Sequence record: PQ850611.1
DNA from: Escherichia phage JohannBuxtorf_Bas84
Length of the DNA: 44,189 nucleotides
Strand: one strand, 5' to 3'
Part shown: piece by piece, positions 1 to 44,189 of the stretch
Layout of the letters: the number at the start of each line of letters is the position of its first letter
How positions within the stretch are numbered: the stretch's first letter is position 1
Made by a program: the position numbers and the translations under genes
The notes under the pieces: model-generated
The model's input: only the letters and a program-made list of their open reading frames with translations
Told to the model about the DNA's origin: nothing
The model's database searches: none

Positions 1-552
1 ATGGCAGAAATTAAAGTTAAAGGCCGTCGCGCTAAACTGGACGGACGAGTAGCAGTTACCCCGCGCCGTAAACCAGGCGAGCAAACCGAGCATACCAATC
101 TCGGACCTGAAATCGAGTACGGAAAGCGCCGTAAAGGCGGCAAATGTGGACGCCCTACTGACTACCGATCCGTTTACTGCGACCAGCTTCGCCGCTATTT
201 TGCCGATGCCGACGCCTGGCAGGTAAACTACTCCGATAAAGGCGCTGCGCAAGTAATCCCCCGCAACAAAATGCCAACCTTCGGTCGATTTGCCGCGGAA
301 ATCGGCGTGGGCGTAGCTTGCCTGTATCGCTGGGCGCGTGCGCATGAGGAGTTCGCCGAGGCGATGGCGGACGCTATGGAGTTGCAGAAAACTTTCCTGA
401 TGGAAGCTGGCGGCGTGACCATCGCGGCAGGCTTCGCTACGTTCCTGCTTAAAGCAAACCACGGCGTCCGGGACGACGTACCGCTGGATGACGACGAAGA
501 TGATAACGGCGACGTCGTTGTGGAACCTACCGGCAAAGGCCAGGGTGATTAA
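1..552 (+). CDS. putative terminase small subunit (may be 5'-truncated by window edge)
   Basis: ORF begins at base 1; HTH-like segment TFGRFAAEIGVGVACLYRWARAHEEFAEAM; acidic C-terminus; stop overlaps ATG of the downstream ATPase (TAATG); position immediately upstream of large terminase. Confidence 0.5.
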   Translation: MAEIKVKGRRAKLDGRVAVTPRRKPGEQTEHTNLGPEIEYGKRRKGGKCGRPTDYRSVYCDQLRRYFADADAWQVNYSDKGAAQVIPRNKMPTFGRFAAEIGVGVACLYRWARAHEEFAEAMADAMELQKTFLMEAGGVTIAAGFATFLLKANHGVRDDVPLDDDEDDNGDVVVEPTGKGQGD

Positions 553-1937
553 TGCGTAACTATGCGGCAGAACATCGCGCCCTTGAACGAGCGATCGCAA
601 AGCGAAACCGACCGCCACGCCCGACACGCGTTGCGCAGGCCGTCCGCCTTTACCAGCCTGATTGCTTGCCGCACCAGGTTGAACTACTGCGCGACACGAA
701 GACTAAAATCCTCGGCCTGTGTTCCGGCTTCGGTGGCGGCAAGTCATGGGTTGCGGCGCGAAAGGTCATCCAGCTTTTAACACTGAACCCCGGCCATGAT
801 GGCATCGTGACAGAACCGACTATTCCACTTCTGGTCAAAATCATGTACCCGGAATTGGAAAAGGCATTCGACGAGGCTGGATTTCGGTGGAAGTTCAATA
901 AGCAGGACAAGATTTATAGCGTGCTGGTGAAAGGCAAATGGACGCGCGTAATCTGTGAGTCAATGGAGAACTACACCCGCCTAATCGGGGTCAACGCCGC
1001 ATGGATTGTCGCCGACGAGTTCGATACCACGAAACAAGACGTCGCGATGGCGGCGTATCACAAATTGCTCGGTCGTCTGCGTGCGGGTCTGGTCCGCCAG
1101 TTCGTCATCGTGTCCACCCCGGAAGGCTACCGGGCGATGTATCAAATTTTCGAAGTGGAGAAGGATAGCCAGAAGCGTTTGATCCGGGCGAAGACCACCG
1201 ATAACCACCACTTACCGGCAGACTTTATCGACACGCTGCGCAGCCAATACCCGGCTAACCTGATTGATGCGTACTTGAACGGCCTGTTTGTCAACCTTAC
1301 GTCGGGCGCGGTGTACAAGATGTTCAACCGGGAGGAGAACGCCAGCACCGAAGAAGTGCAGCCGGAAGACACGCTGATTATCGGCATGGACTTTAACGTC
1401 ACGAAGATGGCGGCGGTCGTGTACGTCAGACGGCAGCGCATCACTGAAAACAAGGAGTTCCGCGACGAGATCCACGCAGTGGATGAATTTGTGGACCTGT
1501 TTGATACCCCGGCTATGATTGAGGCGATCGAGGAGCGCTACCCCGATCATTGTGCTGCCGGTCGTGTTGTCGTTTACCCGGACAGCAGCGGCAAGTCTCG
1601 CAAGACTGTCAACGCATCATCGTCCGATATAGCGCAACTGGAAGACGCGGGCTTCGAGGTGGAGTATGACAGCGTTAACCCGCCTGTGAAAGACAGACTT
1701 ATCGCGATGAATACGATGATGTGCAACTCGAAGGGCGTGCGACAGTATTTTGTCAACCTGGATAAATGCCCTACACTAGCGAAATGTCTGGAACAGCAGG
1801 TTTACGACCTGAAGAAAGGCGAGCCGGATAAAACCGCCGGTGTGGACCACATGAACGATGCCGCGGGCTATCCAATTGCGCACCTGTTCCCAGTGATTCG
1901 TCCGATCGCCGTTGTTCCAACTGTAGACTTCTACTAA
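552..1937 (+). CDS. terminase large subunit
   Basis: 461 aa; Walker A-like GFGGGKS near N-terminus; C-terminal nuclease-like acidic motifs; gene order TerS-TerL-portal. Confidence 0.85.
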   Translation: MRNYAAEHRALERAIAKRNRPPRPTRVAQAVRLYQPDCLPHQVELLRDTKTKILGLCSGFGGGKSWVAARKVIQLLTLNPGHDGIVTEPTIPLLVKIMYPELEKAFDEAGFRWKFNKQDKIYSVLVKGKWTRVICESMENYTRLIGVNAAWIVADEFDTTKQDVAMAAYHKLLGRLRAGLVRQFVIVSTPEGYRAMYQIFEVEKDSQKRLIRAKTTDNHHLPADFIDTLRSQYPANLIDAYLNGLFVNLTSGAVYKMFNREENASTEEVQPEDTLIIGMDFNVTKMAAVVYVRRQRITENKEFRDEIHAVDEFVDLFDTPAMIEAIEERYPDHCAAGRVVVYPDSSGKSRKTVNASSSDIAQLEDAGFEVEYDSVNPPVKDRLIAMNTMMCNSKGVRQYFVNLDKCPTLAKCLEQQVYDLKKGEPDKTAGVDHMNDAAGYPIAHLFPVIRPIAVVPTVDFY

Positions 1938-1947
1938 GGAAACGACC

Positions 1948-3468
1948 ATGACCGTTAACGTTGACAACCAGCACCCGCTCTATGCGCGCATTGCGCCAGA
2001 GTGGAAGATGATCCGCGATTGTGTAGCAGGGGAGCGCGCCGTGAAGGCGTGCGGCCCTTTGTACCTGCCTCATCCCGCCAGTGGCGACAATACTGACCCG
2101 AAAGCACGGGCGCGGTATAAGGCGTACAAGCAACGCGCGGTATTCCTGAACGCCACCGCCCGCACACTAAACGCGCTGTTAGGCGTCGCCTTTGCAAAAC
2201 CTGTAAGTCTGGACCTTTCCGGGGCGATGGCTGACCTGATTGACGACGTAGACGGCAGCGGTATGCCATTGCCGCAACTTCTGCGCGGTGCTATGTCGGA
2301 AGTTCTGCAATCGGGACGCGCGGGCTTTATGGTGGATTACGACCGCCAGGCTAACTTTGATGAACTGGGTAACGTAGTGCCACAGACAGCCGCCGAGATG
2401 GCGGCACACCGACCGCTTATCCGCCTGTATACGGCAGAGCAGATCATCAACTGGCGGCAGACCCACGGCGTCGATACGCTAATTGTGCTGAAGGAAACGG
2501 ACGAAATCAGCACCGAAGACCCGGACGATTTCGCAAACCACGAAGTAACAATCTGGACCGAGCTTCGCATGATTGACGGCAAGGCACACGCCCGCCGCTG
2601 GTTTTACAACGCGGACACGTCCGAAGTGAAGATGGACTTGCCGCGAGGCTTCACCAGAACCGATCTTGTGCCGTTGGTGGATGCTTCCGGTAATGCGCTT
2701 ACGCAACTACCGTTTTGCTGGTGTGGCGCGGTGGACAACAACGCAACGCCTGACGCCGCTCCGCTGGCGGATATCGCATCCATCAACATTAAGCACTACA
2801 ACGCCGAAGCGGACGTCGCCGAGATTGCGCACATCGTGGGGCAACCTACCCTGGTGGCAACTGGCTTGACTCAATCATGGGCTGACAAGAACCTGAAGGG
2901 CGGCATCGCGCTCGGAGCGACTAAGGGCGTTATTCTGGGTCAGAACATGGACGCTAAACTGATTCAGGCCGAGGAGCGCAACTTGTCTGTTGCGCTGTGT
3001 GAGCGACGCGAATTGCAAATGGCTAAACTAGGCGCGGCCCTGGTTGAGAAGGGGACTGCACCTAAGACGGCAACGGAAGCGGCCTACGATGCGCAGACTG
3101 ATAACAGTATCCTGTCGCTTATTGCTGGTAACGTTGAGAAGGCTTTCAACCGCGCGCTGCAAATCGTCCAACTCTTCACCGGTGACACCGCCGACCAGCG
3201 TGTGACGCTGAATAAGTTCTACACCGAGATCACGGTTGATGCGCAGCTTATGACCGCGATGATGTCGGGTGTGCAGACTGGCACGGTCCGCCTGGCTGAT
3301 TTCATCAAGTGGATGATGGCGCAGGGCGTCATCGACGACTCGCAAACCGTCGAGCAGGTGGAAGACGAATTGCGAAATCAGAATCCATTGCCTCAAATGT
3401 CCCCCGATGCGGTAGAATCTACCGAAGAAGACCCGGACAAGGTAGCGGACAATGGCGAAGACAATTAA
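1948..3468 (+). CDS. portal protein
   Basis: 506 aa ORF directly after large terminase with RBS AGGAA; acidic C-terminus; synteny. Confidence 0.75.
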   Translation: MTVNVDNQHPLYARIAPEWKMIRDCVAGERAVKACGPLYLPHPASGDNTDPKARARYKAYKQRAVFLNATARTLNALLGVAFAKPVSLDLSGAMADLIDDVDGSGMPLPQLLRGAMSEVLQSGRAGFMVDYDRQANFDELGNVVPQTAAEMAAHRPLIRLYTAEQIINWRQTHGVDTLIVLKETDEISTEDPDDFANHEVTIWTELRMIDGKAHARRWFYNADTSEVKMDLPRGFTRTDLVPLVDASGNALTQLPFCWCGAVDNNATPDAAPLADIASINIKHYNAEADVAEIAHIVGQPTLVATGLTQSWADKNLKGGIALGATKGVILGQNMDAKLIQAEERNLSVALCERRELQMAKLGAALVEKGTAPKTATEAAYDAQTDNSILSLIAGNVEKAFNRALQIVQLFTGDTADQRVTLNKFYTEITVDAQLMTAMMSGVQTGTVRLADFIKWMMAQGVIDDSQTVEQVEDELRNQNPLPQMSPDAVESTEEDPDKVADNGEDN

Positions 3469-4555
3469 TCAACATTTGGCGGATCGAATGATCCGCCGTC
3501 ACATCTTCACCCAGCGCCTGAGCAATGATCAGGCGCGGAGGGTGCTGGCTATGTGGGAGAAGTTCCGGCCCGCTTTACTGGGTAAGCTGACCGAGTTACT
3601 TGATGGCAAAAAGTCCATGAGCAACAAGGCACTTACCACACTATTAACGCAACTCGACAAGACCGTCAAAACGGAACTGCGCGCCGAGTTTAAGGCGCTG
3701 GCTGAAAGCCTTCAGGAGTTCGCCGACACTGAGGCTGATTATCTCGCCGACACATTAACGGCAGCGATCCAGCCCGCGGTCGCCGTACCGGCTGTCGAGG
3801 TTGTGGGTGTTGTTACCGGCGCGCAGATTGCCGCGACGGCAATGAAAAACCCGTTCCAGGGTAATACGCTGATGCAATGGCCTGATTCACTTTCCGAGTG
3901 GACCAGAACGCAGATCGGCAATCAGGTGCGCGCCGGATTCATCCAGGGCAAGCCAACGATGGAAATTATCGCGGACGTGAGGCGCGCGCTCGGCGGTCGT
4001 AGTGCGCAAGCAATCTCAAGCGTCGTTAAGTCCGCGGTCAACCACTATGCGGCGACCGCCCGCGAATTAATGGTGAAAGCTAATGACGATATTCTCGAAG
4101 GTCGCCAATGGTTGGCTACATTGGACACGCATACTTCTCCCATGTGCCAGCTACGCGATCGCCTGTTTTATCCGGTTGATGTTACTCCCGACACCAAAGG
4201 CAAGCGCGGCGGAAAAGTGGTGGCGGGATCACAATATGGCGCTGGTCCGGGCAAGCTGCATTATTGCTGCCGTTCGACGGAGACGTGGAAAGTCAAAGGC
4301 ATGGAAGATTGGCCCAGTGGTAAGCGTCCGGCACTGAAGGCTGACGCAGGCAGATTGCTGAGTGAGCAGGTCGACGCGCAGACTGATTTCTTCTCCTGGG
4401 TGCAGCGCCAGCCGCGCCATATTCTGGAGGAATTATATGGGGTGCAACGCGCCGACCAGATTATGCGCGGCGTGAAAGTGCCGAAGATGTTCACCGATAC
4501 GGGCGAACTAATGACTATTGCACAGCTTAAAAACCGGGGGTTATGGCGTGATTAA
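3452..4555 (+). CDS. head morphogenesis protein (Mu gpF / SPP1 gp7-like)
   Basis: 367 aa; segment QWLATLDTHTSPMCQLRDRLF resembles the conserved core of Mu F-like minor head proteins; follows portal. Confidence 0.7.
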   Translation: MAKTINQHLADRMIRRHIFTQRLSNDQARRVLAMWEKFRPALLGKLTELLDGKKSMSNKALTTLLTQLDKTVKTELRAEFKALAESLQEFADTEADYLADTLTAAIQPAVAVPAVEVVGVVTGAQIAATAMKNPFQGNTLMQWPDSLSEWTRTQIGNQVRAGFIQGKPTMEIIADVRRALGGRSAQAISSVVKSAVNHYAATARELMVKANDDILEGRQWLATLDTHTSPMCQLRDRLFYPVDVTPDTKGKRGGKVVAGSQYGAGPGKLHYCCRSTETWKVKGMEDWPSGKRPALKADAGRLLSEQVDAQTDFFSWVQRQPRHILEELYGVQRADQIMRGVKVPKMFTDTGELMTIAQLKNRGLWRD

Positions 4556-4877
4556 GTATGCAGCGATCGGGCTGGTAATAGGCCTGGCGGTTGGGTTCTG
4601 GCTAGGTGACTCCTATCGCGCTGGCGTAGTGGCGGAGGCGGCGCGAGAAGCGCAAGCAAAAGCCCAACGGCAGCAAACTAAAGTTATTGAGCGCTCCGTG
4701 CAGGCTGAACAGGCCCGCGACGTAGAATACCGGACTATCACGAAAGAGGTTGTTAAATATGTTACGCGCCCTAACCGCCCTGATTGTAGTTTTGATGTTG
4801 AGCGCGTGCGGATCAAGCAACGTGCCGTTGATGCCGCTAACGGAGTCGGCACTGCGACCGCCGTGCAAGTTCGATAA
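4548..4877 (+). CDS. putative i-spanin (Rz-like), start uncertain (GTG 4548 or TTG 4518)
   Basis: N-terminal hydrophobic helix IKYAAIGLVIGLAVGFWLG followed by charged, Ala/Gln/Arg-rich helical region; a lipoprotein ORF is embedded/overlapping in the +1 frame. Confidence 0.4.
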   Translation: MIKYAAIGLVIGLAVGFWLGDSYRAGVVAEAAREAQAKAQRQQTKVIERSVQAEQARDVEYRTITKEVVKYVTRPNRPDCSFDVERVRIKQRAVDAANGVGTATAVQVR

Positions 4878-4989
4878 CCCGTCCGCAGACCCCGACGAGG
4901 ATTTGATGATTGACGTGAAAAATATGGAATGCGGGGCGAAGCTGAGGGCGCAGGTCCTGGAGTTGCAGCAAATAATTCGGGGGCCGTAA
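4750..4989 (+). CDS. putative o-spanin (Rz1-like lipoprotein) overlapping the i-spanin ORF in another frame
   Basis: signal peptide with lipobox LSAC (MLRALTALIVVLMLSACGSS), Pro-rich mature part; overlapped architecture typical of Rz/Rz1. Confidence 0.4.
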   Translation: MLNMLRALTALIVVLMLSACGSSNVPLMPLTESALRPPCKFDNPSADPDEDLMIDVKNMECGAKLRAQVLELQQIIRGP

Positions 4990-5001
4990 TGGCCCCCTTT
5001 T
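4979..5001. terminator. bidirectional intrinsic terminator between convergent genes
   Basis: perfect GC stem gggggcc/ggccccc with 5-nt loop, followed by TTTT on plus strand and A/T-rich run on minus strand; sits between stop of 4750-4989 and stop of 5004-5768. Confidence 0.7.
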
Positions 5002-5003
5002 CG

Positions 5004-5768
5004 TTAGCGCGGAATACCGCAAATCTCGTTTAACGTCTTCACGTCCAGCGCCACCGCCGTGGACTTCGGCTTGTCCGGGTAAGGAATGAACTGTTCCACT
5101 TCAGGCCACGCCTTGATCAGCTTCTTATCTGTATTGTGCATATCCAGCACGCCGGTAACGGTTAGTTTGAACGCGTCATACTTCGCGCGCAATTCGCGGC
5201 GGGCCTTGTCGTTACGGTCCAGGCGCTTGCAGAAATCATGGTCCGCCGGGTAGTCTGCGCGATCGCGAGGGAGATATATCGGCAGCGCTTTCCCATCCTC
5301 GTCCACTTCACATACTGAGGCCAGCATAACTTCCTCATACCCTGGGACTATATCGCCGAGGTCAGGCGCGAGCTTGTTCATGTATTTGATGTCCCAGTAT
5401 CCGCGACGTACGCGGTTTTGTCGCCCGTCGCCGCTCAATGACAAGGTGCGAACATTGCCGCCTGCGTTTATTTCGAAAGAGGCGTCGTAAACGCTGCCAA
5501 TACCTTTCGGGCGGTCGGTGTTATAGCTATACGTCGCCTTGTTGGTGTAGACGCTGACGCCGTACATCTGCGACTGGTCGCCGCGGATTAACTGGATATG
5601 CTCGCGTAGCGCGGCGAATGTGCGAATGCCTTCCGGCATACAGTCCAGCGTAATGGCGTACGCCAGGTCGCGCGAGTCCATCATGATGGATTTTGCTTCG
5701 GTCGCGATTTCATGGTCGCGCAGGATGTTAGCCAGAATCTGGTTTTTAATGTCTTTCGTCAGTCTCAT
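5004..5768 (-). CDS. hypothetical protein (minus-strand insert in head module)
   Basis: 254 aa from internal ATG (MRLTKDIK...) with RBS GAGGA 8 nt upstream; opposite orientation to flanking structural genes; own upstream motif pair and downstream terminator. Confidence 0.6.
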   Translation of the reverse strand: MRLTKDIKNQILANILRDHEIATEAKSIMMDSRDLAYAITLDCMPEGIRTFAALREHIQLIRGDQSQMYGVSVYTNKATYSYNTDRPKGIGSVYDASFEINAGGNVRTLSLSGDGRQNRVRRGYWDIKYMNKLAPDLGDIVPGYEEVMLASVCEVDEDGKALPIYLPRDRADYPADHDFCKRLDRNDKARRELRAKYDAFKLTVTGVLDMHNTDKKLIKAWPEVEQFIPYPDKPKSTAVALDVKTLNEICGIPR

Positions 5769-5790
5769 TTGTGTGTCCTCGTTGTTGGTG

Positions 5791-5814
5791 TGCAACCAAT
5801 ATAGTGCAACCAAT
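5791..5814. promoter_or_regulatory. tandem TGCAACCAAT motif pair in divergent intergenic region
   Basis: TGCAACCAAT at 5791-5800 and 5805-5814 (14-bp period) between divergent genes 5004-5768 (-) and 5918-6619 (+). Confidence 0.45.
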
Positions 5815-5917
5815 ACGAGGATTGCAAGCGAATTTTGCGATTATTTTTATCGCTGATAATATTAGAGGCGTGAAGTCGAGCGGGTGGCCTGCTCTGCCAC
5901 AATCCCAGGGGGATAGC

Positions 5918-6619
5918 ATGAAACTTACTAAAGCAGAATATGACGCGTTGCCGGAAGGTATGAAGGCGCTTTTTGTTGCCGATGGTGACGGGTATAAGTC
6001 AACATTCATGACCGCCGAAGAGGTACAGGCGGAAATTAAGGGTCTGAAAGACAACAACGCGAAGCTGGTGAGCGAGAAGAAAGCAGAAGCTGAACGTCGC
6101 GCCGAAGCCGAGCGCCTTGCGAAAGAGAAAGAGGAAGCCGCCGCGCGCAAAAATGGCGACCTCGAAGCGATCGACAAGTCCTGGAAAGATAAGTTTGCGA
6201 AACACGAAGCAGACACAGCGGGAAAAATCGAAGCCTACCGCAAGCAGATCCACGATCTAACCATCGGCAGCGCTGCCAAAGACCTGGCATCGAAGCTATT
6301 CGGTAAGAATGCCGGCATCATGCAACGCCACGTAATGGACCGTCTGACGCTGGAAGACGGCGAAGACGGCAGCTTGAAAGTGCGTGTCTTGCAGGATGGC
6401 AAACCGTCCGCGCTGACTATGGAAGAGTTAGAAAAAGAGTTCCGTAATAACGCCGATTTTGCATCCGTCCTGGCTGGCACGCCAGCCGGTGGCGCGCCTA
6501 GCAAACCGACGCAGGTTGTCGAAGATGTGAAGTCTAAAATTACGATGGGCCATAGCTTCGGTATCACCGATCTCACCAAACAGGCCGGTGAAATCATCGC
6601 TAAAATGGGTGACGAGTAA
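5918..6619 (+). CDS. putative scaffolding protein
   Basis: 233 aa from ATG with RBS AGGGGGA; highly charged, coiled-coil-like sequence (KKAEAERRAEAERLAKEKEEAAARK); immediately upstream of major capsid gene. Confidence 0.55.
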   Translation: MKLTKAEYDALPEGMKALFVADGDGYKSTFMTAEEVQAEIKGLKDNNAKLVSEKKAEAERRAEAERLAKEKEEAAARKNGDLEAIDKSWKDKFAKHEADTAGKIEAYRKQIHDLTIGSAAKDLASKLFGKNAGIMQRHVMDRLTLEDGEDGSLKVRVLQDGKPSALTMEELEKEFRNNADFASVLAGTPAGGAPSKPTQVVEDVKSKITMGHSFGITDLTKQAGEIIAKMGDE

Positions 6620-6716
6620 GCAGATTGCCCGCGAAAGCGGGCAATTTTGCGAGCGCGTAAATCTAAGGTAACATTAACGTCACTGGGCGAATGCTCACAA
6701 CTCAAAGGATTTCGAT

Positions 6717-7811
6717 ATGTCTTTAACAGTGTTCCAGCGTAAACTCGTTACCGCGGTTACGCAAATGATCCCCGACAACCTGAACGTTTTCAACGCCGCC
6801 GCCAATGGCGCTGTTGTTCTCGGTACTGGTGAAGTGCTGAATGACGTTATTGAGAAAATGTCCGTAGGCTTGATCGCCAACCTCGTTACCGACCGTAACG
6901 CCTACGCCCCCGTCGGCACTCCGGCGACCGCGAAAGTGCTGGCGCGTATGCTAACCAACTCGGTTAACCTTTCCGCAAAAGTGGGTCCGGTAGCAATCAC
7001 TAAGGCTATGATGGCTAAGATCGAAACCAACGTTAACAGCGTTGCGGCTGAGATTGCGGCACAGGCTACTCAAGCGATTATGCTGCACTACCTGAAAGCT
7101 GGTATCGGCGCAAGTAAAGCGGCGATCGAAAGCAACGCAGCGGCAAAATACACCCAACCGGCGCGCGTTGACGGCGTTGGCGGTCGTACCTTCCCGACCC
7201 TGGCAGACTTCCCGCTGGCGGCTTCTAAGTTCGGCGATCAGGCGTCTTTGATTAAGTCCTGGTTTATGGACGGCGTTACCTGGGCAAACTTCATTGCGTA
7301 CCAGGCACTCCCTTCCGCTGAACAGGTATTCGCAATTGGCGATCTCCAGGTAATGGGTGATGGCCTGGGCCGTCGCTTCATTATCTCCGATGCCGCTGCC
7401 GATGCTATGGGCGCGGGTAACATGCTGGGTCTGGTCCCTGGCGCGGTTGCAGTTACCACCAACGGCCTCGATATGCTGGCGCAGGAGAAAGGCGGTAACG
7501 AGAACATCGAACGCTGGTGGCAGGGTGAGTTCGACTTCAACGTGGCTGTTAAAGGCTACCGTCTGAAGGCGTCCGCTCGTACCCCGATCGAAGGTGTGCG
7601 CTCGTTCAAACTGGACGATATTACCACTTCCGCTAACTGGGAGCTGGACCAGGGCCAGGTAGACAACGCACCGGCAACCGTTCAGGATGTTGGCGGCGAT
7701 AGCGATACTAAAGGCCGTCGTAAGACCCAGGCCGCACAGGCAGTGCCTACCCGTCACATCAAGGAAACCGCTGGCGTACTGGTTACGCTGACTGCGACCA
7801 CCGCGTCTTAA
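6717..7811 (+). CDS. major capsid protein
   Basis: 364 aa, RBS AAGGA; position after scaffold; followed by a strong intrinsic terminator, typical of highly expressed capsid genes. Confidence 0.75.
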   Translation: MSLTVFQRKLVTAVTQMIPDNLNVFNAAANGAVVLGTGEVLNDVIEKMSVGLIANLVTDRNAYAPVGTPATAKVLARMLTNSVNLSAKVGPVAITKAMMAKIETNVNSVAAEIAAQATQAIMLHYLKAGIGASKAAIESNAAAKYTQPARVDGVGGRTFPTLADFPLAASKFGDQASLIKSWFMDGVTWANFIAYQALPSAEQVFAIGDLQVMGDGLGRRFIISDAAADAMGAGNMLGLVPGAVAVTTNGLDMLAQEKGGNENIERWWQGEFDFNVAVKGYRLKASARTPIEGVRSFKLDDITTSANWELDQGQVDNAPATVQDVGGDSDTKGRRKTQAAQAVPTRHIKETAGVLVTLTATTAS

Positions 7812-7829
7812 TCGACGCACATCCCAAAT

Positions 7830-7855
7830 GGGCGGGCTTATGCCCGCCTTTTTTA
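7830..7855 (+). terminator. intrinsic terminator after major capsid gene
   Basis: stem gggcgggc/gcccgcc with 4-nt loop followed by T6. Confidence 0.75.
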
Positions 7856-7869
7856 TAGGAGTGAATCTA

Positions 7870-8370
7870 ATGTATGGCGACCCGCAAACCTTTGTCGATT
7901 ATGCCGCCGCGCGAGGCGTTGAAATTACGCAGAGCGACGCAACGCGACACCTTACCATTGTTAATGACTTCCTTAACGGCATCGACTGGATCGGCGAACA
8001 AGCGGACCCGACCGGAATTGACGCATGGCCCCGCGTCAACTACCCGTCAGACGGTAAGCCGGTGCAAAACACGCTTACTGAAGATTTGGCAGTAGTTCCC
8101 GCTGGGCAGATTGTAGACTTCGCGTCAATCCCTGTTGCCGTTGAGCAAGCCGTTTACCGGCTGGCTATGCTGGTGGCGGACGATGTTGATATTTCTCCGA
8201 TCGGGGACGGTAAGGAGACTATCCGCGAAACGGTAGGCCCGATCACGATGGAGTATGACCCGGCGTCGATTGGTAGCGGGGTGTCGTTCCCGTGGTGGGA
8301 TGGCTTGTTAGGCCACTGGGTTGATTCAGGCGGCAACGCCGCAGGCAATTTCGACGTATTCAGGGGGTAA
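7870..8370 (+). CDS. hypothetical structural protein (putative head-tail connector/adaptor)
   Basis: 166 aa from ATG preceded by RBS AGGAG; located between capsid and neck/tail genes. Confidence 0.4.
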   Translation: MYGDPQTFVDYAAARGVEITQSDATRHLTIVNDFLNGIDWIGEQADPTGIDAWPRVNYPSDGKPVQNTLTEDLAVVPAGQIVDFASIPVAVEQAVYRLAMLVADDVDISPIGDGKETIRETVGPITMEYDPASIGSGVSFPWWDGLLGHWVDSGGNAAGNFDVFRG

Positions 8371-8474
8371 TATGAATCCTGCATTACTCGCGGCGATAAT
8401 CGCCGCCAACACTAAACGGCAACCAGAACAACCGGAGCCAGAACCGGAACCACCGGTACAGGAGAGCGAAGAAG

Positions 8475-8828
8475 ATGGCGGGCTTTAATTACGCAGGATT
8501 AAAGCGGAAAGTGAATCCGCTGATCAAAAAATTCGGCATGACCGTTACGGTTACGCGTCTGGGATCGGTTGACCGTGTAGACGGCGACGAAGTGGTAATC
8601 CCGCCAACGTCGTTTGACGTCATCGGTCTTCGCGAGGAGTACAAGCCTAGCGAGATCGACGGAACGCGGATCGTTGCCGGTGATGTGAAGTTTTTATGTC
8701 GGGCGGTTGAGCAATTGCGGGTGGGCGACCTGGTTAACCTGAACGGCACTGACTACCGGGTCGTCAACCCTAACCCACTGCAACCGGCTGGCACTACCAT
8801 GCTGTTTCAACTACAGCTAAGGGGCTAA
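8475..8828 (+). CDS. hypothetical structural protein (neck/head completion region)
   Basis: 117 aa ORF with RBS AGGAG; synteny. Confidence 0.45.
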   Translation: MAGFNYAGLKRKVNPLIKKFGMTVTVTRLGSVDRVDGDEVVIPPTSFDVIGLREEYKPSEIDGTRIVAGDVKFLCRAVEQLRVGDLVNLNGTDYRVVNPNPLQPAGTTMLFQLQLRG

Positions 8829-8829
8829 C

Positions 8830-9423
8830 GTGGCTGAAGTCTACTCATTCGCCGCCACTATTGCTACGTGGGTGGATAAGACGAAGGAGAACAACGATAA
8901 GGCGGTGCGTGCGTACGGGATGCAAATACTCGGACGCCTTATTGAGATCTCCCCAGTGGGCGACCCTCGCCGGTGGAAGATTAACAAGGCTTATGCAATG
9001 GCCCGCCAGCACGCGAACAAGGTGAACGCCGCACAGCGCCGCAAGAATGGCGGCAAACTGAAGCGTGGGCAGAAGAAGCACGCCAGTGTGCTAATCTCAT
9101 TCAAAACTAAAAACGGCAACGTCACGTTCCGCCAGCGTGGCTGGGCTGCGAAGAATTACACCGGCGGACGCTTCCGGGGAAACTGGCAGGTTACGTTCGA
9201 CCGCCCGGCTGTAGGCGCTATCGACCGCGTGGACAAGGCCGGAACGGCAACATTAGCCGCAGGGCGTGAAGTGCTGGCACATTACGATTCAGGTGAATAC
9301 GGGTCGATCTGGTTTACTAACAATGTGCCGTATGCGCAGCGACTTGAGTATGGTTGGAGTAAACAAGCGCCCGCGGGGATTGTTCGCGTCGTAGCGGCAG
9401 AAATTAATTCGAAGGTGAAATAA
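8830..9423 (+). CDS. putative HK97 gp10-like head-tail joining protein
   Basis: 197 aa, GTG start with RBS AAGGGG; motif GGRFRGNWQV resembles the conserved G-R-x-R-G-N-W signature of HK97 gp10-family proteins. Confidence 0.5.
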   Translation: MAEVYSFAATIATWVDKTKENNDKAVRAYGMQILGRLIEISPVGDPRRWKINKAYAMARQHANKVNAAQRRKNGGKLKRGQKKHASVLISFKTKNGNVTFRQRGWAAKNYTGGRFRGNWQVTFDRPAVGAIDRVDKAGTATLAAGREVLAHYDSGEYGSIWFTNNVPYAQRLEYGWSKQAPAGIVRVVAAEINSKVK

Positions 9424-9845
9424 TGAGCAATACTCTAATCCGCAAGGCGCTTAACAGCGTAGTAGAAGAATTATCGGTAAGCCTGAGCACTAGCACGCGC
9501 CCGATAAAGGTTAACTGGGAGAACGTGAGCGGCGACCACGCAAACGGCGGCGGTGTCTACCTGGAACCATATCTGCTTCCGGCCCCTACCCAGTTTGTGG
9601 GCTTCCAGCAGAAGGGCCGGATCTATGCAGGCGTGTATCAGGTCGCCGTGGTATTTCCTGCGGGAACTGGCACACAGTATGCGAGTGAACTGGCGGACGC
9701 CATCGCGACGTCTGACAAGTGGCAGGCCGTAAGGCTTACTGGCGCTGCATTCCAGCTTCAGGACGCGCCCTACACCAGTTCGGTGATTGAGGATGTTGAT
9801 CGTGCCCGCATCGTGGTCACAGTCCCCTACACCTGTTGCGCCTGA
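9423..9845 (+). CDS. putative tail terminator/neck protein
   Basis: 140 aa; ATG overlaps upstream stop (TAATG); position just upstream of major tail protein. Confidence 0.4.
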   Translation: MSNTLIRKALNSVVEELSVSLSTSTRPIKVNWENVSGDHANGGGVYLEPYLLPAPTQFVGFQQKGRIYAGVYQVAVVFPAGTGTQYASELADAIATSDKWQAVRLTGAAFQLQDAPYTSSVIEDVDRARIVVTVPYTCCA

Positions 9846-9905
9846 TTTGGCGCAATTCTATGCGTGCGGTATCATTAATCCGTATATCTAAACAGGAGCG
9901 TCATT

Positions 9906-10631
9906 ATGGGTTATCAACTTCCTAACGGGTCCAGCGTCCAGATTGGGTCCGTACTGGGCAGCGGCATCGCTGTTACGGCAGCTACCAACGCCGCCGCGTC
10001 TATCTCTGATCTTACGCAAGGTTGCGTTATCACCTGCGCGGCTTCTCATGGCCTGCAAGTCGGCGATGTGGTAATGTTCACTAAAACTCCGTGGGTCCGT
10101 GCGCTGAACCGAGCGTTCATCGTGGGTAAAGTGGCTACCAACGACGTTACGCTGGCGCGCTTCGACACCTCGGACGTGACCAAATATCCTACTGGCGCGT
10201 TTGGGGTGGGCACTCCTGGCGAAGTGGTGAAAGTGTCTAGCTTTATCGACTTCCCGTACATTACCAACGTTGCCGTGTCGGGTGGCGACCAGCAGACGAC
10301 TACCTTCCAGCCGTTGCAGGTGAACACCGCAATCAGTCTGAACACCACGAAAAACCCGTTGGTTCAGACTTACACCTTCACCCACGACGAAGAAGACCCG
10401 ATCCGCCCAATCCTGGAAGACCTGGACGACACACAGAAAACCACTGTGATTAAGTTCACTAACCCGGCAGCGGCAAGCGGCAAAGGTGAGATTCGTATTT
10501 ACCCGGCTAAGGTATCTTTCCAGAAGATTCCGTCCGCTGAAGTAAACAACGTGGAAACAGTACAATCCACTCTGACCATGCAGTCTGATATGGTTATCTA
10601 CCGTAAGGATCTTGTCGAGGCATTGTCTTGA
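9906..10631 (+). CDS. major tail protein
   Basis: 241 aa, RBS AGGAG; position upstream of chaperone/tape-measure; followed by strong terminator. Confidence 0.6.
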   Translation: MGYQLPNGSSVQIGSVLGSGIAVTAATNAAASISDLTQGCVITCAASHGLQVGDVVMFTKTPWVRALNRAFIVGKVATNDVTLARFDTSDVTKYPTGAFGVGTPGEVVKVSSFIDFPYITNVAVSGGDQQTTTFQPLQVNTAISLNTTKNPLVQTYTFTHDEEDPIRPILEDLDDTQKTTVIKFTNPAAASGKGEIRIYPAKVSFQKIPSAEVNNVETVQSTLTMQSDMVIYRKDLVEALS

Positions 10632-10660
10632 TTTGGTCGCTTAAATAGCGAGTGATAATA

Positions 10661-10685
10661 TGGGGCCAGCACGGCCCCTTTTTTA
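10661..10685 (+). terminator. intrinsic terminator after major tail gene
   Basis: stem ggggcc/ggcccc with 5-nt loop followed by T6. Confidence 0.75.
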
Positions 10686-10700
10686 TTGGAGAATACTACA

Positions 10701-11063
10701 ATGGCTAAAGCACCACTCTTTACACTTGACCCTAAGCCAACCTTTAAGCTGCCGATTGAGATCCCGCGCCCTGGTGAGAACGAACCAGGCAAGATGACTT
10801 TTACCGTCCGCCACCGCCCGATCGACGAATTTTCGCAAACCATGCAGGACACCGAACGGAAGCTGTCGGAATATGACGACAATGACCCGGACGGCTTTAA
10901 CGTTATGGTCGAGGCCATCATGCACGTCGCAGAAGGCTGGAATCTGCCGGACGAATTTAACGCGGAGAACGTCCGCCGCCTGGTGGTCAACTATCCACGC
11001 GCGTTCGGTGTGTTCCACACGTCGTACTATCTCGAACTGATGGGATTGCGTGAAAAAAACTAA
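10701..11063 (+). CDS. tail assembly chaperone (gpG-like)
   Basis: 120 aa from ATG with RBS GGAG; acidic small protein directly upstream of tape measure; ends just after slippery heptamer A_AAA_AAC. Confidence 0.6.
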   Translation: MAKAPLFTLDPKPTFKLPIEIPRPGENEPGKMTFTVRHRPIDEFSQTMQDTERKLSEYDDNDPDGFNVMVEAIMHVAEGWNLPDEFNAENVRRLVVNYPRAFGVFHTSYYLELMGLREKN

Positions 11064-11422
11064 TTGAGGCGGCGCGACGCTTTTATGGCCCGCCGCCACC
11101 CTCCGAAGATTTAGCCGCGAGTTTATGGGGTGCGGCCCCTGAAGATGTTTGTCCGCCTGTTGCGCTATGGCCCGACAACGCGAAGGTAGTCGCAGTCTTC
11201 ACAGATTGCTCCACGCAATGGCGCACCGGATTTGGTGGCGCATACGGCATCGACTACGGCGTGTTGGAGTGGTTATTTAAGATGCACGGTATCGAAAACG
11301 AGCAGCGCGCGTTTAAAGATATCAAGCTAACCCCCCCCCCCCAAAACTGCATATCTAATCACTTTCATTGCATAAACTCAAAGCGGGACAGGCGGGACGT
11401 CCCGTTTTGCCCCACCCCGTAA
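10701..11422 (+). CDS. tail assembly chaperone -1 frameshift product (gpGT-like); 3' end uncertain
   Basis: slippery site A AAA AAC at 11054-11060; the -1 frame is open with no Met-initiated ORF and encodes ...WPDNAKVVAVFTDCSTQWRTGFGGAYGIDYGVLEWLFKMHGIENEQRAFKDIKLT; reading frame then crosses a C12 homopolymer so the true C-terminus depends on tract length. Confidence 0.45.
11331..11342. repeat. poly-C homopolymer (12 nt)
   Basis: c x12 at 11331-11342 at the 3' end of the frameshift extension and immediately upstream of the CGGGACA repeat element. Confidence 0.9.
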
Positions 11423-11620
11423 ATGTGCATACCTATGCGGATTTCGTGCATAAACCAAACGGGACAAAAAGCGGGACAAACAAGGGGCGGGACAAAGCGG
11501 GACAGCACCCCGTCCCGCCAGTGCTGCCGCGGGTTTTCAGCCGATCGGGACAGCGGGACAGCACCCCAGTCTTTCAGACTAGACGGGGGTCAATGGCCCC
11601 CCTCGTCTGAGACTGAATAA
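11364..11620. repeat. structured non-coding element copy A: CGGGACA direct-repeat array plus 60-bp hairpin module
   Basis: 8 direct CGGGACA cores (11383, 11392, 11460, 11471, 11487, 11497, 11545, 11553), inverted GTCCCG at 11399 and 11512 forming dyads, then gcaccccagtctttcagactagacgggggtcaatggcccccctcgtctgagactgaataa (11561-11620) shared with copy B. Confidence 0.85.
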
Positions 11621-11683
11621 GGTTTGTTTGAAATTCGCTGATACAATGACAGTCGGCAACTGCATAAAAAAGGGGACTGCATA

Positions 11684-14326
11684 ATGGCAGATCAAGCAGC
11701 AGGCATCACGCTGAAGGCTGATGTCGCACAAATCAGAACGGCAAATACTGTGCTGGACTCCTTCGCACAGAAATCCGAGAACACAGAAAACAAGGTTAAG
11801 AAATTAAACGACACCCTCGGCAAATCCAAAAAGGTGACGAGTGACGCCGCGGGCGGAATGGAGAAGCTGGCGACTGAATCGCAGCGCGCTGCCGATGGCA
11901 TGACGAAACAGGAGCGACTTGCCAACAGGTTAGGCATGTCGACCAAAAACCTGGGCTTTGCCTCGCGTAACGCCGCATTCCAGTTACAGGATATCGCGGT
12001 TACGCTTGAGATGGGTATGCCGGTGCACCGCGTTATGCTTCAGCAGCTACCACAGCTAACCGGCGCATTTGGCGGACTGGGTAACACGCTGCGATATGTT
12101 GCAGGCTTCCTCGGCCCAGTAGGGATCGGCCTTGCCGCCGTAACGGCAACGTTAGGCGTGGGCGTGGCAATTACGTCCCGCGCAGAGAACCAGGTCGCCG
12201 CGCTTAACAAGACGCTGGCGCTTTCCGGCAACATTTCCGGCCTGACGGCAAACCAGATCCTGGTGCTATCCGAGAACGCCGAGCGCATGGGCGGGTCGTT
12301 CCGCAAGACGCGTGACACAATCCAGGCGCTGGCGGCGGCGGGTGTGAAAGCGGGAGGTGACTTCGGCGCACTGGCGAAGGTAGTGAATGACTTCGCGAAG
12401 GTGTCCAGCCAGCCGATCGAGGATGTGGTCGCGGCGGTGGCGAAGCTATCTACCGACCCGGTAGGTGGCTTGCGAGCATTGGCTGATAAGTATCACGTCG
12501 TAAACGAAGCGCAGATCCAGCAGGTGCAGTCACTAGTGACGGCTGGTCGCGAAACCGAAGCGGTGGCGCTGGCTAACAAAACAGCCGCAGCGTCGTTTAC
12601 CACTATGACCAATGAGATCAAGTCCAACATGGGTACGCTTGAGCGGTCGATGAACGTCGTTATATCGGCAGCTAAATCTATGTGGGATGCCATCCTGGAT
12701 GTCGGGCGCGCGCAGTCCTCGAATGAGTCAGAGATGAAAGCGCGTGAATCATTGCAGCGACTGACCACGGCTTACTATGCCGAGATGAAAGCGGTAAACG
12801 CTGCCGGTGGGGTGATGACCGAAGCGCAGAAAGCGCGTATTAACATGCTTTACAGCGAACTGGTAGCCCAGGAAAAAGTAGTGGCGTCGCTCACCCTGCG
12901 CAACCGTGCCGAGCGGGACAACGCCCGCGCCGCGGAAGAAGCAGCAAAGGCGAACGAGGAGGCCAACCGCACCGCCCGCGACCGCGCCGCGTTTGAGAAG
13001 GAGTACGCAACCAACGCGAAGAGGCGCGCCGACGAGATCGCCCGCCTCAATTTGCTGAATAAGCGCGGCGTGATTGACGAGAAAGAGCTTGCCGAGGCGG
13101 TGAAGCAGGTCAACGAGCGTTACAAAGACCCCGCCCCGAAGAAGGCCGCCGCTGTTCGCGTCGATGCAGGGATGAAAATGCTGGAAGTCGCGCGAAGCGA
13201 ACTGGCACAGCTTCGGGAATCAGGCAAGCAGATCGAAGCCAACGCATCGACGCAGACCCGCACGCAACGCGCTCAAGCGGCCCTAAACAAGCTGATCGCG
13301 GATAATGAGCAGTTAATCGCCGCAAGCAAAGAAAGAGCACTAACGGCAGCGGAAAAGCAGCAGATTGCCGAATTCGGACGCGTGAAGGAAGTACGCGAGC
13401 AGATCGTCGAAGAAGCCAAATTGCTGGACGCGAAAGAGAAGCAGGTCAAGGCGCACGCGCAGATCGACGCCTTCGTTAAGAACCAGAACGCCGAGCTAAA
13501 AGCCACCGCGGTGGGCTATGCGCTTTCCACTCGCGAAGCGGCTAACCTGCGCGAAGAATTGCAGCTAATTGACCGCCTTAAGCGGGTGGGCGCTAGCGAT
13601 ACCGATATTGATCTGGCGGTGTCTAAGCTGCGCGAAGTGCAGGAAGCACAGACCGGTGCTAACGCCTCGCTATGGGATGGCTTCAGCCGCGGGCTTAAGG
13701 ATAGCGTGGATGAAATGGGTAACGGCTACACGCAGATGACGTCACTCACAAAATTCACGTTCGGCGCTATGCAGGACACGATGAACGAGTTTTTCGAGAC
13801 TGGCAAGCTGAACGCAAAAGATATGGTTAAGTCCATTCTGAGCGAATTAATAAAGCTGGCTACCTCGCAGGCGTTCAAGTCCATCGTTAGCGCTTTCGGT
13901 GGCGACGGCGGCAAAAACGGATTGTTCGGCGCTATCTTCTCCGGCCTCACTAAGAATGCGGACGGCGGAGCGTACGCAGGGGGCAATCTCGCGGCCTATT
14001 CGGGGCAGGTGGTAAGCCAGCCAACCTTTTTCAGTTATGGCGTCCAGGCGTTCGCTAAGGGCGCAGGATTGATGGGTGAGGCCGGACCCGAAGCCATCAT
14101 GCCACTGAAGCGCGGCCCGGACGGCAAACTTGGAGTCGCCGCTGCCGGTGTAGGCGGGGGGATGATTGTAACGACCTACGTTAACATGGGGACCGGTAAG
14201 ACGGATACCAGTGTTAGCGGACCAGACCCGCGCACCGCGCAGGCGTTCGGGAAGCAAATCACCGAGTCGGTCAAGGCCGAGATCGTGAAGGCGACGAAAC
14301 CGGGTGGTGTACTTTACAAACGATGA
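11684..14326 (+). CDS. tail tape measure protein
   Basis: 880 aa, RBS AGGGGA; long Ala/Gln/Lys/Glu-rich helical sequence with Gly-rich C-terminal part; position after chaperone pair. Confidence 0.85.
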   Translation: MADQAAGITLKADVAQIRTANTVLDSFAQKSENTENKVKKLNDTLGKSKKVTSDAAGGMEKLATESQRAADGMTKQERLANRLGMSTKNLGFASRNAAFQLQDIAVTLEMGMPVHRVMLQQLPQLTGAFGGLGNTLRYVAGFLGPVGIGLAAVTATLGVGVAITSRAENQVAALNKTLALSGNISGLTANQILVLSENAERMGGSFRKTRDTIQALAAAGVKAGGDFGALAKVVNDFAKVSSQPIEDVVAAVAKLSTDPVGGLRALADKYHVVNEAQIQQVQSLVTAGRETEAVALANKTAAASFTTMTNEIKSNMGTLERSMNVVISAAKSMWDAILDVGRAQSSNESEMKARESLQRLTTAYYAEMKAVNAAGGVMTEAQKARINMLYSELVAQEKVVASLTLRNRAERDNARAAEEAAKANEEANRTARDRAAFEKEYATNAKRRADEIARLNLLNKRGVIDEKELAEAVKQVNERYKDPAPKKAAAVRVDAGMKMLEVARSELAQLRESGKQIEANASTQTRTQRAQAALNKLIADNEQLIAASKERALTAAEKQQIAEFGRVKEVREQIVEEAKLLDAKEKQVKAHAQIDAFVKNQNAELKATAVGYALSTREAANLREELQLIDRLKRVGASDTDIDLAVSKLREVQEAQTGANASLWDGFSRGLKDSVDEMGNGYTQMTSLTKFTFGAMQDTMNEFFETGKLNAKDMVKSILSELIKLATSQAFKSIVSAFGGDGGKNGLFGAIFSGLTKNADGGAYAGGNLAAYSGQVVSQPTFFSYGVQAFAKGAGLMGEAGPEAIMPLKRGPDGKLGVAAAGVGGGMIVTTYVNMGTGKTDTSVSGPDPRTAQAFGKQITESVKAEIVKATKPGGVLYKR

Positions 14327-14333
14327 TAAAATG

Positions 14334-14361
14334 GCCCTCACTACAACGTGGGGGCTTTTTT
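14334..14361 (+). terminator. hairpin plus T6 (terminator/attenuator) between tape measure and next tail gene
   Basis: stem gccctcac/gtgggggc (one G-U) with 6-nt loop followed by T6 ending at the ATG 14362. Confidence 0.55.
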
Positions 14362-14961
14362 ATGTCACAAGGTACAATCACACTAACGAAAGGAAGTAAG
14401 ACCGTCACGGGCGCGGGGACGGCGTTCCTGAGCGAGATTGGGAAGGTCCGCGTATTTGCCCGCATCGACGGCAACGACTACACCGGCAAAATTGCAGCAT
14501 TCAACTCTAACACCGTCATCACCCTGGCGGATAACTGGGCAGGTCCGACAAAAGCCGGTGTGGCTTATGAGCTAATCGAAGCGCACGACCCGCGGTCAAA
14601 CGAATGGCCATATTACTGGCACATGCAATTGCAAGGCGGCGGGGACGTGCAGTTAGCTTTCCGGTCCGAGGAATTGCAATTTGGTAACGGTTACGGTCAG
14701 AACATCGCGGACGGCCCGAACGCCGAAACGAAACAGTTCCCCGTGCAATTCATCGGACTTACTACTGACAAGTGGTGCGACCCTAAACTGGTTTACAACT
14801 TTCTTCGCGGTCACTTCGTCAAGCCGTTTGTTGTCACCGCGCCGGATGGCGAAACAGGTTTATTCGTGGTCGAGCGTTCGAGCTTGTCGTACACTGACAA
14901 CGGGCACTACACGGCAACTGTGTCCGCCACCCTTAAGACAGCTATTGGATTCGTAAGATGA
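14362..14961 (+). CDS. minor/distal tail protein (alternative start ATG 14323 overlapping tape-measure stop)
   Basis: 199 aa from ATG 14362; N-terminal ~55 aa (MSQGTITLTKGSKTVTGAGTAF...) aligns with N-terminus of tail fibre 21836-23632. Confidence 0.5.
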   Translation: MSQGTITLTKGSKTVTGAGTAFLSEIGKVRVFARIDGNDYTGKIAAFNSNTVITLADNWAGPTKAGVAYELIEAHDPRSNEWPYYWHMQLQGGGDVQLAFRSEELQFGNGYGQNIADGPNAETKQFPVQFIGLTTDKWCDPKLVYNFLRGHFVKPFVVTAPDGETGLFVVERSSLSYTDNGHYTATVSATLKTAIGFVR

Positions 14962-15746
14962 ATAAACTATATCGCGAGGCGACGCGCTTTGACCCATCGG
15001 GACGCGTTCGCCTGATTCACATTGATGCGCAGGACGTGGAACCAGGCGACGGCGCGATCGGCGCGGGCCATCACTATTTTCACTATTGCTTTATTCCGCA
15101 CACTGCCGAGGATATTGCCGCCGCAGGTGGTGACGAGGACAAGCTAAAACCTAAATCCATCTTCTTCGGCGGGCAGGAGTTCGAATTTTGGCCCTTCGAT
15201 TTGTCCGGCCTTAACTTCTCCACATCAACGGCAGCAGAACCGCAGCTAACTATTGTCGATATTGGTGGCATAATCACCCGGCTATCACTAAATCACGACC
15301 AGCTACTGGGCGCAAAGGTTGAGATCATTGATACGTTCGCGAAGTTCCTGGATAACGGGTCGGATCCAGACCCGACGCAAAAACGTGTCCAGGAGTATTA
15401 CATCGACTCACAGGTAGGGCGCAATCCGGGCAAGCAGATAACCTTCGCGCTATCCTCCCCCGCGGATATGGAAGGGCAGGTCGTCCCGCGTCGCCAAATC
15501 ATGAACATGTGCGAATGGGCGTTAAATGGGAAGTACGCCAGCGGGGACGGTTGCACGTGGAACCTTGCGAAGCCCGGCATCAAGTATTACGACGAGCGCG
15601 GAAACGAAGTCATCTCGATGGATATGGACCGCTGCGGCGGATGCTTGTCGGACTGTTATCTCCGTTTTGGTCAAGGTCTTGCGGATCCCAAAGCCGCAGT
15701 GCTGGACTTCGGCGGTTTTCCCGGATCAAAATTGATTAAGGGGTAG
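14958..15746 (+). CDS. minor tail protein (lambda gpL-like)
   Basis: 262 aa; ATGA overlap with upstream gene; C-terminal cysteine cluster MDRCGGCLSDC as in Fe-S containing gpL-like proteins; synteny. Confidence 0.55.
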   Translation: MNKLYREATRFDPSGRVRLIHIDAQDVEPGDGAIGAGHHYFHYCFIPHTAEDIAAAGGDEDKLKPKSIFFGGQEFEFWPFDLSGLNFSTSTAAEPQLTIVDIGGIITRLSLNHDQLLGAKVEIIDTFAKFLDNGSDPDPTQKRVQEYYIDSQVGRNPGKQITFALSSPADMEGQVVPRRQIMNMCEWALNGKYASGDGCTWNLAKPGIKYYDERGNEVISMDMDRCGGCLSDCYLRFGQGLADPKAAVLDFGGFPGSKLIKG

Positions 15747-15748
15747 TC

Positions 15749-16489
15749 ATGCTAACGAAGAAGGTTAAAAGCGATATCGCCGCACATGTCGCGGCATGTC
15801 TGCCGGAAGAAGCCTGCGGCCTTGTCGTCATGGTGGGCCGCAAACAAGTATTTGTCCCGTGCATGAACGTATTCGAAGACCCGACCGGCGTGCGCTCACG
15901 CAGAGACGCATTCACGATTAGTGATATGGCCTGGATGGATGCCGAGGATATGGGCGACGTCGTGCGAGTAGTCCACTCGCATCCAGGCCAGCGAGAGCTT
16001 ACACCCTCACTTGGCGACGTTAACGGATGCAACGGCAGCGGCGTAGTCTGGACCATCACTAACGAATATGGCGACTTTATCGAGATCGACCCTGAAGACC
16101 CGCCGCTGGTAGGCCGCCGATTTGTTCTCGGAATTACAGATTGTTATGGCCTCGTCATGGACTGGCACAAAAAGCAGGGTGTAAACCTGCCAGACTTCCG
16201 CGTGCCGTATAACTGGTGGGAGACAGGCGAAAATCTGTATATGGATAATTGGTACGGTGCTGGCTTCAGGGAATGCGAGGAGAATACGCCGGGGGCAATG
16301 GTCATCATGCAGATTAGCGCGCCTGTGCCTAACCACGCTGGGATATTCCTTCCGGGCAACCAACTACTACACCATATCTACGGCAGCCTGTCGAGCGTGA
16401 TCCCCTTCCGGGCAGGATTTTTCCGCGACAATGTGGTTAAATGGGTACGTCATAAAGACCTACCAGGGAATATCACAGAATGGCAATGA
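15749..16489 (+). CDS. tail assembly protein (lambda gpK-like, MPN/JAMM + NlpC/P60-like)
   Basis: 246 aa, RBS AAGGGG; JAMM-like VVHSHPG motif and Cys/His-containing C-terminal half (DCYG...H); synteny L-K-I-J. Confidence 0.65.
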   Translation: MLTKKVKSDIAAHVAACLPEEACGLVVMVGRKQVFVPCMNVFEDPTGVRSRRDAFTISDMAWMDAEDMGDVVRVVHSHPGQRELTPSLGDVNGCNGSGVVWTITNEYGDFIEIDPEDPPLVGRRFVLGITDCYGLVMDWHKKQGVNLPDFRVPYNWWETGENLYMDNWYGAGFRECEENTPGAMVIMQISAPVPNHAGIFLPGNQLLHHIYGSLSSVIPFRAGFFRDNVVKWVRHKDLPGNITEWQ

Positions 16490-17097
16490 CCACGTTTAAA
16501 TTGTACGGCGTCTTAGGGCGTCGTTTTGGTAAAGTGCATAAGCTGGACTGCTTCACACCGGGAGAAGGCATCACCGGCCTGTGTGTGAAGTTGCCAGGGT
16601 TACAAGACTTTTTAATGTCGGCCCACCTGGACAATATGATGTTCAAGGTGCGCAAAGGCAACCACACGATGACCGGTTATGATGAGCTTGGCGAGTTCCA
16701 CGGCGACCGCGTCGTTACCATCGCGCCGGTTATGACGGGGGCAAAAAGCGGACTGGGCCAATTGCTGGCGGGTGTCGCGATTGTAGTGGCGTCGTTCTAT
16801 ACTGGCGGACTTGCTACTGCCGCTTTCGGGGCTTCGGCTGCAACCGCTGCCGCTATCGGTACGGCTACATTTTCGTTTGGCATGTCGCTTGCGCTGGGAG
16901 GTGCTATGCAATTGCTGTCGCCGCAGCCGAAAGGATTGCAGACCCGGCAGGACGTGGATAACAAAGCGTCGTATGCGTTCGGCGGCCCAGTAAACACGAC
17001 CGCGCAAGGTACGGCGCTTGGTGTATTATGGGGCGAGCGTGAGATCGGCGGCGCTATTATTTCAGCCGGAATCGTAACCGAGGATTTGAACGAATGA
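16480..17097 (+). CDS. tail assembly protein (lambda gpI-like)
   Basis: 205 aa; start overlaps upstream stop; hydrophobic Gly/Ala-rich C-terminal half; synteny. Confidence 0.55.
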   Translation: MAMTTFKLYGVLGRRFGKVHKLDCFTPGEGITGLCVKLPGLQDFLMSAHLDNMMFKVRKGNHTMTGYDELGEFHGDRVVTIAPVMTGAKSGLGQLLAGVAIVVASFYTGGLATAAFGASAATAAAIGTATFSFGMSLALGGAMQLLSPQPKGLQTRQDVDNKASYAFGGPVNTTAQGTALGVLWGEREIGGAIISAGIVTEDLNE

Positions 17098-20000
17098 CGA
17101 TTGTCTATGACGTCACAGGCCATAAAGGCGGCGGTGGCAAACAGCACACCCCACAGGAGACACCCGATAGCCTGCATTCGCTGGCTAAAATCCGCATCTT
17201 GCTTGCGCTGGGAGAAGGTGAGTTCGAAGGTATTCCAGACCCTAACGAATTACGGCGGCGCGTATATCTGGACGGAACACCGATCCAGAATGCAGACCTG
17301 TCTGAAAACTTCCCAGGCGCGCGTGTGGAGTTCCGCCCCGGAACACAGCACCAGGATGTGATCCACGGATTTTCAGCGGTGGAAAGTGAGCAATCTGTCG
17401 GCGTAAAACTGGAAAACGGCACGCCGTGGGTGCGCCAGATTAACGACACCAGTTTGGACGCCGTGCGCATTCGCATCGGCATTCCGGCCCTGTACACAAA
17501 CGAAGATAATGGCGACCTGGTGGGCGGGCGCATCGACTATAAGATCGTTGTGTATACGGATAACGCGGACCCGCGTGAGTTCAGATTCGCCGCCGTTGGT
17601 AAAACAATGTCGCTGTATGAGCGCGACCACCGCATCGAATTACCTCCGAACGTTAACACCGGCTGGCGCGTGGAGGTGCACCGCATAACGGCAGACTCCA
17701 CATCGGCGAAAGTGGTTAATGATATCCAGGTGCAATCCATCACTGAGATTATTGACGCCCGCCTGCGTTACCCGCTAACCGCGCTGTTGTTCGTGGAGTT
17801 CGACGCTAAAGCGTTCCAGAACATCCCGCGCGTGTCCATTAAGTGCAAAGGTCGCAAGGTGTTGATCCCGAACAACTACGACCCGATTAACCATACCTAT
17901 TCGGGCGACTGGGACGGCACGTTTAAACGCGCATGGACGGATAACCCAGCGTGGCACTGGTACGATATTTGTATTACTGAGCGCTTCGGCCTCGGGCGTA
18001 GGATCAAGCCGCAAATGCTGAACCGGTACGCGCTATACCAGATTGCGCAGCGCTGCGACCAGATGGTAAGCGACGGCAACGGCGGGCAGGAAATCCGATT
18101 TAAGAATGATATGTACATCCAGTCGCAGACCGACGCCTGGACCGTGCTTAAGGATCTAGCTGCCATCTTTGCCGGTATGACCTGGTGGGGAAACCAGATG
18201 TTGAATATCGTAAGCGACCAGCCGGTCGCAGCGGTATCGCACACTATCACCAACGCCTCGGTTATTGATGGTAGATTCGACTACGCATCGGGTAGCCAGA
18301 AAACTCGCTATTCCACGTTCGCGGTAGCATACGGCAACCCGAAGAACCACTACGAAGACGCCATCGCAACGGGCCAGCGTGTCGAACTGGTGCGCCGCCA
18401 TAAAATCAACCGCCTTGATATTACGGCGATCGGCTGTACGCGTGAATCAGAAGCGCAACGCCGCGGTCACTGGGCGCTAATCTCCAACCAGCTTGACCAG
18501 CAAGTTAGCTTTAAGGTTGGCATGGAGGGACTTTTCTTTATTCCGGGTAGCGTAGTCGCGATCGCGGATACAAACATTTCTGGCGGCTTCGAGACTCGCG
18601 GCGGTCGCCTGTTGTCGGATCCTGGCACGCGGACGGTGCTGAACACAGACAGCGAAATCACGTTCCGCCCTGGCGATAAATTCCTGGTACGCACCGATAG
18701 CGGTAATGTGGAGACTCGCGAGATCGCCAGCGTCAACGGCAACAAGGTTACGCTAAAAACCGCACTGGATGCCGACCCGATTCCGGACCAGCCGTTTTGC
18801 GTTGATGGCGACGATATCCAGTTGCAGAAGTTCCGCATCACCGACCTGGAATATGACGACTCTACCAGCACTTTTTCAGTGCGCGGGATCGAGTACAACG
18901 ATAGCAAATACGATGCCGTTGATAATGGCGCTCGTCTTGACCCAGGCATCTTTACGCAAGTGCCTGACGGCGTAATGAAGGGGCCGGAGTCCGTGACCAT
19001 CACCCCGTCGCAGATTTCATCGCAAGGCCAGCTAATCACCAACGTGGATATTGTTTTCCCGCCGGTGAAGGATGCCGTTGTATATGAAATCCAGTGGCGG
19101 CGTACCAGCCTGCAGAATATGGAAATCCAGTGGGGTAACGACTGGGTGAACATCCCCCGCACGGCATCGAACGGTGCGCACATCCCGAACGTGTTTTCCG
19201 GAAACTATCAGGCGCGCGTTCGCGCAATCGGTATGGGCGAAATTTCATCCCCGTGGGTGTCGTCTGCCATCACGCCGATCGAAGGTCGTCTCGGTGGGCT
19301 TAACGCGCCTATCATCACAAACGCTATTCCGGGCCTCCACCAAATTTTGTGGAAGTGGAACCACAACAACGCCGCGACGGATATCTCTTACACCGAGCTT
19401 GAAGTGCGCAAGCGGGGTGAAACGGAATGGAAGTTCTTGACCAACGTCCCATATCCGGGGTCGGACTATGCGCAAACGTCGCTGGAGTTCGGGATCTACC
19501 AGCAGTTGCGCGCCCGCGTAGCGGATAAAATCGGCAACCTGTCGGACTGGTCCGCCCCGTTTGAAGGCCAGGTGAGTGACAAAGTTGACGAGTACATGAA
19601 GGGGTTGGACGACGAGTTCTTGACTTCCGAGGACGGTAAACGCTTCCAGGAAGCGATCGACACCATGCCGCAAGGCATTTATGAAGCCATGCTCACAGAC
19701 GCGCAGCAATTGTTTAACGCCCGCGCCGAGTACCAGGGGATTTACGCAGAAATCAAGGTGGCGTATAACGTGGCTGCGGATGCCCACAAGGCGGTAGCGC
19801 AACTTGAGACGTTGATCGGCACGCGCCTTGACGATGCGGAAGCGGCGATCCACACGTTGCAGACCGCGCAAAGCACGCACGAACAAGCGTTCGCCCAGTA
19901 CCAACAAACTGTTGCCGCTAAGTTCGGGGAGCAGGAAGCTGCCATCCAGCAGGTACAAACGGCAACGGCAGACGTAGCGGGCGCGCTGGCGGAGTACAAG

Positions 20001-20540
20001 ACCCAAGTAGCGGCGCAGTTCGGGCAGCAGTCCGCAGCTATCGAGCAGAAGATGACGTCTTCGTTTAACCATACTGGCGGTAGTGCCACATACAGCCTTA
20101 AGGCTGGCGTGACGTATAACGGGACTTACTATGATGCCGGTATGCAGCTTTCAGTTGTGGCGGAAGGTGGCGCGGTTAAATCCCGCATCGCGTTCAAGGC
20201 GGACCAGTTCTACATCATGCACCCGTCGAATGGGTCGCTTTCGTCCGCGTTTATCGTCGACGGCGGGCAGGTGTACATCGACACGGCACGTATCAAGAAC
20301 GCGTCAATCAACTTCGCACAGATCACGGACACGCTGCAATCGAATAACTGGAATCCGGGTAGCAGCGGCTGGCGTATCGCGAAGGATGGCGGGGCGGAGT
20401 TCAACAACGTAACGGTACGCGGCAACCTGTTCGCGACCACGGGTAACTTCGGATTCTCCGGCGGGTCGGTACAGATCGACGCAACCGGCATTAACGTGCC
20501 ATTACCTGGAGGGGGTAGGGTGAAAGTTGGGACGTGGTAA
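17094..20540 (+). CDS. tail tip / host specificity protein (lambda gpJ-like)
   Basis: 1148 aa; ATGA overlap with gpI-like gene; size, position and C-terminal Ala/Gln-rich repeats consistent with J-like central tail fibre. Confidence 0.8.
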   Translation: MTIVYDVTGHKGGGGKQHTPQETPDSLHSLAKIRILLALGEGEFEGIPDPNELRRRVYLDGTPIQNADLSENFPGARVEFRPGTQHQDVIHGFSAVESEQSVGVKLENGTPWVRQINDTSLDAVRIRIGIPALYTNEDNGDLVGGRIDYKIVVYTDNADPREFRFAAVGKTMSLYERDHRIELPPNVNTGWRVEVHRITADSTSAKVVNDIQVQSITEIIDARLRYPLTALLFVEFDAKAFQNIPRVSIKCKGRKVLIPNNYDPINHTYSGDWDGTFKRAWTDNPAWHWYDICITERFGLGRRIKPQMLNRYALYQIAQRCDQMVSDGNGGQEIRFKNDMYIQSQTDAWTVLKDLAAIFAGMTWWGNQMLNIVSDQPVAAVSHTITNASVIDGRFDYASGSQKTRYSTFAVAYGNPKNHYEDAIATGQRVELVRRHKINRLDITAIGCTRESEAQRRGHWALISNQLDQQVSFKVGMEGLFFIPGSVVAIADTNISGGFETRGGRLLSDPGTRTVLNTDSEITFRPGDKFLVRTDSGNVETREIASVNGNKVTLKTALDADPIPDQPFCVDGDDIQLQKFRITDLEYDDSTSTFSVRGIEYNDSKYDAVDNGARLDPGIFTQVPDGVMKGPESVTITPSQISSQGQLITNVDIVFPPVKDAVVYEIQWRRTSLQNMEIQWGNDWVNIPRTASNGAHIPNVFSGNYQARVRAIGMGEISSPWVSSAITPIEGRLGGLNAPIITNAIPGLHQILWKWNHNNAATDISYTELEVRKRGETEWKFLTNVPYPGSDYAQTSLEFGIYQQLRARVADKIGNLSDWSAPFEGQVSDKVDEYMKGLDDEFLTSEDGKRFQEAIDTMPQGIYEAMLTDAQQLFNARAEYQGIYAEIKVAYNVAADAHKAVAQLETLIGTRLDDAEAAIHTLQTAQSTHEQAFAQYQQTVAAKFGEQEAAIQQVQTATADVAGALAEYKTQVAAQFGQQSAAIEQKMTSSFNHTGGSATYSLKAGVTYNGTYYDAGMQLSVVAEGGAVKSRIAFKADQFYIMHPSNGSLSSAFIVDGGQVYIDTARIKNASINFAQITDTLQSNNWNPGSSGWRIAKDGGAEFNNVTVRGNLFATTGNFGFSGGSVQIDATGINVPLPGGGRVKVGTW

Positions 20541-20545
20541 ATGCG

Positions 20546-20567
20546 AAGGGGCCATCCGGCCCCTTTT
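20546..20567. terminator. bidirectional terminator between convergent J-like gene and minus-strand gene
   Basis: stem ggggcc/ggcccc, 4-nt loop, T4 on plus strand; stop codon of minus gene overlaps the T tract. Confidence 0.65.
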
Positions 20568-21531
20568 AATAGATGTTAGGAATGACGAGTAACGGGGTGG
20601 GTACTGCAATATTTTTACCCGGCATTTGGAATTGTTGCCGTGAGTAGTTGCCAATGACGCGGTTTTTAGCGATGCGCACATTATTGCCCGCCATTCGTAT
20701 ACCGTTCATGCGTACGTGGTTATAGCCGCCGTTGTTCTCAATGAGCGCGCCGGTGTATGAAAGTTGGATCAGGCTGTTGCCAATGTACTGATCGCCGCCG
20801 CCGATATTAATAAGGCGGTCATAAACAAACGGCTTATTCACCGTTGAGAACGTGACCTGACCCTGGTTGTTTGTCATGGTGATGCCGTTCCCAGGGGTGG
20901 GAGGCGTATTGTTGAATATAACCAGGTCCATTTCAACAGCCGCGCCTACGTCGTCAATCCCGCCATAGGACGCATTACGGACGATAATACTTCCGCCATC
21001 GAAGCCGACAGAAACGTTTCCGTCGTCCCAGCGCGCGAACGGGACGCCGCTTACTGGTAACGGCATACTTCCGTTCACCCACACGCGCTGCGCATATTGG
21101 CAGGTCATCAGCCTGGATACGTTCGATATCGCGGTGAAGTCCGTCGAGTTCGCCACCAGTAAGCCCGCGTTGCGCGAACCTACCGGCAGCACTTCCATAA
21201 TCACCCCGCCCCATGATGGAAGCCCGCTATATGCGTTATACGCGTCCTCACCGCGCAAGGTGATTCCGCTATCCCCGTTACGCTGTATTGACGTTATGTA
21301 AAACGGATCTGGCAAGACCAGTGTCTGGTCGAAGACTTCCATCACTTCAACGGGACTTGTGAGCGCGACGACCAGATCTGACCCCGGCGTTAGCGGAGTG
21401 TTAATAGTTAGCGTCTTATCAGACTGGCAGCGCTGATAGAATGATGTACAGAATGACGGCGCGCGTAGCCCGGCGGTTATCTCCATAACCGGACGCCCGT
21501 CGTTGTAGTCGATTAATATTCCAGCGCCCAT
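20566..21531 (-). CDS. hypothetical Gly/Asn-rich protein co-transcribed with lipoprotein (alternative GTG start 21540)
   Basis: ~321 aa; ATG 3 nt after stop of upstream lipoprotein gene; no plus-strand ORF in this interval; repeated G-x-N/V-rich segments suggest beta-rich fold. Confidence 0.55.
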   Translation of the reverse strand: MGAGILIDYNDGRPVMEITAGLRAPSFCTSFYQRCQSDKTLTINTPLTPGSDLVVALTSPVEVMEVFDQTLVLPDPFYITSIQRNGDSGITLRGEDAYNAYSGLPSWGGVIMEVLPVGSRNAGLLVANSTDFTAISNVSRLMTCQYAQRVWVNGSMPLPVSGVPFARWDDGNVSVGFDGGSIIVRNASYGGIDDVGAAVEMDLVIFNNTPPTPGNGITMTNNQGQVTFSTVNKPFVYDRLINIGGGDQYIGNSLIQLSYTGALIENNGGYNHVRMNGIRMAGNNVRIAKNRVIGNYSRQQFQMPGKNIAVPTPLLVIPNIY

Positions 21532-21533
21532 TA

Positions 21534-21755
21534 TTACCACTCCCGTGATTTAACTGAAACAGTGCCGGAAAAATTGCCGTCACTATCGGCGGACAGACCA
21601 GTGAAGCGCATGTCCACATCCCCGGAAGGGACTTTTTGCCCGTCAACGTAACGCAACATGCAGCTACCGTACGCAACCGTAATGCAATCGCCGTTGTTGC
21701 GTTCCACAGCACAACCGGACAAAAGAACCACACAAATCATAATTAAAGTTTTCAT
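21534..21755 (-). CDS. small lipoprotein (candidate Cor/Llp-type superinfection exclusion protein)
   Basis: 73 aa from ATG with strong RBS AGGAGA; signal peptide MKTLIMICVVLLSGC with lipobox LSGC; minus-strand orientation inside tail module. Confidence 0.55.
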   Translation of the reverse strand: MKTLIMICVVLLSGCAVERNNGDCITVAYGSCMLRYVDGQKVPSGDVDMRFTGLSADSDGNFSGTVSVKSREW

Positions 21756-21835
21756 GGTATCATCTCCTATATTTGGTCGAGTTTTAGTATTACACCGCTC
21801 GATCAAGAATGCAACCAATTTACGAGGATTTAGCT

Positions 21836-23632
21836 ATGGCAGCGGGTACTCTATCCGTAACGAATAACAGCAAGGCGGTTGTAGGGGCCGGCACAACGTT
21901 TACCGCGTTTAACGCTGGCGACTTCTTAACGCTGGTGGTAGGACAAGTCCCCTACACCGTAGCTATCGCGTCCGTTGAAAGCGACACCGCTCTTACGCTG
22001 GTGCTGCCGTTCGACGGCCCGACGGCAACCGGCCTCGCGTGGGATGGCGTTAAGCGCGATACCATGTCACTGGCGACGATGGGCGTAACCGTCCAGGCAC
22101 AGAAAGCATTGCGCTTGATGATCGCAGATGAAAACAACTGGCGTGCAATCTTCGGCGACGCTGAAGAAATCACCGTGACGTTACCTAACGGGCAGGTTAT
22201 GCAGGGAATGTCATGGGGCTATCTGTCGCAGTTGATGAAACAGATCGACCCCGTTGAGATGCGCAACCTGCAACAACAAGCCGCCGCATCTGAAGCAGCA
22301 GCGCAGGGATACCGGAACGAGGCCGAAGGCTTCAAGACCGAGACGGCTGGGATTCGCGATGCCACCGATGCCATCAGGACGCAAACCGATCAGATTAAAT
22401 CTGATACGCAGGCCATAAAAGACCAGACCGATCAGATTAAATCTGATACGCAGGCCATAAAAGACCAGACCAACCAGATTAAGACGGATACCGGCGTTAT
22501 TCGCGACGAAGCCAATACCGCGAAGACGGACGCGCAATCCGCCCGCGATGCTGCGCTGGGATACCGGAACGAGGCCGAACAGTTCAAAAATGAGATCGAC
22601 CCGTCGAAACTTCTGGCAAAGGCCAACAACCTTAGCGACGTTGCCGACCCCGCGGCAGCGCGCGACCACTTAGGCATCGGGCCTGACGACACCCTTACAT
22701 TAGGGAACCTGGTAACAACAGGCAACATATCCACGACAGGCGGCATATCCGCGGGCCGCAACACGTGGGATGGGTCTAACTGGGGGAGCCAGGGACTTCT
22801 CGCCTCATTAGCGATCCTATCCCCGGACGGAAACTCAGCCCCAGGCTTATACGTGCGAAAATCCAACGGCGACAGCGGATATGCGGGGGAATGGTTGTAT
22901 TACGAGAACAGTATCAGTTGGGCTACTAACGCGCGTATTGCGGGCTTTCAGTTCCGGTCCCCTAAAGGCGCGATGGGGTATAGCCAGCTATGGTCAGAGG
23001 CTGTGGTGCGTGCGGACGACTTCACGGCACAGAATGGCACGGAAAACTATAAGTCGTTAATCGCAGGGGCCGCTGTGACGCAAGACATAGGATTCGCGGG
23101 CGGTGTCTCGTTCGGGATAATGACAACTGGCATAAACAACTGGCCCCGGGCGCAGATCTCGATCGGCACAGCAGACCGTGACGCCGCTGGGAATATGGCT
23201 TCGCAGATGCACATCCGCTTTAATGAATATGGGCAGATTTCATACGTAGGGCCACTGGGGGCGGGGTCGTTCCAGCAAGTACCTGCGTCGGATCGCAACC
23301 TGAAGCATGACATTGCCGATGACGCAAGCAGCACCGCCTACGACAATATCAAGGCTTTGCGGTTCCGCACGTTCGTATACAACAACGATGAACAGGAACG
23401 GCAGCGTCGCGGTATTATTGCGCAGGAAGTGGAAGAAATCGACCCGCTGTATGTGAAGCACCGCGTGTATAACAATCACGAATTAAATGGGCCGCTGGTG
23501 CACCAGCTTGAACTGGATACGACGCCGCTGTTACTCGACACTATGCGAGCGTTGCAGGATACGATTAAGCAGGTGGAGGAGTTGAAGGCGGAGATCGCGG
23601 CGTTGAAGCAGGCGGAAGAGTTGAAGAAATAG
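21836..23632 (+). CDS. tail fibre protein with C-terminal intramolecular chaperone (peptidase S74-like) domain
   Basis: RBS GAGGA 7 nt upstream of ATG 21836; 14-residue repeats TDQIKSDTQAIKDQ; C-terminal segment NLKHDIADDASSTAYDNIKALRFRTFVYNNDEQERQRRGIIAQEVEEIDPLYV resembles auto-cleaving chaperone domains of phage fibres. Confidence 0.75.
   Translation: MAAGTLSVTNNSKAVVGAGTTFTAFNAGDFLTLVVGQVPYTVAIASVESDTALTLVLPFDGPTATGLAWDGVKRDTMSLATMGVTVQAQKALRLMIADENNWRAIFGDAEEITVTLPNGQVMQGMSWGYLSQLMKQIDPVEMRNLQQQAAASEAAAQGYRNEAEGFKTETAGIRDATDAIRTQTDQIKSDTQAIKDQTDQIKSDTQAIKDQTNQIKTDTGVIRDEANTAKTDAQSARDAALGYRNEAEQFKNEIDPSKLLAKANNLSDVADPAAARDHLGIGPDDTLTLGNLVTTGNISTTGGISAGRNTWDGSNWGSQGLLASLAILSPDGNSAPGLYVRKSNGDSGYAGEWLYYENSISWATNARIAGFQFRSPKGAMGYSQLWSEAVVRADDFTAQNGTENYKSLIAGAAVTQDIGFAGGVSFGIMTTGINNWPRAQISIGTADRDAAGNMASQMHIRFNEYGQISYVGPLGAGSFQQVPASDRNLKHDIADDASSTAYDNIKALRFRTFVYNNDEQERQRRGIIAQEVEEIDPLYVKHRVYNNHELNGPLVHQLELDTTPLLLDTMRALQDTIKQVEELKAEIAALKQAEELKK
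22385..22468 (+). repeat. perfect 42-bp tandem duplication inside tail fibre gene
   Basis: units 22385-22426 and 22427-22468 identical, followed by a degenerate third unit; encode TDQIKSDTQAIKDQ twice. Confidence 0.9.
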
Positions 23633-23636
23633 GAGA

Positions 23637-23657
23637 GGGGCCATACGGCCCCTTTTT
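23637..23657. terminator. bidirectional intrinsic terminator between tail fibre gene and minus-strand early block
   Basis: stem ggggcc/ggcccc with 4-nt loop and T5; flanked by convergent stops at 23632 and 23658. Confidence 0.75.
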
Positions 23658-24209
23658 CTAGTTTGAGTTTTCCCAGTCCATTTTGCGCCGCACCAGCGGG
23701 CTTTCGTAATATTCCTTTCCTTCCACTTCCGCCAAAGTCCAGTCGTTCACAATCACGTATGGCTCCGCGATATCCTCAATTACGCCGTGCGCGCTTTGCG
23801 GCCCTAACGACACACCAACCAGGATAACACCGGCAACGCGACGGGTCAGATATTCGCGAGCGCAACGTGCATCAACCAGCCCACGACGGATGCCGCTGGT
23901 GGCCTTAACCTCGTAGGTCCATACGGCATCGACCACATGCTCGCGGAAGTCGGGACCGGACTTAACCTTGCGTTTACCTACCATGATAATATCGCCGCGG
24001 TCTATGGTATTGGCGCTAAACAGGCCGGTACGCATCAGTAAGCCTTGCGGGATACAACTACGCCCGCCTGCAAACATTTCGCCCAGCACACCGACCAGTC
24101 GGCTTTGCTTGCACGCGTCAGACTTTAAGCGCCACTGGTCAAACTCGATGCTTGCTATCATTGCCGCCAGGTGGAATTGTTTACCAGATATTTCATATTC
24201 GCCGTACAT
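23658..24209 (-). CDS. hypothetical protein, possible PD-(D/E)XK-fold nuclease
   Basis: 183 aa, RBS GAGGA; segment GPDFREHVVDAVWTYEVKATSG fits a PD-x(n)-E-x-K pattern; last gene of the minus-strand block. Confidence 0.45.
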   Translation of the reverse strand: MYGEYEISGKQFHLAAMIASIEFDQWRLKSDACKQSRLVGVLGEMFAGGRSCIPQGLLMRTGLFSANTIDRGDIIMVGKRKVKSGPDFREHVVDAVWTYEVKATSGIRRGLVDARCAREYLTRRVAGVILVGVSLGPQSAHGVIEDIAEPYVIVNDWTLAEVEGKEYYESPLVRRKMDWENSN

Positions 24210-24250
24210 CGTGTGGTCCTCGTTGATGCGGGCCGAAGCCCGCGATTAAA

Positions 24251-24781
24251 TTATTTCAGTACGCCAGTCACCAGTGTTTTTTCCATGTTGCGGAAGTCTT
24301 CCGGCGTCATAAGTATTTTGGACCCATCTTCGCCGTGCAACGTAACCAGTGGTTTAGTTTTCACTAAAACACCCTCCGGCAGCTTCCACGCTTCGACAGT
24401 TTTCTTCACTGCTTCCCGGAAAGCGGTGGCAGCGATCTTGCCATCCAGCTTAACCGCTACGCCCTTCAGGCTGTCAAACTGTGCTGCCGTTGTGTCGATC
24501 TGGACCTCGTCGTGCACGGTGGCGTATGACTCACCCAGTAGAGCAGCATATGCCACTAAATCCACAATGTTATCTTCCTGGTGCTTACGGGTCTGGCGGA
24601 CCAGCTTCAGGCAAATCATGAAGACCCAGGCTTCTTGCTCGGTAAGGTCGCGACCGGTTAGCGCGTTGAATACGGCGGCAATCTGTTTCGCGCTGCGTTC
24701 TTCTTTGGTGTCATATCCATTTTCTTTTCCGCGCTGTTCCATAGTGGTGGCGGCGTTTTTGCAGTATTCGAATGCTTTCAT
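24251..24781 (-). CDS. hypothetical protein; N-terminal all-alpha module tentatively MazG-like nucleotide pyrophosphohydrolase
   Basis: 176 aa from ATG (MKAFEY...) with RBS AAGGAG; paired acidic motifs (KEERSAKQI, TEQEAW, HQEDNIVDL) reminiscent of MazG/HisE-type modules; assignment tentative. Confidence 0.45.
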   Translation of the reverse strand: MKAFEYCKNAATTMEQRGKENGYDTKEERSAKQIAAVFNALTGRDLTEQEAWVFMICLKLVRQTRKHQEDNIVDLVAYAALLGESYATVHDEVQIDTTAAQFDSLKGVAVKLDGKIAATAFREAVKKTVEAWKLPEGVLVKTKPLVTLHGEDGSKILMTPEDFRNMEKTLVTGVLK

Positions 24782-24843
24782 GGTTTGTCTCCTTTGAAGG
24801 GAGGCGGTATTGCCTCCCGATGTGGCTAATGTAATTGGTTGCA

Positions 24844-25314
24844 TTATTGGTTGCAAGTGAATTTTGCAAGATTCACTGAATAAATGTGCGGGACCAGTTC
24901 TTCGCACGCCCGTTTGATGGCGGCTATGTTCTTCGCGCAGTCGTCAATGATGACCAGTTCGTTAACATCTGCGTAGCACACCAGGCCAAATACGGAACGA
25001 GCTTTATATTCCGGCGGCGGGGTGTCATCCAGCATGTGGCGCAAGAACAGACGGCCTTTCGGGAATCGGTCTAATTGCTCTTTCGTTGTCTCCCAGCATT
25101 CAGACTGGCGGTTTGACAGGTACGCAATGTCGAAGCCCTGTTTAGCGTACATGCGCAATAACGGCAGCATGTCATAATTAATGTCTTCGCGGACGTGGGC
25201 CTTATGCCACTTCGCCCAAAACGTTGATTTAGTCTTGATCCCCGGAACTAGGTCGTCGCGCACACTGCTTGACCCGTTGATAACGCCATCTAAATCGCAA
25301 ATCAGTAGTTTCAT
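24844..25314 (-). CDS. HAD-superfamily phosphatase (5'-nucleotidase-like)
   Basis: 156 aa; N-terminal HAD motif I LICDLDGV; internal ...IIDD motif; ATGA coupling with upstream ORF. Confidence 0.6.
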   Translation of the reverse strand: MKLLICDLDGVINGSSSVRDDLVPGIKTKSTFWAKWHKAHVREDINYDMLPLLRMYAKQGFDIAYLSNRQSECWETTKEQLDRFPKGRLFLRHMLDDTPPPEYKARSVFGLVCYADVNELVIIDDCAKNIAAIKRACEELVPHIYSVNLAKFTCNQ

Positions 25315-25532
25315 TTTAATTCCGCCATTAAATTTTCACGTACAATACGGGCTGAGAATGCGTCGCACACAAGATGGCAACGCGCCGTCATAACAAGCCA
25401 GCCAGTTAGGTCAAGGCCCAGCAATTGATGAGGTTGGCTTGCGCGCCTTACTTTATTTCCAGGGAAAACCTGGTAGCGTTTAATTATTTCATCCACGACG
25501 CGAGGACTTCGATCGAAGACTAAGATATTCAT
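25311..25532 (-). CDS. small hypothetical protein
   Basis: 73 aa; RBS GAAGGTG; stop overlaps HAD start (ATGA); fills gap between Dam and HAD genes; overlaps Dam 3' end by ~44 nt so uncertain. Confidence 0.35.
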   Translation of the reverse strand: MNILVFDRSPRVVDEIIKRYQVFPGNKVRRASQPHQLLGLDLTGWLVMTARCHLVCDAFSARIVRENLMAELK

Positions 25533-25998
25533 TTAATTCACCTTCGCTCATTATTTCTATTTGTGCGCTGCCGTTTGGCGGCACTTCTTCAAAGATTATC
25601 AATTGCTGGCACTTGTTGTTACTCGGCCCGACGTTACCGGTGACGGCGTGTATAAACCGGATCCGCCAGTCCAGCAAAATAATCAGGTTGGCGGTTTGCC
25701 TTGCCAGTTTGGCCCACTTCGTGGTCGTATCCTGGTTGAGCAACATTACCGTCTTACGCCCCTGCGATGCGCAAGTCACCCACGGCAGCGGGTCGGAATA
25801 CGGCGGATTGCACCACTTCCACCCGGTTAACTCTGACCAGTCAGCATCAAGTGCGCTGTGCTCTTTCGTGAAGTAGCGCGGTAATAGATGGTTGTGGTCG
25901 CTCGCCGCCATGTCGTAGCGGAATTTAAACGCCTTGCGCAGTGGCTTAAATAAAGCGGGCGGCGTTCGCCAGCTATCCTTCTGCTCATTCTCCGTCAT
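25489..25998 (-). CDS. DNA N6-adenine methyltransferase (phage Dam family)
   Basis: 169 aa; motifs WRTPPALF, DMAAS and catalytic NPPYS characteristic of phage Dam-type N6-adenine MTases. Confidence 0.8.
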   Translation of the reverse strand: MTENEQKDSWRTPPALFKPLRKAFKFRYDMAASDHNHLLPRYFTKEHSALDADWSELTGWKWCNPPYSDPLPWVTCASQGRKTVMLLNQDTTTKWAKLARQTANLIILLDWRIRFIHAVTGNVGPSNNKCQQLIIFEEVPPNGSAQIEIMSEGELNEYLSLRSKSSRRG

Positions 25999-26443
25999 GC
26001 TGCGGGTCCAGTGCGTAAAGTGGGATTTTCTTGTCGCTGGTCAGCACGCGTTTCAGTCGCTCTAATTCCTGCTCCCCTAGCGGACGTGAATCAGAATAGT
26101 AGCTGCCGTTTGCCCGCCACGCCATAAGCACCAGGTCTTTACGGTCGATCTTAGACTGGCGGCCTTTCGGGCGCACGTATTCCTCGGCCCGTTTGCAATG
26201 CTCGCGCAAACCTTCGGCAGTGATGCGGTTTAGGGCAACGCTGGTTGTATATCCGGTGCGCTGCATAATCCCCATCAATTCGAAAAGCAGTTCGAAGCGC
26301 TCCTCTAATTCCTTGCGCATCTTCTCCTCGCCTTCATAGCTTGCCAGGTAGGTATCAGCCAGCGCGTTCGCCCGTTCGGCTTGCTCTCGGGCTTCGAGGC
26401 ATTGCGCGGCCCAGTAATTTTTCTCTTCTTGTAAAATTTTCAT
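25985..26443 (-). CDS. hypothetical protein
   Basis: 152 aa; RBS GGAGA; charged helical N-terminal half; no recognised motif. Confidence 0.55.
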   Translation of the reverse strand: MKILQEEKNYWAAQCLEAREQAERANALADTYLASYEGEEKMRKELEERFELLFELMGIMQRTGYTTSVALNRITAEGLREHCKRAEEYVRPKGRQSKIDRKDLVLMAWRANGSYYSDSRPLGEQELERLKRVLTSDKKIPLYALDPQHDGE

Positions 26444-26460
26444 CGTGTTGTCTCCGGGTA

Positions 26461-26488
26461 TTAAAAAGGGCGTCCAAACCGGACACCC
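26461..26488 (-). terminator. minus-strand hairpin plus U5 between motif pair and RBS of 25985-26443
   Basis: stem gggtgtcc/ggacgccc (one G-U) with 5-nt loop followed on the minus strand by TTTTT; lies between TGCAACCAAT pair (26498-26524) and the RBS. Confidence 0.5.
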
Positions 26489-26524
26489 TCAATATAATGC
26501 AACCAATCTAATTATGCAACCAAT

Positions 26525-26848
26525 TTACGAATAAAAATTTGGGTCGCGTGCAACGTCTACCAGATACAGATTGCTGATTCGGTTGCCGTAGTGGCCTGGT
26601 GTTCGCTGGCGGCACACAACGGCGTAGCCTGGAGGAATTGTATTGCCGGTCGCGATAATCCACGCCACGCGTGCGCCAGACAGCGTCTTTCCGTTGCATT
26701 CGATACGTGTTCCGCCGTCGGCAGTATTGATGTTGCCAATCTTGCAGCCGGTGGACTTCAGACGAATGACGCCGGTTTTGCTGTCGTAGGAGAATAACTG
26801 GTTAGTCATTGCGACCGAAAAGTCGATGGCTTCGAATGTCGTATTCAT
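26525..26848 (-). CDS. HNH_3-like small protein (possibly degenerate HNH endonuclease)
   Basis: 107 aa; RBS GAGGA; segment ARVAWIIATGNTIPPGYAVVCRQRTPGHYGNRISNLYLVD resembles the HNH_3 core but the usual catalytic His position is not obvious. Confidence 0.4.
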   Translation of the reverse strand: MNTTFEAIDFSVAMTNQLFSYDSKTGVIRLKSTGCKIGNINTADGGTRIECNGKTLSGARVAWIIATGNTIPPGYAVVCRQRTPGHYGNRISNLYLVDVARDPNFYS

Positions 26849-27484
26849 TTTAAATTTTCCTCGTTAACCGCTATCGCGAAGCCGCGCGGAGTGAGCGACC
26901 GGATTAATTTTGTGCGGGCTGATTTGCCTCCGAGGCGACTATACTGCTTCGAGTACCCTTTTTCAACGAAAACGGGTTTCTTCTCTGGCATACGGAAGCC
27001 GTTGCCGGTCCATAAGCAGGTCAGCTTCGGATATGAATCGCGGGCGTTGATGTATTCCGGGAAGAGCGGGTGTACGTCATCCTCCGGCAGATATCCCCCA
27101 TACTCCCACGGGTCGAATGAGTGATCCGGTTTGCGCCACTGGGTGGATAGCACACTGCGCGGATTCTCAATCATATATGGCACTTCGAAGAAGTCACCCA
27201 GGTAAGCGGCGATCTTCGCGGTGCGCACCGCTCACTGCCAGATCCGTGCACGGAGGAAACGCATAGATGATATCTGGCGTACCGAAATCACCATTCATCG
27301 CACGGTCTACAAAGTCCAGATCGATAAACTCATTGCGATAGCGGATTCCGCGACCATAAATCCGGTAGTCAAGGTATGACCCGTGATCAGCTTCGGAGTA
27401 GTTGAAGCAATAACACTTATGCCCCATCTCGGCAGCACGCTCAATCATCAAGCCGCTGCCGTCAAACAATGACCAGATTATCAT
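26845..27484 (-). pseudogene. C5-cytosine DNA methyltransferase-like gene split by a frame disruption
   Basis: ORF 27194-27484 carries motif I-like LFDGSG and motif IV-like FPPCTDLAVSGA; ORF 26845-27228 (GTG start, other frame) carries motif VI-like ENP and C-terminal TPRGFAIAV; frames differ by +1 within 27197-27231. Confidence 0.5.
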
Positions 27485-28905
27485 TTGCGCGCCTTTTTAG
27501 CTTTCATGTATTCCATCAAGTCGTCCTGAATATCTCGCTTACTGTCGCGACGCTCGGCGACCAATTCGTCCAGTGTACCGCGCGCCTGGATAATGTAGAC
27601 GAATACCGGTCGAGGGTGTCCGGCCTGCATCTGGCGAACCGGCCCGATACGTTCAACGATCTGCGAAAAGTGCTCAAAGTTCCAGGTATCGGAGAATATT
27701 GCCAGGTGATGTCCGCCGTCCTGCAAGTTAAGGCCGTGGCCCGCCGATGCCGGGTGTGCAAACATGATGGGGATCTCGCCCCTGTTCCACGCTTCCATAT
27801 CCTTATTGCCCTGCTTACCTTTACCCAACGCAACGCCGTGCGGAAATTTCTTCTTAAGACGTGCCAGGTCATGCTTATACTGATACGCAACGAGCAACGG
27901 CGCGCCGTTCAACTCCTCCACGATACTTTCCAGCGCGTCCAGTTTGGCGTCGTGAATCTTCACCCACTCGTCGGTCCTTTCGCCGTCTTCGTCCACCTTA
28001 TACACAGCGCCGGAAGCAAGCTGAAGGCACTTAATTGTCTTCGATGCCGCGTTCGCCGCTTCCACAGTCCCGCTTTCCAGTTCGGCGAATAGCTCGCTTT
28101 CAAACTGGTCGTAAATCTTGCGGGCTTTCTTCGGCAGGTCCACAACAACAGGCGTATAGATTGGCTTGTCGCACCCGAAATATTCAGCCGCGTCAACGGT
28201 GAGGGATACATCTGACAGACGTTGTTGTATCTCTTTCTCGGAGTTCTTTAGCGGAGCGTGCTGCATAGTGAAGCTGCCAGGCTTAACAGGCTTGCTAATG
28301 AACCAGCGGTCGGTAAATGCCTTATAGCTACTGCCGAGGCGTTCGCCACCGTCGACAAACCACGTCTGACCCCATAAGTCTTTCAGCCCGTTGGGTGCGG
28401 GTGTGCCTGTAAGGTTAATCCAGCGCTTGACGTGTTTATGTGCAATCGCTGCTAGTGCGCGGGCGCGCTTGCTCCCCTGCGTGCTACGATAGCCTTTCAG
28501 CTTAGTGGATTCATCGGCAACAACGACCGTAAAGGGCCACGCATCGCCGTAATAGTCGACCAGCCACTCAACCACATCATAGTTAACACAAACCACGTTA
28601 GCATCGCTCTCAAGCGCTGCGATACGGTCCTTCTCCGGCCCAGTGCCGTCTACGACCAGCAGGGATGAGAACCGCCATTTCTCCTGCTCCGGGGGCCATG
28701 TACCTGACGCAACGCGCAGCGGGGCCAGCACCAGTACGCGGTCCTCATGATGGGACAGGACGCCAGTCTGGAACATTTTATTCAGCGCCCACATTGTCGC
28801 GCCGGTTTTTCCCGATCCCATTGTCGCCCAGATATTACATCGCTTATGCTTGAGGATGAACGCGGTTATCAACTTCTGATATTCGCGGCGTCGGAATCGT
28901 GCCAT
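27481..28905 (-). CDS. SNF2/DEAD-like superfamily 2 helicase
   Basis: 475 aa from ATG 28905 (MARFRRREYQ...); motif I GSGKT, motif II VVADESTK, motif VI-like QIVERIGPVRQ. Confidence 0.8.
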   Translation of the reverse strand: MARFRRREYQKLITAFILKHKRCNIWATMGSGKTGATMWALNKMFQTGVLSHHEDRVLVLAPLRVASGTWPPEQEKWRFSSLLVVDGTGPEKDRIAALESDANVVCVNYDVVEWLVDYYGDAWPFTVVVADESTKLKGYRSTQGSKRARALAAIAHKHVKRWINLTGTPAPNGLKDLWGQTWFVDGGERLGSSYKAFTDRWFISKPVKPGSFTMQHAPLKNSEKEIQQRLSDVSLTVDAAEYFGCDKPIYTPVVVDLPKKARKIYDQFESELFAELESGTVEAANAASKTIKCLQLASGAVYKVDEDGERTDEWVKIHDAKLDALESIVEELNGAPLLVAYQYKHDLARLKKKFPHGVALGKGKQGNKDMEAWNRGEIPIMFAHPASAGHGLNLQDGGHHLAIFSDTWNFEHFSQIVERIGPVRQMQAGHPRPVFVYIIQARGTLDELVAERRDSKRDIQDDLMEYMKAKKARK

Positions 28906-28909
28906 ATCT

Positions 28910-29134
28910 TTATTCCGCCTTTTTCCAGACTTCAGTTTCACTATCCCAGTTCCTCTTTGTGGCGTCGTAGTTGGTGGCGTGTCCGATGTGGGCACCGGTA
29001 GCCCGGAAGCTCTTAAACTTCTGCCAGCACACCGTCAACGGCAGCGGGTTGTTCATGCCAGAGATAAACCATACGCGATCGCCTGGTTTACATTCGCCCA
29101 GCTTGGTGAGTCGGTAATGTTCTTTCATCGTCAT
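28910..29134 (-). CDS. small hypothetical protein
   Basis: 74 aa; stop 4 nt upstream of helicase ATG. Confidence 0.45.
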   Translation of the reverse strand: MTMKEHYRLTKLGECKPGDRVWFISGMNNPLPLTVCWQKFKSFRATGAHIGHATNYDATKRNWDSETEVWKKAE

Positions 29135-29172
29135 GTCTCTCTAAAAATGGCGGGACAAGCCCGCCGTATTGA

Positions 29173-29352
29173 TTATTTTTGTTCTTGTTCTGCGCGATAG
29201 CGGCGCTGCCGTTCGCGCTCTTTCTTATTGCGGCATGACTTGCACTCGGCCCGATGCCCGTCCGGGCTGCGCGCAGTCTTACCGGTGTATTTGTGGAACT
29301 GAGACAGCGGCTTGATGCAGCCACAATTACTACAACGTTTTTCTTCAATCAT
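29173..29352 (-). CDS. small zinc-ribbon protein
   Basis: 59 aa from ATG with RBS AGGA; two CxxC-type pairs (CSNCGC ... CKSC) and basic C-terminus. Confidence 0.45.
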   Translation of the reverse strand: MIEEKRCSNCGCIKPLSQFHKYTGKTARSPDGHRAECKSCRNKKERERQRRYRAEQEQK

Positions 29353-29392
29353 TGCTAAAATCCTCGATATGGCTAACCGGCACACTATACCG

Positions 29393-29671
29393 CTACGCGA
29401 CCAATTCAGCAACCAATAAATCACAGTCGGCTATGTTGTCGATGACGCGAACGTCAGCACCGCGGCGGACCATTCGTTCATGTTCACGTACCTGGTGCGG
29501 CTTCGGTTTCCCACCTGGGCGCTTCACTTCGACGAACACTATTTTGCCGTTGATGATAATAATCAGGTCGGGCGCACCTGCGCGCCCCTCCCATGCCAGT
29601 TTTCGGCAGAATCCCCCAACGGCTTTAACCAGCTTCATCAGGTGACTTTGTATCTTGCCTTCGGGTGTCAT
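29393..29671 (-). CDS. VRR-NUC domain nuclease
   Basis: 92 aa; PDLIII...VFVEVKRPGGKP matches the PD-(D/E)XK core of VRR-NUC proteins. Confidence 0.7.
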   Translation of the reverse strand: MTPEGKIQSHLMKLVKAVGGFCRKLAWEGRAGAPDLIIIINGKIVFVEVKRPGGKPKPHQVREHERMVRRGADVRVIDNIADCDLLVAELVA

Positions 29672-29859
29672 TTAGTTTGCAATTCCACGTTACGCAGACG
29701 AAGGTCTACCGGTATATCCGATCGCCCGGTTAGCGCCAGCGCCAGGTTTTCAGGCGTGACAAGTGCCGTAATGGTCTTGCCACGTTCCAGTCTAATGACG
29801 ATTCGAATCTCGTCATTGTCCGCCGCGCCAGCGCGCATAATGCTCATTTCTGCTTTCAT
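29668..29859 (-). CDS. small hypothetical protein
   Basis: 63 aa from ATG with RBS AGGAAG, starting 2 nt after the polymerase stop. Confidence 0.4.
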   Translation of the reverse strand: MKAEMSIMRAGAADNDEIRIVIRLERGKTITALVTPENLALALTGRSDIPVDLRLRNVELQTK

Positions 29860-29863
29860 AATC

Positions 29864-32155
29864 TTACTTCCTATATCTATACATAATGTCGCCTTCGGCG
29901 GCAAGTGGGAAGCCTTTCGCCCAAATCGGCAGGTCACACATCAGCGCGCAAAGCTCCTCGGTGGTGTAGTCGTCGGTGTCCGGCACTTCGGTGATCAATT
30001 CATCGTGTACTGACAGGACGATTTCATAGCCCGCAGCTTCAACGCCAGGCATGGACCATGCGAGAATATCGCGGCACAACGCCTGTACGATGTTCTCCGT
30101 CAGTTTGCCGCCGTAGGTGTACTGGAATCCCCACTGACGAGTCGTCTGATTCTCGCCCTGGTATTTGATGCGGGTACTGGTGCGCTTCTTGCCGGTGTCC
30201 TCGTCAATCTCTGTCGTAACAGACAGCGCGATGCCGGGGTAGCTCATGATGCGCCCTGACGGCAACTCAATTTTCAACCACCACCCCGCGGCGTTCGGGT
30301 CGTCGCGCTCCTCGTCGAAGGTTGGGTCGTGCTTCGCCTTCGTGCGCACAATCTTGAGCGCTTTTCTACCGTCCGGGCGAACGTTCGCGCCAGCCCAGTA
30401 TGCTTTGCCCGGATTGCGGATTGCACACAACACCGCGTCCTCAAGCTCGGCCCAAAAGGCTACCGTCTTCGGGTGAGCCTCACGCCACATACGTTTGATT
30501 GCGTCACAAGTCAGCCATACGTTTTTCGGCAGTATGTATGTTGGGCGCTCGTCTTTCTTGCCTGGCTTCGGTGGGCGTTTCGCTTCGTTAATGCGGGCGT
30601 ACTCATAGCCGCGTTTCGCCGCCGCCCAAATGTGATCAGGGAACGTGCCCTTCATGACGTCAGCCATAGTGTAAAGGTCGAGGCCCAGGTTTTTAGCGAA
30701 CTGCAAGAACGCAGCCACGCCGCCGCCATAGCCAAGTCCCAACTCACACGCCTTACCAATCTGGCGTAGGTCTTTGCGGTTGGCTTTAATGTATTCCGGG
30801 TCAAGGCCGAACATCTTACCGGCAGTTTCACAATAAATATCGCGACCGGCCCTAAACACCATTAGCGCGGTTTTCTCACCAGCGATCCAGGCGAGGCCAC
30901 GCCCTTCCACGTTAGAGTAGTCCGCTACGACAAACTTCTTGCCCTTAGCCGGGATAATGCACCCGCGAACGGTCGAGGCTGTTAGCTTAGATATGTCATA
31001 CGCCCAGTGCGCGGTCCCGCGTAACAGGGAATTGATGCCGTTGGTGAGCATGTGCGACCGGACCCAAAAAGCAACGTCGCTCTCGCCTTCGCGGCGCTTA
31101 ATCTTCCCTTCGTGATCGTCGCTATACTCGCCGCGTGCCAGGTTTTGAGGCTGGAAGCCTTTACCAGCCCAGCGCAGCGTGCGCTTTGCGCCACCATACT
31201 GAAGACACCCACGGCGGCGACCATCTGCGGATAAGCCATTAACGAGCGGATTGTATTTAGTCGATGCCGTTGATGACGCGCCGAGGCGCATTTCGATCAG
31301 CGCTTTGCCTTCGTCGGGGAAGTCCGGGTCTTCAAGAAGGTCGTTAAGCGTGGATTTTTGCGCGTTGTGGATCGTGAATGCTGGCGCAATATCACGCAGG
31401 ATTGGCAGGAAGTCATGGCCGGTCAGCTTACCGCCAAATCGCTCCCAGGCTTCTTCCTTCAATTCTTCCTTATGCGCCTGCACCGCTTTGATCGCGGCGT
31501 TCGCCAGATCAACGTCAACGTAGAAGCCGCGGTCGTTAATCAACTGGTCGATGAGCAGGATTTCATCTTCCTTCGGAGTATTACCCCAGTCCGGTATGCG
31601 CCAGTAGACTTCACGCATGGCAACAATATCCAGCGCGGCATAGCGCAAGAATTTGGCCCATTCTTCAGGGTGAGTCTCGCGCGTGTAGCGGCGTATTTTG
31701 TAGGTCTTAGGGGTAGGCTTACAGAATCGTTTGATCAGCGCCTTGCCTGCCTTATCCTTCGCGTGCTCTGCGTCAACGCCCAGCACCTGACACTGCATAT
31801 CGAGGCTACCAGGCAGCGCGTGGCGAAAGGCCATAATCATTGTGTCTTCGATCTGGCTTACCGGCAGGTCAATACCCCACTTCTCGCGGATAACCAAGCG
31901 GTCAAACTGGAGGCCGTTAGCCATCACTATTTTTGCTTTCTTGCGGGATACATGGCGGAGCGCCTTGCGCAGTTCACGCGGCATTGTGGGGGATTCAGTG
32001 CAATCCCATGTCTGCACGCGGCCTTCGTCGATGGCGTAGGTGCAAATCATAATCTCGGTGGTTGGGTGCTCCGCGTAGGCGTACGCCCCAACTTTCTTCA
32101 GGTCCACCCCGCTAAATGTCTCGGTATCGAGAAACAGGCGTTCGAAGTCTTTCAT
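29864..32155 (-). CDS. DNA polymerase, family A, with 3'-5' exonuclease domain
   Basis: 763 aa; exo motif LFLDTETFS near N-terminus; C-terminal polymerase motif VLSVHDELITEV; ATGA coupling with upstream small ORF. Confidence 0.9.
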   Translation of the reverse strand: MKDFERLFLDTETFSGVDLKKVGAYAYAEHPTTEIMICTYAIDEGRVQTWDCTESPTMPRELRKALRHVSRKKAKIVMANGLQFDRLVIREKWGIDLPVSQIEDTMIMAFRHALPGSLDMQCQVLGVDAEHAKDKAGKALIKRFCKPTPKTYKIRRYTRETHPEEWAKFLRYAALDIVAMREVYWRIPDWGNTPKEDEILLIDQLINDRGFYVDVDLANAAIKAVQAHKEELKEEAWERFGGKLTGHDFLPILRDIAPAFTIHNAQKSTLNDLLEDPDFPDEGKALIEMRLGASSTASTKYNPLVNGLSADGRRRGCLQYGGAKRTLRWAGKGFQPQNLARGEYSDDHEGKIKRREGESDVAFWVRSHMLTNGINSLLRGTAHWAYDISKLTASTVRGCIIPAKGKKFVVADYSNVEGRGLAWIAGEKTALMVFRAGRDIYCETAGKMFGLDPEYIKANRKDLRQIGKACELGLGYGGGVAAFLQFAKNLGLDLYTMADVMKGTFPDHIWAAAKRGYEYARINEAKRPPKPGKKDERPTYILPKNVWLTCDAIKRMWREAHPKTVAFWAELEDAVLCAIRNPGKAYWAGANVRPDGRKALKIVRTKAKHDPTFDEERDDPNAAGWWLKIELPSGRIMSYPGIALSVTTEIDEDTGKKRTSTRIKYQGENQTTRQWGFQYTYGGKLTENIVQALCRDILAWSMPGVEAAGYEIVLSVHDELITEVPDTDDYTTEELCALMCDLPIWAKGFPLAAEGDIMYRYRK

Positions 32156-32322
32156 TGCTTTACCCTCACTACGGCGTCAGCGCTGCCGATCATGGAGAAG
32201 ATGCCGTCGGACAGGGCGATTTCTTCGCCGTTGTTGCGAATCTCGGCAACTGTGAAATATTCCCCCAGTAGCTTGGACCATACTTGCATTCCGACTTTTA
32301 CTTCGCTGGCTTTAATACGCAT
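32152..32322 (-). CDS. small hypothetical protein
   Basis: 56 aa (MRIKASEVKV...), RBS AGGA, stop overlaps polymerase ATG (ATGA). Confidence 0.35.
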   Translation of the reverse strand: MRIKASEVKVGMQVWSKLLGEYFTVAEIRNNGEEIALSDGIFSMIGSADAVVRVKQ

Positions 32323-32335
32323 TTTTCGTTGTCCT

Positions 32336-32361
32336 ATTAAAAAGCCCGCATTAAGCGGGCT
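32336..32361 (-). terminator. minus-strand intrinsic terminator/attenuator upstream of polymerase sub-operon
   Basis: stem agcccgc/gcgggct with 5-nt loop followed on minus strand by U5. Confidence 0.5.
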
Positions 32362-32380
32362 TGAATAGTGGGCTTTGCCC

Positions 32381-33157
32381 TTAACGGCGGCGACGTTTAC
32401 GTGGTGCTTCGTCTTCGTCGTCTTCGTCCTCATCTTCGTCATCGCGTGGTTTACGACGTTTACGTGGTGCTTCGTCTTCGTCGTCGCCATCGCGGCGCTT
32501 GGATTTCTTGGACTTGCGCGGCTTGTCATCATCATCGTCATCACGACGTTTTGACTTCTTAGCCTTGCGCGGTGCTTCGTCTTCGTCGTCGTTGTCCAGG
32601 TCTTCATCGGAGCAAGAAGACCCGCCACCGCCGAAGGCTTCACCGTCATCACGGAAGCGTAAACCCAGCAAGCCAGCACCGAGTCCCTTGCCGTTGGTGT
32701 TGTTCCACGCCCAAATATCAATGGACACGTTGCAATAACAACCAGAGTAGATCTCCTGGCCTTCGATCTCGTCGCCTTCAACGGTCAGACCTTGTTCCGT
32801 CTGCTTCTCGCCGAGTGACGTTTGAATGATCGGCTGTTTGAACGATTTGGCGTTGATGTACAACATGCCTTCGAATTCTTCGGTTACTTCGTCGCGCTCG
32901 TCACCGTCGCGAACTGCGCATTCCTTAGAATCCTGGGCGTAGTGGCGGTCCATCCACTTATCAGCATTCTTCTCGGATTTCAGCTTGTCGGTGAGCACTG
33001 CGCGCGCTGCCGCTTCCACTTTGTCCACCTGCGGATCTTCTTTATCCAGAAGAATCACGGCACGGTATGCCGGTTTTTGCCCATCCTGTTTAGGGGTATC
33101 ACGTTCCCAAATTTTCAGGAAACATACGCGCACATTTTTCAGGTTGACTTTCGCCAT
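32381..33157 (-). CDS. DUF2815-like protein (putative ssDNA-binding) with repetitive acidic/basic C-terminal tail
   Basis: 258 aa from ATG (MAKVNLKNVRV...) with RBS GAGGAA; adjacent to Cas4-like nuclease and DNA polymerase; C-terminal repeats of DDEDEAPRK(A/R)KK. Confidence 0.5.
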   Translation of the reverse strand: MAKVNLKNVRVCFLKIWERDTPKQDGQKPAYRAVILLDKEDPQVDKVEAAARAVLTDKLKSEKNADKWMDRHYAQDSKECAVRDGDERDEVTEEFEGMLYINAKSFKQPIIQTSLGEKQTEQGLTVEGDEIEGQEIYSGCYCNVSIDIWAWNNTNGKGLGAGLLGLRFRDDGEAFGGGGSSCSDEDLDNDDEDEAPRKAKKSKRRDDDDDDKPRKSKKSKRRDGDDEDEAPRKRRKPRDDEDEDEDDEDEAPRKRRRR

Positions 33158-33247
33158 TTTCCAATTCCTCATTTTCACATGTATCGGGGTTATTGTGAGC
33201 CACCCCGTACGGCTTGGTTGCTAATCTACTTGGTTGCGCCTAAGCGG

Positions 33248-33490
33248 TCAAGCATTTTCATTAAAAAGATTTCTGGTAACGTAGTTGGTAGCGTTCTCGA
33301 CCCAGCTTAATGGCGGGCGGTCGCCATGTCTCGCGATCCACGCCACGGCAATGGTGCTGTATCCATCGTCAAGCCATTGTGTTGGATGGCGAATCATCCA
33401 GGCCACCATTAACACGCCTTGCACGCAATGCAGGATAAAGCCCAGCGCTCCGAGCAAAAACATCAATAAGATTGCGAATACTTTATTCAT
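33248..33490 (-). CDS. small membrane protein
   Basis: 80 aa with two hydrophobic segments (FAILLMFLLGALGFILHCVQGVLMVAWMI ... IAVAWIA). Confidence 0.45.
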   Translation of the reverse strand: MNKVFAILLMFLLGALGFILHCVQGVLMVAWMIRHPTQWLDDGYSTIAVAWIARHGDRPPLSWVENATNYVTRNLFNENA

Positions 33491-34913
33491 TGCTTAAGTC
33501 CTCGTCAGTAGCTTCCGACCACGCAGGGCGCGGGTCGTCGATTGGTGCTAATACCGGTTTGGCCGGTGCGCGCGTGATTTTATCACACAATTTAGCCCAC
33601 ACTTTCGGCCTCTCGTCCTTCAGTACCTTCTCGGCATCGGTCGGGCTGAGCAATGTTTCTTTGTACATCACATCGCGCTTAATCCGAGCCTTAGTGAATA
33701 TTTCAATCACTTCGCTCTCGTCCGCCCACTTACGGATTCCTTCCTTACCGGCAACCATCTTGAGGCCCAGCGATTCGCCACCCCCAGCCATTACCGCTTT
33801 GAATACCGCGGACTCGATAGCTTTGATGTGCTGGCGCATTGCGTCCAGACCTTCATAAGCCTTGCGCAGTTCCGCCGCGCTCATAGCGCCTGGTGTGGAT
33901 TCCTTCGTGCCTCGTTTAGCACGTCGTGCAGCCTTCCGGGCTTCGCGGGCCATATTGCGATCGTGGTTGGCGCATTCTTCCTCGGTCGCCACGCTCACGT
34001 CGTCGCCCAGGTCTTCGTCGGTTGCCGTTGGTGGTGTCATAGTGTCGATTGCGGCCTTCGCCCGGACGCTGCACTGGTCCGCAAATCTGCACCACTGGCA
34101 CGCATCAACGCTCGGTCGGAAGTCGGCGCGGGTGAGTCCTTTTTTGCCGCGTTCGTACGCATCCAGTGCGATGACAGCGCGCTTGGACGCAAACTTCGCG
34201 AATATTTCCAGGGCTTCTACCGAAATATCCCACTCTGACGCCCCGCCGCAATACGGCTGGAAGATGACCAGGCGCACGGTCGTAATGTCGTACATGGTTT
34301 GCAGCTTGCGCAGCAGGCCGAGCGCGTACAACATAAGCTGTTTGTTTTCTTTCGCCTCGACCTTATGTCGACCAGTCTTCAGGTCGCCAACAATCAGCAT
34401 GTACGTGCCGTCGGTCTTCTTCATGACCATGACCATATCGGCAGTGCCGAACGTTTTAACCTTGTTACCGTCGATCTCGACGCCGGGGTGGAGAACGCGG
34501 GTGAGATCGGAGCGCATCTCAAGCTGGACAAACTCCGCCACTTCAAGGAGCGGTCGCCAGTGGTCGATGTACGCATCGCACTGCTTCACCATATCGTCGT
34601 TGACCAGTACGCCGCCTTTCGGTGCTTTCGGGTGCGCCTTTACCGGCCCCTTACCTTCGTTCTCGACGTAACACCCTTTGTACGTCTTAGCGGTTATCAG
34701 CTTCTCACCGGCGATAATACGGTTGAGCACGACTTCAGATACGGTGTGCATACTCGTACCGTTAATCGCCGCTTGCCCGGATTCGTTCGGGATACCCTGT
34801 TCTACTACCAGGGCGGCGGGGCAACCCATCCATTTTTTAGCACCGGATGGCCCGAGTAATGAATGTTCCGTATTACTACCGGATTGTGTTTTGCGCTTCG
34901 GTTTAATCGCCAT
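33483..34913 (-). CDS. PD-(D/E)XK Cas4/RecB-like exonuclease (DUF2800-like)
   Basis: 476 aa; RecB-type nuclease motifs GTADMVMV...GDLKTG; cysteines (N-terminal MGCPA and C-terminal CQWCRFADQC) consistent with an Fe-S cluster as in Cas4/AddB. Confidence 0.7.
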   Translation of the reverse strand: MAIKPKRKTQSGSNTEHSLLGPSGAKKWMGCPAALVVEQGIPNESGQAAINGTSMHTVSEVVLNRIIAGEKLITAKTYKGCYVENEGKGPVKAHPKAPKGGVLVNDDMVKQCDAYIDHWRPLLEVAEFVQLEMRSDLTRVLHPGVEIDGNKVKTFGTADMVMVMKKTDGTYMLIVGDLKTGRHKVEAKENKQLMLYALGLLRKLQTMYDITTVRLVIFQPYCGGASEWDISVEALEIFAKFASKRAVIALDAYERGKKGLTRADFRPSVDACQWCRFADQCSVRAKAAIDTMTPPTATDEDLGDDVSVATEEECANHDRNMAREARKAARRAKRGTKESTPGAMSAAELRKAYEGLDAMRQHIKAIESAVFKAVMAGGGESLGLKMVAGKEGIRKWADESEVIEIFTKARIKRDVMYKETLLSPTDAEKVLKDERPKVWAKLCDKITRAPAKPVLAPIDDPRPAWSEATDEDLSNE

Positions 34914-35101
34914 TATTCCACCCTTGAAAATTGAGCAATGTAATAATCGTGTTCAACATTGGCCCGCTTCGCGGCATTGTTCATGGTAGCCGCCAGTCCT
35001 CGAGCTTGCATCCAGCAGCAATTCCAGTTTTGATTCATAACAATTTCTGATTGCTCGTCGCCGGTAATACGGCAACGAAATAAAACAAAGAATATAGCCA
35101 T
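34913..35101 (-). CDS. small hypothetical protein
   Basis: 62 aa; ATG immediately after upstream stop (TAAATG); end abuts nuclease start. Confidence 0.35.
   Translation of the reverse strand: MAIFFVLFRCRITGDEQSEIVMNQNWNCCWMQARGLAATMNNAAKRANVEHDYYIAQFSRVE

Positions 35102-44189: not shown

Follow-up and report, generated by a model that had tools for sequence, protein, structure and literature searches.

The sequence analysed here, 44,189 nucleotides of Escherichia phage JohannBuxtorf_Bas84 (PQ850611.1; hereafter the window, meaning this whole stretch), belongs to a Dhillonvirus, an HK578-like coliphage. Its head-gene region contains one gene on the minus strand, nmad5, which runs from an ATG at 5768-5766 to a TAA at 5006-5004 and encodes 254 aa. 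An earlier note, written from the letters alone, had described this minus-strand ORF with its RBS and had placed it between the head-morphogenesis/spanin genes and the scaffold gene; the reading frame, with GAGGA at 5780-5776, and the annotation of the flanks in relatives confirm both points. The locus is composed as follows.

3452-4555, plus strand: Mu-F-like head morphogenesis gene, named from the annotation of relatives
About 4548-4989, plus strand: Rz/Rz1 spanin genes, named from the annotation of relatives
4979-4997, both strands: GC-rich hairpin where Rz1 and nmad5 converge, a candidate bidirectional terminator
5004-5768, minus strand: nmad5 coding sequence, 254 aa, Pfam Nmad5 (PF18757), phrog_1965
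5769-5917, no strand assigned: divergent intergenic region between nmad5 and the scaffold gene, 149 bp, GC 0.477, the site of cargo genes in relatives
5776-5780, minus strand: RBS GAGGA, 7 nt 5' of the nmad5 ATG, read from the sequence
5784-5800, minus strand: 17-nt element ATTGGTTGCACACCAAC, directly 5' of the nmad5 RBS, a near-palindrome overlapping the first TGCAACCAAT copy
5791-5814, plus strand: tandem TGCAACCAAT pair in the nmad5/scaffold control region, with exact copies at 5791-5800 and 5805-5814
5798-5827, minus strand: sigma-70-like promoter candidate for nmad5 (TTGCAA, 18 nt, TATATT), 9/12 consensus matches
5918-6619, plus strand: scaffold gene, named from the annotation of relatives
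6717-7811: major capsid gene, following the scaffold gene, named from the annotation of relatives

The product matches the Pfam family Nmad5 (PF18757) with an E value of 1.4e-57 and 195.5 bits, the gathering cut-off being 27, and the alignment is full length (residues 1-253 on model positions 1-206 of 206); the PHROG assignment is phrog_1965. The protein is thus a member of a named family, although the earlier note had recognised no motif in it. Because of this full-length match and a dN/dS of 0.12 among 12 relatives, nmad5 is, judged from its sequence, a real gene. A mechanical ORF call that begins at TTG 5813 and yields 269 aa was rejected for ATG 5768, which is favoured by the RBS and by the conserved N-terminus; the family-wide N-terminus reads M-R-L-T, with R2 in 55/56 sequences. 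Every Dhillonvirus locus keeps the leader aacaacGAGGAcacacaaATG, even where cargo genes lie upstream of nmad5.

Both TGCAACCAAT copies at this locus read on the plus strand, towards the scaffold gene. Across the window the motif is found 17 times at no more than one mismatch, against 3.15 matches expected, and none of 100 shuffles reached 17; it lies at eight intergenic sites genome-wide, and is therefore a genome-wide motif that is not private to nmad5. The exact tandem pair that had been ascribed to nmad5 as its own does exist upstream of the gene, but the motif recurs elsewhere and here points towards the scaffold gene. In each Dhillonvirus locus examined, cargo-bearing ones included, the end of the antisense unit nearest the scaffold gene retains at least one copy. 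A 109-aa HTH protein encoded at 36308-36637 is a candidate for binding TGCAACCAAT. The 17-mer ATTGGTTGCACACCAAC has an identical copy at 39417-39433 on the plus strand, where it immediately precedes the RBS of the gene at 39450. The candidate promoter is the sole 9/12 match in a 2-kb scan in which 1.3 would be expected by chance, a weak signal when taken alone, and its putative -10 hexamer TATATT sits between the two TGCAACCAAT copies. At the other end of the gene, the hairpin has a folding energy of -17.1 kcal/mol on both strands, with z scores of -2.9 and -3.2; its loop contains the Rz1 stop codon (4987-4989), and 6 nt separate it from the nmad5 stop. The proposal of a shared bidirectional terminator is upheld as regards the hairpin, which is called on both strands, and less so as regards the U-run, which is good on the plus strand (UUUUCGUU) and weak on the minus strand (GAAUUAUUUG). 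With a promoter-like region and a terminator hairpin, nmad5 looks like an antisense transcription unit of its own.

In the genus, nmad5 is carried by 149/158 related phage records, and its site and orientation are unchanged in the relatives in which the position was examined; a relative whose Nmad5 is only 42% identical keeps the gene at the same antisense position. The window protein is 85-96% identical to those of other Dhillonviruses. The GC content of nmad5 (0.549) is close to the genome mean (0.545) and lies within the span of the flanking genes (0.527-0.566), so that its composition gives no sign of recent horizontal acquisition. Being nearly universal, syntenic and of genome-like GC, nmad5 is therefore a long-standing resident and no recent moron, and the idea of a moron-like insertion is not supported. 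The gene does resemble lambdoid morons in that it has the look of a small self-contained unit within a late operon, flanked by a promoter-like region and a hairpin, and in that its locus collects variable genes in relatives; it differs from them in its near-universal presence, its genome-like composition and its synteny in distant relatives. As far as is known, Dhillonviruses are virulent phages; thus, no lysogenic-conversion logic applies to nmad5.

The presence of nmad5 does not vary among close relatives as that of a moron would, but the genes upstream of it do. Four different extra genes lie between the promoter and nmad5 in relatives, where the variable cargo includes a beta-clamp-like fragment, and the scaffold and nmad5 starts lie 326-743 bp apart in cargo-bearing relatives as against 150 bp in the window isolate, which has no cargo gene upstream of nmad5. 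The nmad5 locus is a hot spot for accessory genes. That nmad5 itself is an accessory, non-structural gene, as had been suspected, is substantiated by a natural deletion of about 670 bp in phage Teewinot and by the viability of an engineered deletion (PMC11846954). Of the two features that together would have told against the earlier note, homology to a conserved structural protein and this orientation in all relatives, the orientation is found in nearly all of them, but the protein is not structural.

The protein itself falls into three regions, and the site of a mutation discussed below lies in the last of them.

5649-5768, minus strand: residues 1-40, conserved N-terminal helices RLTxxI[KR]xxIxxN, pLDDT 96-98
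5229-5648, minus strand: residues 41-180, variable region, mostly a beta-rich insert of lineage-specific length, delimited by variability and the family alignment
5007-5228, minus strand: residues 181-254, C-terminal helical core with TxxKLxxxWPE and a terminal LNxxCG[IL]P, from the family alignment
5121-5123, minus strand: K216 codon (AAG) in the residue context HNTDKKLIKAW, the site of a Tmn-escape K-to-E change in related phages

Nmad5 evolves fast, chiefly in its central insert. The dN of nmad5 is 0.058, 4-8 times that of the flanking head genes (0.007-0.014), and is concentrated in residues 41-180; within the genus, 56/140 positions vary in this region as against 11/114 in the two termini, with only 4/40 in residues 1-40. 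The predicted strands cover residues 79-110 and 171-173. The larger central beta insert also makes the window protein about 50 aa longer than the typical PF18757 member of about 200 aa. It has RLTxxI[KR] at the N-terminus, a central G...G hairpin, TxxKLxxxWPE, and LNxxxG[LI]P at the C-terminus, the full set of family motifs. The columns that are invariant or nearly so across 56 diverse sequences are R2, G104, G113, T213, L217, W221, P222, P229, L246, N247 and G251, and the window protein has every one of them; the conserved polar positions of the family, which comprises about 815 clusters at 50% identity, are only R2, K/R8, T213, D/E223, T/S237 and N247. A conserved His or Cys was sought across the 56-sequence alignment and none was found, nor did the family alignment reveal a conserved set of catalytic residues; a novel active site could still be made up of the conserved R/K/T/E/N constellation. 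With a net charge of 0 and a pI of 6.9, the protein gives no support either way to the idea of a DNA mimic or a classical DNA-binding protein and, being neither basic nor acidic, offers nothing that argues positively for DNA binding.

A structural model built from the 56 diverse sequences reached a pLDDT of 90.2 and a pTM of 0.83, and replaced one from a shallow alignment of nine sequences, which was unusable (pLDDT 57). A Foldseek search of the model against the PDB returned nothing below E = 1, the best matches being generic helical ones, and sequence searches of the PDB with the single protein and with the 56-sequence profile gave nothing meaningful. Significant matches in BFVD were only phage proteins named Nmad5 or functionally unnamed. 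There were no matches among the PADLOC defence models (0) or in NCBIfam, and the papers searched that mention Nmad5 report no biochemical activity. As far as the predicted structure goes, we treat Nmad5 as a protein without a known fold.

The genes around nmad5 homologues were surveyed at 38 non-redundant loci of other phage lineages, gathered with two sub-alignments and annotated with a crude ORF caller. Neighbours there belonged mainly to replication or recombination, among them PolA (8 loci), Helicase_C (8), RNase_T (4) and RecT/Rad52/YqaJ (4); HMUDK was found in only two and ADDT in one. In most lineages nmad5 is co-directional with replication genes, whereas in Dhillonviruses it is antisense inside the structural operon. 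One homologue sits within an AAA_25/DUF2800/Enc34/PolA module and another in a lambdoid pL operon between N and kil, a position that homologues have in lambdoid and Stx phages. In the window, a Pfam scan of the non-structural genes and some head genes identified, among others, Dam, DUF2800, an Enc34-type SSB, AAA_25, PolA, an SNF2 helicase and a phosphatase; among the genes scanned there was no hydroxymethylase, HMUDK, aGPT-Pplase or ADDT, and Dam was the only modification gene.

The Dhillonvirus nmad5 is already known, as a Pfam-named gene that was studied genetically in 2025. Yamashita et al. (Commun Biol 2025; PMC11846954) found that it can be deleted and that it is toxic to clone, and that the K216E change, which in phiSMA8 is equivalent to K296E in phiSMS22, lets the phage escape Tmn, whereas deletion of nmad5 does not. 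These phages carry the same gene in the same place, described as "located near the capsid gene", with K216 and TDKKLIKAWPE identical and, in phiSMA8, the same length of 254 aa; the window represents another isolate, whose protein shares no more than about 96% identity with database proteins and differs from them mainly in residues 41-180. By analogy, the window gene is expected to be deletable, toxic to clone and able to confer Tmn escape through K216E. The earlier suggestion of a role in defence, anti-defence or host takeover therefore holds to the extent of a link to host defence, as Tmn escape mutations map to nmad5 (PMC11846954).

Tmn is directly activated by the RIIB protein of T2, and the variant RIIB-D219S binds Tmn without activating it (bioRxiv 2026; PMC13001434). 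As a functional analogy only, RIIB resembles Nmad5: both are non-structural phage proteins in which changing one residue does away with Tmn-mediated defence, and RIIB is associated with the replisome while homologues of Nmad5 adjoin replication genes. The two have no sequence or fold kinship, and RIIB nulls escape Tmn, unlike the nmad5 deletion. Since the deletion mutant is still Tmn-sensitive, Nmad5 cannot be the sole Tmn trigger. Three further identifications were rejected: Ksap1, the Dhillonvirus trigger of KpAvs2, is a protein of 74 aa at a different locus; the trigger of RAZR in SECphi18 is the portal protein; and the anti-Tmn gene is ORF35, clearly non-adjacent to nmad5, which is CDS6, and so does not lie in the nmad5 islet.

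We take it as established that nmad5 is conserved genus-wide in position and orientation, that it is dispensable, and that no hypermodification partner genes lie among the scanned genes of the genome. On this basis we consider it somewhat probable that the product of this conserved accessory gene acts without catalysis, in association with replication, as a host-interaction protein that Tmn reads. Nmad5 of Dhillonviruses would then be no DNA-modifying enzyme and more likely a binding or adaptor protein without catalysis. It would be made apart from the late head operon, the timing of its expression being taken solely from gene orientation and a consensus-level promoter match. Its target may be phage DNA replication or recombination, or a host factor, and action on such a target would account for both the toxicity in cloning and the replication-module neighbours in other lineages. 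The constant part of the function would reside in the conserved helical core, which includes the N-terminus and, with K216, the TxxKLxxxWPE motif, while the variable beta insert may tune specificity. Tmn would contact Nmad5 much as it contacts T2 RIIB, and K216E may be a variant that is still contacted by Tmn but is non-activating and prevents activation, acting as a decoy; a variant of this kind would account for Tmn escape by the point mutant but not by the deletion. As the deletion phage is still sensed, the decoy model also predicts a further trigger of Tmn.

The alternative that fares best, though we think it unlikely, is that Nmad5 is a dedicated counter-defence protein directed against an immunity system or nuclease other than Tmn, that K216E widens its range to Tmn, and that the unit is an anti-defence islet. 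Much at the locus fits such a protein: the gene is not needed in the laboratory and has been lost naturally in one phage, its elevated dN is concentrated in one region, variable cargo genes accumulate beside it, the lambdoid homologue lies in the accessory pL region near annotated kil and anti-RecBCD genes, and the genetics are those of a gain of function, escape from Tmn coming with the point mutation and not with deletion. However, wild-type Nmad5 is not known to inhibit any defence system, and an overall dN/dS of 0.12 denotes purifying rather than positive selection. The conservation of the core across very different phages and hosts (815 representatives) suggests a housekeeping-like partner rather than a changing immune target, and the co-directional placement of nmad5 within replication operons in most lineages also speaks against a dedicated anti-defence gene.

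Rather improbable, in our view, is that Nmad5 is an enzyme or obligatory subunit of a DNA/nucleotide modification pathway and that Tmn senses the modified DNA, a reading given in PMC11846954. Its best support comes from the M6-like Pseudomonas phages (Yuavirus), whose Nmad5 belongs to the same Pfam family (38-40% identity in the C-terminal 80 residues) and whose gene adjoins a 5-hmdU DNA kinase and a thymidylate-synthase-like gene in a thymidine hypermodification cassette that also encodes PLP and radical-SAM-type enzymes (PMC9476957); none of the modification enzymes of this cassette is present among the scanned window genes. HMUDK, ADDT, PALP and TS/ThyX families are indeed among the neighbours in a minority of the surveyed loci, and the conserved polar cluster of R2, K/R8, T213, E223 and N247 would suit an enzyme, but specific hypermodification neighbours occur in at most 3/38 loci and no enzyme fold was detected for Nmad5. 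The family name is said to have been given for a neighbourhood with modification genes, and the family was reportedly defined computationally by Iyer et al. in 2013 (NAR 41:7635). That neighbourhood is absent from the scanned window genes; it is a matter of context and not a sequence criterion, and membership of PF18757 therefore stands. The homologues between N and kil point away from modification as well, as lambdoid and Stx phages carry them and base hypermodification is not known from these phages. The comparative sensitivity of Dhillonviruses to restriction of types I and II (PMC8594841) also argues against a modification role, and the intact sensing of the nmad5 deletion mutant by Tmn is hard to square with a modification made by Nmad5 as the signal.

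A function in head assembly, or as another structural or morphogenetic protein, is already largely refuted and extremely improbable: the conserved position between the head-morphogenesis and scaffold/capsid genes would suit it, but the gene is on the opposite strand, its deletion leaves the phage viable, its homologues lie mostly in replication or early regions rather than in structural modules, and a structural-protein fold was sought in the PDB without success, the best matches being merely generic helical ones.

The reading of Nmad5 as a non-catalytic, replication-associated protein read by Tmn can be extended, though we think this unlikely, to a more far-reaching proposal: Nmad5 might have no part in modification and might found a family of new-fold, replication-associated adaptors that Tmn reads directly, as it does T2 RIIB, with K216E as a decoy and the antisense islet serving takeover or counter-defence. 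Tmn would then make contact where the N-terminus and the TxxKLxxxWPE motif together form a conserved site, and in the head module of Dhillonviruses the antisense unit would act as an islet dedicated to such genes, its variable cargo targeting immunity or the replisome of the host.

In our view the label "DNA modification enzyme", which annotations and papers increasingly give to Nmad5, is unsupported for Dhillonviruses; our analysis points instead to a replication-associated protein that is sensed by host immunity. The variable cargo slot beside nmad5 offers a practical place in which to seek host-takeover or anti-defence genes. If the preferred reading is true, K216 of Nmad5 would provide a second, independent handle on the recognition of phages by Tmn, which would be of relevance for engineered therapeutic coliphages that evade Tmn.

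The minus-strand gene at 5004-5768 is nmad5. Its product, in which the earlier note had recognised no motif, covers the whole Pfam model PF18757 'Nmad5' (E 1.4e-57; score 195 bits, cut-off 27) and also matches PHROG 1965, a group of unknown function; the name is already carried by some database relatives (e.g., BF9, SECphi18 and UDS3lw). HMMER, run in full against 1.84 billion cluster representatives, recovered 815 family members, typically stand-alone proteins of ~200 aa. The gene thus belongs to a named family; it is near-universal in the genus and has been studied before. A divergent sub-family occurs in IMG/VR contigs of 105-215 kb (loci L030-L034, L041 and L043), with the C-terminus ...KATGGLVAVAA and without the LNxxxGLP motif; one 215-kb contig holds two copies (L031 and L032).

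The window is the genome of a coliphage in the genus Dhillonvirus (HK578-like); over 130 deposited phages match its region 4000-7000 at ~94% identity. The reading frame, ribosome-binding site and flanks described from sequence alone all held, the flanking genes being named from the annotation of relatives:

Beside the nmad5 stop, Mu-F-like head morphogenesis and Rz/Rz1 spanin genes
4979-4997, both strands, hairpin (-17.1 kcal/mol on either, z about -3)
5004-5768, minus strand, nmad5 (254 aa; ATG at 5768, TAA at 5006-5004)
7 nt 5' of the ATG, minus strand, ribosome-binding site GAGGA, seen in the sequence
5918-6619, scaffold gene, on the other flank
6717-7811, major capsid gene, on the same flank as the scaffold gene

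The proposed shared bidirectional terminator stands as far as the hairpin itself is concerned, but only the plus strand has a convincing U-run, that of the minus strand being weak. The nmad5 stop lies just 6 nt from the stem, and the stop codon of the convergent Rz1 o-spanin gene (4987-4989) falls inside the loop of this common hairpin.

The gene had also been described as a moron-like insertion. For nmad5 itself, the evidence is mostly against this: the gene is found in 149 of the 158 phage records that share the neighbouring scaffold and capsid genes, with unchanged position and orientation in those of the 149 that were examined; a metagenomic relative with an only 42% identical Nmad5 keeps the antisense placement (Mu-F/spanin, nmad5, scaffold/capsid); and its GC content is 0.549 versus a genome mean of 0.545. 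For the locus, the description is partly right, given its variable cargo. Other Dhillonviruses carry one of four additional, mutually unrelated genes on the nmad5 strand, between nmad5 itself and a conserved promoter-proximal motif:

104 aa, phrog_24635 (function unknown), about 61 Dhillonvirus records at >=90% identity
135 aa, unmatched in Pfam and PHROG, 7 Escherichia phage records (HK578 among them)
53 aa, no annotation, seen in locus L054
172 aa, beta-clamp-like, 16 records at >=80% identity

Each cargo gene, carried upstream of nmad5 in loci L048, L054-L057, L060 and L062, is followed by a short hairpin, ggggcgaaagcccc, and then by the conserved nmad5 leader; the window, with no cargo gene in 5769-5917, represents the minimal version with nmad5 alone. 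The 172-aa gene (L062, 4831-5397; Shigella phage EP23, JN984867.1, 5929-6444) weakly resembles a single central domain of the beta-clamp DnaN (PF02767, E 7e-4, below the Pfam threshold), including the motif NDVRYYLNGV...ASDGHRL, and also matches phrog_947 'DNA polymerase processivity factor'; it is labelled 'RusA-like resolvase' in some records and has distant homologues in a further 232 phage records, most of which are Salmonella, Klebsiella or other Escherichia phages.

The suggestion of an accessory role is supported: nmad5 is a non-structural gene, and it is dispensable. Escherichia phage Teewinot (L005, NC_073053.1, about 5060-5253) has a natural deletion of ~670 bp that leaves the first 98 bp of nmad5, annotated within a fused 'hypothetical protein' extending into the scaffold gene, and an engineered deletion phage is viable (PMC11846954).

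The tandem pair of TGCAACCAAT that had been assigned to nmad5 is present (5791-5800 and 5805-5814), but it is not private to this gene, and both copies are oriented towards the scaffold gene. The window contains 12 exact copies, distributed over eight intergenic sites and frequently paired in tandem (5791, 5805, 21810, 24834, 24846, 26498, 26515, 36109, 39386, 39417, 40126 and 42550), and 17 matches at <=1 mismatch versus 3.15 expected. Most copies precede, by 16-104 nt, a start codon that reads in the same direction as the motif, and run into (T)TACGAGGA-like sequence. Every Dhillonvirus locus examined retains one or both copies at the end of the antisense unit nearest the scaffold gene, and a distant relative has the conserved pair. 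It looks like a phage-specific promoter or operator, and we read 5769-5917 as a putative shared divergent control region. On the nmad5 side, the first copy continues into a near-palindrome, ATTGGTTGCACACCAAC, that immediately precedes the ribosome-binding site; this 17-mer recurs identically at 5784-5800 (minus) and 39417-39433 (plus), each time directly 5' of a ribosome-binding site, which suggests that nmad5 and the gene at 39450-39929 are co-regulated. The latter is unannotated and encodes a 159-aa protein with no Pfam match. A sigma-70-like match on the nmad5 strand (TTGCAA, 18 nt, TATATT; 9/12) overlaps the TGCAACCAAT pair, one such match being about the chance expectation here. Literature consulted on other subjects offered no description of TGCAACCAAT. 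Divergently placed beside the copy at 36109 is a gene (36308-36637, plus strand) for a 109-aa protein with a Sigma-70 region 4/HTH_23 domain (E 2e-6), a candidate for the factor binding TGCAACCAAT.

Among 12 Dhillonviruses, nmad5 shows a dN of 0.058 and a dN/dS of 0.118, compared with 0.007-0.014 and 0.02-0.06 for the terminase, portal, Mu-F, scaffold and capsid genes; variation is concentrated in residues 41-180, with 1-40 and 181-254 almost invariant. The AlphaFold2 model (56-sequence alignment; pLDDT 90.2, pTM 0.83) predicts a long helical bundle (5-62 and 178-250) with a beta-rich insert (79-173). Foldseek gave no PDB match below E = 1, the significant matches in a viral structure library (BFVD) were only phage proteins named Nmad5 or without a functional name, and searches of PDB sequences (by profile), PADLOC and NCBIfam were empty. 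Across the 56 diverse members, near-invariant residues are mostly structural (G, P, W and L) together with R2, T213 and N247; conservation of polar positions is limited to R2, K/R8, T/S213, D/E223, T/S237 and N247, and there is no conserved His or Cys. The protein has a net charge of 0.

In Tmn-expressing E. coli, escape mutants of two Dhillonviruses have one nmad5 change in common, K216E (numbered on the 254-aa annotation; K296E in a longer one); reverting it restores sensitivity, introducing it alone confers resistance, deleting nmad5 gives no escape, and cloning of the wild-type gene failed, apparently owing to its toxicity (Yamashita et al. 2025, PMC11846954). The earlier conjecture of a link to defence is supported in this respect. 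K216 is the consensus lysine of the most conserved family motif, TxxKLxxxWPE, and is present in the window protein, where the surrounding residues HNTDKKLIKAW are also identical. A protein dedicated to counter-defence, with K216E broadening its specificity, would accommodate the resistance conferred by this substitution; we consider this unlikely, if the likeliest of the alternatives.

In the Tmn study, nmad5 was called a 'DNA modification enzyme' on the basis of a 2013 computational paper (PMC11846954). M6-like phages do carry nmad5 within a hypermodification cassette, but such placement occurs only there. We find no support for this label in the present phage: the non-structural window genes scanned (including Dam, DUF2800, Enc34-type SSB, AAA_25, PolA, SNF2 helicase and metallophosphatase) comprise no pyrimidine hydroxymethylase, 5-hmdU kinase, aGPT-Pplase or ADDT, and BASEL phenotyping describes Dhillonviruses as sensitive to restriction of types I and II, unlike the hypermodified Queuovirinae (PMC8594841). 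A true modification factor seems improbable, slightly more so than a counter-defence protein. [quoted passage not shown] Dhillonviruses are reported to have pronounced resistance to the DNA intercalator daunorubicin, unlike the related Drexlerviridae (PMC13250531). A structural role, for all the gene's position among head genes, is very improbable, since nmad5 can be deleted.

Neighbours of nmad5 elsewhere were surveyed in 38 non-redundant non-Dhillonvirus loci (+/-3.5 kb; Pfam on crude ORF calls): PolA and Helicase_C (8/38 each), DUF2514 spanin (6/38), thymidylate synthase or ThyX (5/38), RNase_T, DNA methylases, and RecT, Rad52 or YqaJ (4/38 each), HMUDK (2/38) and ADDT (1/38). A lambdoid phage has the homologue between N and kil of its pL operon, with annotated erf, ssb, exonuclease and anti-RecBCD genes downstream; in another phage, the homologue is located within an AAA_25/DUF2800/Enc34/PolA replication module, the same module as in Dhillonviruses. 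A non-catalytic binding or adaptor protein is the best fit to the constant helical core and variable insert, the neighbours in replication and recombination, the toxicity to the host and the gain-of-function-like escape allele taken together; it would act either on phage DNA metabolism or on a host target, and host immunity would read it.

Tmn is activated by direct recognition of T2 RIIB, an early, replisome-associated phage protein, and the single substitution D219S in RIIB keeps binding while abolishing activation (2026 preprint, PMC13001434). Nmad5-K216E could analogously still be contacted by Tmn, fail to activate it and block its activation by a second trigger; such blocking would reconcile escape of the point mutant with non-escape of the deletion. 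Nmad5 represents a widespread phage family without a recognisable fold, whose biochemical function is now specifically testable.

Follow-up and report, generated by a model that had tools for sequence, protein, structure and literature searches.

A predicted G/GT-type -1 frameshift signal in the tail assembly chaperone gene of a Dhillonvirus, and a C12 lesion in its extension frame

The tail assembly chaperone gene of Escherichia phage JohannBuxtorf_Bas84 (PQ850611.1) stops immediately behind an A_AAA_AAC heptamer, and the -1 frame that opens at this point runs on into a tract of 12 consecutive C residues. This raises the questions of whether the two frames are joined by programmed frameshifting, and of whether the C tract has any part in that process. 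We addressed both in the window, by which we mean the whole 44,189-nt stretch of DNA that was analysed. Our reading, to which we assign a probability of roughly 80%, is that the locus carries an ordinary Dhillonvirus recoding signal of the G/GT type and that the C12 tract is a lesion confined to this sequence, likeliest a scar.

The window is a near-complete Dhillonvirus genome of an HK578/SO-1-like coliphage. Megablast searches with positions 10600-11700 and 1-24000 matched ~158 phage records, nearly all of them Escherichia phages of the genus Dhillonvirus. The matched Dhillonviruses, which include HK578, SO-1, SECphi18 and BASEL phages, are 90-97% identical, with TH13 being the best match over the whole region (94.5%). 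The gene order at the locus is major tail protein (9906-10631, 97.5% identical to the SO-1 major tail protein), chaperone, extension and tape measure protein (11684-14326, 97.4% identical to the SO-1 tape measure protein). The flanks in relatives are Pfam Phage_tail_3 upstream and TMP_2 downstream.

The chaperone gene, which is the G equivalent, occupies 10701-11063 on the plus strand, with an ATG at 10701 that is preceded by a GGAG Shine-Dalgarno sequence on the same strand (10689-10692). Its 120-residue zero-frame product is 100% identical to SO-1 gp15 and matches Pfam Phage_TAC_4 over the entire profile (positions 1-124 of 124), with an E value of 1.4e-23 and a score of 83.9 bits where the cut-off is 21.1. 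The protein terminates in ...LREKN, and its codons GAA (11052-11054), AAA (11055-11057) and AAC (11058-11060) place the slippery heptamer A_AAA_AAC at 11054-11060 (plus strand) in the correct X_XXY_YYZ phase, with the AAA lysine codon in the P site and the AAC asparagine codon in the A site. The zero-frame TAA at 11061-11063 (plus strand) abuts the heptamer with no spacer. This arrangement, in which the chaperone frame ends at 11063 just after the heptamer, had been described in a first-pass annotation of the DNA and is seen directly in the window. In the -1 frame there is a TGA directly upstream of the heptamer at 11051-11053 (plus strand; the translation reads ...DGIA-stop-KKLIEA...), the frame opens at 11054, and the next stop is a TAA at 11420-11422. 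The TGA at 11051-11053 and the TAA at 11061-11063 thus confine any productive change of frame to positions 11054-11063. The first-pass annotation was also right that this open frame has no ATG start of its own, as the first ATG, GTG or TTG is a GTG at 11261 that lies 69 codons in, past the conserved WPDN...TQWRTG core.

Conservation of the signal was followed through three sets of relatives. The first set of 21 loci consists of SO-1, SECphi18 and 19 IMG/VR loci retrieved by searching with the chaperone protein, of which four are at 42-56% identity; a second set has six intermediate loci with chaperones that are 57-65% identical; and the third adds 80 IMG/VR loci that were retrieved with the extension from among at least 585 relatives. 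AAAAAAC with an adjoining TAA or TGA occurs in every one of the ~110 related loci, the T1-like phages TLS and swan01 included. The frame encoding the extension, which belongs to Pfam DUF1799, is always the -1 frame in the 21, 6 and 80 loci, with an extension of 100-106 aa. Among the 80 further IMG/VR loci the stop after the heptamer is TGA in 58 and TAA in 22, and the heptamer itself does not vary across these 80 loci, 77 unique 660-nt segments or 43 unique 57-nt segments (T1-like members included). Synonymous change would be possible at 11054, 11057 and 11060, yet all three positions are invariant, and the C at 11060 never changes even though a T there would be silent in both frames. Conservation of the heptamer in these alignments is far beyond chance, and the comparison makes it very probable that the site is one of -1 frameshifting. 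In addition, a tblastn search with the fusion matched 1140 phage records, including Drexlerviridae (T1-like) and Klebsiella phages, and in 757 of these the matches span 80% or more of the query, for the most part in two pieces that lie in two frames. The proposal of the first-pass annotation that this tail assembly chaperone undergoes a G/GT-type -1 frameshift therefore has strong comparative support from signal, domains and synteny, and we infer from the aligned loci that frameshifting takes place in the Dhillonvirus group.

The same loci bear on two other accounts of how the extension could be made. Transcriptional slippage, in which RNA polymerase would add one A within the A7 run at 11053-11059 and so give rise to the fusion, has in its favour that at least 90% of relatives have the A7 run and that poly-A runs are known slippage sites (reviewed in PMC5009743). 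We nevertheless consider it improbable. In one relative (L028) the codon preceding the heptamer is TCA rather than GAA, which cuts the run to A6, but the exact phased heptamer is kept (TC A AAA AAC), and the T1-like members likewise have only A6 (GTA AAA AAC). Slippage by the polymerase would not need the invariant C at 11060, and a stop codon together with a hairpin spaced by 7 nt is typical of a ribosomal site. The other account, an independent DUF1799 gene that starts from the ATT at 11063 or from an internal GTG or ATG, possibly by termination-reinitiation, is very improbable: although GenBank annotates a separate CDS (HK578 gp16, and SO-1 gp16 from ATT) and gene callers have placed starts inside the frame in some relatives, the codon behind the stop varies (ATT, ATC, ATA, AAG, AAA), there is no Shine-Dalgarno sequence, and fused family profiles as well as a joined CDS (tfmS) exist. 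An independent start in homologues, which the first-pass annotation had named as the finding that would speak against frameshifting, was looked for; across the 80 loci the first canonical start is reached only 12-74 codons into the conserved domain, at a position that is not conserved, and a GTG nine nt downstream is present in some relatives only. The outcome of this check does not count against frameshifting.

The conserved part of the extension, the T equivalent, comprises 90 codons (LIEAARR...KDIKL) at 11060-11329 on the plus strand, with C 11060 being read twice. It matches DUF1799 with an E value of 9.6e-18, though only at profile positions 1-62 of 80, whereas the extensions of relatives match at 1-80 of 80; thus the assignment of the gene to the DUF1799 family stands, and the window copy is truncated. 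Among 22 unique sequences the variable columns of the extension at the three codon positions number 46/33/80, with 80 of the 90 third positions varying. Mean pairwise differences by codon position are 14.4/8.2/29.4 for the extension read in the -1 frame and 13.9/8.4/37.4 for the chaperone read in its own frame. Judged by these substitution patterns, coding selection acts on the -1 frame extension. Furthermore, the phrog_17368 profile (213 positions) is matched by the chaperone at 1-107 and by the extension at 150-212, and since it covers both parts it models a fused protein.

The description of this segment as gpT-like in the first-pass annotation is borne out by position and presumed role, but not by sequence. 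The family is DUF1799, and an hhalign profile comparison of the extension with lambda gpT gave a probability of 0.9%, with no similarity detected. The extension had no match at E 0.1 to any other Pfam family, the lambda-type families included, and a profile search with it against PDB sequences returned no meaningful match. A single-sequence AlphaFold model of HK578 gp16 has a mean pLDDT of 52, which is too poor for a fold search; modelling hints that the DUF1799 domain may be all-helical, with its last helix lying across the break point in the window.

Two features next to the heptamer are candidates for stimulating slippage. One is the abutting stop codon, which we take to be part of the signal because it is invariant. 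The other is a stem-loop, GGCGGCG...CGCCGCC, at 11068-11097 on the plus strand, which starts 7 nt after the heptamer and has a minimum free energy of -17.1 kcal/mol (z -2.1). The intermediate relatives have a hairpin in the same register at -20 to -28 kcal/mol (z about -3), TLS has one in exactly this register at -15.5 kcal/mol (z -4.2), and swan01 has a same-register hairpin as well. Taken over 35 distinct sequences, 89.8% of the cells for the seven consensus pairs are paired, as compared with 71% in shuffles and 28-45% with slid partners. Five of the seven pairs change on both sides, a covariation that is confounded in that the arms encode conserved Ala/Arg and Pro-Pro residues and the changes are largely at the level of clades, with few independent events. 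One clade has a small hairpin only, and 32 of 77 loci reach the top 5% of background windows. Taken together, the adjacent stop and the stem-loop at 11068-11097 probably help slippage. An Rfam scan of 10600-11750 gave no match near threshold.

In the mechanism that we propose, most ribosomes translating the chaperone gene (10701-11063) would terminate at the TAA at 11061-11063, and a minority would slip back by one nucleotide on A_AAA_AAC, where tRNA-Lys occupies the P site and tRNA-Asn the A site. The slipped ribosomes would then read on in the -1 frame and produce a chaperone-DUF1799 fusion. By analogy with gpG/gpGT of lambda, this fusion would connect the tape measure protein with the major tail protein while the tail is assembled, with the chaperone part binding the tape measure protein and the extension recruiting the major tail protein. 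The efficiency of the frameshift, its stimulators and the role of the fusion are all three predicted.

The closest known system is that of phage TLS (NC_009540.1), where tfmS is the fusion annotated as a joined CDS and TfmA/TfmS are the tape-measure chaperones of T1-like phages. Like Bas84, TLS combines Phage_TAC_4 with DUF1799, has an A_AAA_AAC that abuts a TAA (in TLS within GTA AAA AAC TAA), shifts in the -1 direction, has a hairpin 7 nt downstream and has the pair located between the major tail and tape measure genes. The two differ in that the TLS fusion has only ~36-38% protein identity and belongs to a different virus family (Drexlerviridae), and in that a repeat region of ~400 nt separates the chaperone from the tape measure gene in Dhillonviruses. 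A conserved frameshift is mentioned in a T1-like genome note (PMC4319613), and a search of the literature on a Dhillonvirus or HK578 frameshift returned nothing relevant, its one match being about Ksap1 escape mutants. A similar system, gp12/gp13 of Acinetobacter phage Loki, is itself a prediction.

The likeness to lambda lies in gene position, in a -1 shift near the end of the chaperone gene and in a C-terminal extension that has no start of its own. The lambda gpG/gpGT pair was reportedly studied by Levin, Hendrix and Casjens in 1993 and by Xu, Hendrix and Duda in 2004. Lambda slips on G_GGA_AAG several codons before the G stop, whereas the A_AAA_AAC of Bas84 abuts its stop. Lambda gpT is 144 aa, as compared with about 104 aa for the Dhillonvirus extension, and the Pfam families differ; the extension is thus an analogue of gpT by position only. 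In lambda the G part binds the tape measure protein, the T part binds the major tail protein, and G and GT are made at a ratio of 30:1 (PMC5009743). A fusion that is made at a low ratio, is needed for tail assembly and is absent from virions is known for lambda and a few other phages (PMC5009743, PMC5313236). In regards to the heptamer, A_AAA_AAC is much less shifty than A_AAA_AAG in E. coli (PMC5009743), and in insA-insB' of IS1 it is a proven -1 site of low efficiency in E. coli that gives a small amount of fusion (PMC4066793). IS1 differs from Bas84 in that the product is a transposase rather than a phage chaperone and in that no stimulator is established for it. The low efficiency of A_AAA_AAC in E. 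coli fits a low ratio of fusion to chaperone such as the 30:1 of lambda.

The C12 tract, at 11331-11342 on the plus strand, stands where relatives carry 79-90 nt and is the only run of C or G of at least 7 in the 44,189 nt. In SO-1, SECphi18, CS16 and welsh, ...GATATCAAGCTAA is followed by TGGAACGAAT.GCGCTTGATGA.ATGG.GCAGCAGAACC.CGCATAA, which encodes MERIALDEMAQQNPA and the stop, and the palindromic GGGAC/GTCCC repeats come after this natural stop. Where SO-1 has 90 nt (positions 2232-2321 of locus L001), the window has the 12 C instead, which leaves it 78 nt shorter on balance. The 90 nt comprise the last 15 codons of the domain, the natural stop and a 34-nt perfect palindrome (GCGGGACAAAACGGGAC followed by GTCCCGTTTTGTCCCGC), part of which is annotated as a terminator in the HK578 record. 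Included among the lost residues are the M, E, A and L of an ME..AL motif that is invariant in all other sequences down to 36% identity; the extensions of relatives end in ...ME(R)xAL... just before the palindrome. The window copy has neither a complete DUF1799 domain nor the ME..AL helix, and its extension of ~121 aa (100-106 aa in relatives) ends in an unrelated tail, TPPPQNCISNHFHCINSKRDRRDVPFCPTP, which is encoded in the -1 frame at 11330-11422 (plus strand) by DNA that is intergenic repeat in relatives. An alignment of this tail with the conserved end ...MERIALDEMAQQNPA of relatives showed no similarity between them.

The first-pass annotation had described the extension as running into the C tract with a stop that is set by tract length. 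The tract and the arithmetic are correct, with the extension frame ending at 11422 for 12 C, at 11375 for 11 C and at 11358 for 13 C, but this dependence is not a feature of the system, as the tract is absent from relatives. Specifically, none of 21 related loci has a run of C or G of at least 8, every match among those listed for a junction query in 128 phage records splits in two at the tract, and the exact C12 junction is absent from IMG/VR and GTDB genomes. A single metagenome contig with the exact junction has unrelated flanks and was set aside as a chance match. Tracts of 8-16 C all give tails that are unrelated to the conserved end, the three phases yielding 10-31 residues, and no tract length restores the conserved C-terminus because its sequence is deleted. 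The C12 tract is thus a one-off lesion of this sequence and not part of the frameshift mechanism.

As for its origin, we think that the tract is probably an artefact of assembly or sequencing. The tract borders what remains of region A (11343-11683, plus strand), an interval of direct and inverted GCGGGACA repeats between the chaperone and tape measure genes whose first 34-nt palindrome is missing here, and a second, related copy, region B, lies at about 39075-39230 after the primase-helicase gene. Region A is where two independent Dhillonvirus assemblies stop, namely an IMG/VR contig (44,204 bp; L014, position 2786) and Maverick (42,624 bp; L120, position 809), which suggests that assemblies frequently break at this repeat. 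Published Dhillonvirus genomes come out of assembly as circles and are rotated to the start of the small terminase gene (PMC9022532), so that a former contig end can become internal; the window begins at this gene as well. If a contig ended within region A and was circularised and rotated in this way, an internal scar of this kind would be left. The case for a scar is circumstantial: it is favoured because region A is palindromic and duplicated and because other assemblies end there. Counting against an artefact, no particular assembler behaviour is known to us that would produce a run of exactly 12 C, and the remainder of the genome looks clean, as 53 of 54 matched SO-1 proteins align to the window in a single frame in a comparison that left out the intron-containing DNA polymerase gene (gp38/gp39).

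A real strain-specific lesion is less likely than an assembly or sequencing scar. It would mean that a deletion-plus-insertion produced both the C12 tract and the 78-nt net loss, and that the strain survives with a GT protein carrying a foreign 31-residue tail. The in-frame integrity of the remaining genome speaks for it, as does the presence of another genuine-looking deletion in the methyltransferase gene, and region A is of variable length in relatives, which have 68-79 nt more there than the window. Perfect palindromes are also deletion-prone in E. coli. Against it, the lost M, E, A and L are otherwise invariant, the junction is found in no relative examined, and there is no flanking microhomology at the C12 junction, whereas the methyltransferase deletion has a 9-nt repeat; moreover, 12 untemplated C's would have to be added, only 7-8 of the 12 matching the sequence of relatives. 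On balance we regard this explanation as unlikely. A repeat collapse between two tandem ~78-nt units of region A was considered and rejected, given break points that are out of register and the 12 untemplated C's. The contingency-locus idea, that a phase-variable homopolymer tunes the GT C-terminus by shifting the stop among the three positions given above, is hardly credible, as no length yields a functional end rather than a junk tail and the tract is in none of the relatives examined, so that no length polymorphism is seen; a functional switch of any kind at the C12 tract is scarcely more believable. It is decidedly doubtful that a viable natural Dhillonvirus has lost the last 15 T-like codons, the stop and the 34-nt palindrome. 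If the tract were genuine, these elements would be dispensable, and their place would have been taken by a hypermutable homopolymer on which the length of the GT tail depends. For Bas84 the practical message is a quality flag: the sequence at 11330-11342 calls for a renewed check ahead of any deposition or use of the gene product.

Regions A and B, so named in the SO-1 record, are non-coding and contain GCGGGACA arrays, TGCATAAA motifs and a shared block that ends in the hairpin GACGGGGGTCAATGGCCCCCCTCGTC. They look like arrays of binding sites for a phage regulator, or like origin or promoter elements.

The seven Dhillonvirus records that we inspected do not annotate the fusion. In these records the downstream frame is left out, broken up into short 'hypothetical proteins' or listed with an ATT start, and 'tail length tape measure protein' is a frequent label for the chaperone. 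GenBank/RefSeq lists the DUF1799 frame as a separate ATT-start gene that overlaps the chaperone stop in SO-1 (1964-2278 of locus L001) and HK578 (2796-3110 of locus L030). These annotations look like systematic mis-annotations of a frameshifted fusion. The predicted Bas84 frameshift is an unannotated case of the well-known G/GT-type kind, for which TLS already has the fusion annotated. For the family, represented by the 1140 phage records matched, a simple annotation rule follows, which is to join the frames at the A_AAA_AAC that always abuts a stop. With an invariant stop and a stem-loop at a constant distance of 7 nt, the loci also provide a natural test set for the tuning of a weak heptamer in E. 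coli.

Several other observations were made in the window. The sole other frame break found in the genome by the SO-1 protein comparison is a 56-nt deletion relative to SO-1 at 27223-27231, in a cytosine-C5 DNA methyltransferase gene (the SO-1 gp32 homologue). It has a 9-nt direct repeat, GCGCACCGC, at the junction and splits the gene into two frames; this looks like a genuine microhomology-mediated deletion that has inactivated the gene. SO-1 gp7 (RusA-like), gp37 (an HNH endonuclease) and gp49 have no match in the window, the areas concerned being 5000-5800 and about 29700-32150, and these are ordinary mosaic differences among Dhillonviruses. An A10 homopolymer at 36142-36151 is intergenic, flanked by the match to SO-1 gp46 on the minus strand and that to gp47 on the plus strand. 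Finally, a scan of the chaperone region for sigma-70 promoters and terminators was uninformative except for a strong intrinsic terminator after the major tail gene, at 10662-10686, where GGGGCC-AGCAC-GGCCCC is followed by TTTTTTATT. This terminator lies between the major tail protein and chaperone genes, is present in SO-1 too, and probably keeps expression of the chaperone and of the genes downstream of it below that of the tail tube protein.

Follow-up and report, generated by a model that had tools for sequence, protein, structure and literature searches.

Two copies of an iteron-plus-hairpin cassette as a candidate replication origin of the Dhillonvirus Bas84

The alpha protein of P4 and ORF904 of pRN1 are initiators that bind origins adjoining their own genes. 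In P4, where alpha is the primase-helicase, ori and crr are named as separate elements. The defining property of crr is that it is required in cis. Its details are reportedly to be found in Flensburg & Calendar 1987 and Ziegelin et al. 1993. Replication of pRN1 depends on a stem-loop that can be relocated within the replicon, and an origin of the pRN1 type has also been proposed for the Bordetella phages BIP-1/BPP-1. The primase-helicase of Escherichia phage JohannBuxtorf_Bas84 resembles these initiators. The window analysed here is the whole Bas84 sequence (44,189 nt), the complete genome of a Dhillonvirus (HK578/SO-1-like). The HK578 homologues gp45-gp46 have been linked to replication initiation, and P2 OLD restricts HK578, with escape mutations located in the helicase-primase gene and in the promoter of its operon.

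The closest described counterpart of the elements reported here belongs to Sodalis phage SO-1, whose GenBank entry GQ502199 marks a repeat_region A at 11214-11597 (before the tape-measure gene) and B at 40178-40657 (after the helicase/primase gene), with a note that begins 'direct, inverted and palindromic repeat sequences; sequence similarity with region B; possible ...'. Regions A and B of Bas84 are the same elements at homologous positions, known in SO-1 from annotation alone. The original prediction, made for the Bas84 region A, had taken the element to be undescribed, which this annotation contradicts. A literature search found neither a paper characterising SO-1-type regions A/B nor an experimental mapping of any Dhillonvirus origin.

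Architecture of the two copies

Copy A is a non-coding block between the tail chaperone and tape-measure genes, where the original prediction had placed it and where the ORF coordinates confirm it. The following features (window positions) make up the copy and its surroundings.

10686-11063: tail chaperone ORF
11331-11342, + strand: C12 tract, standing in place of ~78 nt present in all relatives
11345-11383, + strand: A+T-rich box (68% AT) with TGCATA (11348) and TTGCATAAA (11368-11376), 5' of the first iterons
11384-11404, + strand: iteron CGGGACA, then the palindrome CGGGACGTCCCG (two head-to-head iterons), the remnant of repeat unit 2 of region A
11423-11455, + strand: second box pair, TGCATA / TGCATAAA (gTGCATAcc ... 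gTGCATAAAcc)
11460-11518, + strand: four direct iterons at 11460, 11472, 11488 and 11498 and an inverted GTCCCGC (11512-11518), giving a dyad
11546-11560, + strand: iteron doublet CGGGACAGCGGGACA, immediately 5' of the hairpin
11567-11615, no strand assigned: long imperfect hairpin of 49 nt, with 20 bp in three tiers
11639-11647, + strand: TGATACAAT, an extended -10-like element
11684: ATG of the tape-measure gene

The exact motif CGGGACA occurs 17 times in the genome compared to 6.1 ± 2.7 times in shuffled sequences, none of which (0 of 100) reached 17, and the predicted excess of the array over chance therefore holds. All but four of these occurrences fall into two clusters of three or more short direct repeats in non-coding DNA, with every member on the + strand: seven at 11384-11560, within ~180 nt, and six at 39074-39174, within ~100 nt. 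Eight cores had been counted in copy A, and seven of these are exact, the eighth being the variant CGGGACG (11393-11399), the left arm of a perfect palindrome, CGGGACGTCCCG (11393-11404). This palindrome and the dyad GCGGGAC-n8-GTCCCGC at 11497-11518 both lie where they had been predicted. The hairpin had been described as a 60-bp module of nested stems; it is present, spans 49 nt and pairs in a slightly different register, with the stems CAGTC/GACTG, TCAGAC/GTCTGA, GA/TC and GGGGGTC/GGCCCCC and one U-G pair in the apical stem. Its single-strand folding energy is -28.4 kcal/mol as RNA (z -4.1) and -13.4 kcal/mol as DNA (z -3.5).

With the ~78 nt missing at the C12 tract, a gpT-like ORF loses its last ~16 codons and region A its first ~78-nt repeat unit. 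All 153 comparable records align across this point as two pieces, with 189 nt where Bas84 has 111; the probable cause is either an artefact of assembly or a private deletion.

Copy B follows the operon that encodes the primase-helicase.

36308-36637, + strand: gene of a small HTH protein (109 aa), the first gene of the primase-helicase operon
36648-38912, + strand: primase-helicase gene (754 aa), encoding an AEP PrimPol-like N-terminal domain, a Cys/His motif, an RSF1010 RepA-like helicase and a C-terminal HTH/winged-helix-like domain
39029-39068, + strand: 40-nt A+T-rich stretch (80% AT) with GAATAGTTATGCA (39041) and TGCATAA (39061), just 5' of the copy B iterons
39074-39174, + strand: copy B iterons, direct at 39074, 39086, 39102 and 39112, inverted GTCCCGC at 39127-39133, and a doublet at 39160 and 39168
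39182-39230, no strand assigned: copy B hairpin, in Bas84 of the same sequence as that of copy A
39255-39265, + strand: ACACGGCAGCA box, 3' of hairpin B

Copy B begins ~160 nt 3' of the primase-helicase stop codon, its cassette proper spans 39074-39230, and its hairpin lies 270-318 nt from the same stop codon; copy A has no linkage to the primase-helicase gene. The iteron spacings of the two copies are equal (12, 16, 10, 48 and 8 nt), and an alignment of A with B has 163 of 192 columns identical, with the last ~76 nt the same except for one 1-nt indel. The two distant regions thus have iterons, spacing and hairpin in common, in agreement with the original prediction that the same architecture recurs 27.7 kb away. 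The separation is 16.5 kb the other way around the circular map. Both copies point the same way, co-directional with transcription, and the cassette is confined to these two loci. Coding is ruled out for both regions by 1-nt indels between the copies and by non-triplet indels in alignments. In many GenBank records, these non-coding stretches are annotated as hypothetical ORFs.

The stretch at 39029-39068 is the genome maximum of A+T content among 40-nt segments (80%, as against 68% for its copy A counterpart). On this composition, it is a candidate DNA-unwinding element. Its GAATAGTTATGCA box is kept in distant lineages. The TGCATA(A) boxes of region A match the DnaA box at 8 of 9 positions on the - strand, a level at which ~34 matches would be expected genome-wide by a hand estimate; as the part kept across lineages is GAATAGTTATGCA and not the DnaA core, we rejected their identity as DnaA boxes, which is a weak lead at most.

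The proteins of the adjoining operon bear on how the cassette might be read. The best Foldseek match of the helicase domain is 1g8y, the RepA of RSF1010 (E 7.6e-11, TM(target) 0.69, rmsd 3.0 over 240 columns), and the domain matches Pfam AAA_25 (E 1.2e-19), which makes it a RepA-type hexameric helicase. The N-terminal domain has an AEP PrimPol fold (6zp9, E 6.4e-6) with an invariant DxD, and its only significant match is the S-2L PrimPol domain. The C-terminus of the protein is predicted to consist of helix-helix-helix and two strands, and this HTH-like domain is a candidate reader of the iterons. The 109-aa HTH protein, which displays similarity to sigma-70 region 4, is an alternative candidate. 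The C-terminal domains of two distant relatives, L074 and L076, are about two-thirds identical by eye, although their iterons differ.

Conservation and distant counterparts

Regions A and B are both present in essentially all of ~158 Dhillonvirus records, which excludes an assembly artefact, one of the conditions under which the original prediction was to be abandoned. The A+T-rich box at 11345-11383 is kept, and TGATACAAT is invariant, in 10 region A versions. Within the genus, the stems of the hairpin do not vary and changes are limited to the apical loop, while the flanks diverge to ~76% identity. As 16 of the 20 pairs never vary, there is no covariation signal at this level. The loops of A and B differ from each other in most Dhillonviruses.

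Outside the genus, a counterpart cassette follows the primase-helicase gene in Hafnia phage TS33 and in the contigs L074, L076, L079, L137 and L138, whose primase-helicases are only 37-46% identical to that of Bas84, so that the linkage to the putative initiator gene holds for copy B and for all six counterparts. The order of elements is common to these lineages: flanking boxes, direct iterons, dyad, iteron doublet and three-tier hairpin. The doublet at the CGGGACAGCGGGACA position occurs in every related lineage, and the ACACGGCAGCA box is kept. The repeat unit itself changes by lineage (CGGGACA, TCCGACA, AGGGATA or GGGGATG), as does the hairpin sequence, while the layout stays constant. The z-scores of the hairpins across lineages range from -2.2 to -4.4 as RNA and from -2.4 to -3.5 as DNA, and in four of five lineages the more stable fold is that of the - strand, with an advantage over the mRNA-sense strand of 3-8 kcal/mol (RNA) or 0.2-2.7 kcal/mol (DNA).

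Exact searches of the distant lineages with their own iteron doublets and hairpin arms gave one copy per contig. In the complete genomes of TS33 and of Salmonella phage Jersey there is no cassette between the chaperone and tape-measure genes, and the latter directly follows or overlaps the former. Since related lineages carry a single, B-type copy, copy A is a Dhillonvirus-specific duplication. Jersey encodes a homologous primase-helicase, yet its whole genome is free of iteron clusters. The metagenomic relatives L070, L071, L075 and L077 likewise have a homologous primase-helicase without the cassette, and a plain terminator is found at its place. The cassette is thus not an obligate partner of this primase-helicase family.

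Searches beyond these phages returned little. Rfam 15 gave no match at the gathering threshold and, at E<=5, only chance miRNA matches (17-20 bits against a cut-off of 77). Blastn gave no match among 5,426 complete E. coli genomes or 72,556 plasmids (PLSDB), and a host repetitive element (REP/ERIC-like) or a plasmid origin was rejected accordingly. Some unrelated viral contigs contain arrays of the same 8-mer, CGGGACAG. In L034, L044 and L012/L040/L041 these lie <=~170 nt after primase/helicase genes, which belong to three other protein families, and in L013/L049 the array is next to a small terminase gene, not a replication gene. An all-vs-all BLAST of Bas84 ORFs with those of the CGGGACAG-array contigs gave helicase-core similarity only, in L034, and hhalign of the C-terminal domains gave a non-significant probability of 0.4%. 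Because neither method revealed a common DNA-binding domain, a common iteron reader was rejected for these contigs, and the shared 8-mer is probably a by-product of searching for it.

Possible functions of the cassette

Considering (i) the tie of the cassette to the 3' end of the primase-helicase gene, (ii) the change of the repeat by lineage within a layout that is kept, and (iii) the adjoining A+T-rich stretch, we favor an origin-type reading, and we give an even chance to the proposition that regions A and B are a cis-acting, iteron-plus-hairpin replication origin present in two copies. The original prediction had proposed an array of sites for a DNA-binding protein fused to a hairpin, and listed a replication origin among its options. 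The three comparative observations above lend support to that option, with a transcriptional role still conceivable. The origin reading is also favored by the folds of the helicase and primase domains, the restriction of the cassette to two loci, the constancy of the hairpin stems beside diverging flanks, the non-coding character of the regions and the CGGGACAG arrays behind primase or helicase genes of other contigs. Against it count the genomes that have the primase-helicase but lack the cassette, the resemblance between the C-terminal domains of L074 and L076 in spite of their different iterons, the CGGGACAG array beside a small terminase gene, the common orientation of both copies with transcription, and the promoter-like elements that come after the hairpin.

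If this reading is correct, the CGGGACA iterons and their dyads would be bound by a phage protein, either the C-terminal HTH-like domain of the primase-helicase or the small HTH protein. The neighbouring A+T-rich box would melt, and the RepA-like helicase would be loaded there. The long hairpin, extruded as single-stranded DNA, could serve as a structural landmark or as a priming site for the AEP primase domain, a role modelled on ssi signals or on the pRN1 stem-loop. Copy B, which adjoins the primase-helicase gene, would be the ancestral site, whereas copy A would have been duplicated in the Dhillonvirus ancestor, enlarged by extra palindromic units and set between the chaperone and tape-measure genes, where it may act as a second origin or as a crr-like enhancer. 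A more elaborate version, which we regard as rather unlikely, is a bipartite two-copy origin with copy A embedded in the late tail operon, in which late transcription through region A, or the extra palindromic units, would turn on a second site of initiation or change the mode of replication. The extruded iteron/hairpin structures could in that case be a signal for defences that sense origin hairpins. A late origin has been reported for ICP1, which, like P4 crr, offers a parallel for a late second initiation site.

A serious though unlikely alternative is that the cassette controls transcription. The hairpin would terminate or attenuate transcripts (hairpin B after the early HTH/primase-helicase operon, hairpin A after the abundant tail tube and chaperone genes), and the iterons would bind a phage regulator of a promoter downstream, TGATACAAT in A and the TTGCAAAAT / TATTAT region in B. 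In favor of this, both copies are oriented with transcription and sit at junctions of expected expression change, the invariant extended -10-like TGATACAAT lies 24 nt 3' of hairpin A and is, by its sequence, a possible promoter of the tape-measure gene, and sigma-70 promoters of the TTGACA-17-TATTGT type follow the cassette in distant lineages. The plain terminator at the same place in the four metagenomic relatives that lack the cassette and the sigma-70 region-4-like similarity of the HTH protein encoded by the first gene of the operon point the same way. However, a U/T tract is missing from the hairpin (the letters that come next are AATAAGG in A and AATAAAATCC in B), an intrinsic terminator scan does not call it, and a consensus scan calls no sigma-70 promoter in region A or B. 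The layout would be odd for an operator, with 6-8 lineage-specific repeats 50-170 nt upstream and the hairpin between repeats and promoter. Furthermore, a separate, dispersed motif associated with promoters exists: TTGGTTGC has 21 copies in the genome versus 2.1 expected and precedes genes in ~9 intergenic regions. It is absent from region A and, judged by this distribution, is a better candidate for a transcription signal than the cassette. Nor would transcription control account for the A+T-rich box or for the constant linkage with the primase-helicase gene. A role as a late-promoter activator site is conceivable but less likely.

Copy A could also be a neutral or selfish duplication that was fixed in the ancestor of the genus, with copy B alone being functional. 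Related genera have the B-type copy only, and the close succession of chaperone and tape-measure genes in Jersey and TS33 fits an insertion of this kind. We nevertheless deem it improbable: all ~158 records have kept copy A, its iterons and stems unchanged despite diverging flanks and its extra palindromic units conserved, and the difference between A and B loops in most phages means that ongoing gene conversion alone does not maintain the similarity.

We judge it quite improbable that the cassette acts as a structured RNA, whether in cis or as a small RNA, such as a stabiliser of mRNA 3' ends, a processing site or a protein-binding RNA in which CGGGACA acts as a protein sponge. The high stability of the + strand hairpin, the mRNA orientation of both copies and the U-G pair in the apical stem would suit an RNA, but Rfam contains no matching family, even at E<=5, most lineages have a (-) strand that folds better, and iterons in both orientations, arranged as dyads, are typical of duplex-DNA sites. 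A CsrA-type sponge, based on the GGA inside CGGGACA, was rejected as a common function as the TCCGACA lineage has no GGA.

A packaging (pac/cos) site bound by the small terminase, another of the options first put forward, is very improbable indeed: small-terminase sites are often repeat arrays, the CGGGACAG array adjoins terS in one unrelated contig, and several GenBank records end ~46 nt after region B, but the 5' cos ATCTTAAGGG of EE09, the sole PhageTerm-defined end in the genus, lies at window ~26495, >12 kb from either copy, other Dhillonviruses are reported to be circularly permuted, there are no iterons near terS (1-552), and the record ends near region B are apparently conventions.

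Dhillonviruses, which include HK578, several BASEL phages and many therapy candidates, are in wide use. Should regions B and A prove to be origins, they would provide a defined 170-nt cassette for phage-dependent replicons and a model for how a fusion of AEP primase and RepA helicase recognises an origin made of iterons and a hairpin. Since HK578 is OLD-sensitive and its escapers carry mutations in the helicase-primase, it could then also be used to test directly whether OLD- and Lamassu-type defences detect hairpins of single-stranded DNA at the origins of phages, as has recently been proposed.

Comparison with described origins

The ori/crr pair of P4 resembles regions A and B in that two separated non-coding regions carry one short repeat in direct and inverted orientation, and the initiator is a single polypeptide with primase and helicase parts, the C-terminal winged-helix domain of alpha binding the repeats. 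The Bas84 protein is, however, not a homologue of alpha, which combines a Toprim primase with an SF3 helicase, whereas the phage protein has the AEP fold and a RepA/RecA-like helicase (AAA_25, RSF1010 RepA-like). P4 also has no long hairpin, its repeat sequence is a different one, and 4.5 kb separate its sites, compared to 27.7 kb (or 16.5 kb the other way) in Bas84.

The parallel with oriV of RSF1010 (IncQ) concerns both DNA and proteins. This oriV is made up of iterons, GC-rich and AT-rich segments and the ssiA and ssiB hairpins, and as in the phage the iterons adjoin an A+T-rich segment and a hairpin that would be exposed as single-stranded DNA. Its RepA is the best structural match of the phage helicase, and the phage primase is of the AEP-type fold, although a match between the phage primase domain and RepB' was not obtained (the best match being the S-2L PrimPol). 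RSF1010 employs three separate proteins (RepC, RepA and RepB') and iterons of 20 bp, as opposed to 7-8 bp in the phage. Its ssiA and ssiB hairpins occupy opposite strands of one origin, whereas Bas84 has one hairpin per cassette, with the two in the same orientation and far apart, and thus displays no paired opposite-strand ssi hairpins.

The pRN1 system differs from Bas84 by its SF3 helicase, a stem-loop of ~100 nt and the absence of iterons, as against a RepA-like helicase, a ~49-nt hairpin, 6-8 iterons and a duplicated cassette in the phage. The gene order, however, is common to both: an operon of a small DNA-binding protein (orf56 in pRN1) and an AEP primase-helicase with a C-terminal DNA-binding domain (orf904) is followed shortly downstream by a stem-loop, and this is the arrangement in which copy B of Bas84 is found.

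The duplicated cassette and its conservation

The window is a complete Dhillonvirus genome (HK578/SO-1-like E. coli siphophages; 44,189 nt, start set at the small terminase gene), which has the gene order of annotated members of the genus and, over 9000-16000, 94-96% identity to phages such as CS16, slur05 and jat. Region A lies between the tail chaperone and tape-measure genes, and region B about 27.7 kb away, after the primase-helicase gene.

Gene blocks and cassette elements
1 to ~23.6 kb, + strand: packaging, head and tail genes
~23.6 to 36 kb, − strand: DNA-metabolism genes
from 36.3 kb, + strand: small HTH gene, 754-aa primase-helicase gene, small ORFs, lysis genes, metallophosphatase, then back into the terminase genes
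11384-11560, + strand: seven exact CGGGACA copies (region A)
39074-39174, + strand: six exact CGGGACA copies (region B)
11567-11615 (copy A) and 39182-39230 (copy B): hairpin module, a single 20-bp imperfect hairpin with three tiers

The window contains 17 exact CGGGACA copies where 6.1 are expected by chance. The original prediction counted eight cores in region A; seven are exact, and the eighth is CGGGACG, the left half of the palindrome CGGGACGTCCCG, which is perfect and located at 11393-11404 as described. The dyad GCGGGAC-n8-GTCCCGC was likewise confirmed at 11497-11518. Iteron spacings are equal in the two copies (12, 16, 10, 48 and 8 nt), and a pairwise alignment, identical in 163 of 192 columns, bears out the recurrence of the architecture. 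The common part spans about 170 nt, from a TTGCATAAA box to ATAA 3′ of the hairpin, between unrelated outer flanks. Folded as RNA, the hairpin has an energy of −28.4 kcal/mol (z −4.1); folded as DNA, it has −13.4 kcal/mol (z −3.5). The A+T-richest stretch of 40 nt in the genome (39029-39068, 80% AT) adjoins the B iterons. Judged by sequence comparison, both regions are non-coding because the copies differ by 1-nt indels and cross-phage alignments contain non-triplet indels. Hypothetical-protein ORFs are annotated over them in MK373789 (PTXU06_00027/28), PQ850624 (Bas85_0018-20), OR756193 (EE09_18-20) and OQ589852.

The two copies are real and not an assembly artefact, as both regions occur in 158 Dhillonvirus records, usually in two places each. 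An alignment of distinct versions, 10 of region A and 15 of region B, shows no variation in the iterons, in the dyad, in the iteron doublet 5′ of the hairpin or in either hairpin arm; variation falls in the 7-8-nt apical loop and the ~25-nt dyad-to-doublet segment. Sixteen of the 20 hairpin pairs never vary, leaving within-genus covariation uninformative; the hairpin is constrained both in sequence and in pairing. The apical loops of A and B are unlike each other in most phages, and the copies are thus not simply homogenised by gene conversion. The proposed joining of a repeat array, with its putative protein-binding sites, to a hairpin stands, and the finding is real and conserved. As an observation the element is not new: the Sodalis phage SO-1 record GQ502199 already carries repeat_region features 'region A' and 'region B', with the wording 'consists of direct, inverted and palindromic repeat sequences; sequence similarity with region B; possible ...'. 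The cassette has been annotated since 2009; no paper in the library searched discusses the regions, and no characterisation was found.

Upstream, region A of relatives contains another two tandem units of ~78 nt, each consisting of CGGGACA-nn-CGGGACGTCCCG-tttt-GTCCCGCC followed by TGCATA-n16-TGCATAAA. The window has a C12 tract (11331-11342) where relatives carry the first unit and the final ~16 codons of their gpT-like ORF, and the ORF as written reads through into region A, ending at 11419-11421. None of 153 comparable Dhillonvirus records shares this junction, and the replaced ~78 nt are present in all 153. The tract probably reflects misassembly at a tandem repeat, or else a private deletion, and it does not affect the finding.

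The primase-helicase and the cassette in distant lineages

Pfam identified only AAA_25 in the 754-aa primase-helicase. In an AlphaFold model built on 36 homologues, the N-terminal domain is confidently modelled (pLDDT 94 when alone), and among PDB structures it significantly matches only the AEP domain of cyanophage S-2L PrimPol (E 6.4e-6); residues D87-x-D89 are invariant, and a Cys/His cluster occupies 246-287. The helicase domain is structurally closest to the RSF1010 RepA helicase (E 7.6e-11, TM 0.69). The C-terminus (666-737), with three predicted helices and two strands, is predicted with moderate confidence to be HTH/winged-helix-like; a fold search gave no confirmation. A profile of the C-terminal ~100 amino acids (window 38630-38909) matches the TALE-like repeat protein BurrH (PDB 4cj9) with a summed E of 3e-35. 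The match is carried by the short motif GFSxxxIVKxAGxxGG, which pairs with almost all BurrH repeats in individually weak stretches of at most 12 bits. A helix-loop-helix DNA-reading unit common to both proteins could account for it, as could coincidence. The operon opens with the gene of a 109-aa HTH protein. The HK578 homologues, gp45-gp46, have been implicated in replication initiation; escapers of P2 OLD in HK578 map to gp46 and to the operon promoter, and the authors of that study put forward hairpins at the origins of phages as the signal sensed by OLD.

Relatives of the primase-helicase were sought in IMG/VR, and the Hafnia phage TS33 provided a complete genome. At only 37-46% protein identity, five viral contigs (L074, L076, L079, L137, L138) and TS33 retain the same ordered layout directly 3′ of the gene. 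First come one or two GAATAGTTATGCA boxes, then direct iterons and an iteron dyad; beyond a spacer lie an iteron doublet and a hairpin with three tiers (~50-60 nt), followed by an ACACGGCA(G/A)CA box and a sigma-70-like promoter of the next operon. The iteron unit is lineage-specific (TCCGACA, AGGGATA, GGGGATG/A) and the hairpin sequence wholly different, yet all fold as comparable long hairpins (z-scores −2.2 to −4.4). In every one of these lineages and in the window, the − strand, complementary to mRNA, folds slightly better (the difference reaches 7.7 kcal/mol under RNA parameters and is 0.2-2.7 kcal/mol under DNA parameters), which weakly hints that the relevant form is single-stranded DNA rather than sense mRNA.

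Exact searches with each distant lineage's own doublets and hairpin arms found a single cassette per contig, and in TS33 and the Salmonella phage Jersey the tape-measure gene overlaps the chaperone genes or begins directly after them. Because relatives have one copy and this junction lacks a cassette in TS33 and Jersey, the comparison identifies copy B as ancestral and copy A as a Dhillonvirus-specific duplication. The cassette is not universal: Jersey, L070, L071, L075 and L077 encode a homologous protein followed only by a plain terminator or the adjacent gene, and the Jersey genome contains no iteron cluster anywhere.

A search with the CGGGACAG doublet pattern also retrieved arrays in unrelated viral contigs, their units direct and inverted and often beside A+T-rich DNA.

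CGGGACA(G) arrays in unrelated IMG/VR contigs
L034, 6810-6960
L012, 3473-3620
L041, 2495-2816
L044, 4866-5108
L040, 11976-12220
L013, 2824-2960

Five of about nine such lineages have the array within ~170 nt 3′ of a primase or helicase gene, of the AAA_25 (L034), VapE (L044) or phrog_35358 (L012, L040, L041) family; that of L013 lies upstream of, and next to, a small terminase gene. Since no DNA-binding domain common to the window and these contigs was found, the identical 8-mer is probably a consequence of the search pattern, and the useful part is the recurring position after replication genes.

Transcription signals and other readings

A transcriptional cassette combining an attenuator, regulator sites and a promoter is a plausible alternative, as both copies are located where a drop in expression is expected, TGATACAAT is invariant 3′ of hairpin A, and other lineages have promoters 3′ of the cassette. 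However, the hairpin has no T tract, a consensus promoter scan calls none, and the A+T-rich box and the linkage to the primase-helicase gene are left unexplained. The form of a standard terminator in this phage is shown by a canonical hairpin at 10662-10678 (GGGGCCAGCACGGCCCC then TTTTTT), which directly follows the major tail protein gene and precedes the chaperone genes.

A better candidate than CGGGACA for a phage transcription signal is TTGGTTGC, present in 21 copies where 2.1 would be expected, most of them paired at a distance of 12-35 nt within ~9 intergenic regions just upstream of gene starts, some with a −10-like hexamer 16-17 nt later. From its distribution it looks like a dispersed promoter/operator signal, unlike the CGGGACA clusters, which are confined to two loci; it flanks region B on both sides and is absent from region A. 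In L078, a distant relative, eight copies of GCAACCAAC stand 3′ of the primase-helicase gene.

Sites of TTGGTTGC
5792-5813, 24835-24854, 26499-26523, 33214-33237, 36110, 38979-39021, 39296, 39387-39425, 42528-42558
single copies: 21811, 29409

Two other repeat clusters were noted: five AATTGCA copies near ~14489, in the minor tail gene region, and eight CTTCGTC copies near ~32406, in − strand coding sequence, probably an acidic repeat.

A packaging site (pac/cos) is disfavoured, as the cos position of phage EE09 maps to window ~26495. The PhageTerm-predicted 5′ cos end of EE09 (ATCTTAAGGG...) aligns to ~26438-26504 (− strand), where the window reads atattgaggg, directly beside a TTGGTTGC pair and near an HNH endonuclease gene; other Dhillonviruses, in contrast, have been reported as circularly permuted. 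An RNA element is unsupported, by Rfam or by the strand asymmetry of folding. A host or plasmid source of the cassette sequence was excluded, as blastn gave no match in 5,426 complete E. coli genomes or 72,556 plasmids.

A candidate origin and its known counterparts

The best reading of regions A and B, to which we give about an even chance, is a duplicated origin-type cassette. Besides the comparative evidence, pointers to an origin are the A+T-rich window beside the B iterons, the confinement of CGGGACA to two loci while TTGGTTGC suits a transcription signal better, and the recurrence of arrays after replication genes in unrelated contigs. An initiator domain would bind the iterons and dyads, the A+T-rich box would melt and the RepA-like helicase load there, and the hairpin, extruded as single-stranded DNA, would position the AEP primase. 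Copy A could serve as an additional origin or as a crr-like enhancer; a precedent is the lytic phage ICP1, in which a second origin becomes active late in infection. For a phage genus in wide use, this gives an origin candidate that is concrete and can be tested.

The finding fits an already known kind of element. A mode of action like the one proposed here is known from P4 ori/crr and its alpha protein, from RSF1010 oriV, which has iterons and ssi hairpins, and from the pRN1 stem-loop origin downstream of orf56/orf904. The cassette is nevertheless not a homologous member of these systems: the primase and helicase classes of P4 and pRN1 are unlike those of the phage protein, and RSF1010 has two opposed ssi hairpins, an arrangement that differs from that of the phage cassette.

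What the first reader, a model, noticed from the sequence alone, without database searches (positions are those of the whole stretch)
20566..21755. Minus-strand two-gene insert inside the tail module: small lipoprotein followed by a 321-aa Gly/Asn-rich protein
Between the J-like tail tip gene and the tail fibre gene, two genes run in the opposite direction with their own RBS, a tandem-motif-containing upstream region and a bidirectional terminator. The first encodes a classic lipoprotein precursor (lipobox LSGC); this placement and size are typical of receptor-masking superinfection-exclusion lipoproteins (T5 Llp, phi80/N15 Cor). The second has no signal peptide and no motif I recognise; its repetitive G-x-N-rich composition suggests a beta-helical fold. 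Co-transcription of an exclusion lipoprotein with a large partner is not a pattern I can assign to a known system.
Basis: partly seen in the sequence, partly recalled or inferred. Interest (0 to 1): 0.6.

Follow-up and report, generated by a model that had tools for sequence, protein, structure and literature searches.

The report
Known LptD receptor-binding and exclusion gene pair
The two minus-strand genes are the phage's receptor-recognition cassette: a tail-tip protein that binds the bacterial outer-membrane protein LptD, and a small lipoprotein that blocks LptD in infected cells. The cassette was already described and solved by cryo-EM in a near-identical phage, so the finding is real but ordinary.

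Summary
Two co-oriented minus-strand genes, a 73-aa lipoprotein (21534-21755) and a 321-aa protein (20566-21531), lie between the gpJ-like tail-tip gene and the lateral tail-fibre gene of a Dhillonvirus-type E. coli siphophage.

The lipoprotein is a superinfection-exclusion (SE) factor. It is 96% identical to Oekolampad bas18_0026 and homologous to Rtp45 (PDB 9RPS) and to the experimentally excluding Lpp021 of mEp021.

The 321-aa "partner" is not an unassigned defence component. It is 88.5% identical over its full length to the Oekolampad (Bas18) receptor-binding protein (RBP). That protein's cryo-EM structure on the extracellular face of the LptDE lipopolysaccharide translocon is in the PDB (9RPT/9RPW/9RQI; Dunbar et al., PNAS 2025).

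The pair is therefore the LptD allele of the "bona fide RBP locus downstream of gpJ" (Maffei 2021). It is a functional analogue, not a sequence homologue, of T5 pb5/Llp.

The G-x-N repeat and tandem-motif claims did not hold. The beta-helix suggestion could not be tested here and conflicts with a published beta-sandwich description.

Verdict: already known, low interest.

The parts
17094..20540 (+). gpJ-like central tail-tip protein (1148 aa). Its distal end is the inferred attachment point for the separately encoded RBP.
   Evidence: Pfam FNIII-A_GpJ, Phage-tail_3 and Phage_Tail_Tip, and phrog_31. It is 96% identical to Oekolampad bas18_0024, 'J-like tail tip protein'.
20545..20566 (.). GC-rich hairpin between the convergent gpJ and RBP genes. 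It is a probable two-way intrinsic terminator and overlaps the RBP stop codon.
   Evidence: Folds at -16.9 kcal/mol on the + strand (then UUUU) and at -15.7 kcal/mol on the - strand. Terminators are annotated at the equivalent site in WFI, SU57 and mEp021. The consensus scan did not call it, probably because the stem, if extended, takes up part of the T run (this reason is my inference).
20566..21531 (-). Terminal receptor-binding protein (321 aa, Pfam DUF6453), LptD-specific allele and orthologue of Oekolampad RBP bas18_0025.
   Evidence: PDB 9rpt_C/9rpw/9rqi at E 4e-190 over residues 1-321. Identity is 284/321 = 88.5%, and the LptD-contacting Gln299 is conserved. PF20051 at 3.5e-120. Same position and strand as in Oekolampad.
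21534..21755 (-). Cognate superinfection-exclusion lipoprotein (73-aa precursor; mature form starts at lipidated Cys15). Homologue of Rtp45, SE_Oeko and Lpp021.
   Evidence: PF24052 Phage_lipoprotein at 2.5e-21. PDB 9rps_D (Rtp45) at E 1.9e-7, with Cys24/Cys32 aligned to the Rtp45 disulfide Cys30/Cys38. 96% identical to bas18_0026 and 43% to mEp021 gp81. Lipobox LSGC with +2 Ala.
21756..21835 (.). 80-bp divergent intergenic control region between the lipoprotein gene and the lateral tail-fibre gene. It is conserved among Dhillonviruses whatever their RBP allele and contains an imperfect inverted repeat, GGTCGAG-N16-CTCGATC.
   Evidence: Alignment with Oekolampad, RuthEpting and KarlBarth shows 92% mean column identity over the 188 aligned columns, which also include flanking coding sequence, and one compensatory change in the repeat. 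The fold is not better than shuffles. No consensus promoter was found.
21836..23632 (+). Lateral tail-fibre protein for the primary (glycan) receptor, with a C-terminal intramolecular chaperone. It marks the downstream boundary of the RBP cassette.
   Evidence: phrog_1980 and Peptidase_S74. The start at 21836 (SD GAGGA) is inferred from Oekolampad bas18_0027, which begins 80 nt from the lipoprotein start. The ORF listing gives an earlier ATG at 21809.

Best explanation
The window is a Dhillonvirus-type virulent E. coli siphophage. The minus-strand pair is its terminal-receptor recognition cassette, the LptD allele of the 'bona fide RBP locus' that small siphoviruses carry directly downstream of gpJ.

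The 321-aa DUF6453 protein is made late and is thought to be mounted non-covalently on the distal end of the gpJ-like central fibre. After the lateral fibres have dealt with the O-antigen, it inserts its loop-rich tip into the extracellular mouth of an open state of the essential LPS translocon LptDE. This binding commits the phage to irreversible adsorption and DNA ejection.

The upstream 73-aa protein is exported, lipidated at Cys15 and sorted to the inner leaflet of the outer membrane (+2 Ala). There it binds the periplasmic rim of LptD and pushes a hairpin up the lumen. This displaces extracellular loop 4, so the RBP can no longer bind. The result is exclusion of superinfecting LptD-dependent phages and protection of progeny from being wasted on debris of the lysed cell.

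**Shown here:** gene structure, orthology, conserved key residues, synteny, purifying selection.

**Shown elsewhere for orthologues or homologues:** LptD dependence, the RBP-LptDE and SE-LptDE structures, and the exclusion phenotype.

**Inferred:** that this particular allele behaves the same way, attachment to gpJ, co-transcription and timing.
For: **The RBP**
- It matches the Oekolampad RBP chain of PDB 9RPT/9RPW/9RQI at E 4e-190 over its full length, with 88.5% identity and Gln299 conserved.
- The Oekolampad RBP was shown by cryo-EM to bind the extracellular face of LptDE. Oekolampad-resistant LptD point mutants abolish the interaction (PMC12685063).

**Locus architecture**
- The order gpJ(+), RBP(-), lipoprotein(-), lateral fibre(+) is identical to Oekolampad bas18_0024-0027, and gpJ is 96% identical.
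- Bas83 and Bas85, whose locus is about 89% identical in DNA to this one, belong to the Bas83-85 group predicted to be LptD-specific (PMC11990801). Bas83 and Bas84 are also predicted LptD-specific in bioRxiv 10.64898/2026.04.02.716166.
- Alleles of this locus match the determined receptors without exception in the BASEL set (PMC8594841).

**The lipoprotein**
- It carries a lipobox and +2 Ala.
- It is 96% identical to SE_Oeko.
- It is homologous to Rtp45 (PDB 9RPS), with both disulfide cysteines aligned.
- It is 43% identical to Lpp021, which excludes mEp021 and mEp515 when expressed (PMC11893012).

**Other support**
- Purifying selection acts on both genes.
- The mEp021 homologue of the large protein is annotated 'virion structural protein' in a record whose virion proteins were mapped by mass spectrometry.
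- A distant Kuravirus homologue sits inside the tail gene block.
Against: - Nothing was measured for this phage. LptD dependence, virion incorporation of the 321-aa protein and the exclusion phenotype are all transferred from orthologues.
- There are 37 substitutions relative to the Oekolampad RBP, and their positions could not be mapped onto the interface. My single-sequence AF2 model failed at pLDDT 29.
- The SE structure is of Rtp45, reported as only 35% identical to SE_Oeko. SE_Oeko itself could not be expressed by Dunbar et al.
- mEp021 carries a 35%-identical DUF6453 protein and a 43%-identical lipoprotein, yet is reported to need OmpA. Family membership alone therefore may not fix the receptor at low identity.
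- Attachment of the RBP to gpJ is not demonstrated in anything I read.
- No clear promoter was found for the minus-strand pair.
Confidence: 0.9

Rival explanations
1. The two genes form a defensive or 'moron' cassette inserted in the tail module, in which an exclusion lipoprotein acts together with a large non-virion partner of unknown mechanism.
For: PHROGs files the large protein under 'moron, auxiliary metabolic gene and host takeover / membrane protein' (phrog_1265), and several GenBank records copy this label. The pair runs in the opposite orientation to the tail genes.
Against: The large protein is 88.5% identical to a protein shown structurally to bind the extracellular face of the phage's receptor. 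It has no signal peptide or transmembrane segment, so it cannot reach the envelope from inside the cell. Neither protein has a PADLOC hit. In Dhillonviruses with other receptor alleles, such as KarlBarth, the larger genes are on the + strand and only the lipoprotein is on the - strand, so the pair is not a fixed two-gene defence unit.
Confidence: 0.03
2. The cassette is an RBP + SE module, but this allele recognises a different or additional outer-membrane receptor rather than LptD.
For: There are 37 amino-acid differences from the Oekolampad RBP. mEp021, which has a DUF6453/lipoprotein pair, is reported to depend on OmpA. Bas01 needs NupG as well as LptD, through a gpJ domain.
Against: 88.5% identity is far above the >30% identity / >99% coverage that defines the LptD-specific family, in which all tested members use LptD. 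Rtp44-type RBPs, only 33% identical to Oekolampad's, still map to LptD. gpJ is 96% identical to Oekolampad's and has no extra C-terminal domain. The contact residue Gln299 is conserved.
Confidence: 0.05
3. The 321-aa protein is a tail-assembly or chaperone-like factor that is not part of the mature virion, as Matusiak et al. suggested for the genes downstream of gpJ in FhuA-type Dhillonviruses.
For: [quoted passage not shown] Virion proteomics for this exact protein was not seen.
Against: That paper analysed a different, non-homologous allele (JLBYU60, FhuA type). The Oekolampad orthologue binds LptDE tightly, with a 1,700 square-angstrom interface, which is not expected of a chaperone.
Confidence: 0.02

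Closest known systems
Oekolampad (Bas18, Dhillonvirus) RBP bas18_0025 and SE lipoprotein bas18_0026; PDB 9RPT/9RPW/9RQI (Dunbar et al., PNAS 2025, PMC12685063)
   Same: Same genus-level genome and the same gene order and strands. The RBP is 88.5% identical over all 321 residues, the lipoprotein 96% and gpJ 96%.
   Different: There are 37 RBP substitutions and 3 lipoprotein substitutions. The lateral tail fibre was not compared in detail. Nothing differs in kind.
Phage Rtp Rtp44 (RBP) / Rtp45 (SE lipoprotein), Drexlerviridae; PDB 9RPS
   Same: The same two protein families and the same position after gpJ. The lipobox Cys and the Cys30-Cys38 disulfide pair of Rtp45 align with Cys15, Cys24 and Cys32 here.
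   Different: Identity is only about 33-35% (reported for Oekolampad against Rtp), and the phage family is different.
Phage T5 pb5 (oad) / Llp acting on FhuA
   Same: The same logic: a dedicated RBP at the tip of the central fibre, plus an adjacent small periplasm-facing outer-membrane lipoprotein that inactivates the same receptor from inside.
   Different: There is no sequence relationship. The receptor is LptDE, not a TonB-dependent transporter. According to PMC12685063, exclusion works by steric displacement of LptD loop EL4 rather than by long-range allostery. Here the SE gene lies directly upstream of the RBP gene on the same strand.
Cor of T1 / phi80 / N15
   Same: A small outer-membrane lipoprotein encoded in the tail region that blocks the phage's own receptor.
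   Different: The only hit to the Cor PHROG (E 0.0012) covers residues 1-30, that is the signal peptide. Cor acts on FhuA. The FhuA-type Dhillonvirus KarlBarth carries a different mature lipoprotein behind an identical signal peptide.
mEp021 gp80 / gp81 (Lpp021), temperate mEpimmI coliphages
   Same: The same pair in the same arrangement after J. gp81 is 43% identical to the lipoprotein and gp80 about 35% identical to the large protein. Lpp021 was shown to exclude its own phage.
   Different: It is a temperate phage. The reported receptor requirement is OmpA, and LptD was not tested.

Membership tests
LptD-specific RBP/SE locus of small siphoviruses (Oekolampad bas18_0025/0026; Rtp44/Rtp45) | Encoded immediately downstream of the gpJ homologue and upstream of the lateral tail-fibre gene | tested here: met
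   gpJ 17094-20540(+), pair 20566-21755(-), fibre from 21836(+). Layout is identical to Oekolampad.
LptD-specific RBP/SE locus of small siphoviruses (Oekolampad bas18_0025/0026; Rtp44/Rtp45) | RBP of about 310-321 aa belonging to the LptD-associated family (>30% identity and >99% coverage to known members; Pfam DUF6453) | tested here: met
   88.5% identity over 321/321 residues to the Oekolampad RBP. PF20051 at E 3.5e-120.
LptD-specific RBP/SE locus of small siphoviruses (Oekolampad bas18_0025/0026; Rtp44/Rtp45) | Adjacent small lipoprotein of the Rtp45 family, with a lipobox and a conserved disulfide pair | tested here: met
   LSG|C lipobox. Cys24/Cys32 align with Rtp45 Cys30/Cys38. 9rps_D at E 1.9e-7, PF24052 at 2.5e-21, and 96% identity to bas18_0026.
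LptD-specific RBP/SE locus of small siphoviruses (Oekolampad bas18_0025/0026; Rtp44/Rtp45) | Infection depends on LptD and the RBP binds LptDE | not testable with these tools
   Transferred from Oekolampad (PMC8594841, PMC12685063). Needs plating on LptD mutants or a binding assay.
LptD-specific RBP/SE locus of small siphoviruses (Oekolampad bas18_0025/0026; Rtp44/Rtp45) | Expression of the lipoprotein excludes phages that use the same receptor | not testable with these tools
   Shown for the 43%-identical Lpp021 (PMC11893012). The structural mechanism is shown for Rtp45 (PMC12685063).
T5 pb5 / Llp | Sequence homology to pb5 or Llp | tested here: not met
   No pb5 or Llp chain appeared among PDB hits at E up to 1 (RBP) or 10 (lipoprotein). 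The only significant Pfam hits are DUF6453 and Phage_lipoprotein, apart from a sub-threshold O_Spanin_T7 match (E 0.032, 14.7 bits against a cutoff of 25, residues 4-21). The pair is a functional analogue only.
Cor (T1/phi80/N15) superinfection-exclusion lipoproteins | Homology of the mature protein to Cor | tested here: not met
   phrog_1119 at E 0.0012, restricted to residues 1-30, the signal peptide.
Beta-helical tailspike | Right-handed parallel beta-helix / pectate-lyase-like domain or a repeat signature | tested here: inconclusive
   No beta-helix Pfam hit. GxN is not enriched and there are no internal repeats. The single-sequence AF2 model is unusable at pLDDT 29. The literature describes a beta-sandwich scaffold for this RBP family.
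Known anti-phage defence systems (PADLOC) | Match to any defence-system protein model | tested here: not met
   No hits for either protein.

The most novel reading that the evidence does not exclude
The DUF6453 RBP and Rtp45-like lipoprotein families reach well beyond the small siphoviruses in which LptD use is established. A linked pair occurs in the temperate phage mEp021, which is reported to be OmpA-dependent. Unlinked distant homologues of both proteins occur in Kuravirus/Gordonclarkvirinae podoviruses: the large protein inside the tail block and the lipoprotein among early genes.

If these also engage LptDE, the essential LPS translocon would be a much more widely used terminal phage receptor than is currently recognised. 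It is systematically missed because knock-out screens cannot test it. For the window itself, the only novelty not excluded is that its 37 RBP substitutions shift the LptD allele or state specificity relative to Oekolampad.
Probability: 0.25. Interest if true: 0.4.

Novelty: already known. Interest (0 to 1): 0.12.

Why it matters
This copy of the cassette matters mainly for annotation. Many database records, and PHROGs itself, label the 321-aa protein 'membrane protein / moron' or 'hypothetical'. It is in fact the determinant of terminal-receptor specificity.

[quoted passage not shown] That prediction is useful for designing phage cocktails, for phage-steering ideas, and for engineering phage-resistant production strains by deleting LptD loop 11.

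It adds no new biology beyond Maffei 2021, Black 2025 and Dunbar 2025.

Tried and rejected
- **Single-sequence AlphaFold2 of the 321-aa protein.** Mean pLDDT was 29 and the model was unusable, so I ran no fold search. I did not spend a large homologue search to build an alignment, because an 88.5%-identical solved structure already settles the identity.
- **Consensus promoter and terminator scan.** It found no credible promoter for the minus-strand pair and did not call the obvious hairpin. Folding showed that the hairpin is real.
- **Search for the 'tandem motif' upstream.** Only chance-level 9-10-nt two-copy repeats turned up, all inside the tail-fibre coding sequence.
- **GxN periodicity test.** Not enriched.
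- **NCBIfam and PADLOC.** No hits.
- **Rfam and tRNA scans of the whole window.** Nothing found.
- **Wietzorrek et al. 2006 (PMC1367250), the original Rtp45 paper.** Not held in the library, so I could not check what it reports about Rtp45; what I use about Rtp45 comes from PMC12685063.
- **Whether mEp021 gp80 itself was detected by mass spectrometry.** I could not confirm this from the text; only the GenBank label 'virion structural protein' supports it.
- **Readings considered and rejected.** A defence system, a Cor or Llp family member, a spanin (a weak O_Spanin_T7 hit at E 0.032 covering only the signal peptide/lipobox region, residues 4-21), and a membrane protein (no transmembrane segment).

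Full report
**What is in the sequence**

The stated coordinates are exact. On the minus strand, a 73-aa ORF (21534-21755) is followed 2 nt later (TAATAATG) by a 321-aa ORF (20566-21531).

The small protein is a textbook lipoprotein precursor. It has Lys2, a hydrophobic core, the lipobox LSG|C with Cys15, Ala at +2, and two further cysteines at positions 24 and 32. The large protein has no signal peptide or hydrophobic segment.

Each gene has a Shine-Dalgarno sequence. Between the convergent gpJ-like gene (17094-20540, +) and the large ORF lies a 9-bp GC-rich hairpin (20545-20566). It folds well on both strands, at -16.9 and -15.7 kcal/mol.

The downstream + strand gene is a lateral tail fibre with a C-terminal Peptidase_S74 chaperone.

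- The 'tandem motif' upstream is not there. The intergenic region is only 80 bp, and the short repeats lie in the fibre coding sequence.
- GxN is not enriched, with 3 observed against 3.2 expected.
- No consensus promoter was found.

**What phage this is**

The region is 95% identical in DNA to the Escherichia phages TH11, TH13 and AV129, and 82-92% identical to many Dhillonvirus genomes. The window length of 44.2 kb fits a whole Dhillonvirus genome. It contains no tRNA and no Rfam family.

**Identity of the 321-aa protein**

It is a full-length member of Pfam DUF6453 (E 3.5e-120). A sequence search of the PDB gave a single hit, 9rpt_C/9rpw/9rqi 'Tail fiber protein', at E 4e-190 and aligned over 1-321 without gaps. 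I counted 284/321 identical residues, or 88.5%.

These entries are the receptor-binding protein of the Dhillonvirus Oekolampad (Bas18) bound to Shigella/E. coli LptDE (Dunbar et al., PNAS 2025, PMC12685063). That paper reports the following:
- The RBP inserts deeply into the extracellular mouth of an open state of the LptD barrel, with an interface of about 1,700 square angstroms.
- Ser350 of LptD EL4 hydrogen-bonds to RBP Gln299, a residue conserved here.
- LptD point mutants selected for Oekolampad resistance abolish binding.

In the Oekolampad genome the gene (bas18_0025) has the same size, strand and neighbours as in the window, and gpJ is 96% identical.

The wider framework is the 'bona fide RBP locus downstream of gpJ' of Maffei et al. 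2021 (PMC8594841). Its alleles match the experimentally determined terminal receptors (FhuA, BtuB, YncD, LptD; LamB and TolC specificity lie in the gpJ C-terminus instead) across Drexlerviridae, Dhillonvirus, Nonagvirus and Seuratvirus. Bas83 and Bas85, whose locus is about 89% identical in DNA to the window's, belong to the Bas83-85 group explicitly predicted to be LptD-specific; Bas83 and Bas84 are also so predicted.

At the protein level, homologues are found in 434 phage records. These include Bas02 JeanPiccard, experimentally LptD-dependent, at 33% identity.

**Identity of the lipoprotein**

It belongs to Pfam PF24052 'Phage lipoprotein family' (2.5e-21) and is 96% identical to Oekolampad bas18_0026, called SE_Oeko by Dunbar et al..

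It hits PDB 9rps_D (Rtp45) at E 1.9e-7. In that alignment the lipobox cysteine and the two disulfide cysteines of Rtp45 (Cys30, Cys38) match Cys15, Cys24 and Cys32.

The cryo-EM structure shows Rtp45 bound at the periplasmic rim of LptD, between LptE and LptM. It sends a hairpin up the lumen and displaces loop EL4 by up to 20 angstroms, which sterically prevents RBP binding.

The lipoprotein is also 43% identical to Lpp021 (gp81) of the temperate phage mEp021. Expression of Lpp021 excluded mEp021 and mEp515 in infection assays (PMC11893012). In mEp021 the same arrangement occurs: J, terminator, DUF6453 gene, lipoprotein gene.

**How it most likely works**

The lateral fibres handle the O-antigen. 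The DUF6453 RBP, carried on the distal end of gpJ (inferred), then binds open LptDE and triggers irreversible adsorption.

In the infected cell the lipoprotein is lipidated and sorted to the outer membrane, where it locks LptD in a conformation that cannot accept the RBP. This excludes superinfecting LptD-dependent phages and protects progeny from adsorbing to debris.

Placing the SE gene directly upstream of the RBP gene, with near-overlapping stop and start codons, fits co-expression. Timing and promoter were not determined.

Both genes are under purifying selection: 113 synonymous against 37 non-synonymous codon differences for the RBP, and 17 against 3 for the lipoprotein.

**Comparison with known systems**

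- **Membership.** The pair meets every sequence-testable criterion of the Oekolampad/Rtp LptD module.
- **T5 pb5/Llp and Cor.** The pair works like these systems but is not related to them by sequence. There are no PDB or Pfam hits to them, and the weak Cor PHROG hit covers only the signal peptide.
- **Defence systems.** Neither protein matches PADLOC or NCBIfam.
- **PHROG label.** The label 'membrane protein / moron' for the large protein is a mis-annotation that has spread into GenBank records.
- **Beta-helix suggestion.** It is not supported. Black et al. (PMC13035648) describe a beta-sandwich scaffold with a pointed, loop-rich tip for this RBP family. My own single-sequence model was uninformative.

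**Verdict**

The interpretation needs correcting: the 'large partner' is the virion receptor-binding protein, so the pair is the known LptD RBP + cognate SE cassette.

The finding is already known and of low interest. The residual uncertainty, about 10%, is whether this allele, with its 37 substitutions, behaves exactly like Oekolampad's. This is testable by plating on LptD loop mutants.

Noticed in passing
window 20566-21755; loci L004 (MZ648214.1 64636-64935) and L005 (NC_070993.1 20456-21490): Kuravirus/Gordonclarkvirinae podoviruses of about 76 kb (IMEP8, Bas88, Bas90, Bas92, SU7, EP335) carry distant homologues of both proteins, but unlinked. A 344-aa DUF6453-like 'membrane protein' sits inside the tail gene block (23-27% identity over 57-80% of the query). 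An Rtp45-like small lipoprotein (about 40% identity) sits among small early genes. This may mean these podoviruses also engage LptD, though I found no report of it in the papers read.
   Followed up: partly
window 21709-21835; L003 (KarlBarth Bas17) 2829-3127: The first 47 nt of the lipoprotein gene (signal peptide up to Cys-Ala) are 100% identical, and the 80-bp intergenic region nearly so, in Dhillonviruses that carry a different, non-homologous RBP allele (KarlBarth; the 47-nt match is also seen in 'rolling'). The mature lipoprotein diverges completely right after the lipobox, so the cassette-exchange breakpoint appears to lie inside the lipoprotein gene. In KarlBarth the two larger genes at this locus are on the + strand and only the lipoprotein is on the - strand.
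   Followed up: partly
window 21756-21835: The intergenic region contains an imperfect inverted repeat, GGTCGAG-N16-CTCGATC, spanning a weak TTGCAT-N17-AATACT promoter-like element. Oekolampad has GGTTGAG/CTCAACC, a compensatory change. The folding energy is not better than shuffles, so its meaning (operator, RNA hairpin or chance) is open.
   Followed up: partly
window 21809 vs 21836: The lateral tail-fibre gene probably starts at 21836 (ATGGCAGCG, SD GAGGA, giving MAAGTLSV...), as annotated in Oekolampad. The upstream in-frame ATG at 21809 given by the mechanical ORF list is probably not the start.
   Followed up: partly
L006 (mEp021 MH706966.1 51741-52894): The temperate phage mEp021 has the same DUF6453 + lipoprotein pair after J (35% and 43% identity) but is reported to be OmpA-dependent, and LptD, being essential, was not tested. 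Either OmpA is an accessory requirement or the DUF6453 family is not restricted to LptD.
   Followed up: no
window 23658-24209 (-): A 183-aa ORF just after the tail fibre on the minus strand matches only phrog_10558 (unknown function, E 1e-106) and has no Pfam hit. Minus-strand hypothetical genes occupy the corresponding position in Oekolampad (bas18_0028) and RuthEpting, but I did not test whether they are homologous to this ORF.
   Followed up: no
search results: Near-identical Dhillonvirus loci are deposited under unlikely host names (Acinetobacter phage NJ01, Campylobacter phages A120/A127/A144, Aeromonas phage SD04). These are probably mislabelled or contaminant E. coli phages.
   Followed up: no

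Follow-up and report, generated by a model that had tools for sequence, protein, structure and literature searches.

Accessory genes of a conserved Dhillonvirus block: an orphan Dam-type methyltransferase, a Ksap1 ortholog, a HAD phosphatase, and a DUF6378 protein

The closest described counterparts of the locus analyzed here are the orthologous blocks of Dhillonvirus phages, gp48-gp53 in SECphi18, bas18_0028-0033 in Oekolampad, and JLBYU60_29-33 in JLBYU60, which are like it in genes, gene order, and orientation. The Dam methyltransferases of phage T1 and of Stx phages, from the PF05869/TIGR01712 family, have GATC specificity. The 3'-phosphatase domains of T4 Pnkp and bacterial Pnkp1 are HAD folds with a DxDGx nucleophile motif, and the T4 phosphatase also hydrolyses 3'-mononucleotides. 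The SECphi18 protein Ksap1 is bound by Klebsiella Avs2, firing abortive infection (Bechon et al. 2024, Nat Commun 15:9860, PMC11564622). Residues K30, L39, and F60 are needed for KpAvs2 activation, L47 and T50 are escape sites, natural Ksap1 variants of SECphi6 and Bas16 evade KpAvs2 recognition, and ksap1 deletions are tolerated (PMC11564622). Finally, NMAD1/DUF1599 (PF07659, nucleotide modification associated domain 1), which like the DUF6378 family is an uncharacterised phage and virus protein, accompanies dUTPase and ThyX (bioRxiv 10.1101/2021.07.29.453957).

The window, a stretch of 44,189 nucleotides from Escherichia phage JohannBuxtorf_Bas84 (PQ850611.1), belongs to a Dhillonvirus with nucleotide identity of about 90% to slur05/JLBYU60. 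The region matched 158 phage records, nearly all of them Dhillonvirus, and 142 of the 158 matched over at least 80% of it. Gene order across the block is identical in SECphi18, Oekolampad, and JLBYU60; in Oekolampad, genes for a nuclease, SSB, Pol I, and a helicase lie upstream of the block, and a tail-fibre gene lies at its end. The HAD, Dam, and DUF6378 proteins of the Dhillonvirus relatives show 74-98% amino acid identity to those of this phage, and Ksap1 shows 51-98%; the spacers and hairpins are conserved as well. This phage differs from its relatives in (i) replacement of the hypervariable middle segment of the DUF6378 protein, (ii) loss of 24 nt from the 183-aa gene, and (iii) a frameshift in the adjacent Dcm-like gene through deletion of 56 nt. 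In our main reading, to which we assign a probability of roughly 0.6, the block is the conserved distal end of the Dhillonvirus leftward early/replication operon, and its accessory genes act mostly independently rather than in one pathway. A mosaic rather than an obligate pathway is suggested by the 14 non-Dhillonvirus DUF6378 loci examined, in none of which DUF6378 is accompanied by homologues of the HAD phosphatase or Ksap1, and by one additional small gene inside the Oekolampad block that is absent from this phage.

The initial annotation had placed four ORFs (176, 156, 73, and 169 aa) on the minus strand with exact coordinates (Table 1). Substitutions at codon positions 1/2/3, counted against three relatives, were 55/28/153 for the HAD gene, 50/40/154 for Dam, 51/32/87 for the small ORF, and 20/12/75 for the N-terminal domain of the DUF6378 protein. 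Since the changes fall mainly at third positions, all four are coding under purifying selection. The corresponding differences were 52/35/124 in the 152-aa gene and 15/9/124 in the 183-aa gene, the latter under strong purifying selection. In the DUF6378 gene, the N-terminal part had 65 synonymous and 23 non-synonymous codon changes, against 63 and 89, respectively, in the C-terminal part. Two other candidate frames were rejected. The plus-strand ORF 24171-24797 (208 aa) is an antisense artefact, as the codon-position bias fits the minus-strand frames. For an alternative GTG start of the DUF6378 gene at 24907 (218 aa), relatives start at the equivalent of 24781, and indels of 1-2 nt in the spacer break the frame. 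Scanning the window for Rfam families and tRNAs gave no match.

Table 1. Features of the block and adjacent genes, with coordinates in the window.
Feature	Coordinates	Strand	Details
Terminator-like hairpin	23636..23653	-	ends leftward operon, faces tail-fibre gene
183-aa conserved protein, last gene of leftward operon	23658..24209	-	phrog_10558 E 1e-106
GC-rich hairpin GCGGGC-UUCG-GCCCGC	24228..24243	-	between DUF6378 gene and 183-aa gene
DUF6378 protein, 176 aa	24251..24781	-	N-terminal four-helix bundle residues 3-91 (predicted), hypervariable middle, conserved C-terminal tail
62-nt spacer	24782..24843	-	two TGCAACCAAT copies, promoter-like TTGCAA-17-TACATT, hairpin 24799-24818, AGGAG RBS
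Small single-domain HAD-superfamily phosphatase, 156 aa	24844..25314	-	D7/D9, S67, K104, D124-D125
Ksap1 ortholog, 73 aa	25311..25532	-	between methyltransferase and phosphatase genes, as in SECphi18
Orphan Dam-type N6-adenine DNA methyltransferase, 169 aa	25489..25998	-	PF05869; NPPY residues 64-67
152-aa protein (p152), first gene of overlapping unit	25985..26443	-	phrog_10530 E 5e-91
Spacer upstream of 152-aa gene	26444..26524	-	two inverted TGCAACCAAT copies, promoter-like TTGCAT-17-TATATT, hairpin 26466-26490 then U5
HNH-like endonuclease, 107 aa	26525..26848	-	phrog_99 E 1.5e-16
Dcm-like short C5-methyltransferase-like gene, inactivated	26845..27484	-	56-nt deletion; aligned with intact 236-aa genes

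The four genes had been described as consecutive and translationally coupled, which proved true of only part of the set. Three junctions do overlap: the stop of the 152-aa gene with the Dam start by 14 nt, Dam with the small ORF by 44 nt, and the small ORF with the HAD gene by ATGA. The HAD and DUF6378 genes are separated by the 62-nt spacer. Thus, the coupled unit is p152-Dam-Ksap1-HAD, and the DUF6378 gene opens a second sub-unit. In the hairpin of this spacer (-15.3 kcal/mol, z = -3.0), compensatory changes preserve stem pairing in SECphi18 and Oekolampad, and the basis for the TGCAACCAAT copies includes motif enrichment analysis. The putative promoter of the spacer agrees with the consensus at 8 of 12 positions; a scan for consensus promoters did not report it. 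The spacer upstream of the 152-aa gene is 97% conserved in SECphi18 and JLBYU60, and its hairpin is supported by fold computation. Of the remaining hairpins, the GC-rich one (-13.6 kcal/mol, z -2.6) has no U-run 3' of it in the sequence, and the terminator-like one (-14.8 kcal/mol, z -3.05) has 7 pairs, 6 of them GC. The block may be organized in two units. The first would comprise p152, Dam, Ksap1, and HAD, which overlap and are probably co-translated; the second would comprise the DUF6378 and 183-aa genes behind their own promoter-like element and hairpin. Against this model, the promoter-like hexamers are weak and escaped the consensus scan, and a single transcript may serve the whole block.

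The assignment of the first of these enzymes as a Dam-type N6-adenine methyltransferase with an NPPYS motif (residues 64-68) is borne out. The protein scores 126.9 bits with PF05869 against a cutoff of 28.1 (E 8.3e-37), residues 2-139 matching profile positions 4-147 of 169, and N64-P65-P66-Y67 aligns with the NPPY of mEp021 Dam. With TIGR01712 (phage_N6A_met) it scores 86.5 bits, under the equivalog cutoff of 97.05, and is a family member rather than a certified equivalog; PADLOC matches it to 'orphan MTase' (E 2.6e-10). Phage T1 Dam, Stx-phage Dam, and this protein have in common a length of about 170 aa, the NPPY catalytic motif, and an N-terminal region with W-x-T-P and D-x-A-A, but identity to the T1-like and Stx-phage enzymes is only 27-37%; it is 36-37% to Dam of Stx phages and mEp021. 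By extrapolation from the T1 and Stx-phage family members, GATC specificity may be expected here as well. GATC sites number 166 in the window (observed/expected 0.82) and are not depleted; no avoidance of GATC or CCWGG that might hint at methylation was observed there. The orphan enzyme is predicted to methylate N6-adenine in replicating phage DNA, which would give protection only at its own target site or would keep the phage DNA fully methylated. The initial annotation suggested anti-restriction; the case for a broad form of it is weak. Dhillonviruses are reported to be comparatively RM-sensitive (PMC8594841), and SECphi18 tolerates deletions that take part of the gene upstream of ksap1 (PMC11564622), identified as the Dam gene from the order of the genes.

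The HAD assignment likewise stands. The four catalytic motifs are invariant in 14 homologues: motif I is D7-L-D9-G-V11 (DLDGV, residues 7-11), motif II is S67 (S/T in homologues), motif III is K104, and motif IV is D/E124-D125 with D125 invariant. The AF2 model (pLDDT 85.8, pTM 0.82) matches HAD folds with a Foldseek probability of 1.0, 21 PDB HAD structures being found at E <= 1e-3. Ranked highest are 4xru, a Pnkp1 structure (E 3e-5), and 5uj0, the 3'-phosphatase domain of T4 Pnkp (E 7e-5, TM 0.71 normalised to target). The protein also matches phrog_415 (E 1.7e-31) and falls below the Pfam cutoffs for Acid_phosphat_B PF03767 (22.1 vs 27 bits) and HAD_PNKP PF25109 (14.8 vs 27.6). Judged from the predicted model, its nearest structural relatives are polynucleotide 3'-phosphatases rather than nucleotidases, a point missed earlier. 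In function it would be a small single-domain phospho-aspartyl phosphomonoesterase dependent on Mg, and it could act on either 3'-phosphorylated ends of nucleic acids or mononucleotides.

A less likely, tentative alternative to a nucleotide-pool enzyme is a stand-alone polynucleotide 3'-phosphatase, serving in repair or counter-defence. Equally tentatively, when host nucleases leave 3'-phosphate or 2',3'-cyclic-phosphate ends in phage DNA or in host tRNA/RNA, such an enzyme would heal them in the manner of the T4 Pnkp phosphatase domain. The best structural match, Pnkp1, belongs to the Pnkp1/Rnl/Hen1 RNA-repair complex, and the isolated T4 3'-phosphatase domain that is also matched (143 aa) is, like the HAD protein, small and single-domain. 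The annotation of phrog_415 is 'polynucleotide kinase', as is that of distant homologues in N4-like phages, and cap-less HAD enzymes tend toward macromolecular substrates. On the other hand, the Foldseek E-values are modest, with acid phosphatases, lipin/LNS2, and Lem4 scoring nearly as high. The phage encodes neither a kinase domain nor a ligase; in the HAD protein itself we observed no Walker A and no kinase family match for a P-loop 5'-kinase domain, and the HAD domain fills the 156 aa. The likeness to T4 Pnkp and Pnkp1 extends to fold, size, and nucleophile motif, but the kinase domain and the partner ligase are missing and sequence identity is only 17-21%. Unlike those enzymes, the family found here has an invariant W33-x2-W36-H-K-A-H40 insert between motifs I and II. 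Since the T4 phosphatase is active on 3'-mononucleotides, fold similarity cannot separate the two substrate classes.

The small ORF between the Dam and HAD genes is an ortholog of Ksap1, a published immune trigger that the initial annotation had missed. It aligns with SECphi18 Ksap1 over 73/74 residues with 51% identity and 70% positives (E 1e-27) and matches phrog_10685 (E 1.8e-40); PADLOC, NCBIfam, and PDB searches with the protein gave nothing. About half of the residues differ between the two proteins, while the core LGLDLTGWLV.T.RCH is conserved in both. Residues L38, L46, T49, and F59 are the conserved equivalents of L39, L47, T50, and F60, and R29 stands in place of the contact residue K30. 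One might imagine the HAD phosphatase working in a complex with Ksap1 as its partner or regulatory subunit, but we consider this very improbable. The ATGA overlap, the Dam-Ksap1-HAD order fixed in the genus, and the restriction of Ksap1 to Dhillonviruses, as of the HAD subfamily at high identity, would agree with it. So would the marginal receiver-domain-like matches of Ksap1 in a published Foldseek analysis (PMC11564622), receiver domains using phospho-aspartate chemistry. All of this is purely circumstantial; Ksap1 has no phospho-acceptor Asp, evolves much faster than the HAD protein (51% vs 80% identity to SECphi18), and can be lost. Independent action of the two neighbours, as in our main reading, is preferred.

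The initial annotation tentatively assigned the 176-aa protein to a MazG-like module. We identified it as a member of Pfam DUF6378 (PF19905; 42.2 vs 27.1 bits, E 1e-10, residues 14-84), a family of 2498 representative clusters at 50% identity, and found neither a profile match nor a specific fold relationship to MazG families. In a relaxed Pfam scan (E <= 10) of 71 DUF6378 members, DUF6378 alone was matched. PDB searches with a 35-sequence profile and with the protein alone returned nothing or only chance matches, S100 and an acetyltransferase among them, and Foldseek against PDB gave no match below E 0.2 for the model. Its structural similarity to MazG was no better than to unrelated helical bundles. 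One more comparison, by hhalign with a Rhizobium phage 'NTP pyrophosphohydrolase' that itself has no Pfam match, gave nothing and is uninformative. WD40 matches to residues 95-160 in the representative library were rejected as repeat-summed artefacts, the matched proteins being bona fide WD40 propellers that lack a DUF6378 domain.

The domain is predicted to fold into a bundle of four helices. Its invariant residues, acidic and basic ones among them, are R17, E28, K59, R62, D70, D74, Y78, L81, and E84, and pLDDT of the AF2 model is 85-96 for the helices in residues 1-90 and lower in the 21-30 loop. Like members of the MazG/all-alpha NTP pyrophosphohydrolase superfamily, it is modelled as some 90 residues of helical bundle, has acidic positions conserved, is encoded by phages, and occurs among nucleotide-metabolism genes. 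However, the EExxE...ExxD signature is absent from the invariant residues, which include a D70-x3-D74 pair and no ExxE pair, and the protein cannot be classified as MazG. The RefSeq label of the SECphi18 ortholog is 'Nucleotide modification associated protein'. PF07659 was not cross-matched at E <= 10 by any of the 71 members; a relationship between DUF6378 and NMAD1, if any, lies past HMMER sensitivity.

For the genomic neighbourhoods, we sampled a small set of about 11 annotated contexts, hand-picked from the spread of BLAST hits and including the related phages Carvaje and SP069. Outside Dhillonvirus, DUF6378 genes were found (i) overlapping ThyX, with NrdD, in one context, (ii) with ThyA and the small and large RNR subunits in another, (iii) with dUTPase, and (iv) with dCMP deaminase plus dUTPase. 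In mEp021, Dam overlaps the DUF6378 gene and is accompanied by a Dcm-like gene of 51% identity, and in two further phages Dam lies within 4.5 kb (<=4.5 kb) of it. A Faecalibacterium phage has Dcm, Dam, ThyX, and DUF6378 together (PMC13432834). In phages of both Proteobacteria and Firmicutes, DUF6378 recurrently stands beside pyrimidine deoxynucleotide genes and orphan Dam/Dcm-like methyltransferases. These neighbourhoods in unrelated phages link the family with the metabolism of deoxynucleotides and with DNA methyltransferases and make a nucleotide-related role plausible. Judged from the recurrent neighbours, the most likely activity of DUF6378 is binding or hydrolysis of a (deoxy)nucleotide.

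A more integrated scheme would have DUF6378 act as a MazG-type (d)NTP pyrophosphohydrolase, the HAD protein as a nucleotidase dephosphorylating its NMP product, and Dam as protector of the genome. The nucleotide pool would then be reshaped or sanitised, or a signalling nucleotide destroyed. We regard both the scheme and this outcome as unlikely. The neighbours listed above (ThyX/ThyA, RNR, dUTPase, and dCMP deaminase) speak in its favor, as do the invariant E28, D70, D74, E84, K59, and R62 on the predicted bundle, which are compatible with metal and phosphate binding. The adjacency of the HAD and DUF6378 genes, tightly conserved in every Dhillonvirus examined, is compatible with joint function too. 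However, these two genes are not translationally coupled, a hairpin-bearing spacer lying between them, and their homologues were not found together in the other loci examined. Besides the lack of any HMM, profile, or specific fold tie to MazG and of the canonical motif, the scheme is opposed by the HAD fold, nearest to polynucleotide phosphatases and not to 5'-nucleotidases, and by Dhillonviruses lacking other nucleotide-metabolism genes. In a looser version, DUF6378 is an uncharacterised nucleotide-processing family paired with the HAD enzyme in Dhillonviruses, and Ksap1 is possibly a partner of the phosphatase; we find this combination distinctly improbable. The same holds for the route it would imply, either two steps from (d)NTP to nucleoside or degradation of a defence-related nucleotide. 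Mostly independent accessory genes are the reading that we retain.

The flanking genes complete the block. The 152-aa protein had no Pfam, NCBIfam, PADLOC, or PDB match, and the PHROG label 'DNA ligase' was rejected, the protein being too short and without Pfam, NCBIfam, or PDB support. PADLOC, NCBIfam, and PDB searches with the 183-aa protein gave nothing; its in-frame 24-nt deletion lies at about 24071, and KW1E_UTAR has a 32%-identical homologue in the locus that also holds its Dam and DUF6378 genes. The neighbouring HNH-like gene and the disrupted C5-methyltransferase-like gene noted initially were both recovered, the former by its PHROG match, with only a marginal one to Pfam HNH_3 (E 0.074). 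The disruption of the latter is the 56-nt deletion, which lies between direct repeats. The missing segment is present in the best 12 related records among the matches listed, by which measure the deletion is apparently unique to this phage. The two halves of the gene match phrog_757 'DNA methyltransferase' (E 5e-27 and 9e-46), and the sequence shows FDGSG, PPC, and ENP motifs; the intact JLBYU60 ortholog gave no Pfam (including PF00145), NCBIfam, PADLOC, or PDB sequence match.

In summary, the block is an ordinary Dhillonvirus accessory-gene set, and three annotations in this phage can be corrected: the small ORF encodes Ksap1 rather than 'acid phosphatase', the 176-aa protein is to be labelled DUF6378 rather than MazG or 'phosphofructokinase', and the ligase label of the 152-aa protein should be dropped. 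Avs2 systems that sense Ksap1 are predicted to be able to target this phage. The placement of DUF6378 in unrelated phages, not special to this locus, gives this widespread orphan family a lead that can be tested.

The four open reading frames of the initial annotation lie exactly where it placed them, and substitutions relative to three relatives are concentrated at third codon positions (see table), showing that all four are genuine protein-coding genes. On the plus strand, the long ORF that faces the DUF6378 gene is an antisense artefact. Translational coupling of all four genes had been proposed. It probably holds for Dam, the small ORF and the HAD phosphatase, with a 44-nt Dam/small ORF overlap and a common ATGA at the small ORF/HAD junction, but the DUF6378 gene is set off by a 62-nt spacer. 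Upstream, the 152-aa gene and Dam share 14 nt. The observation as a whole was real and mostly accurate, and its interpretation is supported in part.

Features of the block, with differences from three relatives at codon positions 1/2/3
Feature	Position	Strand	Differences
183-aa gene (phrog_10558)	23658-24209	-	
24-nt in-frame deletion in 183-aa gene	~24071		
DUF6378 gene (176 aa)	24251-24781	-	20/12/75 (N-terminal domain)
HAD-DUF6378 spacer	24782-24843		
HAD gene	24844-25314	-	55/28/153
Small ORF (ksap1)	25311-25532	-	51/32/87
Dam gene	25489-25998	-	50/40/154
152-aa gene	25985-26443	-	
HNH-like gene	26525-26848		
Dcm-like gene	26845-27484	-	
56-nt deletion junction in Dcm-like gene	near 27223-27231		
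Hairpins	24799-24818, 24228-24243, 26466-26490, 23636-23653	-	
10-mer TGCAACCAAT	5791/5805, 21810, 26498/26515, 40126, 42550	+	
10-mer TGCAACCAAT	24834/24846, 36109, 39386/39417	-	
ksap1 in SECphi18 locus	3210-3434		
bas18_0034 in Oekolampad locus	4342-4584		
Intact Dcm-like gene in JLBYU60 locus	4729-5439		
Dcm-like gene in mEp021 locus	4949-5707		

Region 23600-27500 matched 158 phage records (megablast), and in 142 of these, nearly all Dhillonvirus coliphages, a single match spanned at least 80% of it; slur05 and JLBYU60 were the best matches (~90% identity). Gene order and strand are the same in the annotated relatives SECphi18, Oekolampad, and JLBYU60. In Oekolampad, the block forms the distal end of a leftward early/replication operon, after genes for a PD-(D/E)XK nuclease, SSB, Pol I, an SNF2-type helicase, the Dcm-like methyltransferase, and HNH, and a hairpin facing the lateral tail-fibre gene closes the operon. 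Many genomes are already known to carry the block, and one of its genes has been published as an immune trigger.

By sequence, the small ORF is identified as Ksap1, sharing 51% identity with SECphi18 Ksap1 over the full length (E 1e-27) and occupying the same genomic place. Ksap1, carried solely by Dhillonviruses, is a ligand of the C-terminal sensor of Klebsiella pneumoniae Avs2 and triggers abortive infection, and natural variants do escape KpAvs2 sensing (PMC11564622). The equivalents of L39, L47, T50, and F60 are kept here, and K30 is replaced by Arg. The RefSeq label "acid phosphatase" for SECphi18 Ksap1 has no Pfam, NCBIfam or PDB support and is an apparent annotation error.

The HAD fold is confirmed by motifs, model, and structural matches. 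All four motifs (D7-x-D9, S67, K104, D124-D125) are invariant or conservatively substituted among 14 homologues, in which the family-specific segment W33-x2-W36-H-K-A-H40 is also conserved; scores against Pfam HAD sub-families fall below threshold. AlphaFold modelled the protein well (pLDDT 85.8, pTM 0.82). At the top of the model's PDB matches are the Pnkp1 phosphatase module of the Pnkp1/Rnl/Hen1 RNA-repair complex (E 3e-5) and the T4 Pnkp 3'-phosphatase domain in isolation (E 7e-5, TM 0.71), followed by Lem4, LNS2/lipin, and class B/C acid phosphatases. A match to phrog_415 ("polynucleotide kinase") and distant homologues in N4-like phages agree with the Pnkp-like matches. The HAD protein contains no kinase domain. 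The proposed nucleotide-pool substrate is not confirmed; an end-healing 3'-phosphatase role has at least equal support.

The Dam-type assignment is borne out. With 169 aa, the protein reaches 126.9 bits on Pfam PF05869 (cutoff 28.1), carries NPPY at residues 64-67, matches PADLOC "orphan methyltransferase" models, and is 36-37% identical to Dam of Stx-converting phages and mEp021; it falls short of the NCBIfam equivalog cutoff (86.5 vs 97 bits). Its membership in PF05869 is secure. GATC is the specificity of phage T1 and Stx-phage Dam, and is extrapolated to this Dam by analogy. The genome holds 166 GATC and 155 CCWGG sites, and avoidance of either was not seen genome-wide. GATC and CCWGG methylation already supplied by the E. 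coli host weakens the suggested anti-restriction role. So do the comparative RM sensitivity described for Dhillonviruses (PMC8594841) and viable SECphi18 deletions extending into the gene upstream of ksap1 (PMC11564622), which, given the SECphi18 gene order, is the Dam methyltransferase gene. Dazbog and Nhi-like systems are escaped by loss-of-function methylase mutants (bioRxiv 10.1101/2022.08.27.505566), so methylation can even be a liability.

For the supposed MazG-like module, kinship with MazG is not established, the tests being negative or non-discriminating. Residues 14-84 match PF19905 (DUF6378; E 1e-10), a widespread family (2498 clusters at 50% identity) whose domain stands alone or has unannotated segments fused at either end. 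Among 35 diverse members R17, E28, K59, R62, D70, D74, Y78, L81, and E84 are invariant, and the canonical EExxE...ExxD signature is absent. Pfam cross-matches were lacking at E <= 10 among 71 members, the profile matched no PDB sequence, and Foldseek of the model against PDB gave nothing below E 0.2. The PHROGs label "phosphofructokinase" (phrog_474, phrog_1167) finds no Pfam, NCBIfam or PDB support. In the AlphaFold model, residues 3-91 form four confident helices, and the C-terminal half is poorly defined. The middle of the protein is hypervariable among Dhillonviruses, with changes in length, and the last ~30 residues are conserved. The variable segment (residues ~107-145; orthologues of 130 to 199 aa), which lies between the conserved helical domain and the conserved C-terminal tail (VLTGEDGSKILMTPEDFRNMEKTLV), is swapped for unrelated sequence in this phage.

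From the gene neighbours of DUF6378 we reasonably infer a nucleotide-linked function. ThyX overlaps DUF6378 in Vibrio schitovirus 1.150.O, with an anaerobic RNR ~0.8 kb downstream; ThyA and both RNR subunits lie upstream in Klebsiella phage P184; a divergent dUTPase is adjacent in Carvaje and SP069; and dCMP deaminase and dUTPase are neighbours in Proteus phage Isfahan. In Faecalibacterium phage FP01, the neighbours are Dcm, Dam, and ThyX (PMC13432834). Dam overlaps DUF6378 in temperate phage mEp021, with a Dcm-like gene (51% identical) 0.5 kb away, and a PF05869-type Dam lies within 4.5 kb in KW1E_UTAR and Koroua. These neighbourhoods mirror the dUTPase-ThyX-NMAD1 (DUF1599) block of Asgard viruses (bioRxiv 10.1101/2021.07.29.453957). 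Dhillonviruses encode no further nucleotide-metabolism enzymes. DUF6378 function is a matter of the family and not of this locus.

The block could be a single obligate pathway with HAD and DUF6378 as partners. Against this, neither HAD nor Ksap1 travels with DUF6378 at the 14 loci examined outside Dhillonvirus, the supposed partners are parted by a hairpin-containing spacer, and relatives carry an extra gene within the block. Most likely, the accessory genes of the block fall into two sub-units and function largely independently of one another: one would be the 152-aa gene, Dam, Ksap1, and HAD, and the other DUF6378 and the 183-aa gene. The extra 80-aa gene, bas18_0034, lies between the HNH and 152-aa genes in Oekolampad; the window, SECphi18, and JLBYU60 lack it. 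Its insertion shows that the block takes up genes at this spacer.

In addition to two TGCAACCAAT copies, the 62-nt spacer holds an AGGAG ribosome-binding site, a promoter-like TTGCAA-17-TACATT, and a hairpin (-15.3 kcal/mol, z = -3.0) whose stem is preserved through compensatory changes in SECphi18 and Oekolampad. We read the hexamers as a putative promoter, matching only 8/12 consensus positions and not among the consensus promoter scan results. A stable GC-rich hairpin occurs in every block spacer just upstream of the next RBS; the one at 26466-26490 has a U-run behind it despite its position downstream of a promoter-like element. Possible roles are 5' stabiliser, processing site or attenuator. 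The 10-mer occurs 12 times exactly in the window and 17 times with one mismatch (3.2 +/- 1.9 expected). They frequently come in pairs, lie between genes, and adjoin or overlap promoter-like hexamers; the copy at 36109 sits within the spacer of TTGACA-18-TATTAT. Upstream of DUF6378, the pair changes in relatives from a direct to an inverted arrangement. As a candidate operator, the 10-mer would bind a phage regulator.

The 183-aa protein lacks eight residues owing to the 24-nt in-frame deletion, which lies between GCAGGC repeats. Purifying selection on the protein is very strong (110 synonymous vs 25 non-synonymous codon changes), and KW1E_UTAR encodes a 32% identical homologue at the locus that also holds its Dam and DUF6378 genes. 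The D...E-V-K pattern of the 183-aa protein (VVDAVWTYEVK) is suggestive of a PD-(D/E)XK nuclease. The PHROGs label "DNA ligase" for the 152-aa protein (phrog_10530) has no Pfam, NCBIfam or PDB support.

The reported disruption of the C5-methyltransferase-like gene was upheld: a deletion of 56 nt between two 9-bp direct repeats, GCGGTGCGC, has taken out the stretch that follows the PPC motif and caused a frameshift. The missing stretch is retained in the best 12 of 148 matching related records. The intact Dcm-like family (236 aa) has FDGSG, PPC, and ENP motifs and matches none of Pfam PF00145, NCBIfam, PADLOC or PDB sequences. The 51% identity is between the intact JLBYU60 protein and that of the unrelated mEp021, where the gene again adjoins PF05869 Dam and DUF6378 genes; the three thus recur together. 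The deletion could be a real loss of function or an assembly artefact. If real, it would represent methylase loss, a known escape route from methylation-sensing defences.

Follow-up and report, generated by a model that had tools for sequence, protein, structure and literature searches.

The DNA analysed here, referred to as the window, is the whole 44,189-nt stretch of Escherichia phage JohannBuxtorf_Bas84 (PQ850611.1). It represents a near-complete Dhillonvirus (HK578-like) genome, with 88-93% identity to about 160 Dhillonvirus records. Phages of this genus (SECphi18, HK578, the BASEL phages Bas14-Bas18 and others) serve in current studies of E. coli defence systems. The window has no recognisable lysogeny module, and intergenic DNA makes up 6.7% of it. 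A leftward early operon of 12.5 kb lies on the minus strand. At three junctions of this operon an initial annotation had described a motif pair followed by a hairpin and a start codon, and the sequence reads as claimed. The features are as follows, those on the minus strand being read from the higher to the lower coordinate.

24847-24854, minus strand: motif 1 of junction (a), GCAACCAA; with the preceding TT it makes the -35 hexamer TTGCAA (24856-24851).
24835-24842, minus strand: motif 2 of junction (a), in the promoter spacer, stopping 1 nt before the -10 hexamer TACATT (24833-24828).
24799-24818, minus strand: stem-loop of junction (a), GGGAGGC-aatacc-GCCTCCC, without a U-tract.
26491-26523, minus strand: predicted promoter of junction (b), score 12.6; TTGGTTGC (26523-26516), nine nt, TTGGTTGC (26506-26499), at, -10 TATATT (26496-26491).
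26463-26490, minus strand: hairpin of junction (b), a GGGTGTCC-ggttt-GGACGCCC stem-loop (26488-26468) with T5 behind it (26467-26463).
33214-33251, minus strand: predicted promoter of junction (c), score 13.7; -35 TTGACC (33251-33246), spacer copy of GCAACCAA (33237-33230), -10 TAGATT (33228-33223) and, over the predicted start, another GCAACCAA (33221-33214).
33185-33207, minus strand: stem-loop of junction (c), CGGGGT-N11-ACCCCG, without a U-tract.
36308-36637, plus strand: gene of a 109-aa protein, which opens the rightward early operon and precedes the primase-helicase gene.

At junction (a) the stop codon TAA of the HAD gene (24846-24844) lies within the 4-nt gap between the motif copies. 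The stem-loop begins about 3 nt past the predicted transcription start (~24821) and is followed by a Shine-Dalgarno sequence (AAGGAG, 24794-24789) and an ATG at 24781. At junction (b) motif 1 provides the -35 hexamer TTGCAT (26519-26514), and the ATG is found at 26443; that of junction (c) is at 33157. In the phage PaulFeyerabend junction (b) carries three motif copies with a 17-bp period. A further motif pair, reported at 29398-29417 in the 3' end of the VRR-NUC gene, does fall in the last codons of this gene, one copy reading TTGGTCGC.

A search of the window for GCAACCAA/TTGGTTGC revealed 21 exact copies compared with 1.9 expected, and none of 100 shuffled sequences reached 21. Sixteen of the 21 copies overlap intergenic DNA, and two more lie within the last codons of genes. 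The consensus aTTGGTTGCa has an asymmetric core and flanking positions of little information. Twelve copies are on the plus and nine on the minus strand; as this split shows no bias, a Chi-like or strand-biased function was dropped. The orientation of the motif at junction (b) and at 29417 is opposite to that at junctions (a) and (c), and both orientations relative to transcription were found. In the literature searched on Dhillonvirus and HK578 promoters, intergenic elements, transcriptomes and the motif string, we found no account of the motif and no description of Dhillonvirus transcriptome data or of a transcription programme.

The motif copies coincide with promoter-like sequences. We looked for sigma-70-type promoters with a -35 hexamer near TTGACA and a -10 hexamer near TATAAT (A at position 2, T at position 6) 16-18 bp apart. 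Such pairs were found at junctions (a) (TTGCAA-17-TACATT, rank 14), (b) (TTGCAT-17-TATATT, rank 7 genome-wide) and (c) (TTGACC-17-TAGATT, rank 3) and at 29412 (TTGCTG-17-TATAGT, rank 27), the ranks referring to both strands. All four aim at the next gene and lie 40-70 nt upstream of its ATG. In a position-weighted scan of both strands, whose scores are inflated where the motif doubles as the -35 hexamer (it contains TTG and provides TTGCAn in one orientation at several promoters), the motif touched ten of the 27 top matches compared with 0.6 expected, a number reached in none of 20,000 random trials. Nine of these ten promoters aim at a downstream gene; the tenth is an opposite-strand reading at 42528-42558. 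A simple consensus scan for promoters and terminators, in which (a) and (b) were missed, showed promoter-like sites not to be enriched overall. Altogether the genome has about ten motif-bearing promoter regions, among them the following.

29384-29416, minus strand: predicted promoter at the VRR-NUC 3' end, score 10.6; TTGGTTGC (29416-29409), tgaa, TTGGTCGC (29404-29397), seven variable nt, -10 TATAGT (29389-29384); the ATG at 29348 has no hairpin ahead of it.
36102-36131, minus strand: strongest predicted leftward early promoter, TTGACA-18-TATTAT, score 15.3, rank 1; its one motif copy (36117-36110) lies in the spacer and is separated from the -10 box by 2 nt; the layout is identical in a distant relative (L258).
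5792-5827, minus strand: predicted leftward promoter TTGCAA-18-TATATT, which would drive the Nmad5 gene; motif copies in the spacer (5813-5806) and over the -10 box and start (5799-5792); among relatives, the -10 is invariant when read leftward but not when read rightward.
42521-42558, plus strand: predicted rightward promoter TTGACT-18-CATACT, immediately behind a terminator hairpin; motif copies just past the -35 (42528-42535) and just past the -10 (42551-42558).
39387-39425, plus strand: predicted rightward promoter TTGCAT-17-TAGATT; motif 1 forms the -35, motif 2 lies over the -10 and start.
40125-40153, plus strand: promoter-like TTGCAA-17-TACATT within a coding region; its motif (40127-40134) is present in four of four relatives checked.
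21811-21818, plus strand: single motif in the divergent region between a lipoprotein gene and a tail-fibre gene; leftward reading TTGCAT-17-AATACT.

To these promoters we aligned the corresponding sequences of 10-17 relatives and of L258, a Logan contig reached through a distant homologue (P0025) of the 109-aa protein. P0025 itself had no match in IMG/VR, JGI metagenomes, GTDB genomes or GenBank phages and was found in the Logan contig only. Leaving junction (a) aside, two of 88 motif columns vary among 10-17 relatives compared with 156 of 475 other intergenic columns. The -35 boxes, -10 boxes and motif copies are invariant in the relatives, and the nucleotides between them vary. For the promoters of (a), (b), (c) and 29412 this holds in L258 as well, the hexamers being invariant or showing tolerated changes only; variation of the -10 is confined to tolerated positions (TATATT/TATCTT, and at junction (c) the third base alone, TAG/TAA/TAC-ATT). 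The proteins of L258 have diverged considerably, with 45% identical aa for the 109-aa protein and 67% for the primase-helicase; GCAACCAA is nevertheless its top intergenic 8-mer and occupies the same promoters and positions as in the window, often as a single copy. HK578 also retains the motif.

Junction (a) exists in several versions. The window reads GCAACCAA-taat-GCAACCAA and most relatives read GCAACCAA-tagg-TTGGTTGC, so that motif 2 is inverted there (TTGGTTGC-ac-TATAGT); the relative L003 has TTGGTTGC-N9-TTGGTTGC. In all versions the proximal copy stops 1-2 nt before the -10 box. Both at junction (a) and at 29417 L003 has a different upstream gene and keeps the motif, which bears out the proposal of the initial annotation that the motif acts at the level of nucleic acid rather than of coding. 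Its suggestion of internal promoters agrees equally well with the data, as the motif pairs each overlap conserved -35 and -10 boxes that are 17-18 bp apart and face the downstream gene.

When IMG/VR was scanned for the tandem motif, or for a string of motif plus -10, most matches were due to chance or to coding tandem repeats, and a collection of loci via the SSB protein gave five only, swamped by low-complexity acidic peptide patterns. One unrelated contig from the IMG/VR scan (L113) displayed a dense cluster of the same core and has no homologue of the HTH protein described below.

The promoter cassettes are clearly mosaic and re-used: several loci, and several of the genomes, share the string TTGGTTGC-ac-TATA(T/G)T. 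Such re-use, together with the -35 hexamer TTGCAn that the motif supplies in one orientation, would be expected if the motif were a host-protein site, or an extended promoter consensus inherited via duplicated cassettes, with no dedicated regulator. Doubling as a -35 hexamer could indeed explain the conservation of those copies without an extra protein. The copies in the spacer and at the start, however, have no known contact with sigma-70 polymerase and yet are as invariant as the hexamers, and the motif persists at about 45-67% protein identity, where neutral similarity would decay. Among host-factor sites, resemblance to the motif is partial for CytR (GTTGCATT), PdhR (ATTGGT-N3-ACCAAT) and FNR, and the sites of CytR, PdhR, FNR, MarA and sigma-54 do not appear to match its conserved positions or spacing. 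We regard a host site or inherited consensus as improbable.

The three junctions raise the question of whether motif and hairpin belong together. The hairpins are unlike one another and have no common sequence. An intrinsic terminator was defined by a GC-rich stem (5 bp or more) that is closed by a loop of 3-8 nt and followed directly 3' by at least 4-5 U. Hairpin (b) alone has this form, its GC-rich stem of 8-10 bp, 5-nt loop and U5 tail being like those of known intrinsic terminators. Unlike these, (a) and (c) have no U-tract: the stem of (a) is followed by TTCAAAGG, (c) has an 11-nt loop and ATACATG after its stem, and neither was called in the terminator scan. In comparison with shuffled sequence, stability gave z = -3.4 for hairpin (a) and z = -2.5 for hairpin (b); with z = -0.7, hairpin (c) does not exceed the shuffled sequences. 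Hairpin (a) is conserved in 13 distinct sequences, with covariation amounting to one compensatory pair changed in two sequences, and it is duplicated in TH13. The stem of (b) is also found in L258 at the equivalent position, 3 nt past the -10 box. That of (c) is invariant among relatives with a variable loop and starts about 9 nt into the predicted transcript; we consider it a weak stem-loop of uncertain significance.

A hairpin follows the motif at only three of the about ten motif-bearing promoter regions, (a), (b) and (c), and similar hairpins occur at motif-free junctions (35393-35374 and 29165-29149), so the order of motif and hairpin is no obligate module. The recurrent architecture proposed initially thus holds for the order of elements at the three junctions, but not for the hairpins, which differ, are weak in the case of (c) and are missing from most motif promoters. 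Likewise, the attenuators proposed there are compatible with the terminator shape of hairpin (b) and do not fit the other junctions.

The recurring order of stop codon, motif, hairpin and ribosome-binding site, with a terminator-shaped hairpin at (b), could also mean that motif and hairpin act jointly in RNA, in processing, attenuation or antitermination. We consider this extremely improbable. The motif is oriented oppositely at (b) and flips among relatives at (a), most motif sites have no hairpin and the three hairpins share no sequence. RNA processing sites are disfavoured by the same two orientations and inversion and by stems of 6-10 bp, too short for classical RNase III sites of the T7 early type, which are imperfect duplexes of about 20 bp or longer with an internal loop. 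Antitermination sites of the lambda nut or HK022 put type, recognised by a boxA beside a boxB hairpin or by paired put stem-loops, with one fixed orientation in the RNA, also found no counterpart: the minus-strand sequence around the three hairpins contains no boxA-like match (CGCTCTTA-like, at most one mismatch), an Rfam scan of the window gave no matches, and the orientation of the motif is variable. A tRNA scan of the window gave no matches either. The hairpins are RNA elements separate from the motif, and they are heterogeneous.

Relative to the predicted starts, motif copies are found at -39 to -32, -34 to -26, -22 to -14 or -8 to +3. Most lie upstream of the predicted start and hence would not be transcribed from that promoter. 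This placement between about -39 and +3, both orientations and the inversion at junction (a) argue for a protein-binding site in DNA and not for an RNA signal. Overlap with the core promoter is as expected of an operator. An inverted repeat of 14-20 bp, as in dyad-symmetric operators of the Cro/CI or LacI type, is not present; only two copies run into ACCAA (TTGGT-N5-ACCAA). Motif pairs are 12-35 bp apart, distances that are out of helical phase and thus speak against simple cooperative binding of dimers. Since all copies lie within DNA covered by RNA polymerase, in either orientation, occlusion is the most likely action.

We also considered that the motif is a positive element, by which a phage factor activates RNA polymerase or re-targets it to 'middle' promoters in the manner of T4 MotA or phi29 p4, with hairpins and terminators silencing transcription until then. 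It is present at the downstream internal promoters and absent from 36248(+) and 36235(-), two of the three strongest early promoters, and the terminator-shaped hairpins at 35393 and (b) could stop early read-through. As in T4 middle promoters, a short phage-specific motif lies within sigma-70-type promoters with a good -10. The MotA box, however, keeps to one position (about -30) and one orientation and stands in for the -35, whereas in the window phage good -35 boxes with 17-18 bp spacing are already present, the position of the motif varies and its orientation is not fixed, flipping at one site. No match to the MotA or AsiA families was found by Pfam among 20 ORFs scanned. In addition, copies at -22 to -14 and -8 to +3 lie where bound protein normally blocks polymerase, and the strongest early promoter (36131) is motif-bearing too. 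Activation thus seems unlikely to us, even though the HTH of the protein considered next is sigma-70 region 4-like in Pfam terms.

The 109-aa protein is the sole Pfam HTH match among 20 small non-structural ORFs scanned. Its N-terminus varies, a long helix spans residues 21-79, and the helix-turn-helix at the C-terminus is invariant; an AF2 model (pLDDT 86) likewise shows a long helix and then the HTH. A Foldseek search of this model against the PDB detected generic HTH matches only, all with E > 0.8. The family is confined to Dhillonvirus-like phages, and its C-terminal 60 residues are nearly invariant. The HK578 homologue is 44% identical overall and retains GINxST(V/I)RxW. By its domain, model and distribution, this coiled-coil-plus-HTH protein is the most likely candidate for the binder of the motif, and the labels 'transposase' or 'nuclease inhibitor gamma' on its gene are probably wrong.

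A different target is conceivable. A preprint (10.64898/2026.07.10.737580) places gp45 of HK578, which is homologous to the HTH protein, in one replication-initiation-related operon with the helicase-primase gene gp46. With this grouping and the adjacency to the primase-helicase gene, the HTH protein could act on the origin and not on promoters. The motif might serve in replication or recombination, either for loading of the primase-helicase via the HTH protein or as a boundary for module exchange. In HK578, divergence of the HTH gene is accompanied by divergence of the primase-helicase over its first ~180 residues, five motif copies cluster in a repeat-rich region past the primase-helicase gene, and the upstream genes change between relatives exactly at junctions (a) and (b). 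Copies elsewhere, however, coincide with promoter cores and not with arbitrary module boundaries, and 8 bp are insufficient for homologous exchange. The GCGGGACA octamer iterons, a separate set in two genome regions, are the better origin candidate, and they differ in L258, unlike the motif. We judge a role in replication or recombination very improbable.

We favour, as rather probable taken as a whole, a model in which the motif is an operator in sigma-70 promoters, is bound by the 109-aa protein and mediates a Cro-like turn-down, the hairpins acting separately. Internal promoters of the host sigma-70 type would divide the leftward early operon into sub-units. The motif would be a double-stranded-DNA operator within the core of these and most other non-structural promoters, and the 109-aa protein would bind it, its own early promoter being motif-free. 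By occlusion, early and middle transcription would be turned down after the protein accumulates. A repressor at nearly all non-structural promoters of a virulent phage would be plausible.

Hairpin (b) begins 2 nt past the -10 box, which places the predicted start (~26484) inside its 5' arm. Transcripts from upstream would meet the full hairpin and U5, while those of the internal promoter would start inside the 5' arm and escape. Inferred from this geometry, a terminator nested directly behind a -10 box and seen by upstream transcripts only would be a case not documented so far. Hairpin (a) would fold at the extreme 5' end of the new transcript and could slow 5'-end-dependent mRNA decay; lying no more than about 3 nt from the predicted 5' end, it resembles the ompA leader in its protective geometry.

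The nearest known system is lambda OR/OL, where short conserved sites are likewise repeated in or over sigma-70 early promoters, a gene for a small HTH protein lies beside a divergent early promoter region, and Cro turns down early transcription in lytic growth, the effect expected here. The lambda operators, however, are 17-bp dyads bound by symmetric dimers at two loci only. In the window phage the putatively bound site is asymmetric, 8-10 bp long, single or paired at 12-35 bp and in either orientation, and sites are spread over about ten promoters around a genome in which lysogeny genes are not recognised. That single asymmetric 8-bp sites in either orientation, lying in the spacer or at the start of nearly all early and middle sigma-70 promoters of a virulent siphophage and bound by a small genus-specific coiled-coil-HTH protein, form a global Cro-like timer of infection, with a nested terminator insulating at least one internal promoter, is a tentative proposal that we hold to be possible but doubtful. 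Gene control in this phage would be of an undescribed but conventional kind and involve no new principle, as operators embedded in promoters, terminators between cistrons and stem-loops in leaders all belong to standard phage biology. The model offers directly testable temporal control in the genus, with about ten promoters, one operator-like motif and one candidate regulator, and compact promoter cassettes for phage engineering.

The 754-aa primase-helicase and the octamer iterons in two regions resemble the ori/crr arrangement of P4 with its alpha-type primase-helicase; in the window the iterons differ in sequence from the promoter motif.

Around 160 phage records share 88-93% identity with a 10-kb stretch surrounding the finding. 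Almost all come from Escherichia phages in the genus Dhillonvirus (HK578, SSL-2009a, SO-1 and several BASEL phages), and the size and gene order of the window are those of a whole genome of this group.

Gene layout of the window
1 to ~23.6 kb, plus strand: structural genes
~36.1 kb down to 23.66 kb, minus strand: leftward block of DNA-metabolism genes, 12.5 kb
36086-36307: divergent early promoter region
after the divergent region, rightward: block from the 109-aa gene and the primase-helicase gene to the lysis genes

The window contains 21 copies of the 8-base motif GCAACCAA (opposite orientation: TTGGTTGC), where 1.9 are expected, and no shuffle gave as many. A gene map was drawn up from the ORF list and annotated relatives. 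On it, 16 of the 21 copies overlap intergenic DNA, which makes up 6.7% of the window; two more fall within the final codons of a gene, and three are well inside coding sequence, close to what chance would give. Alignment of all copies extended the core only to aTTGGTTGCa and revealed no dyad. The initial annotation had described the same order of motif pair, hairpin, RBS and start codon at three minus-strand junctions, (a) before ATG 24781, (b) before ATG 26443 and (c) before ATG 33157, and re-reading of the sequence confirmed this order. At junction (a) the HAD-like gene ends with its stop codon inside the 4-nt gap that separates the two copies, the two copies at junction (c) flank a TAGATT, and a pair at 29397-29416 overlaps the last codons of the VRR-NUC gene, as claimed. 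Copies or pairs at many other loci (5792/5806, 21811, 36110, 38979/39014, 39296, 39387/39418, 40127, 42528/42551) show that the motif is genome-wide and not peculiar to the leftward operon.

At the motif sites, -35-like and -10-like hexamers spaced by 17-18 bp read toward the downstream gene; the internal promoters proposed earlier for the three junctions are thus borne out as sigma-70 predictions at each of them.

Predicted promoters carrying the motif
junction (a): TTGCAA-17-TACATT
junction (b): TTGCAT-17-TATATT
junction (c): TTGACC-17-TAGATT
29412: TTGCTG-17-TATAGT
36131: TTGACA-18-TATTAT
5827: TTGCAA-18-TATATT
42521: TTGACT-18-CATACT
39391: TTGCAT-17-TAGATT
40125: TTGCAA-17-TACATT

In a weighted sigma-70 scan of both strands these promoters rank within the best 27 of the genome. 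Ten of the 27 sites touch the motif (0.6 by random placement; ten reached in 0 of 20,000 trials), a count in which the -35 part of the score is inflated because the motif in one orientation provides TTGCAn, while -10 boxes and spacing do not depend on the motif. Nine of the ten aim at the next gene; the tenth is an opposite-strand reading at 42528-42558. Relative to the predicted start, the motif falls into four position classes, -22 to -14 (seven promoters), -39 to -32 (five), -8 to +3 (four) and -34 to -26 (three), all within the polymerase footprint. The second-best match of the genome (TTGAAA-17-TATAGT, 26938-26966, minus strand, inside the C5-methyltransferase gene) has no motif, and the predicted late promoters at 44092 (ahead of the terminase genes) and ~5834 (ahead of the scaffold gene) have none in their cores. 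Judged from the sequence, the motif appears to mark predicted sigma-70 promoters.

Close relatives were compared in 12 complete Dhillonvirus genomes and several IMG/VR contigs, with junctions anchored on the downstream gene. With junction (a) left out, 2 of 88 motif columns were variable, compared with 156 of 475 other intergenic columns. In 17 sequences, junction (c) has the same -35 box and the same two motif copies, and only the third base of its -10 box varies (TAG/TAA/TAC-ATT); the -10 box of junction (b) is TATATT or TATCTT, and the relative PaulFeyerabend carries three copies there with a 17-bp period. At 29412, TATAGT and both copies are invariant and the intervening 7 nt variable, a pattern kept in L003, a 75% identical relative, despite a different upstream coding sequence. 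Most is learned from junction (a). Its sequence is GCAACCAA-taat-GCAACCAA in the window and in TH11/TH13, GCAACCAA-tagg-TTGGTTGC-ac-TATAGT in the majority of relatives, and TTGGTTGC-N9-TTGGTTGC-ac-TATATT in L003, where the upstream gene is different. The second copy is thus fixed in place, ending 1-2 nt before the -10 box, and its orientation flips. A signal acting in RNA (processing or antitermination), as also considered in the initial annotation, cannot be reconciled with a motif that stands in either orientation, in the spacer or over the start, and is mostly untranscribed from its own promoter.

The distant relative L258, a 25-kb Logan contig, has the same gene order, a primase-helicase 67% identical to that of the window and a relative of the 109-aa protein (P0025; ~45% identical to the Dhillonvirus HTH protein). 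No other intergenic 8-mer of L258 is as over-represented as GCAACCAA, which has 12 copies in 20 kb (10 in intergenic DNA) and occupies the same places as in the window.

Motif sites in L258
first leftward promoter: TTGACG-N8-GCAACCAA-tc-TAATAT
before the SSB gene: TTGACG-N8-GCAACCAA-t-TACATT
before the (b)-like junction: TTGGTTGC-N5-TTGGTTGC
after a terminator: TTGACG-t-GCAACCAA-N9-TATAGT

Several of these promoters have one copy in place of the window's two, so the conserved unit is a single motif in the promoter core and not the tandem pair. One L258 copy (9240-9260) lies between Shine-Dalgarno and start codon (aggagtGCAACCAATG), just after a terminator-like hairpin, with no obvious promoter.

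The hairpins at the three junctions differ and do not make up a single element. Hairpin (b) has a GC-rich stem of 8-10 bp, a 5-nt loop and U5 (T5 in DNA; z -2.5). It begins 2 nt past the -10 box, so that a start 7 nt downstream of this box (~26484) falls in the 5' arm; transcripts from upstream could then fold the terminator, and those begun at the internal promoter would not. The L258 stem is the same, 3 nt past the -10 box. Hairpin (a) (7 bp, no U-tract) has the strongest z score of the three (-3.4) and is kept in all relatives with differing stems (GGGAGGC/GCCTCCC, GGGGGC/GCCCCC, GGGGC/GCCCC), formally counting only one compensatory pair. It starts ~3 nt past the predicted transcription start. 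A hairpin so close to the 5' end is known from ompA-type leaders to protect an mRNA there, and hairpin (a) may by analogy do the same. In TH13 (L134 24961-25420) an inserted 93-codon ORF separates the junction (a) promoter from its usual downstream gene, giving the order promoter with motif pair and one hairpin copy, inserted ORF, second hairpin cassette, usual gene; the ~28-bp cassette on both sides is aaccacatcGGGAGGCaatacyGCCTCCC, so this hairpin moves with gene cassettes and not with the motif. Hairpin (c) (6-bp stem, 11-nt loop) does not exceed shuffled sequence in stability (z -0.7); its stem is conserved, including in L258 with a different loop. Terminator-shaped hairpins also occur without any motif (35393-35374, 29165-29149), and most motif-bearing promoters (29412, 36131, 5827, 39391, 42521) have no hairpin before the RBS.

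Further hairpins and repeats were seen. The loop of the terminator-like GGCCCGC-loop-GCGGGCC (35374-35393, minus strand) is TAATCT in some genomes and AGATTA in others, exact reverse complements and thus the signature of whole-palindrome inversion. The minus strand of 36140-36235 carries an early promoter, TTGAAA-17-AATAAT (36235-36207), and ~20 nt beyond it a hairpin, AGCGCCGG-N12-CGGCGCT, with T10, predicting a ~60-nt transcript (tiny ORF or small RNA); L258 has this layout too. The scaffold gene leader (5880-5900; GAGCGGG-tggc-CTGCTC, with the compensatory change AAGCGGG...CCGCTT in HK578 and B2) is another promoter-hairpin-RBS arrangement, its promoter core without the motif. The divergent region upstream of the tail-fibre gene (21770-21812) holds an inverted repeat TTGGTCGAG...CTCGATCAA, compensatorily changed to TTGGTTGAG...CTCAACCAG in relatives, whose arms resemble the motif with 1-2 mismatches. 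The unrelated IMG/VR contig L113 (56% GC) has ~12 exact cTAATTGGTTGCATCC copies plus variants, in both orientations, within 500 bp (2700-3260), and the cluster terminates at TGGTTGCATggTATAGT; the Dhillonvirus HTH protein has no homologue at this locus.

The natural reading of the motif, on sequence grounds, is an operator; to our knowledge, motif positions in the spacer or over the start match no known polymerase contact. Sigma-70 promoters at 36131, 33251, 29412, 26519 and 24856 would split the leftward operon into units, and leaky or conditional terminators would separate some of these. Given that promoter cores hold the motif in both orientations, the simplest mechanism is repression through occlusion, and a protein made from a motif-less early promoter could turn down early and middle genes like Cro. 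Given an operator, we put the chance of such Cro-like repression at about even. Activation through the motif is the main rival. The motif-free late promoter cores fit the turn-down switch without proving it. Cro at lambda OR/OL would work alike but differs in that the sites here lack dyad symmetry and are dispersed over many promoters. T4 MotA boxes take the place of the -35 box and keep one position and orientation, which sets the motif apart from them; it also differs from nut/put sites in that those depend on boxA and on a single orientation in the RNA. RNase III sites require long duplexes, and the elements here are unlike them as well. A literature search found no paper describing the motif or the Dhillonvirus transcription programme. 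The system adds a previously undescribed example to a familiar type of phage control, useful to those working with Dhillonviruses and in principle unsurprising.

Pfam scans of 20 small non-structural ORFs gave a single DNA-binding match, the 109-aa product of 36308-36637 (HTH_23, Sigma70_r4_2 and HTH_28; residues 65-105), labelled 'transposase' in PHROGs. Its homologues are restricted to Dhillonvirus-like phages, and a profile search of 1.84 billion representative proteins revealed only three full-length relatives, P0025 of L258 among them. An alignment of 15 variants showed residues 47-106 almost invariant and the N-terminal 45 residues freely replaced. The AF2 model (pLDDT 86) comprises a 59-residue helix followed by a two-helix HTH; its Foldseek matches were limited to generic HTH domains (LuxR, resolvase and IS3-type) and none was significant. 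The HK578 homologue (44% identity overall) keeps GINxST(V/I)RxW in the putative recognition helix, and HK578 retains the DNA motif. The gene is the first of the rightward early operon and has a strong predicted promoter without the motif (36248, TTGACA-17-TAGTTT). On this circumstantial evidence the protein is a candidate binder of the promoter motif.

A second, unrelated repeat family, GCGGGACA, is present in six direct plus inverted copies after the primase-helicase gene (39040-39235). A second copy of the ~200-bp segment, ~80-85% identical, stands between the tail-chaperone and tape-measure genes (11064-11683), as in every Dhillonvirus checked. These repeats are probably origin-type iterons. 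L258 has GGGGTGCCA iterons in their place and an unchanged promoter motif, which fits a pairing of the iterons with the primase-helicase, whose C-terminus looks like a putative winged helix, and of the motif with the conserved HTH. A preprint that isolated HK578 escapers of OLD defence places the homologue of the 109-aa gene with the helicase-primase in a replication-initiation operon and gives it no function (10.64898/2026.07.10.737580). In HK578 (L002 35575-36550 versus window 36308-37200) the HTH gene and the first ~180 primase-helicase residues are replaced together and the helicase remainder is ~97% identical to that of the window, a module swap suggesting that the two parts may interact.

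Follow-up and report, generated by a model that had tools for sequence, protein, structure and literature searches.

Two overlapping open reading frames (ORFs) in the genome of Escherichia phage JohannBuxtorf_Bas84 (sequence record PQ850611.1) carry separate motifs of a C5-cytosine methyltransferase, and raise the question of whether a broken gene, a misread gene or an unusually decoded gene lies at this position. In both length and arrangement of genes, the window, i.e. the whole stretch of 44,189 nucleotides that was analysed, corresponds to a complete genome. The original prediction, made from the sequence alone, placed a C5-cytosine methyltransferase-like gene here, interrupted by a +1 frame change between motif IV and motif VI, and offered a recent pseudogene, a single-base sequencing error or a required +1 translational frameshift as explanations. 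Here, we describe the structure of this gene, the deletion that it carries, the uniqueness of that deletion, and the family and fold to which the protein belongs. The features of the locus are as follows.

25489-25998, minus strand: intact Dam-type N6-adenine methyltransferase gene (Pfam PF05869 Dam, E 8.3e-37)
26525-26848, minus strand: intact HNH endonuclease gene, downstream (PHROG 99 HNH, E 1.5e-16; 100% amino acid identity to SO-1 gp31)
26845-27484, minus strand: remnant of a dcm-like C5-cytosine methyltransferase gene, a pseudogene of 640 nt, relative to 696 nt in the intact gene
26845-27228, minus strand: 3' fragment ORF with a GTG start, 127 aa, in the +1 frame, equal to native residues 105-231
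27194-27484, minus strand: 5' fragment ORF with an ATG start, 96 aa, comprising native residues 1-87 and nine out-of-frame residues, HREDRRLPG
27218-27231, minus strand: perfect 14-nt palindrome GCGGTGCGCACCGC, consisting of the retained repeat and the next five bases, read from the sequence
27223-27231, minus strand: deletion junction with the single retained copy of GCGGTGCGC, from comparison with intact relatives
27481-28905, minus strand: intact SNF2-type DNA helicase gene, upstream (Pfam SNF2-rel_dom), whose stop overlaps the dcm start (ATGA)

The two minus-strand ORFs, 27194-27484 and 26845-27228, are the two halves of one gene. Their starts lie 256 nt apart (3 x 85 + 1), and thus the frames differ by +1, with an overlap zone at 27194-27228; both the ORFs and this zone agree with the interval originally proposed. 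The 5' fragment ORF contains motif I (LFDGSG) and motif IV (FPPC) with the catalytic Cys79, and ends at a premature TGA (27194-27196). Its translation reads MIIWSLFDGSG...AFPPCTDLAVSGA and then HREDRRLPG before the stop, with the stretch FPPCTDLAVSGA lying after LFDGSG and just before HREDRRLPG. The 3' fragment ORF contains motif VI (ENP, Glu125), Lys172 and the C-terminal SLTPRGF; it reads ...YMIENPRS...SLTPRGFA..., and its translation includes ...FEVPYMIENPRS...IRSLTPRGFAIAVNEENLK. The fragments match adjacent parts of the PHROG 757 family, annotated as DNA methyltransferase (positions 15-93, E 5e-27, and positions 106-218, E 8.8e-46), and the pairing is therefore not a matter of chance. A tblastn comparison of SO-1 gp32 to the window placed residues 104-231 at 27231-26848, in a frame different from that of residues 1-93. 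No single uninterrupted frame joins motifs I, IV and VI in the window copy; motifs I and IV are out of frame with motif VI. The GTG that opens the 3' fragment ORF is the native codon Val105, and the sole Shine-Dalgarno-like sequence is a GAG located 2 nt upstream of it, such that independent translation of this half appears unlikely.

The state of the gene in related phages provides the reference for this arrangement. The window and the region match more than 150 Dhillonvirus genomes (HK578/SO-1-like coliphages) at 88-95% identity overall, and the window is itself the genome of a siphophage from this genus. The full dcm-like gene is found in 148 of 154 INPHARED Dhillonvirus records, as one 696-nt piece among the matches listed, and all 14 IMG/VR loci at the Dhillonvirus level of identity (at least 91%) match over the full length in one segment. 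The intact gene in SO-1 (gp32, YP_003344967.1), BEK2-2 (QGH77267.1) and PaulFeyerabend (bas15_0036) is a single 696-nt ORF encoding 231 aa, rather than the approximately 213 aa that had been estimated from the two fragments combined. It occupies the same locus as the window copy, flanked by the genes for the SNF2 helicase and the HNH endonuclease, each of which it overlaps by an ATGA. The intact ORFs are uninterrupted, whereas the window copy lacks nucleotides 254-309.

Alignment of the window to the BEK2-2, SO-1 and PaulFeyerabend genes revealed one contiguous 56-nt gap in sequences that are elsewhere 95-99.6% identical; to SO-1 and BEK2-2, the nucleotide identity outside the gap is 99.3-99.6%. 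The missing block corresponds to reference nucleotides 254-309 and shows 9 nt of microhomology. In the intact relatives, a 9-nt direct repeat, GCGGTGCGC, flanks this block, its two copies being spaced by exactly 56 nt. Since 56 is not a multiple of three, the frame changes by +1. The deletion takes out native residues 88-104, which form the helix after the catalytic PC loop. Taken together, the 56-nt deletion and the premature TGA indicate that the window copy is a pseudogene of a compact Dcm-like family, and not a working member of it. We consider it very probable that a Dhillonvirus dcm-like gene was inactivated by a 56-nt deletion between the two copies of GCGGTGCGC. The recent pseudogene is thus the sole survivor of the three explanations that had been put forward.

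The junction fits a microhomology deletion of the slippage type. Replication slippage or microhomology-mediated recombination between the copies of GCGGTGCGC would remove 56 nt, possibly helped by a stem that brings both copies together. When both copies are present, as in the intact DNA, the right half of the palindrome is able to base-pair with the upstream one, looping out exactly the 56 nt that were lost. The calculated DNA fold of the intact BEK2-2 segment (-19.9 kcal/mol, z -1.7) is marginally better than shuffled controls, and a role for the hairpin in assisting slippage is only suggestive. With the frame shifted, translation would yield only a 96-aa fragment, in which motif I (SAM binding) and the catalytic cysteine are present; motif VI (ENP) and the C-terminal, DNA-binding part would lie out of frame and would have no credible start. 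From the sequence, we infer that methyltransferase activity has been lost in JohannBuxtorf_Bas84, and we predict that the phage makes no 5-methylcytosine marks of its own.

A single-base insertion or deletion made during sequencing would give the same net frame effect of +1. However, every relative differs from the window by an uninterrupted block of 56 nt, the sequence on either side of it departs from BEK2-2 and SO-1 by isolated substitutions only, and the site does not contain a homopolymer. The bounding of the missing block by a 9-nt direct repeat rules this explanation out, and we give it practically no weight. We regard it as very improbable that the two frames are joined by a programmed +1 ribosomal frameshift of the prfB type at GGG-UGA-C (27194-27199), or that they encode a functional two-piece enzyme. 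The context of the stop, GGG UGA C, could let tRNA-Gly slip +1 onto GGU and so enter the frame of the 3' fragment, and naturally split C5-methyltransferases exist, such as M.AquI. Yet the stop of the 5' fragment ORF exists solely through the deletion, the frame change coincides exactly with the unique 56-nt gap, and the two-frame arrangement is not conserved, as the gene is one ORF in 148 of the 154 relatives. A fusion produced at the shift would carry nine unrelated residues in place of residues 88-115, and the helix that follows the catalytic loop would be destroyed. Any fusion would lack residues 88-104, carry nine aberrant residues and fall about 19 residues short, and would not be a full-length functional protein. 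The frameshift was rejected because the arrangement is unconserved among orthologs and the fusion would still be defective. As for separately made halves, the GTG of the 3' fragment is an internal Val codon that does not have a properly spaced Shine-Dalgarno sequence, and the gene is split at this point in no relative.

The deletion might also be an artefact of assembly or library preparation, or a minority variant that the assembler followed, with the dcm gene of the real phage being intact; we consider this improbable. Its attraction is that the allele is confined to this window in all of the data searched, and that library-preparation polymerases can skip between short direct repeats across a hairpin. 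The junction sequence was not found in INPHARED phage genomes, IMG/VR, JGI metagenome contigs or GTDB genomes, and an exact-protein index had no record of the 96-aa product among 153 billion gene positions; the deletion allele is private to the JohannBuxtorf_Bas84 genome among these data. Against an artefact, the 9-nt repeat is far below the length of assembler k-mers, which makes a repeat collapse unlikely. In a tblastn comparison of 58 SO-1 proteins with the window, only the dcm-like gene was split between two frames, and none of the other 57 was. This indicates that the assembly is otherwise clean and not generally error-prone. Comparable clean deletions of dcm are also present in several independently sequenced relatives, and such alleles therefore exist in nature. 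We conclude that the locus is an ordinary dead gene, and neither a sequencing slip nor a programmed frameshift.

We characterized the family from the intact protein, which matches PHROG 757 with an E of 3.8e-82. A total of 2885 homologs were found, the top-listed full-length matches being 219-252 aa long, and relatives are encoded in 1483 phage records, including Drexlerviridae, Dhillonvirus, Jersey-like, rV5-like and other phages. The gene thus belongs to a known family, with many members, of Dcm-like C5-methyltransferases from phages, compact proteins of 225-250 aa among which its size is normal; the earlier description of it as unusually compact does not hold against these lengths, nor against the activity of the Dcm of phage K42, encoded by a gene of 711 bp. 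In an alignment of 117 sequences, motif I (FxGSG), motif IV (PPC) and motif VI (ENP) show little or no variation. An AlphaFold2 model of an intact representative, 99% identical to BEK2-2, has a pLDDT of 88.8 and a pTM of 0.89. The top 39 Foldseek matches to this model in the PDB were all C5 DNA methyltransferases (DNMT3A/3B, DNMT1 and a prophage methyltransferase). The absence of a methyltransferase fold, which had been named as grounds for refuting the proposal, was not borne out: the model matches the catalytic domains of DNMT3A/3B and DNMT1 with E down to 5e-6, a probability of 1.0 and TM-scores of 0.45-0.52. These TM-scores are moderate because the protein has almost no target-recognition domain. 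With the PHROG 757 matches and the motifs, the fold supports the proposal that a C5-cytosine methyltransferase-like gene is interrupted between motif IV and motif VI.

Sequence searches placed the protein at the edge of the recognized C5-methyltransferases. The intact 231-aa protein had no Pfam match at E of 1 or below and no NCBIfam match, and phmmer against PDB sequences gave no useful match; nor did the 117-sequence profile against the PDB, whose sole match was an unrelated kinase (E 0.45). The 96-aa fragment scored 11.7 bits against PF00145 (E 0.17), and both the window fragment and the intact protein lie below the gathering threshold of this DNA_methylase family (22 bits). PF00145 was matched at E of 0.1 or below by 57 of the 117 family members, the best with an E of 1.3e-6, and no other family recurs. 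Since these homologs match and the intact protein does not, the sequences place the family as a distant branch of the C5-methyltransferases that Pfam detects for some members only. The assignment of the Dhillonvirus protein as a predicted C5-methyltransferase rests on the modeled fold, the motifs, the PHROGs and homology to K42. Like the canonical enzymes (PF00145; M.HhaI, E. coli Dcm and the DNMT3A/3B catalytic domains), it has a Rossmann-type fold with motif I FxGxG, motif IV PC and motif VI ENx, but it is much smaller, has almost no target-recognition domain and falls below the Pfam thresholds.

The closest experimental anchor is the Dcm of phage KarlJaspers (Bas06, bas06_0055; Drexlerviridae) and its strain K42, which shares 95.4% genome identity with Bas06 (bioRxiv 10.1101/2023.08.16.553469). 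The intact Dhillonvirus protein is 54% identical to the KarlJaspers Dcm over the full length (E 1e-86), and the two belong to the same compact family (231 and 236 aa, the latter from a gene of 711 bp). They differ in phage family and genomic neighborhood, and in that the window copy is broken. In the alignment, K42/KarlJaspers residues C82, E128 and K175 correspond to Dhillonvirus residues C79, E125 and K172, whereas the second lysine, K176, is a leucine in the Dhillonvirus protein. K42 Dcm is the trigger of retron Ec86/Eco1 (bioRxiv 10.1101/2023.08.16.553469; PMC12916289). It raises 5-methylcytosine in the Ec86 msDNA, as measured by LC-MS, and by mutagenesis the response depends on C82, E128, K175, K176 and a CCTGG site in the msDNA, methylation of which by the phage enzyme sets off the retron; in K42 escapers from the retron, dcm is deleted in part, has a 1-bp indel or is mutated upstream (bioRxiv 10.1101/2023.08.16.553469). 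CCWGG is a putative target of the Dhillonvirus enzyme, extrapolated from K42 at 54% identity, and the target of K42 is itself assigned partly by analogy with the host Dcm.

At least six other independent lesions of the dcm-like gene were found among the relatives, from 60 matches examined per search.

SRR14521351 contig: loss of 108 nt, in frame, with 7-nt microhomology; removes ENP
ERR4158311 contig: loss of 213 nt, in frame
vB_EcoS_PS2: loss of 366 nt, in frame
Teewinot and Shigella phage 1b: loss of 510 nt, in frame
Metagenome scaffold ERZ28637042: loss of 10 nt, frameshift
Escherichia phage mckay (NC_073073.1): loss of 1 nt, frameshift, in an AAAAA run at reference position 578

Like the window allele, these decayed Dhillonvirus alleles are internal deletions, and four of the six, among them the 1-nt loss from the A-run, show microhomology of 4-7 nt. 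They differ from it in their end points, and four are in frame with both ATGA overlaps retained, whereas the window allele is a frameshift and has the longest microhomology (9 nt). The 1-nt loss in mckay, where the annotated dcm product is shortened to 211 aa, may be a real frameshift or may stem from misreading of the homopolymer during sequencing. Some of the alleles deleted in frame are annotated as DNA methyltransferase, although they are devoid of the catalytic motifs. Together with the K42 escapers, the lesions in relatives make the loss of a phage dcm gene a known and recurrent event.

The lesions also bear on what selection may have contributed. Approximately 96% of the relatives keep the dcm-like gene; thus, its loss is not generally favored and the gene must usually pay its way. 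The lesion in JohannBuxtorf_Bas84 may be adaptive, by analogy with K42, as an escape from a Dcm-sensing defense such as retron Ec86/Eco1, since loss of phage dcm is a documented means of escape from this retron. Alternatively, it may reflect neutral decay in hosts where CCWGG is already methylated by the resident Dcm. A fuller scenario is doubtful in our judgment: the window copy would be an escape allele selected through msDNA-methylation sensing of the Ec86/Eco1 type, the repeat and palindrome would form a contingency-like deletion hot spot in Dhillonviruses, and in-frame remnants would often be retained for translational coupling to the HNH gene. In-frame lesions account for four of seven distinct lesions, numbers too small to reveal whether translational coupling is under selection.

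McrBC-type methyl-dependent restriction was set aside as a driver of the loss, given that CmCWGG is not an RmC site and that K-12 itself is Dcm+. CCWGG, the Dcm/EcoRII site (e.g. 27198-27202), occurs 155 times in the window, compared to an expectation of 68 +/- 8.5 from dinucleotide-preserving shuffles, none of 100 of which reached 155. Thus, avoidance of CCWGG was not found in the window, despite the loss of the phage's own dcm. A search of the literature yielded no relevant methylome data for BASEL or Dhillonvirus phages. According to the BASEL paper, sensitivity to restriction does not follow in any simple way from the methyltransferase genes that a phage carries, a statement that concerns Drexlerviridae.

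For annotation, the locus is a dcm pseudogene, and should not be entered as two hypothetical proteins, as a target for one-base repair or as a recoding site. It belongs to a well-populated and experimentally anchored family, and the kind of event is already known. The phage is predicted to be devoid of self-encoded 5-methylcytosine protection and to be insensitive to defenses that sense phage Dcm (retron Ec86/Eco1). These predictions bear on the choice of phage for hosts such as E. coli B/BL21 and on the interpretation of host range. With the six or more independent lesions, the allele adds to a small natural data set on how easily a methyltransferase is discarded, be it a shield or a liability. 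The recurrent decay of dcm and its possible link to retron sensing form the mildly interesting angle of this locus.

The helicase, HNH and Dam genes around the remnant are intact. On the minus strand, the order is SNF2-type helicase, methyltransferase gene, HNH endonuclease, 152-aa ORF and Dam-type methyltransferase. The helicase is 99.8% identical in amino acid sequence to SO-1 gp33 (residues 1-474). The ATG of the HNH gene overlaps the native dcm-frame stop (ATGA), and the gene has its own GAGGA approximately 9 nt upstream. The broken gene had been described as sitting next to an intact Dam-type methyltransferase; the Dam gene is indeed intact and nearby (25489-25998), with residues 1-160 of SO-1 gp29 aligning to it in one frame, but it lies two genes away and is not adjacent. 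The helicase-dcm-HNH block (26525-28905) is 99.3-99.6% identical in nucleotide sequence to SO-1 and BEK2-2, whereas the Dam gene and the 152-aa ORF in the adjoining region (25489-26443) are only 87% and 79% identical to SO-1 in amino acid sequence. This near-identity beside diverged neighbors suggests a recent recombinational exchange of the helicase-dcm-HNH module. Several elements of SO-1 are missing from the window: the intron with an HNH gene that interrupts the DNA polymerase gene (gp39), the HNH gene gp37 and the RusA-like gene gp7. The tail-fiber protein of the window is only 51% identical to that of SO-1. The regions of difference from SO-1 lie at approximately 29700-32150, approximately 5000-5800 and 21836-23611, and are typical of Dhillonvirus mosaicism. 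The 152-aa ORF (25985-26443, minus strand) is homologous to SO-1 gp30, which is annotated as a DNA ligase. This label is doubtful for an ORF that is far too small for a ligase; the BEK2-2 homolog is annotated as a shorter gene (261 nt), and its record remarks that support for naming it a ligase is lacking.
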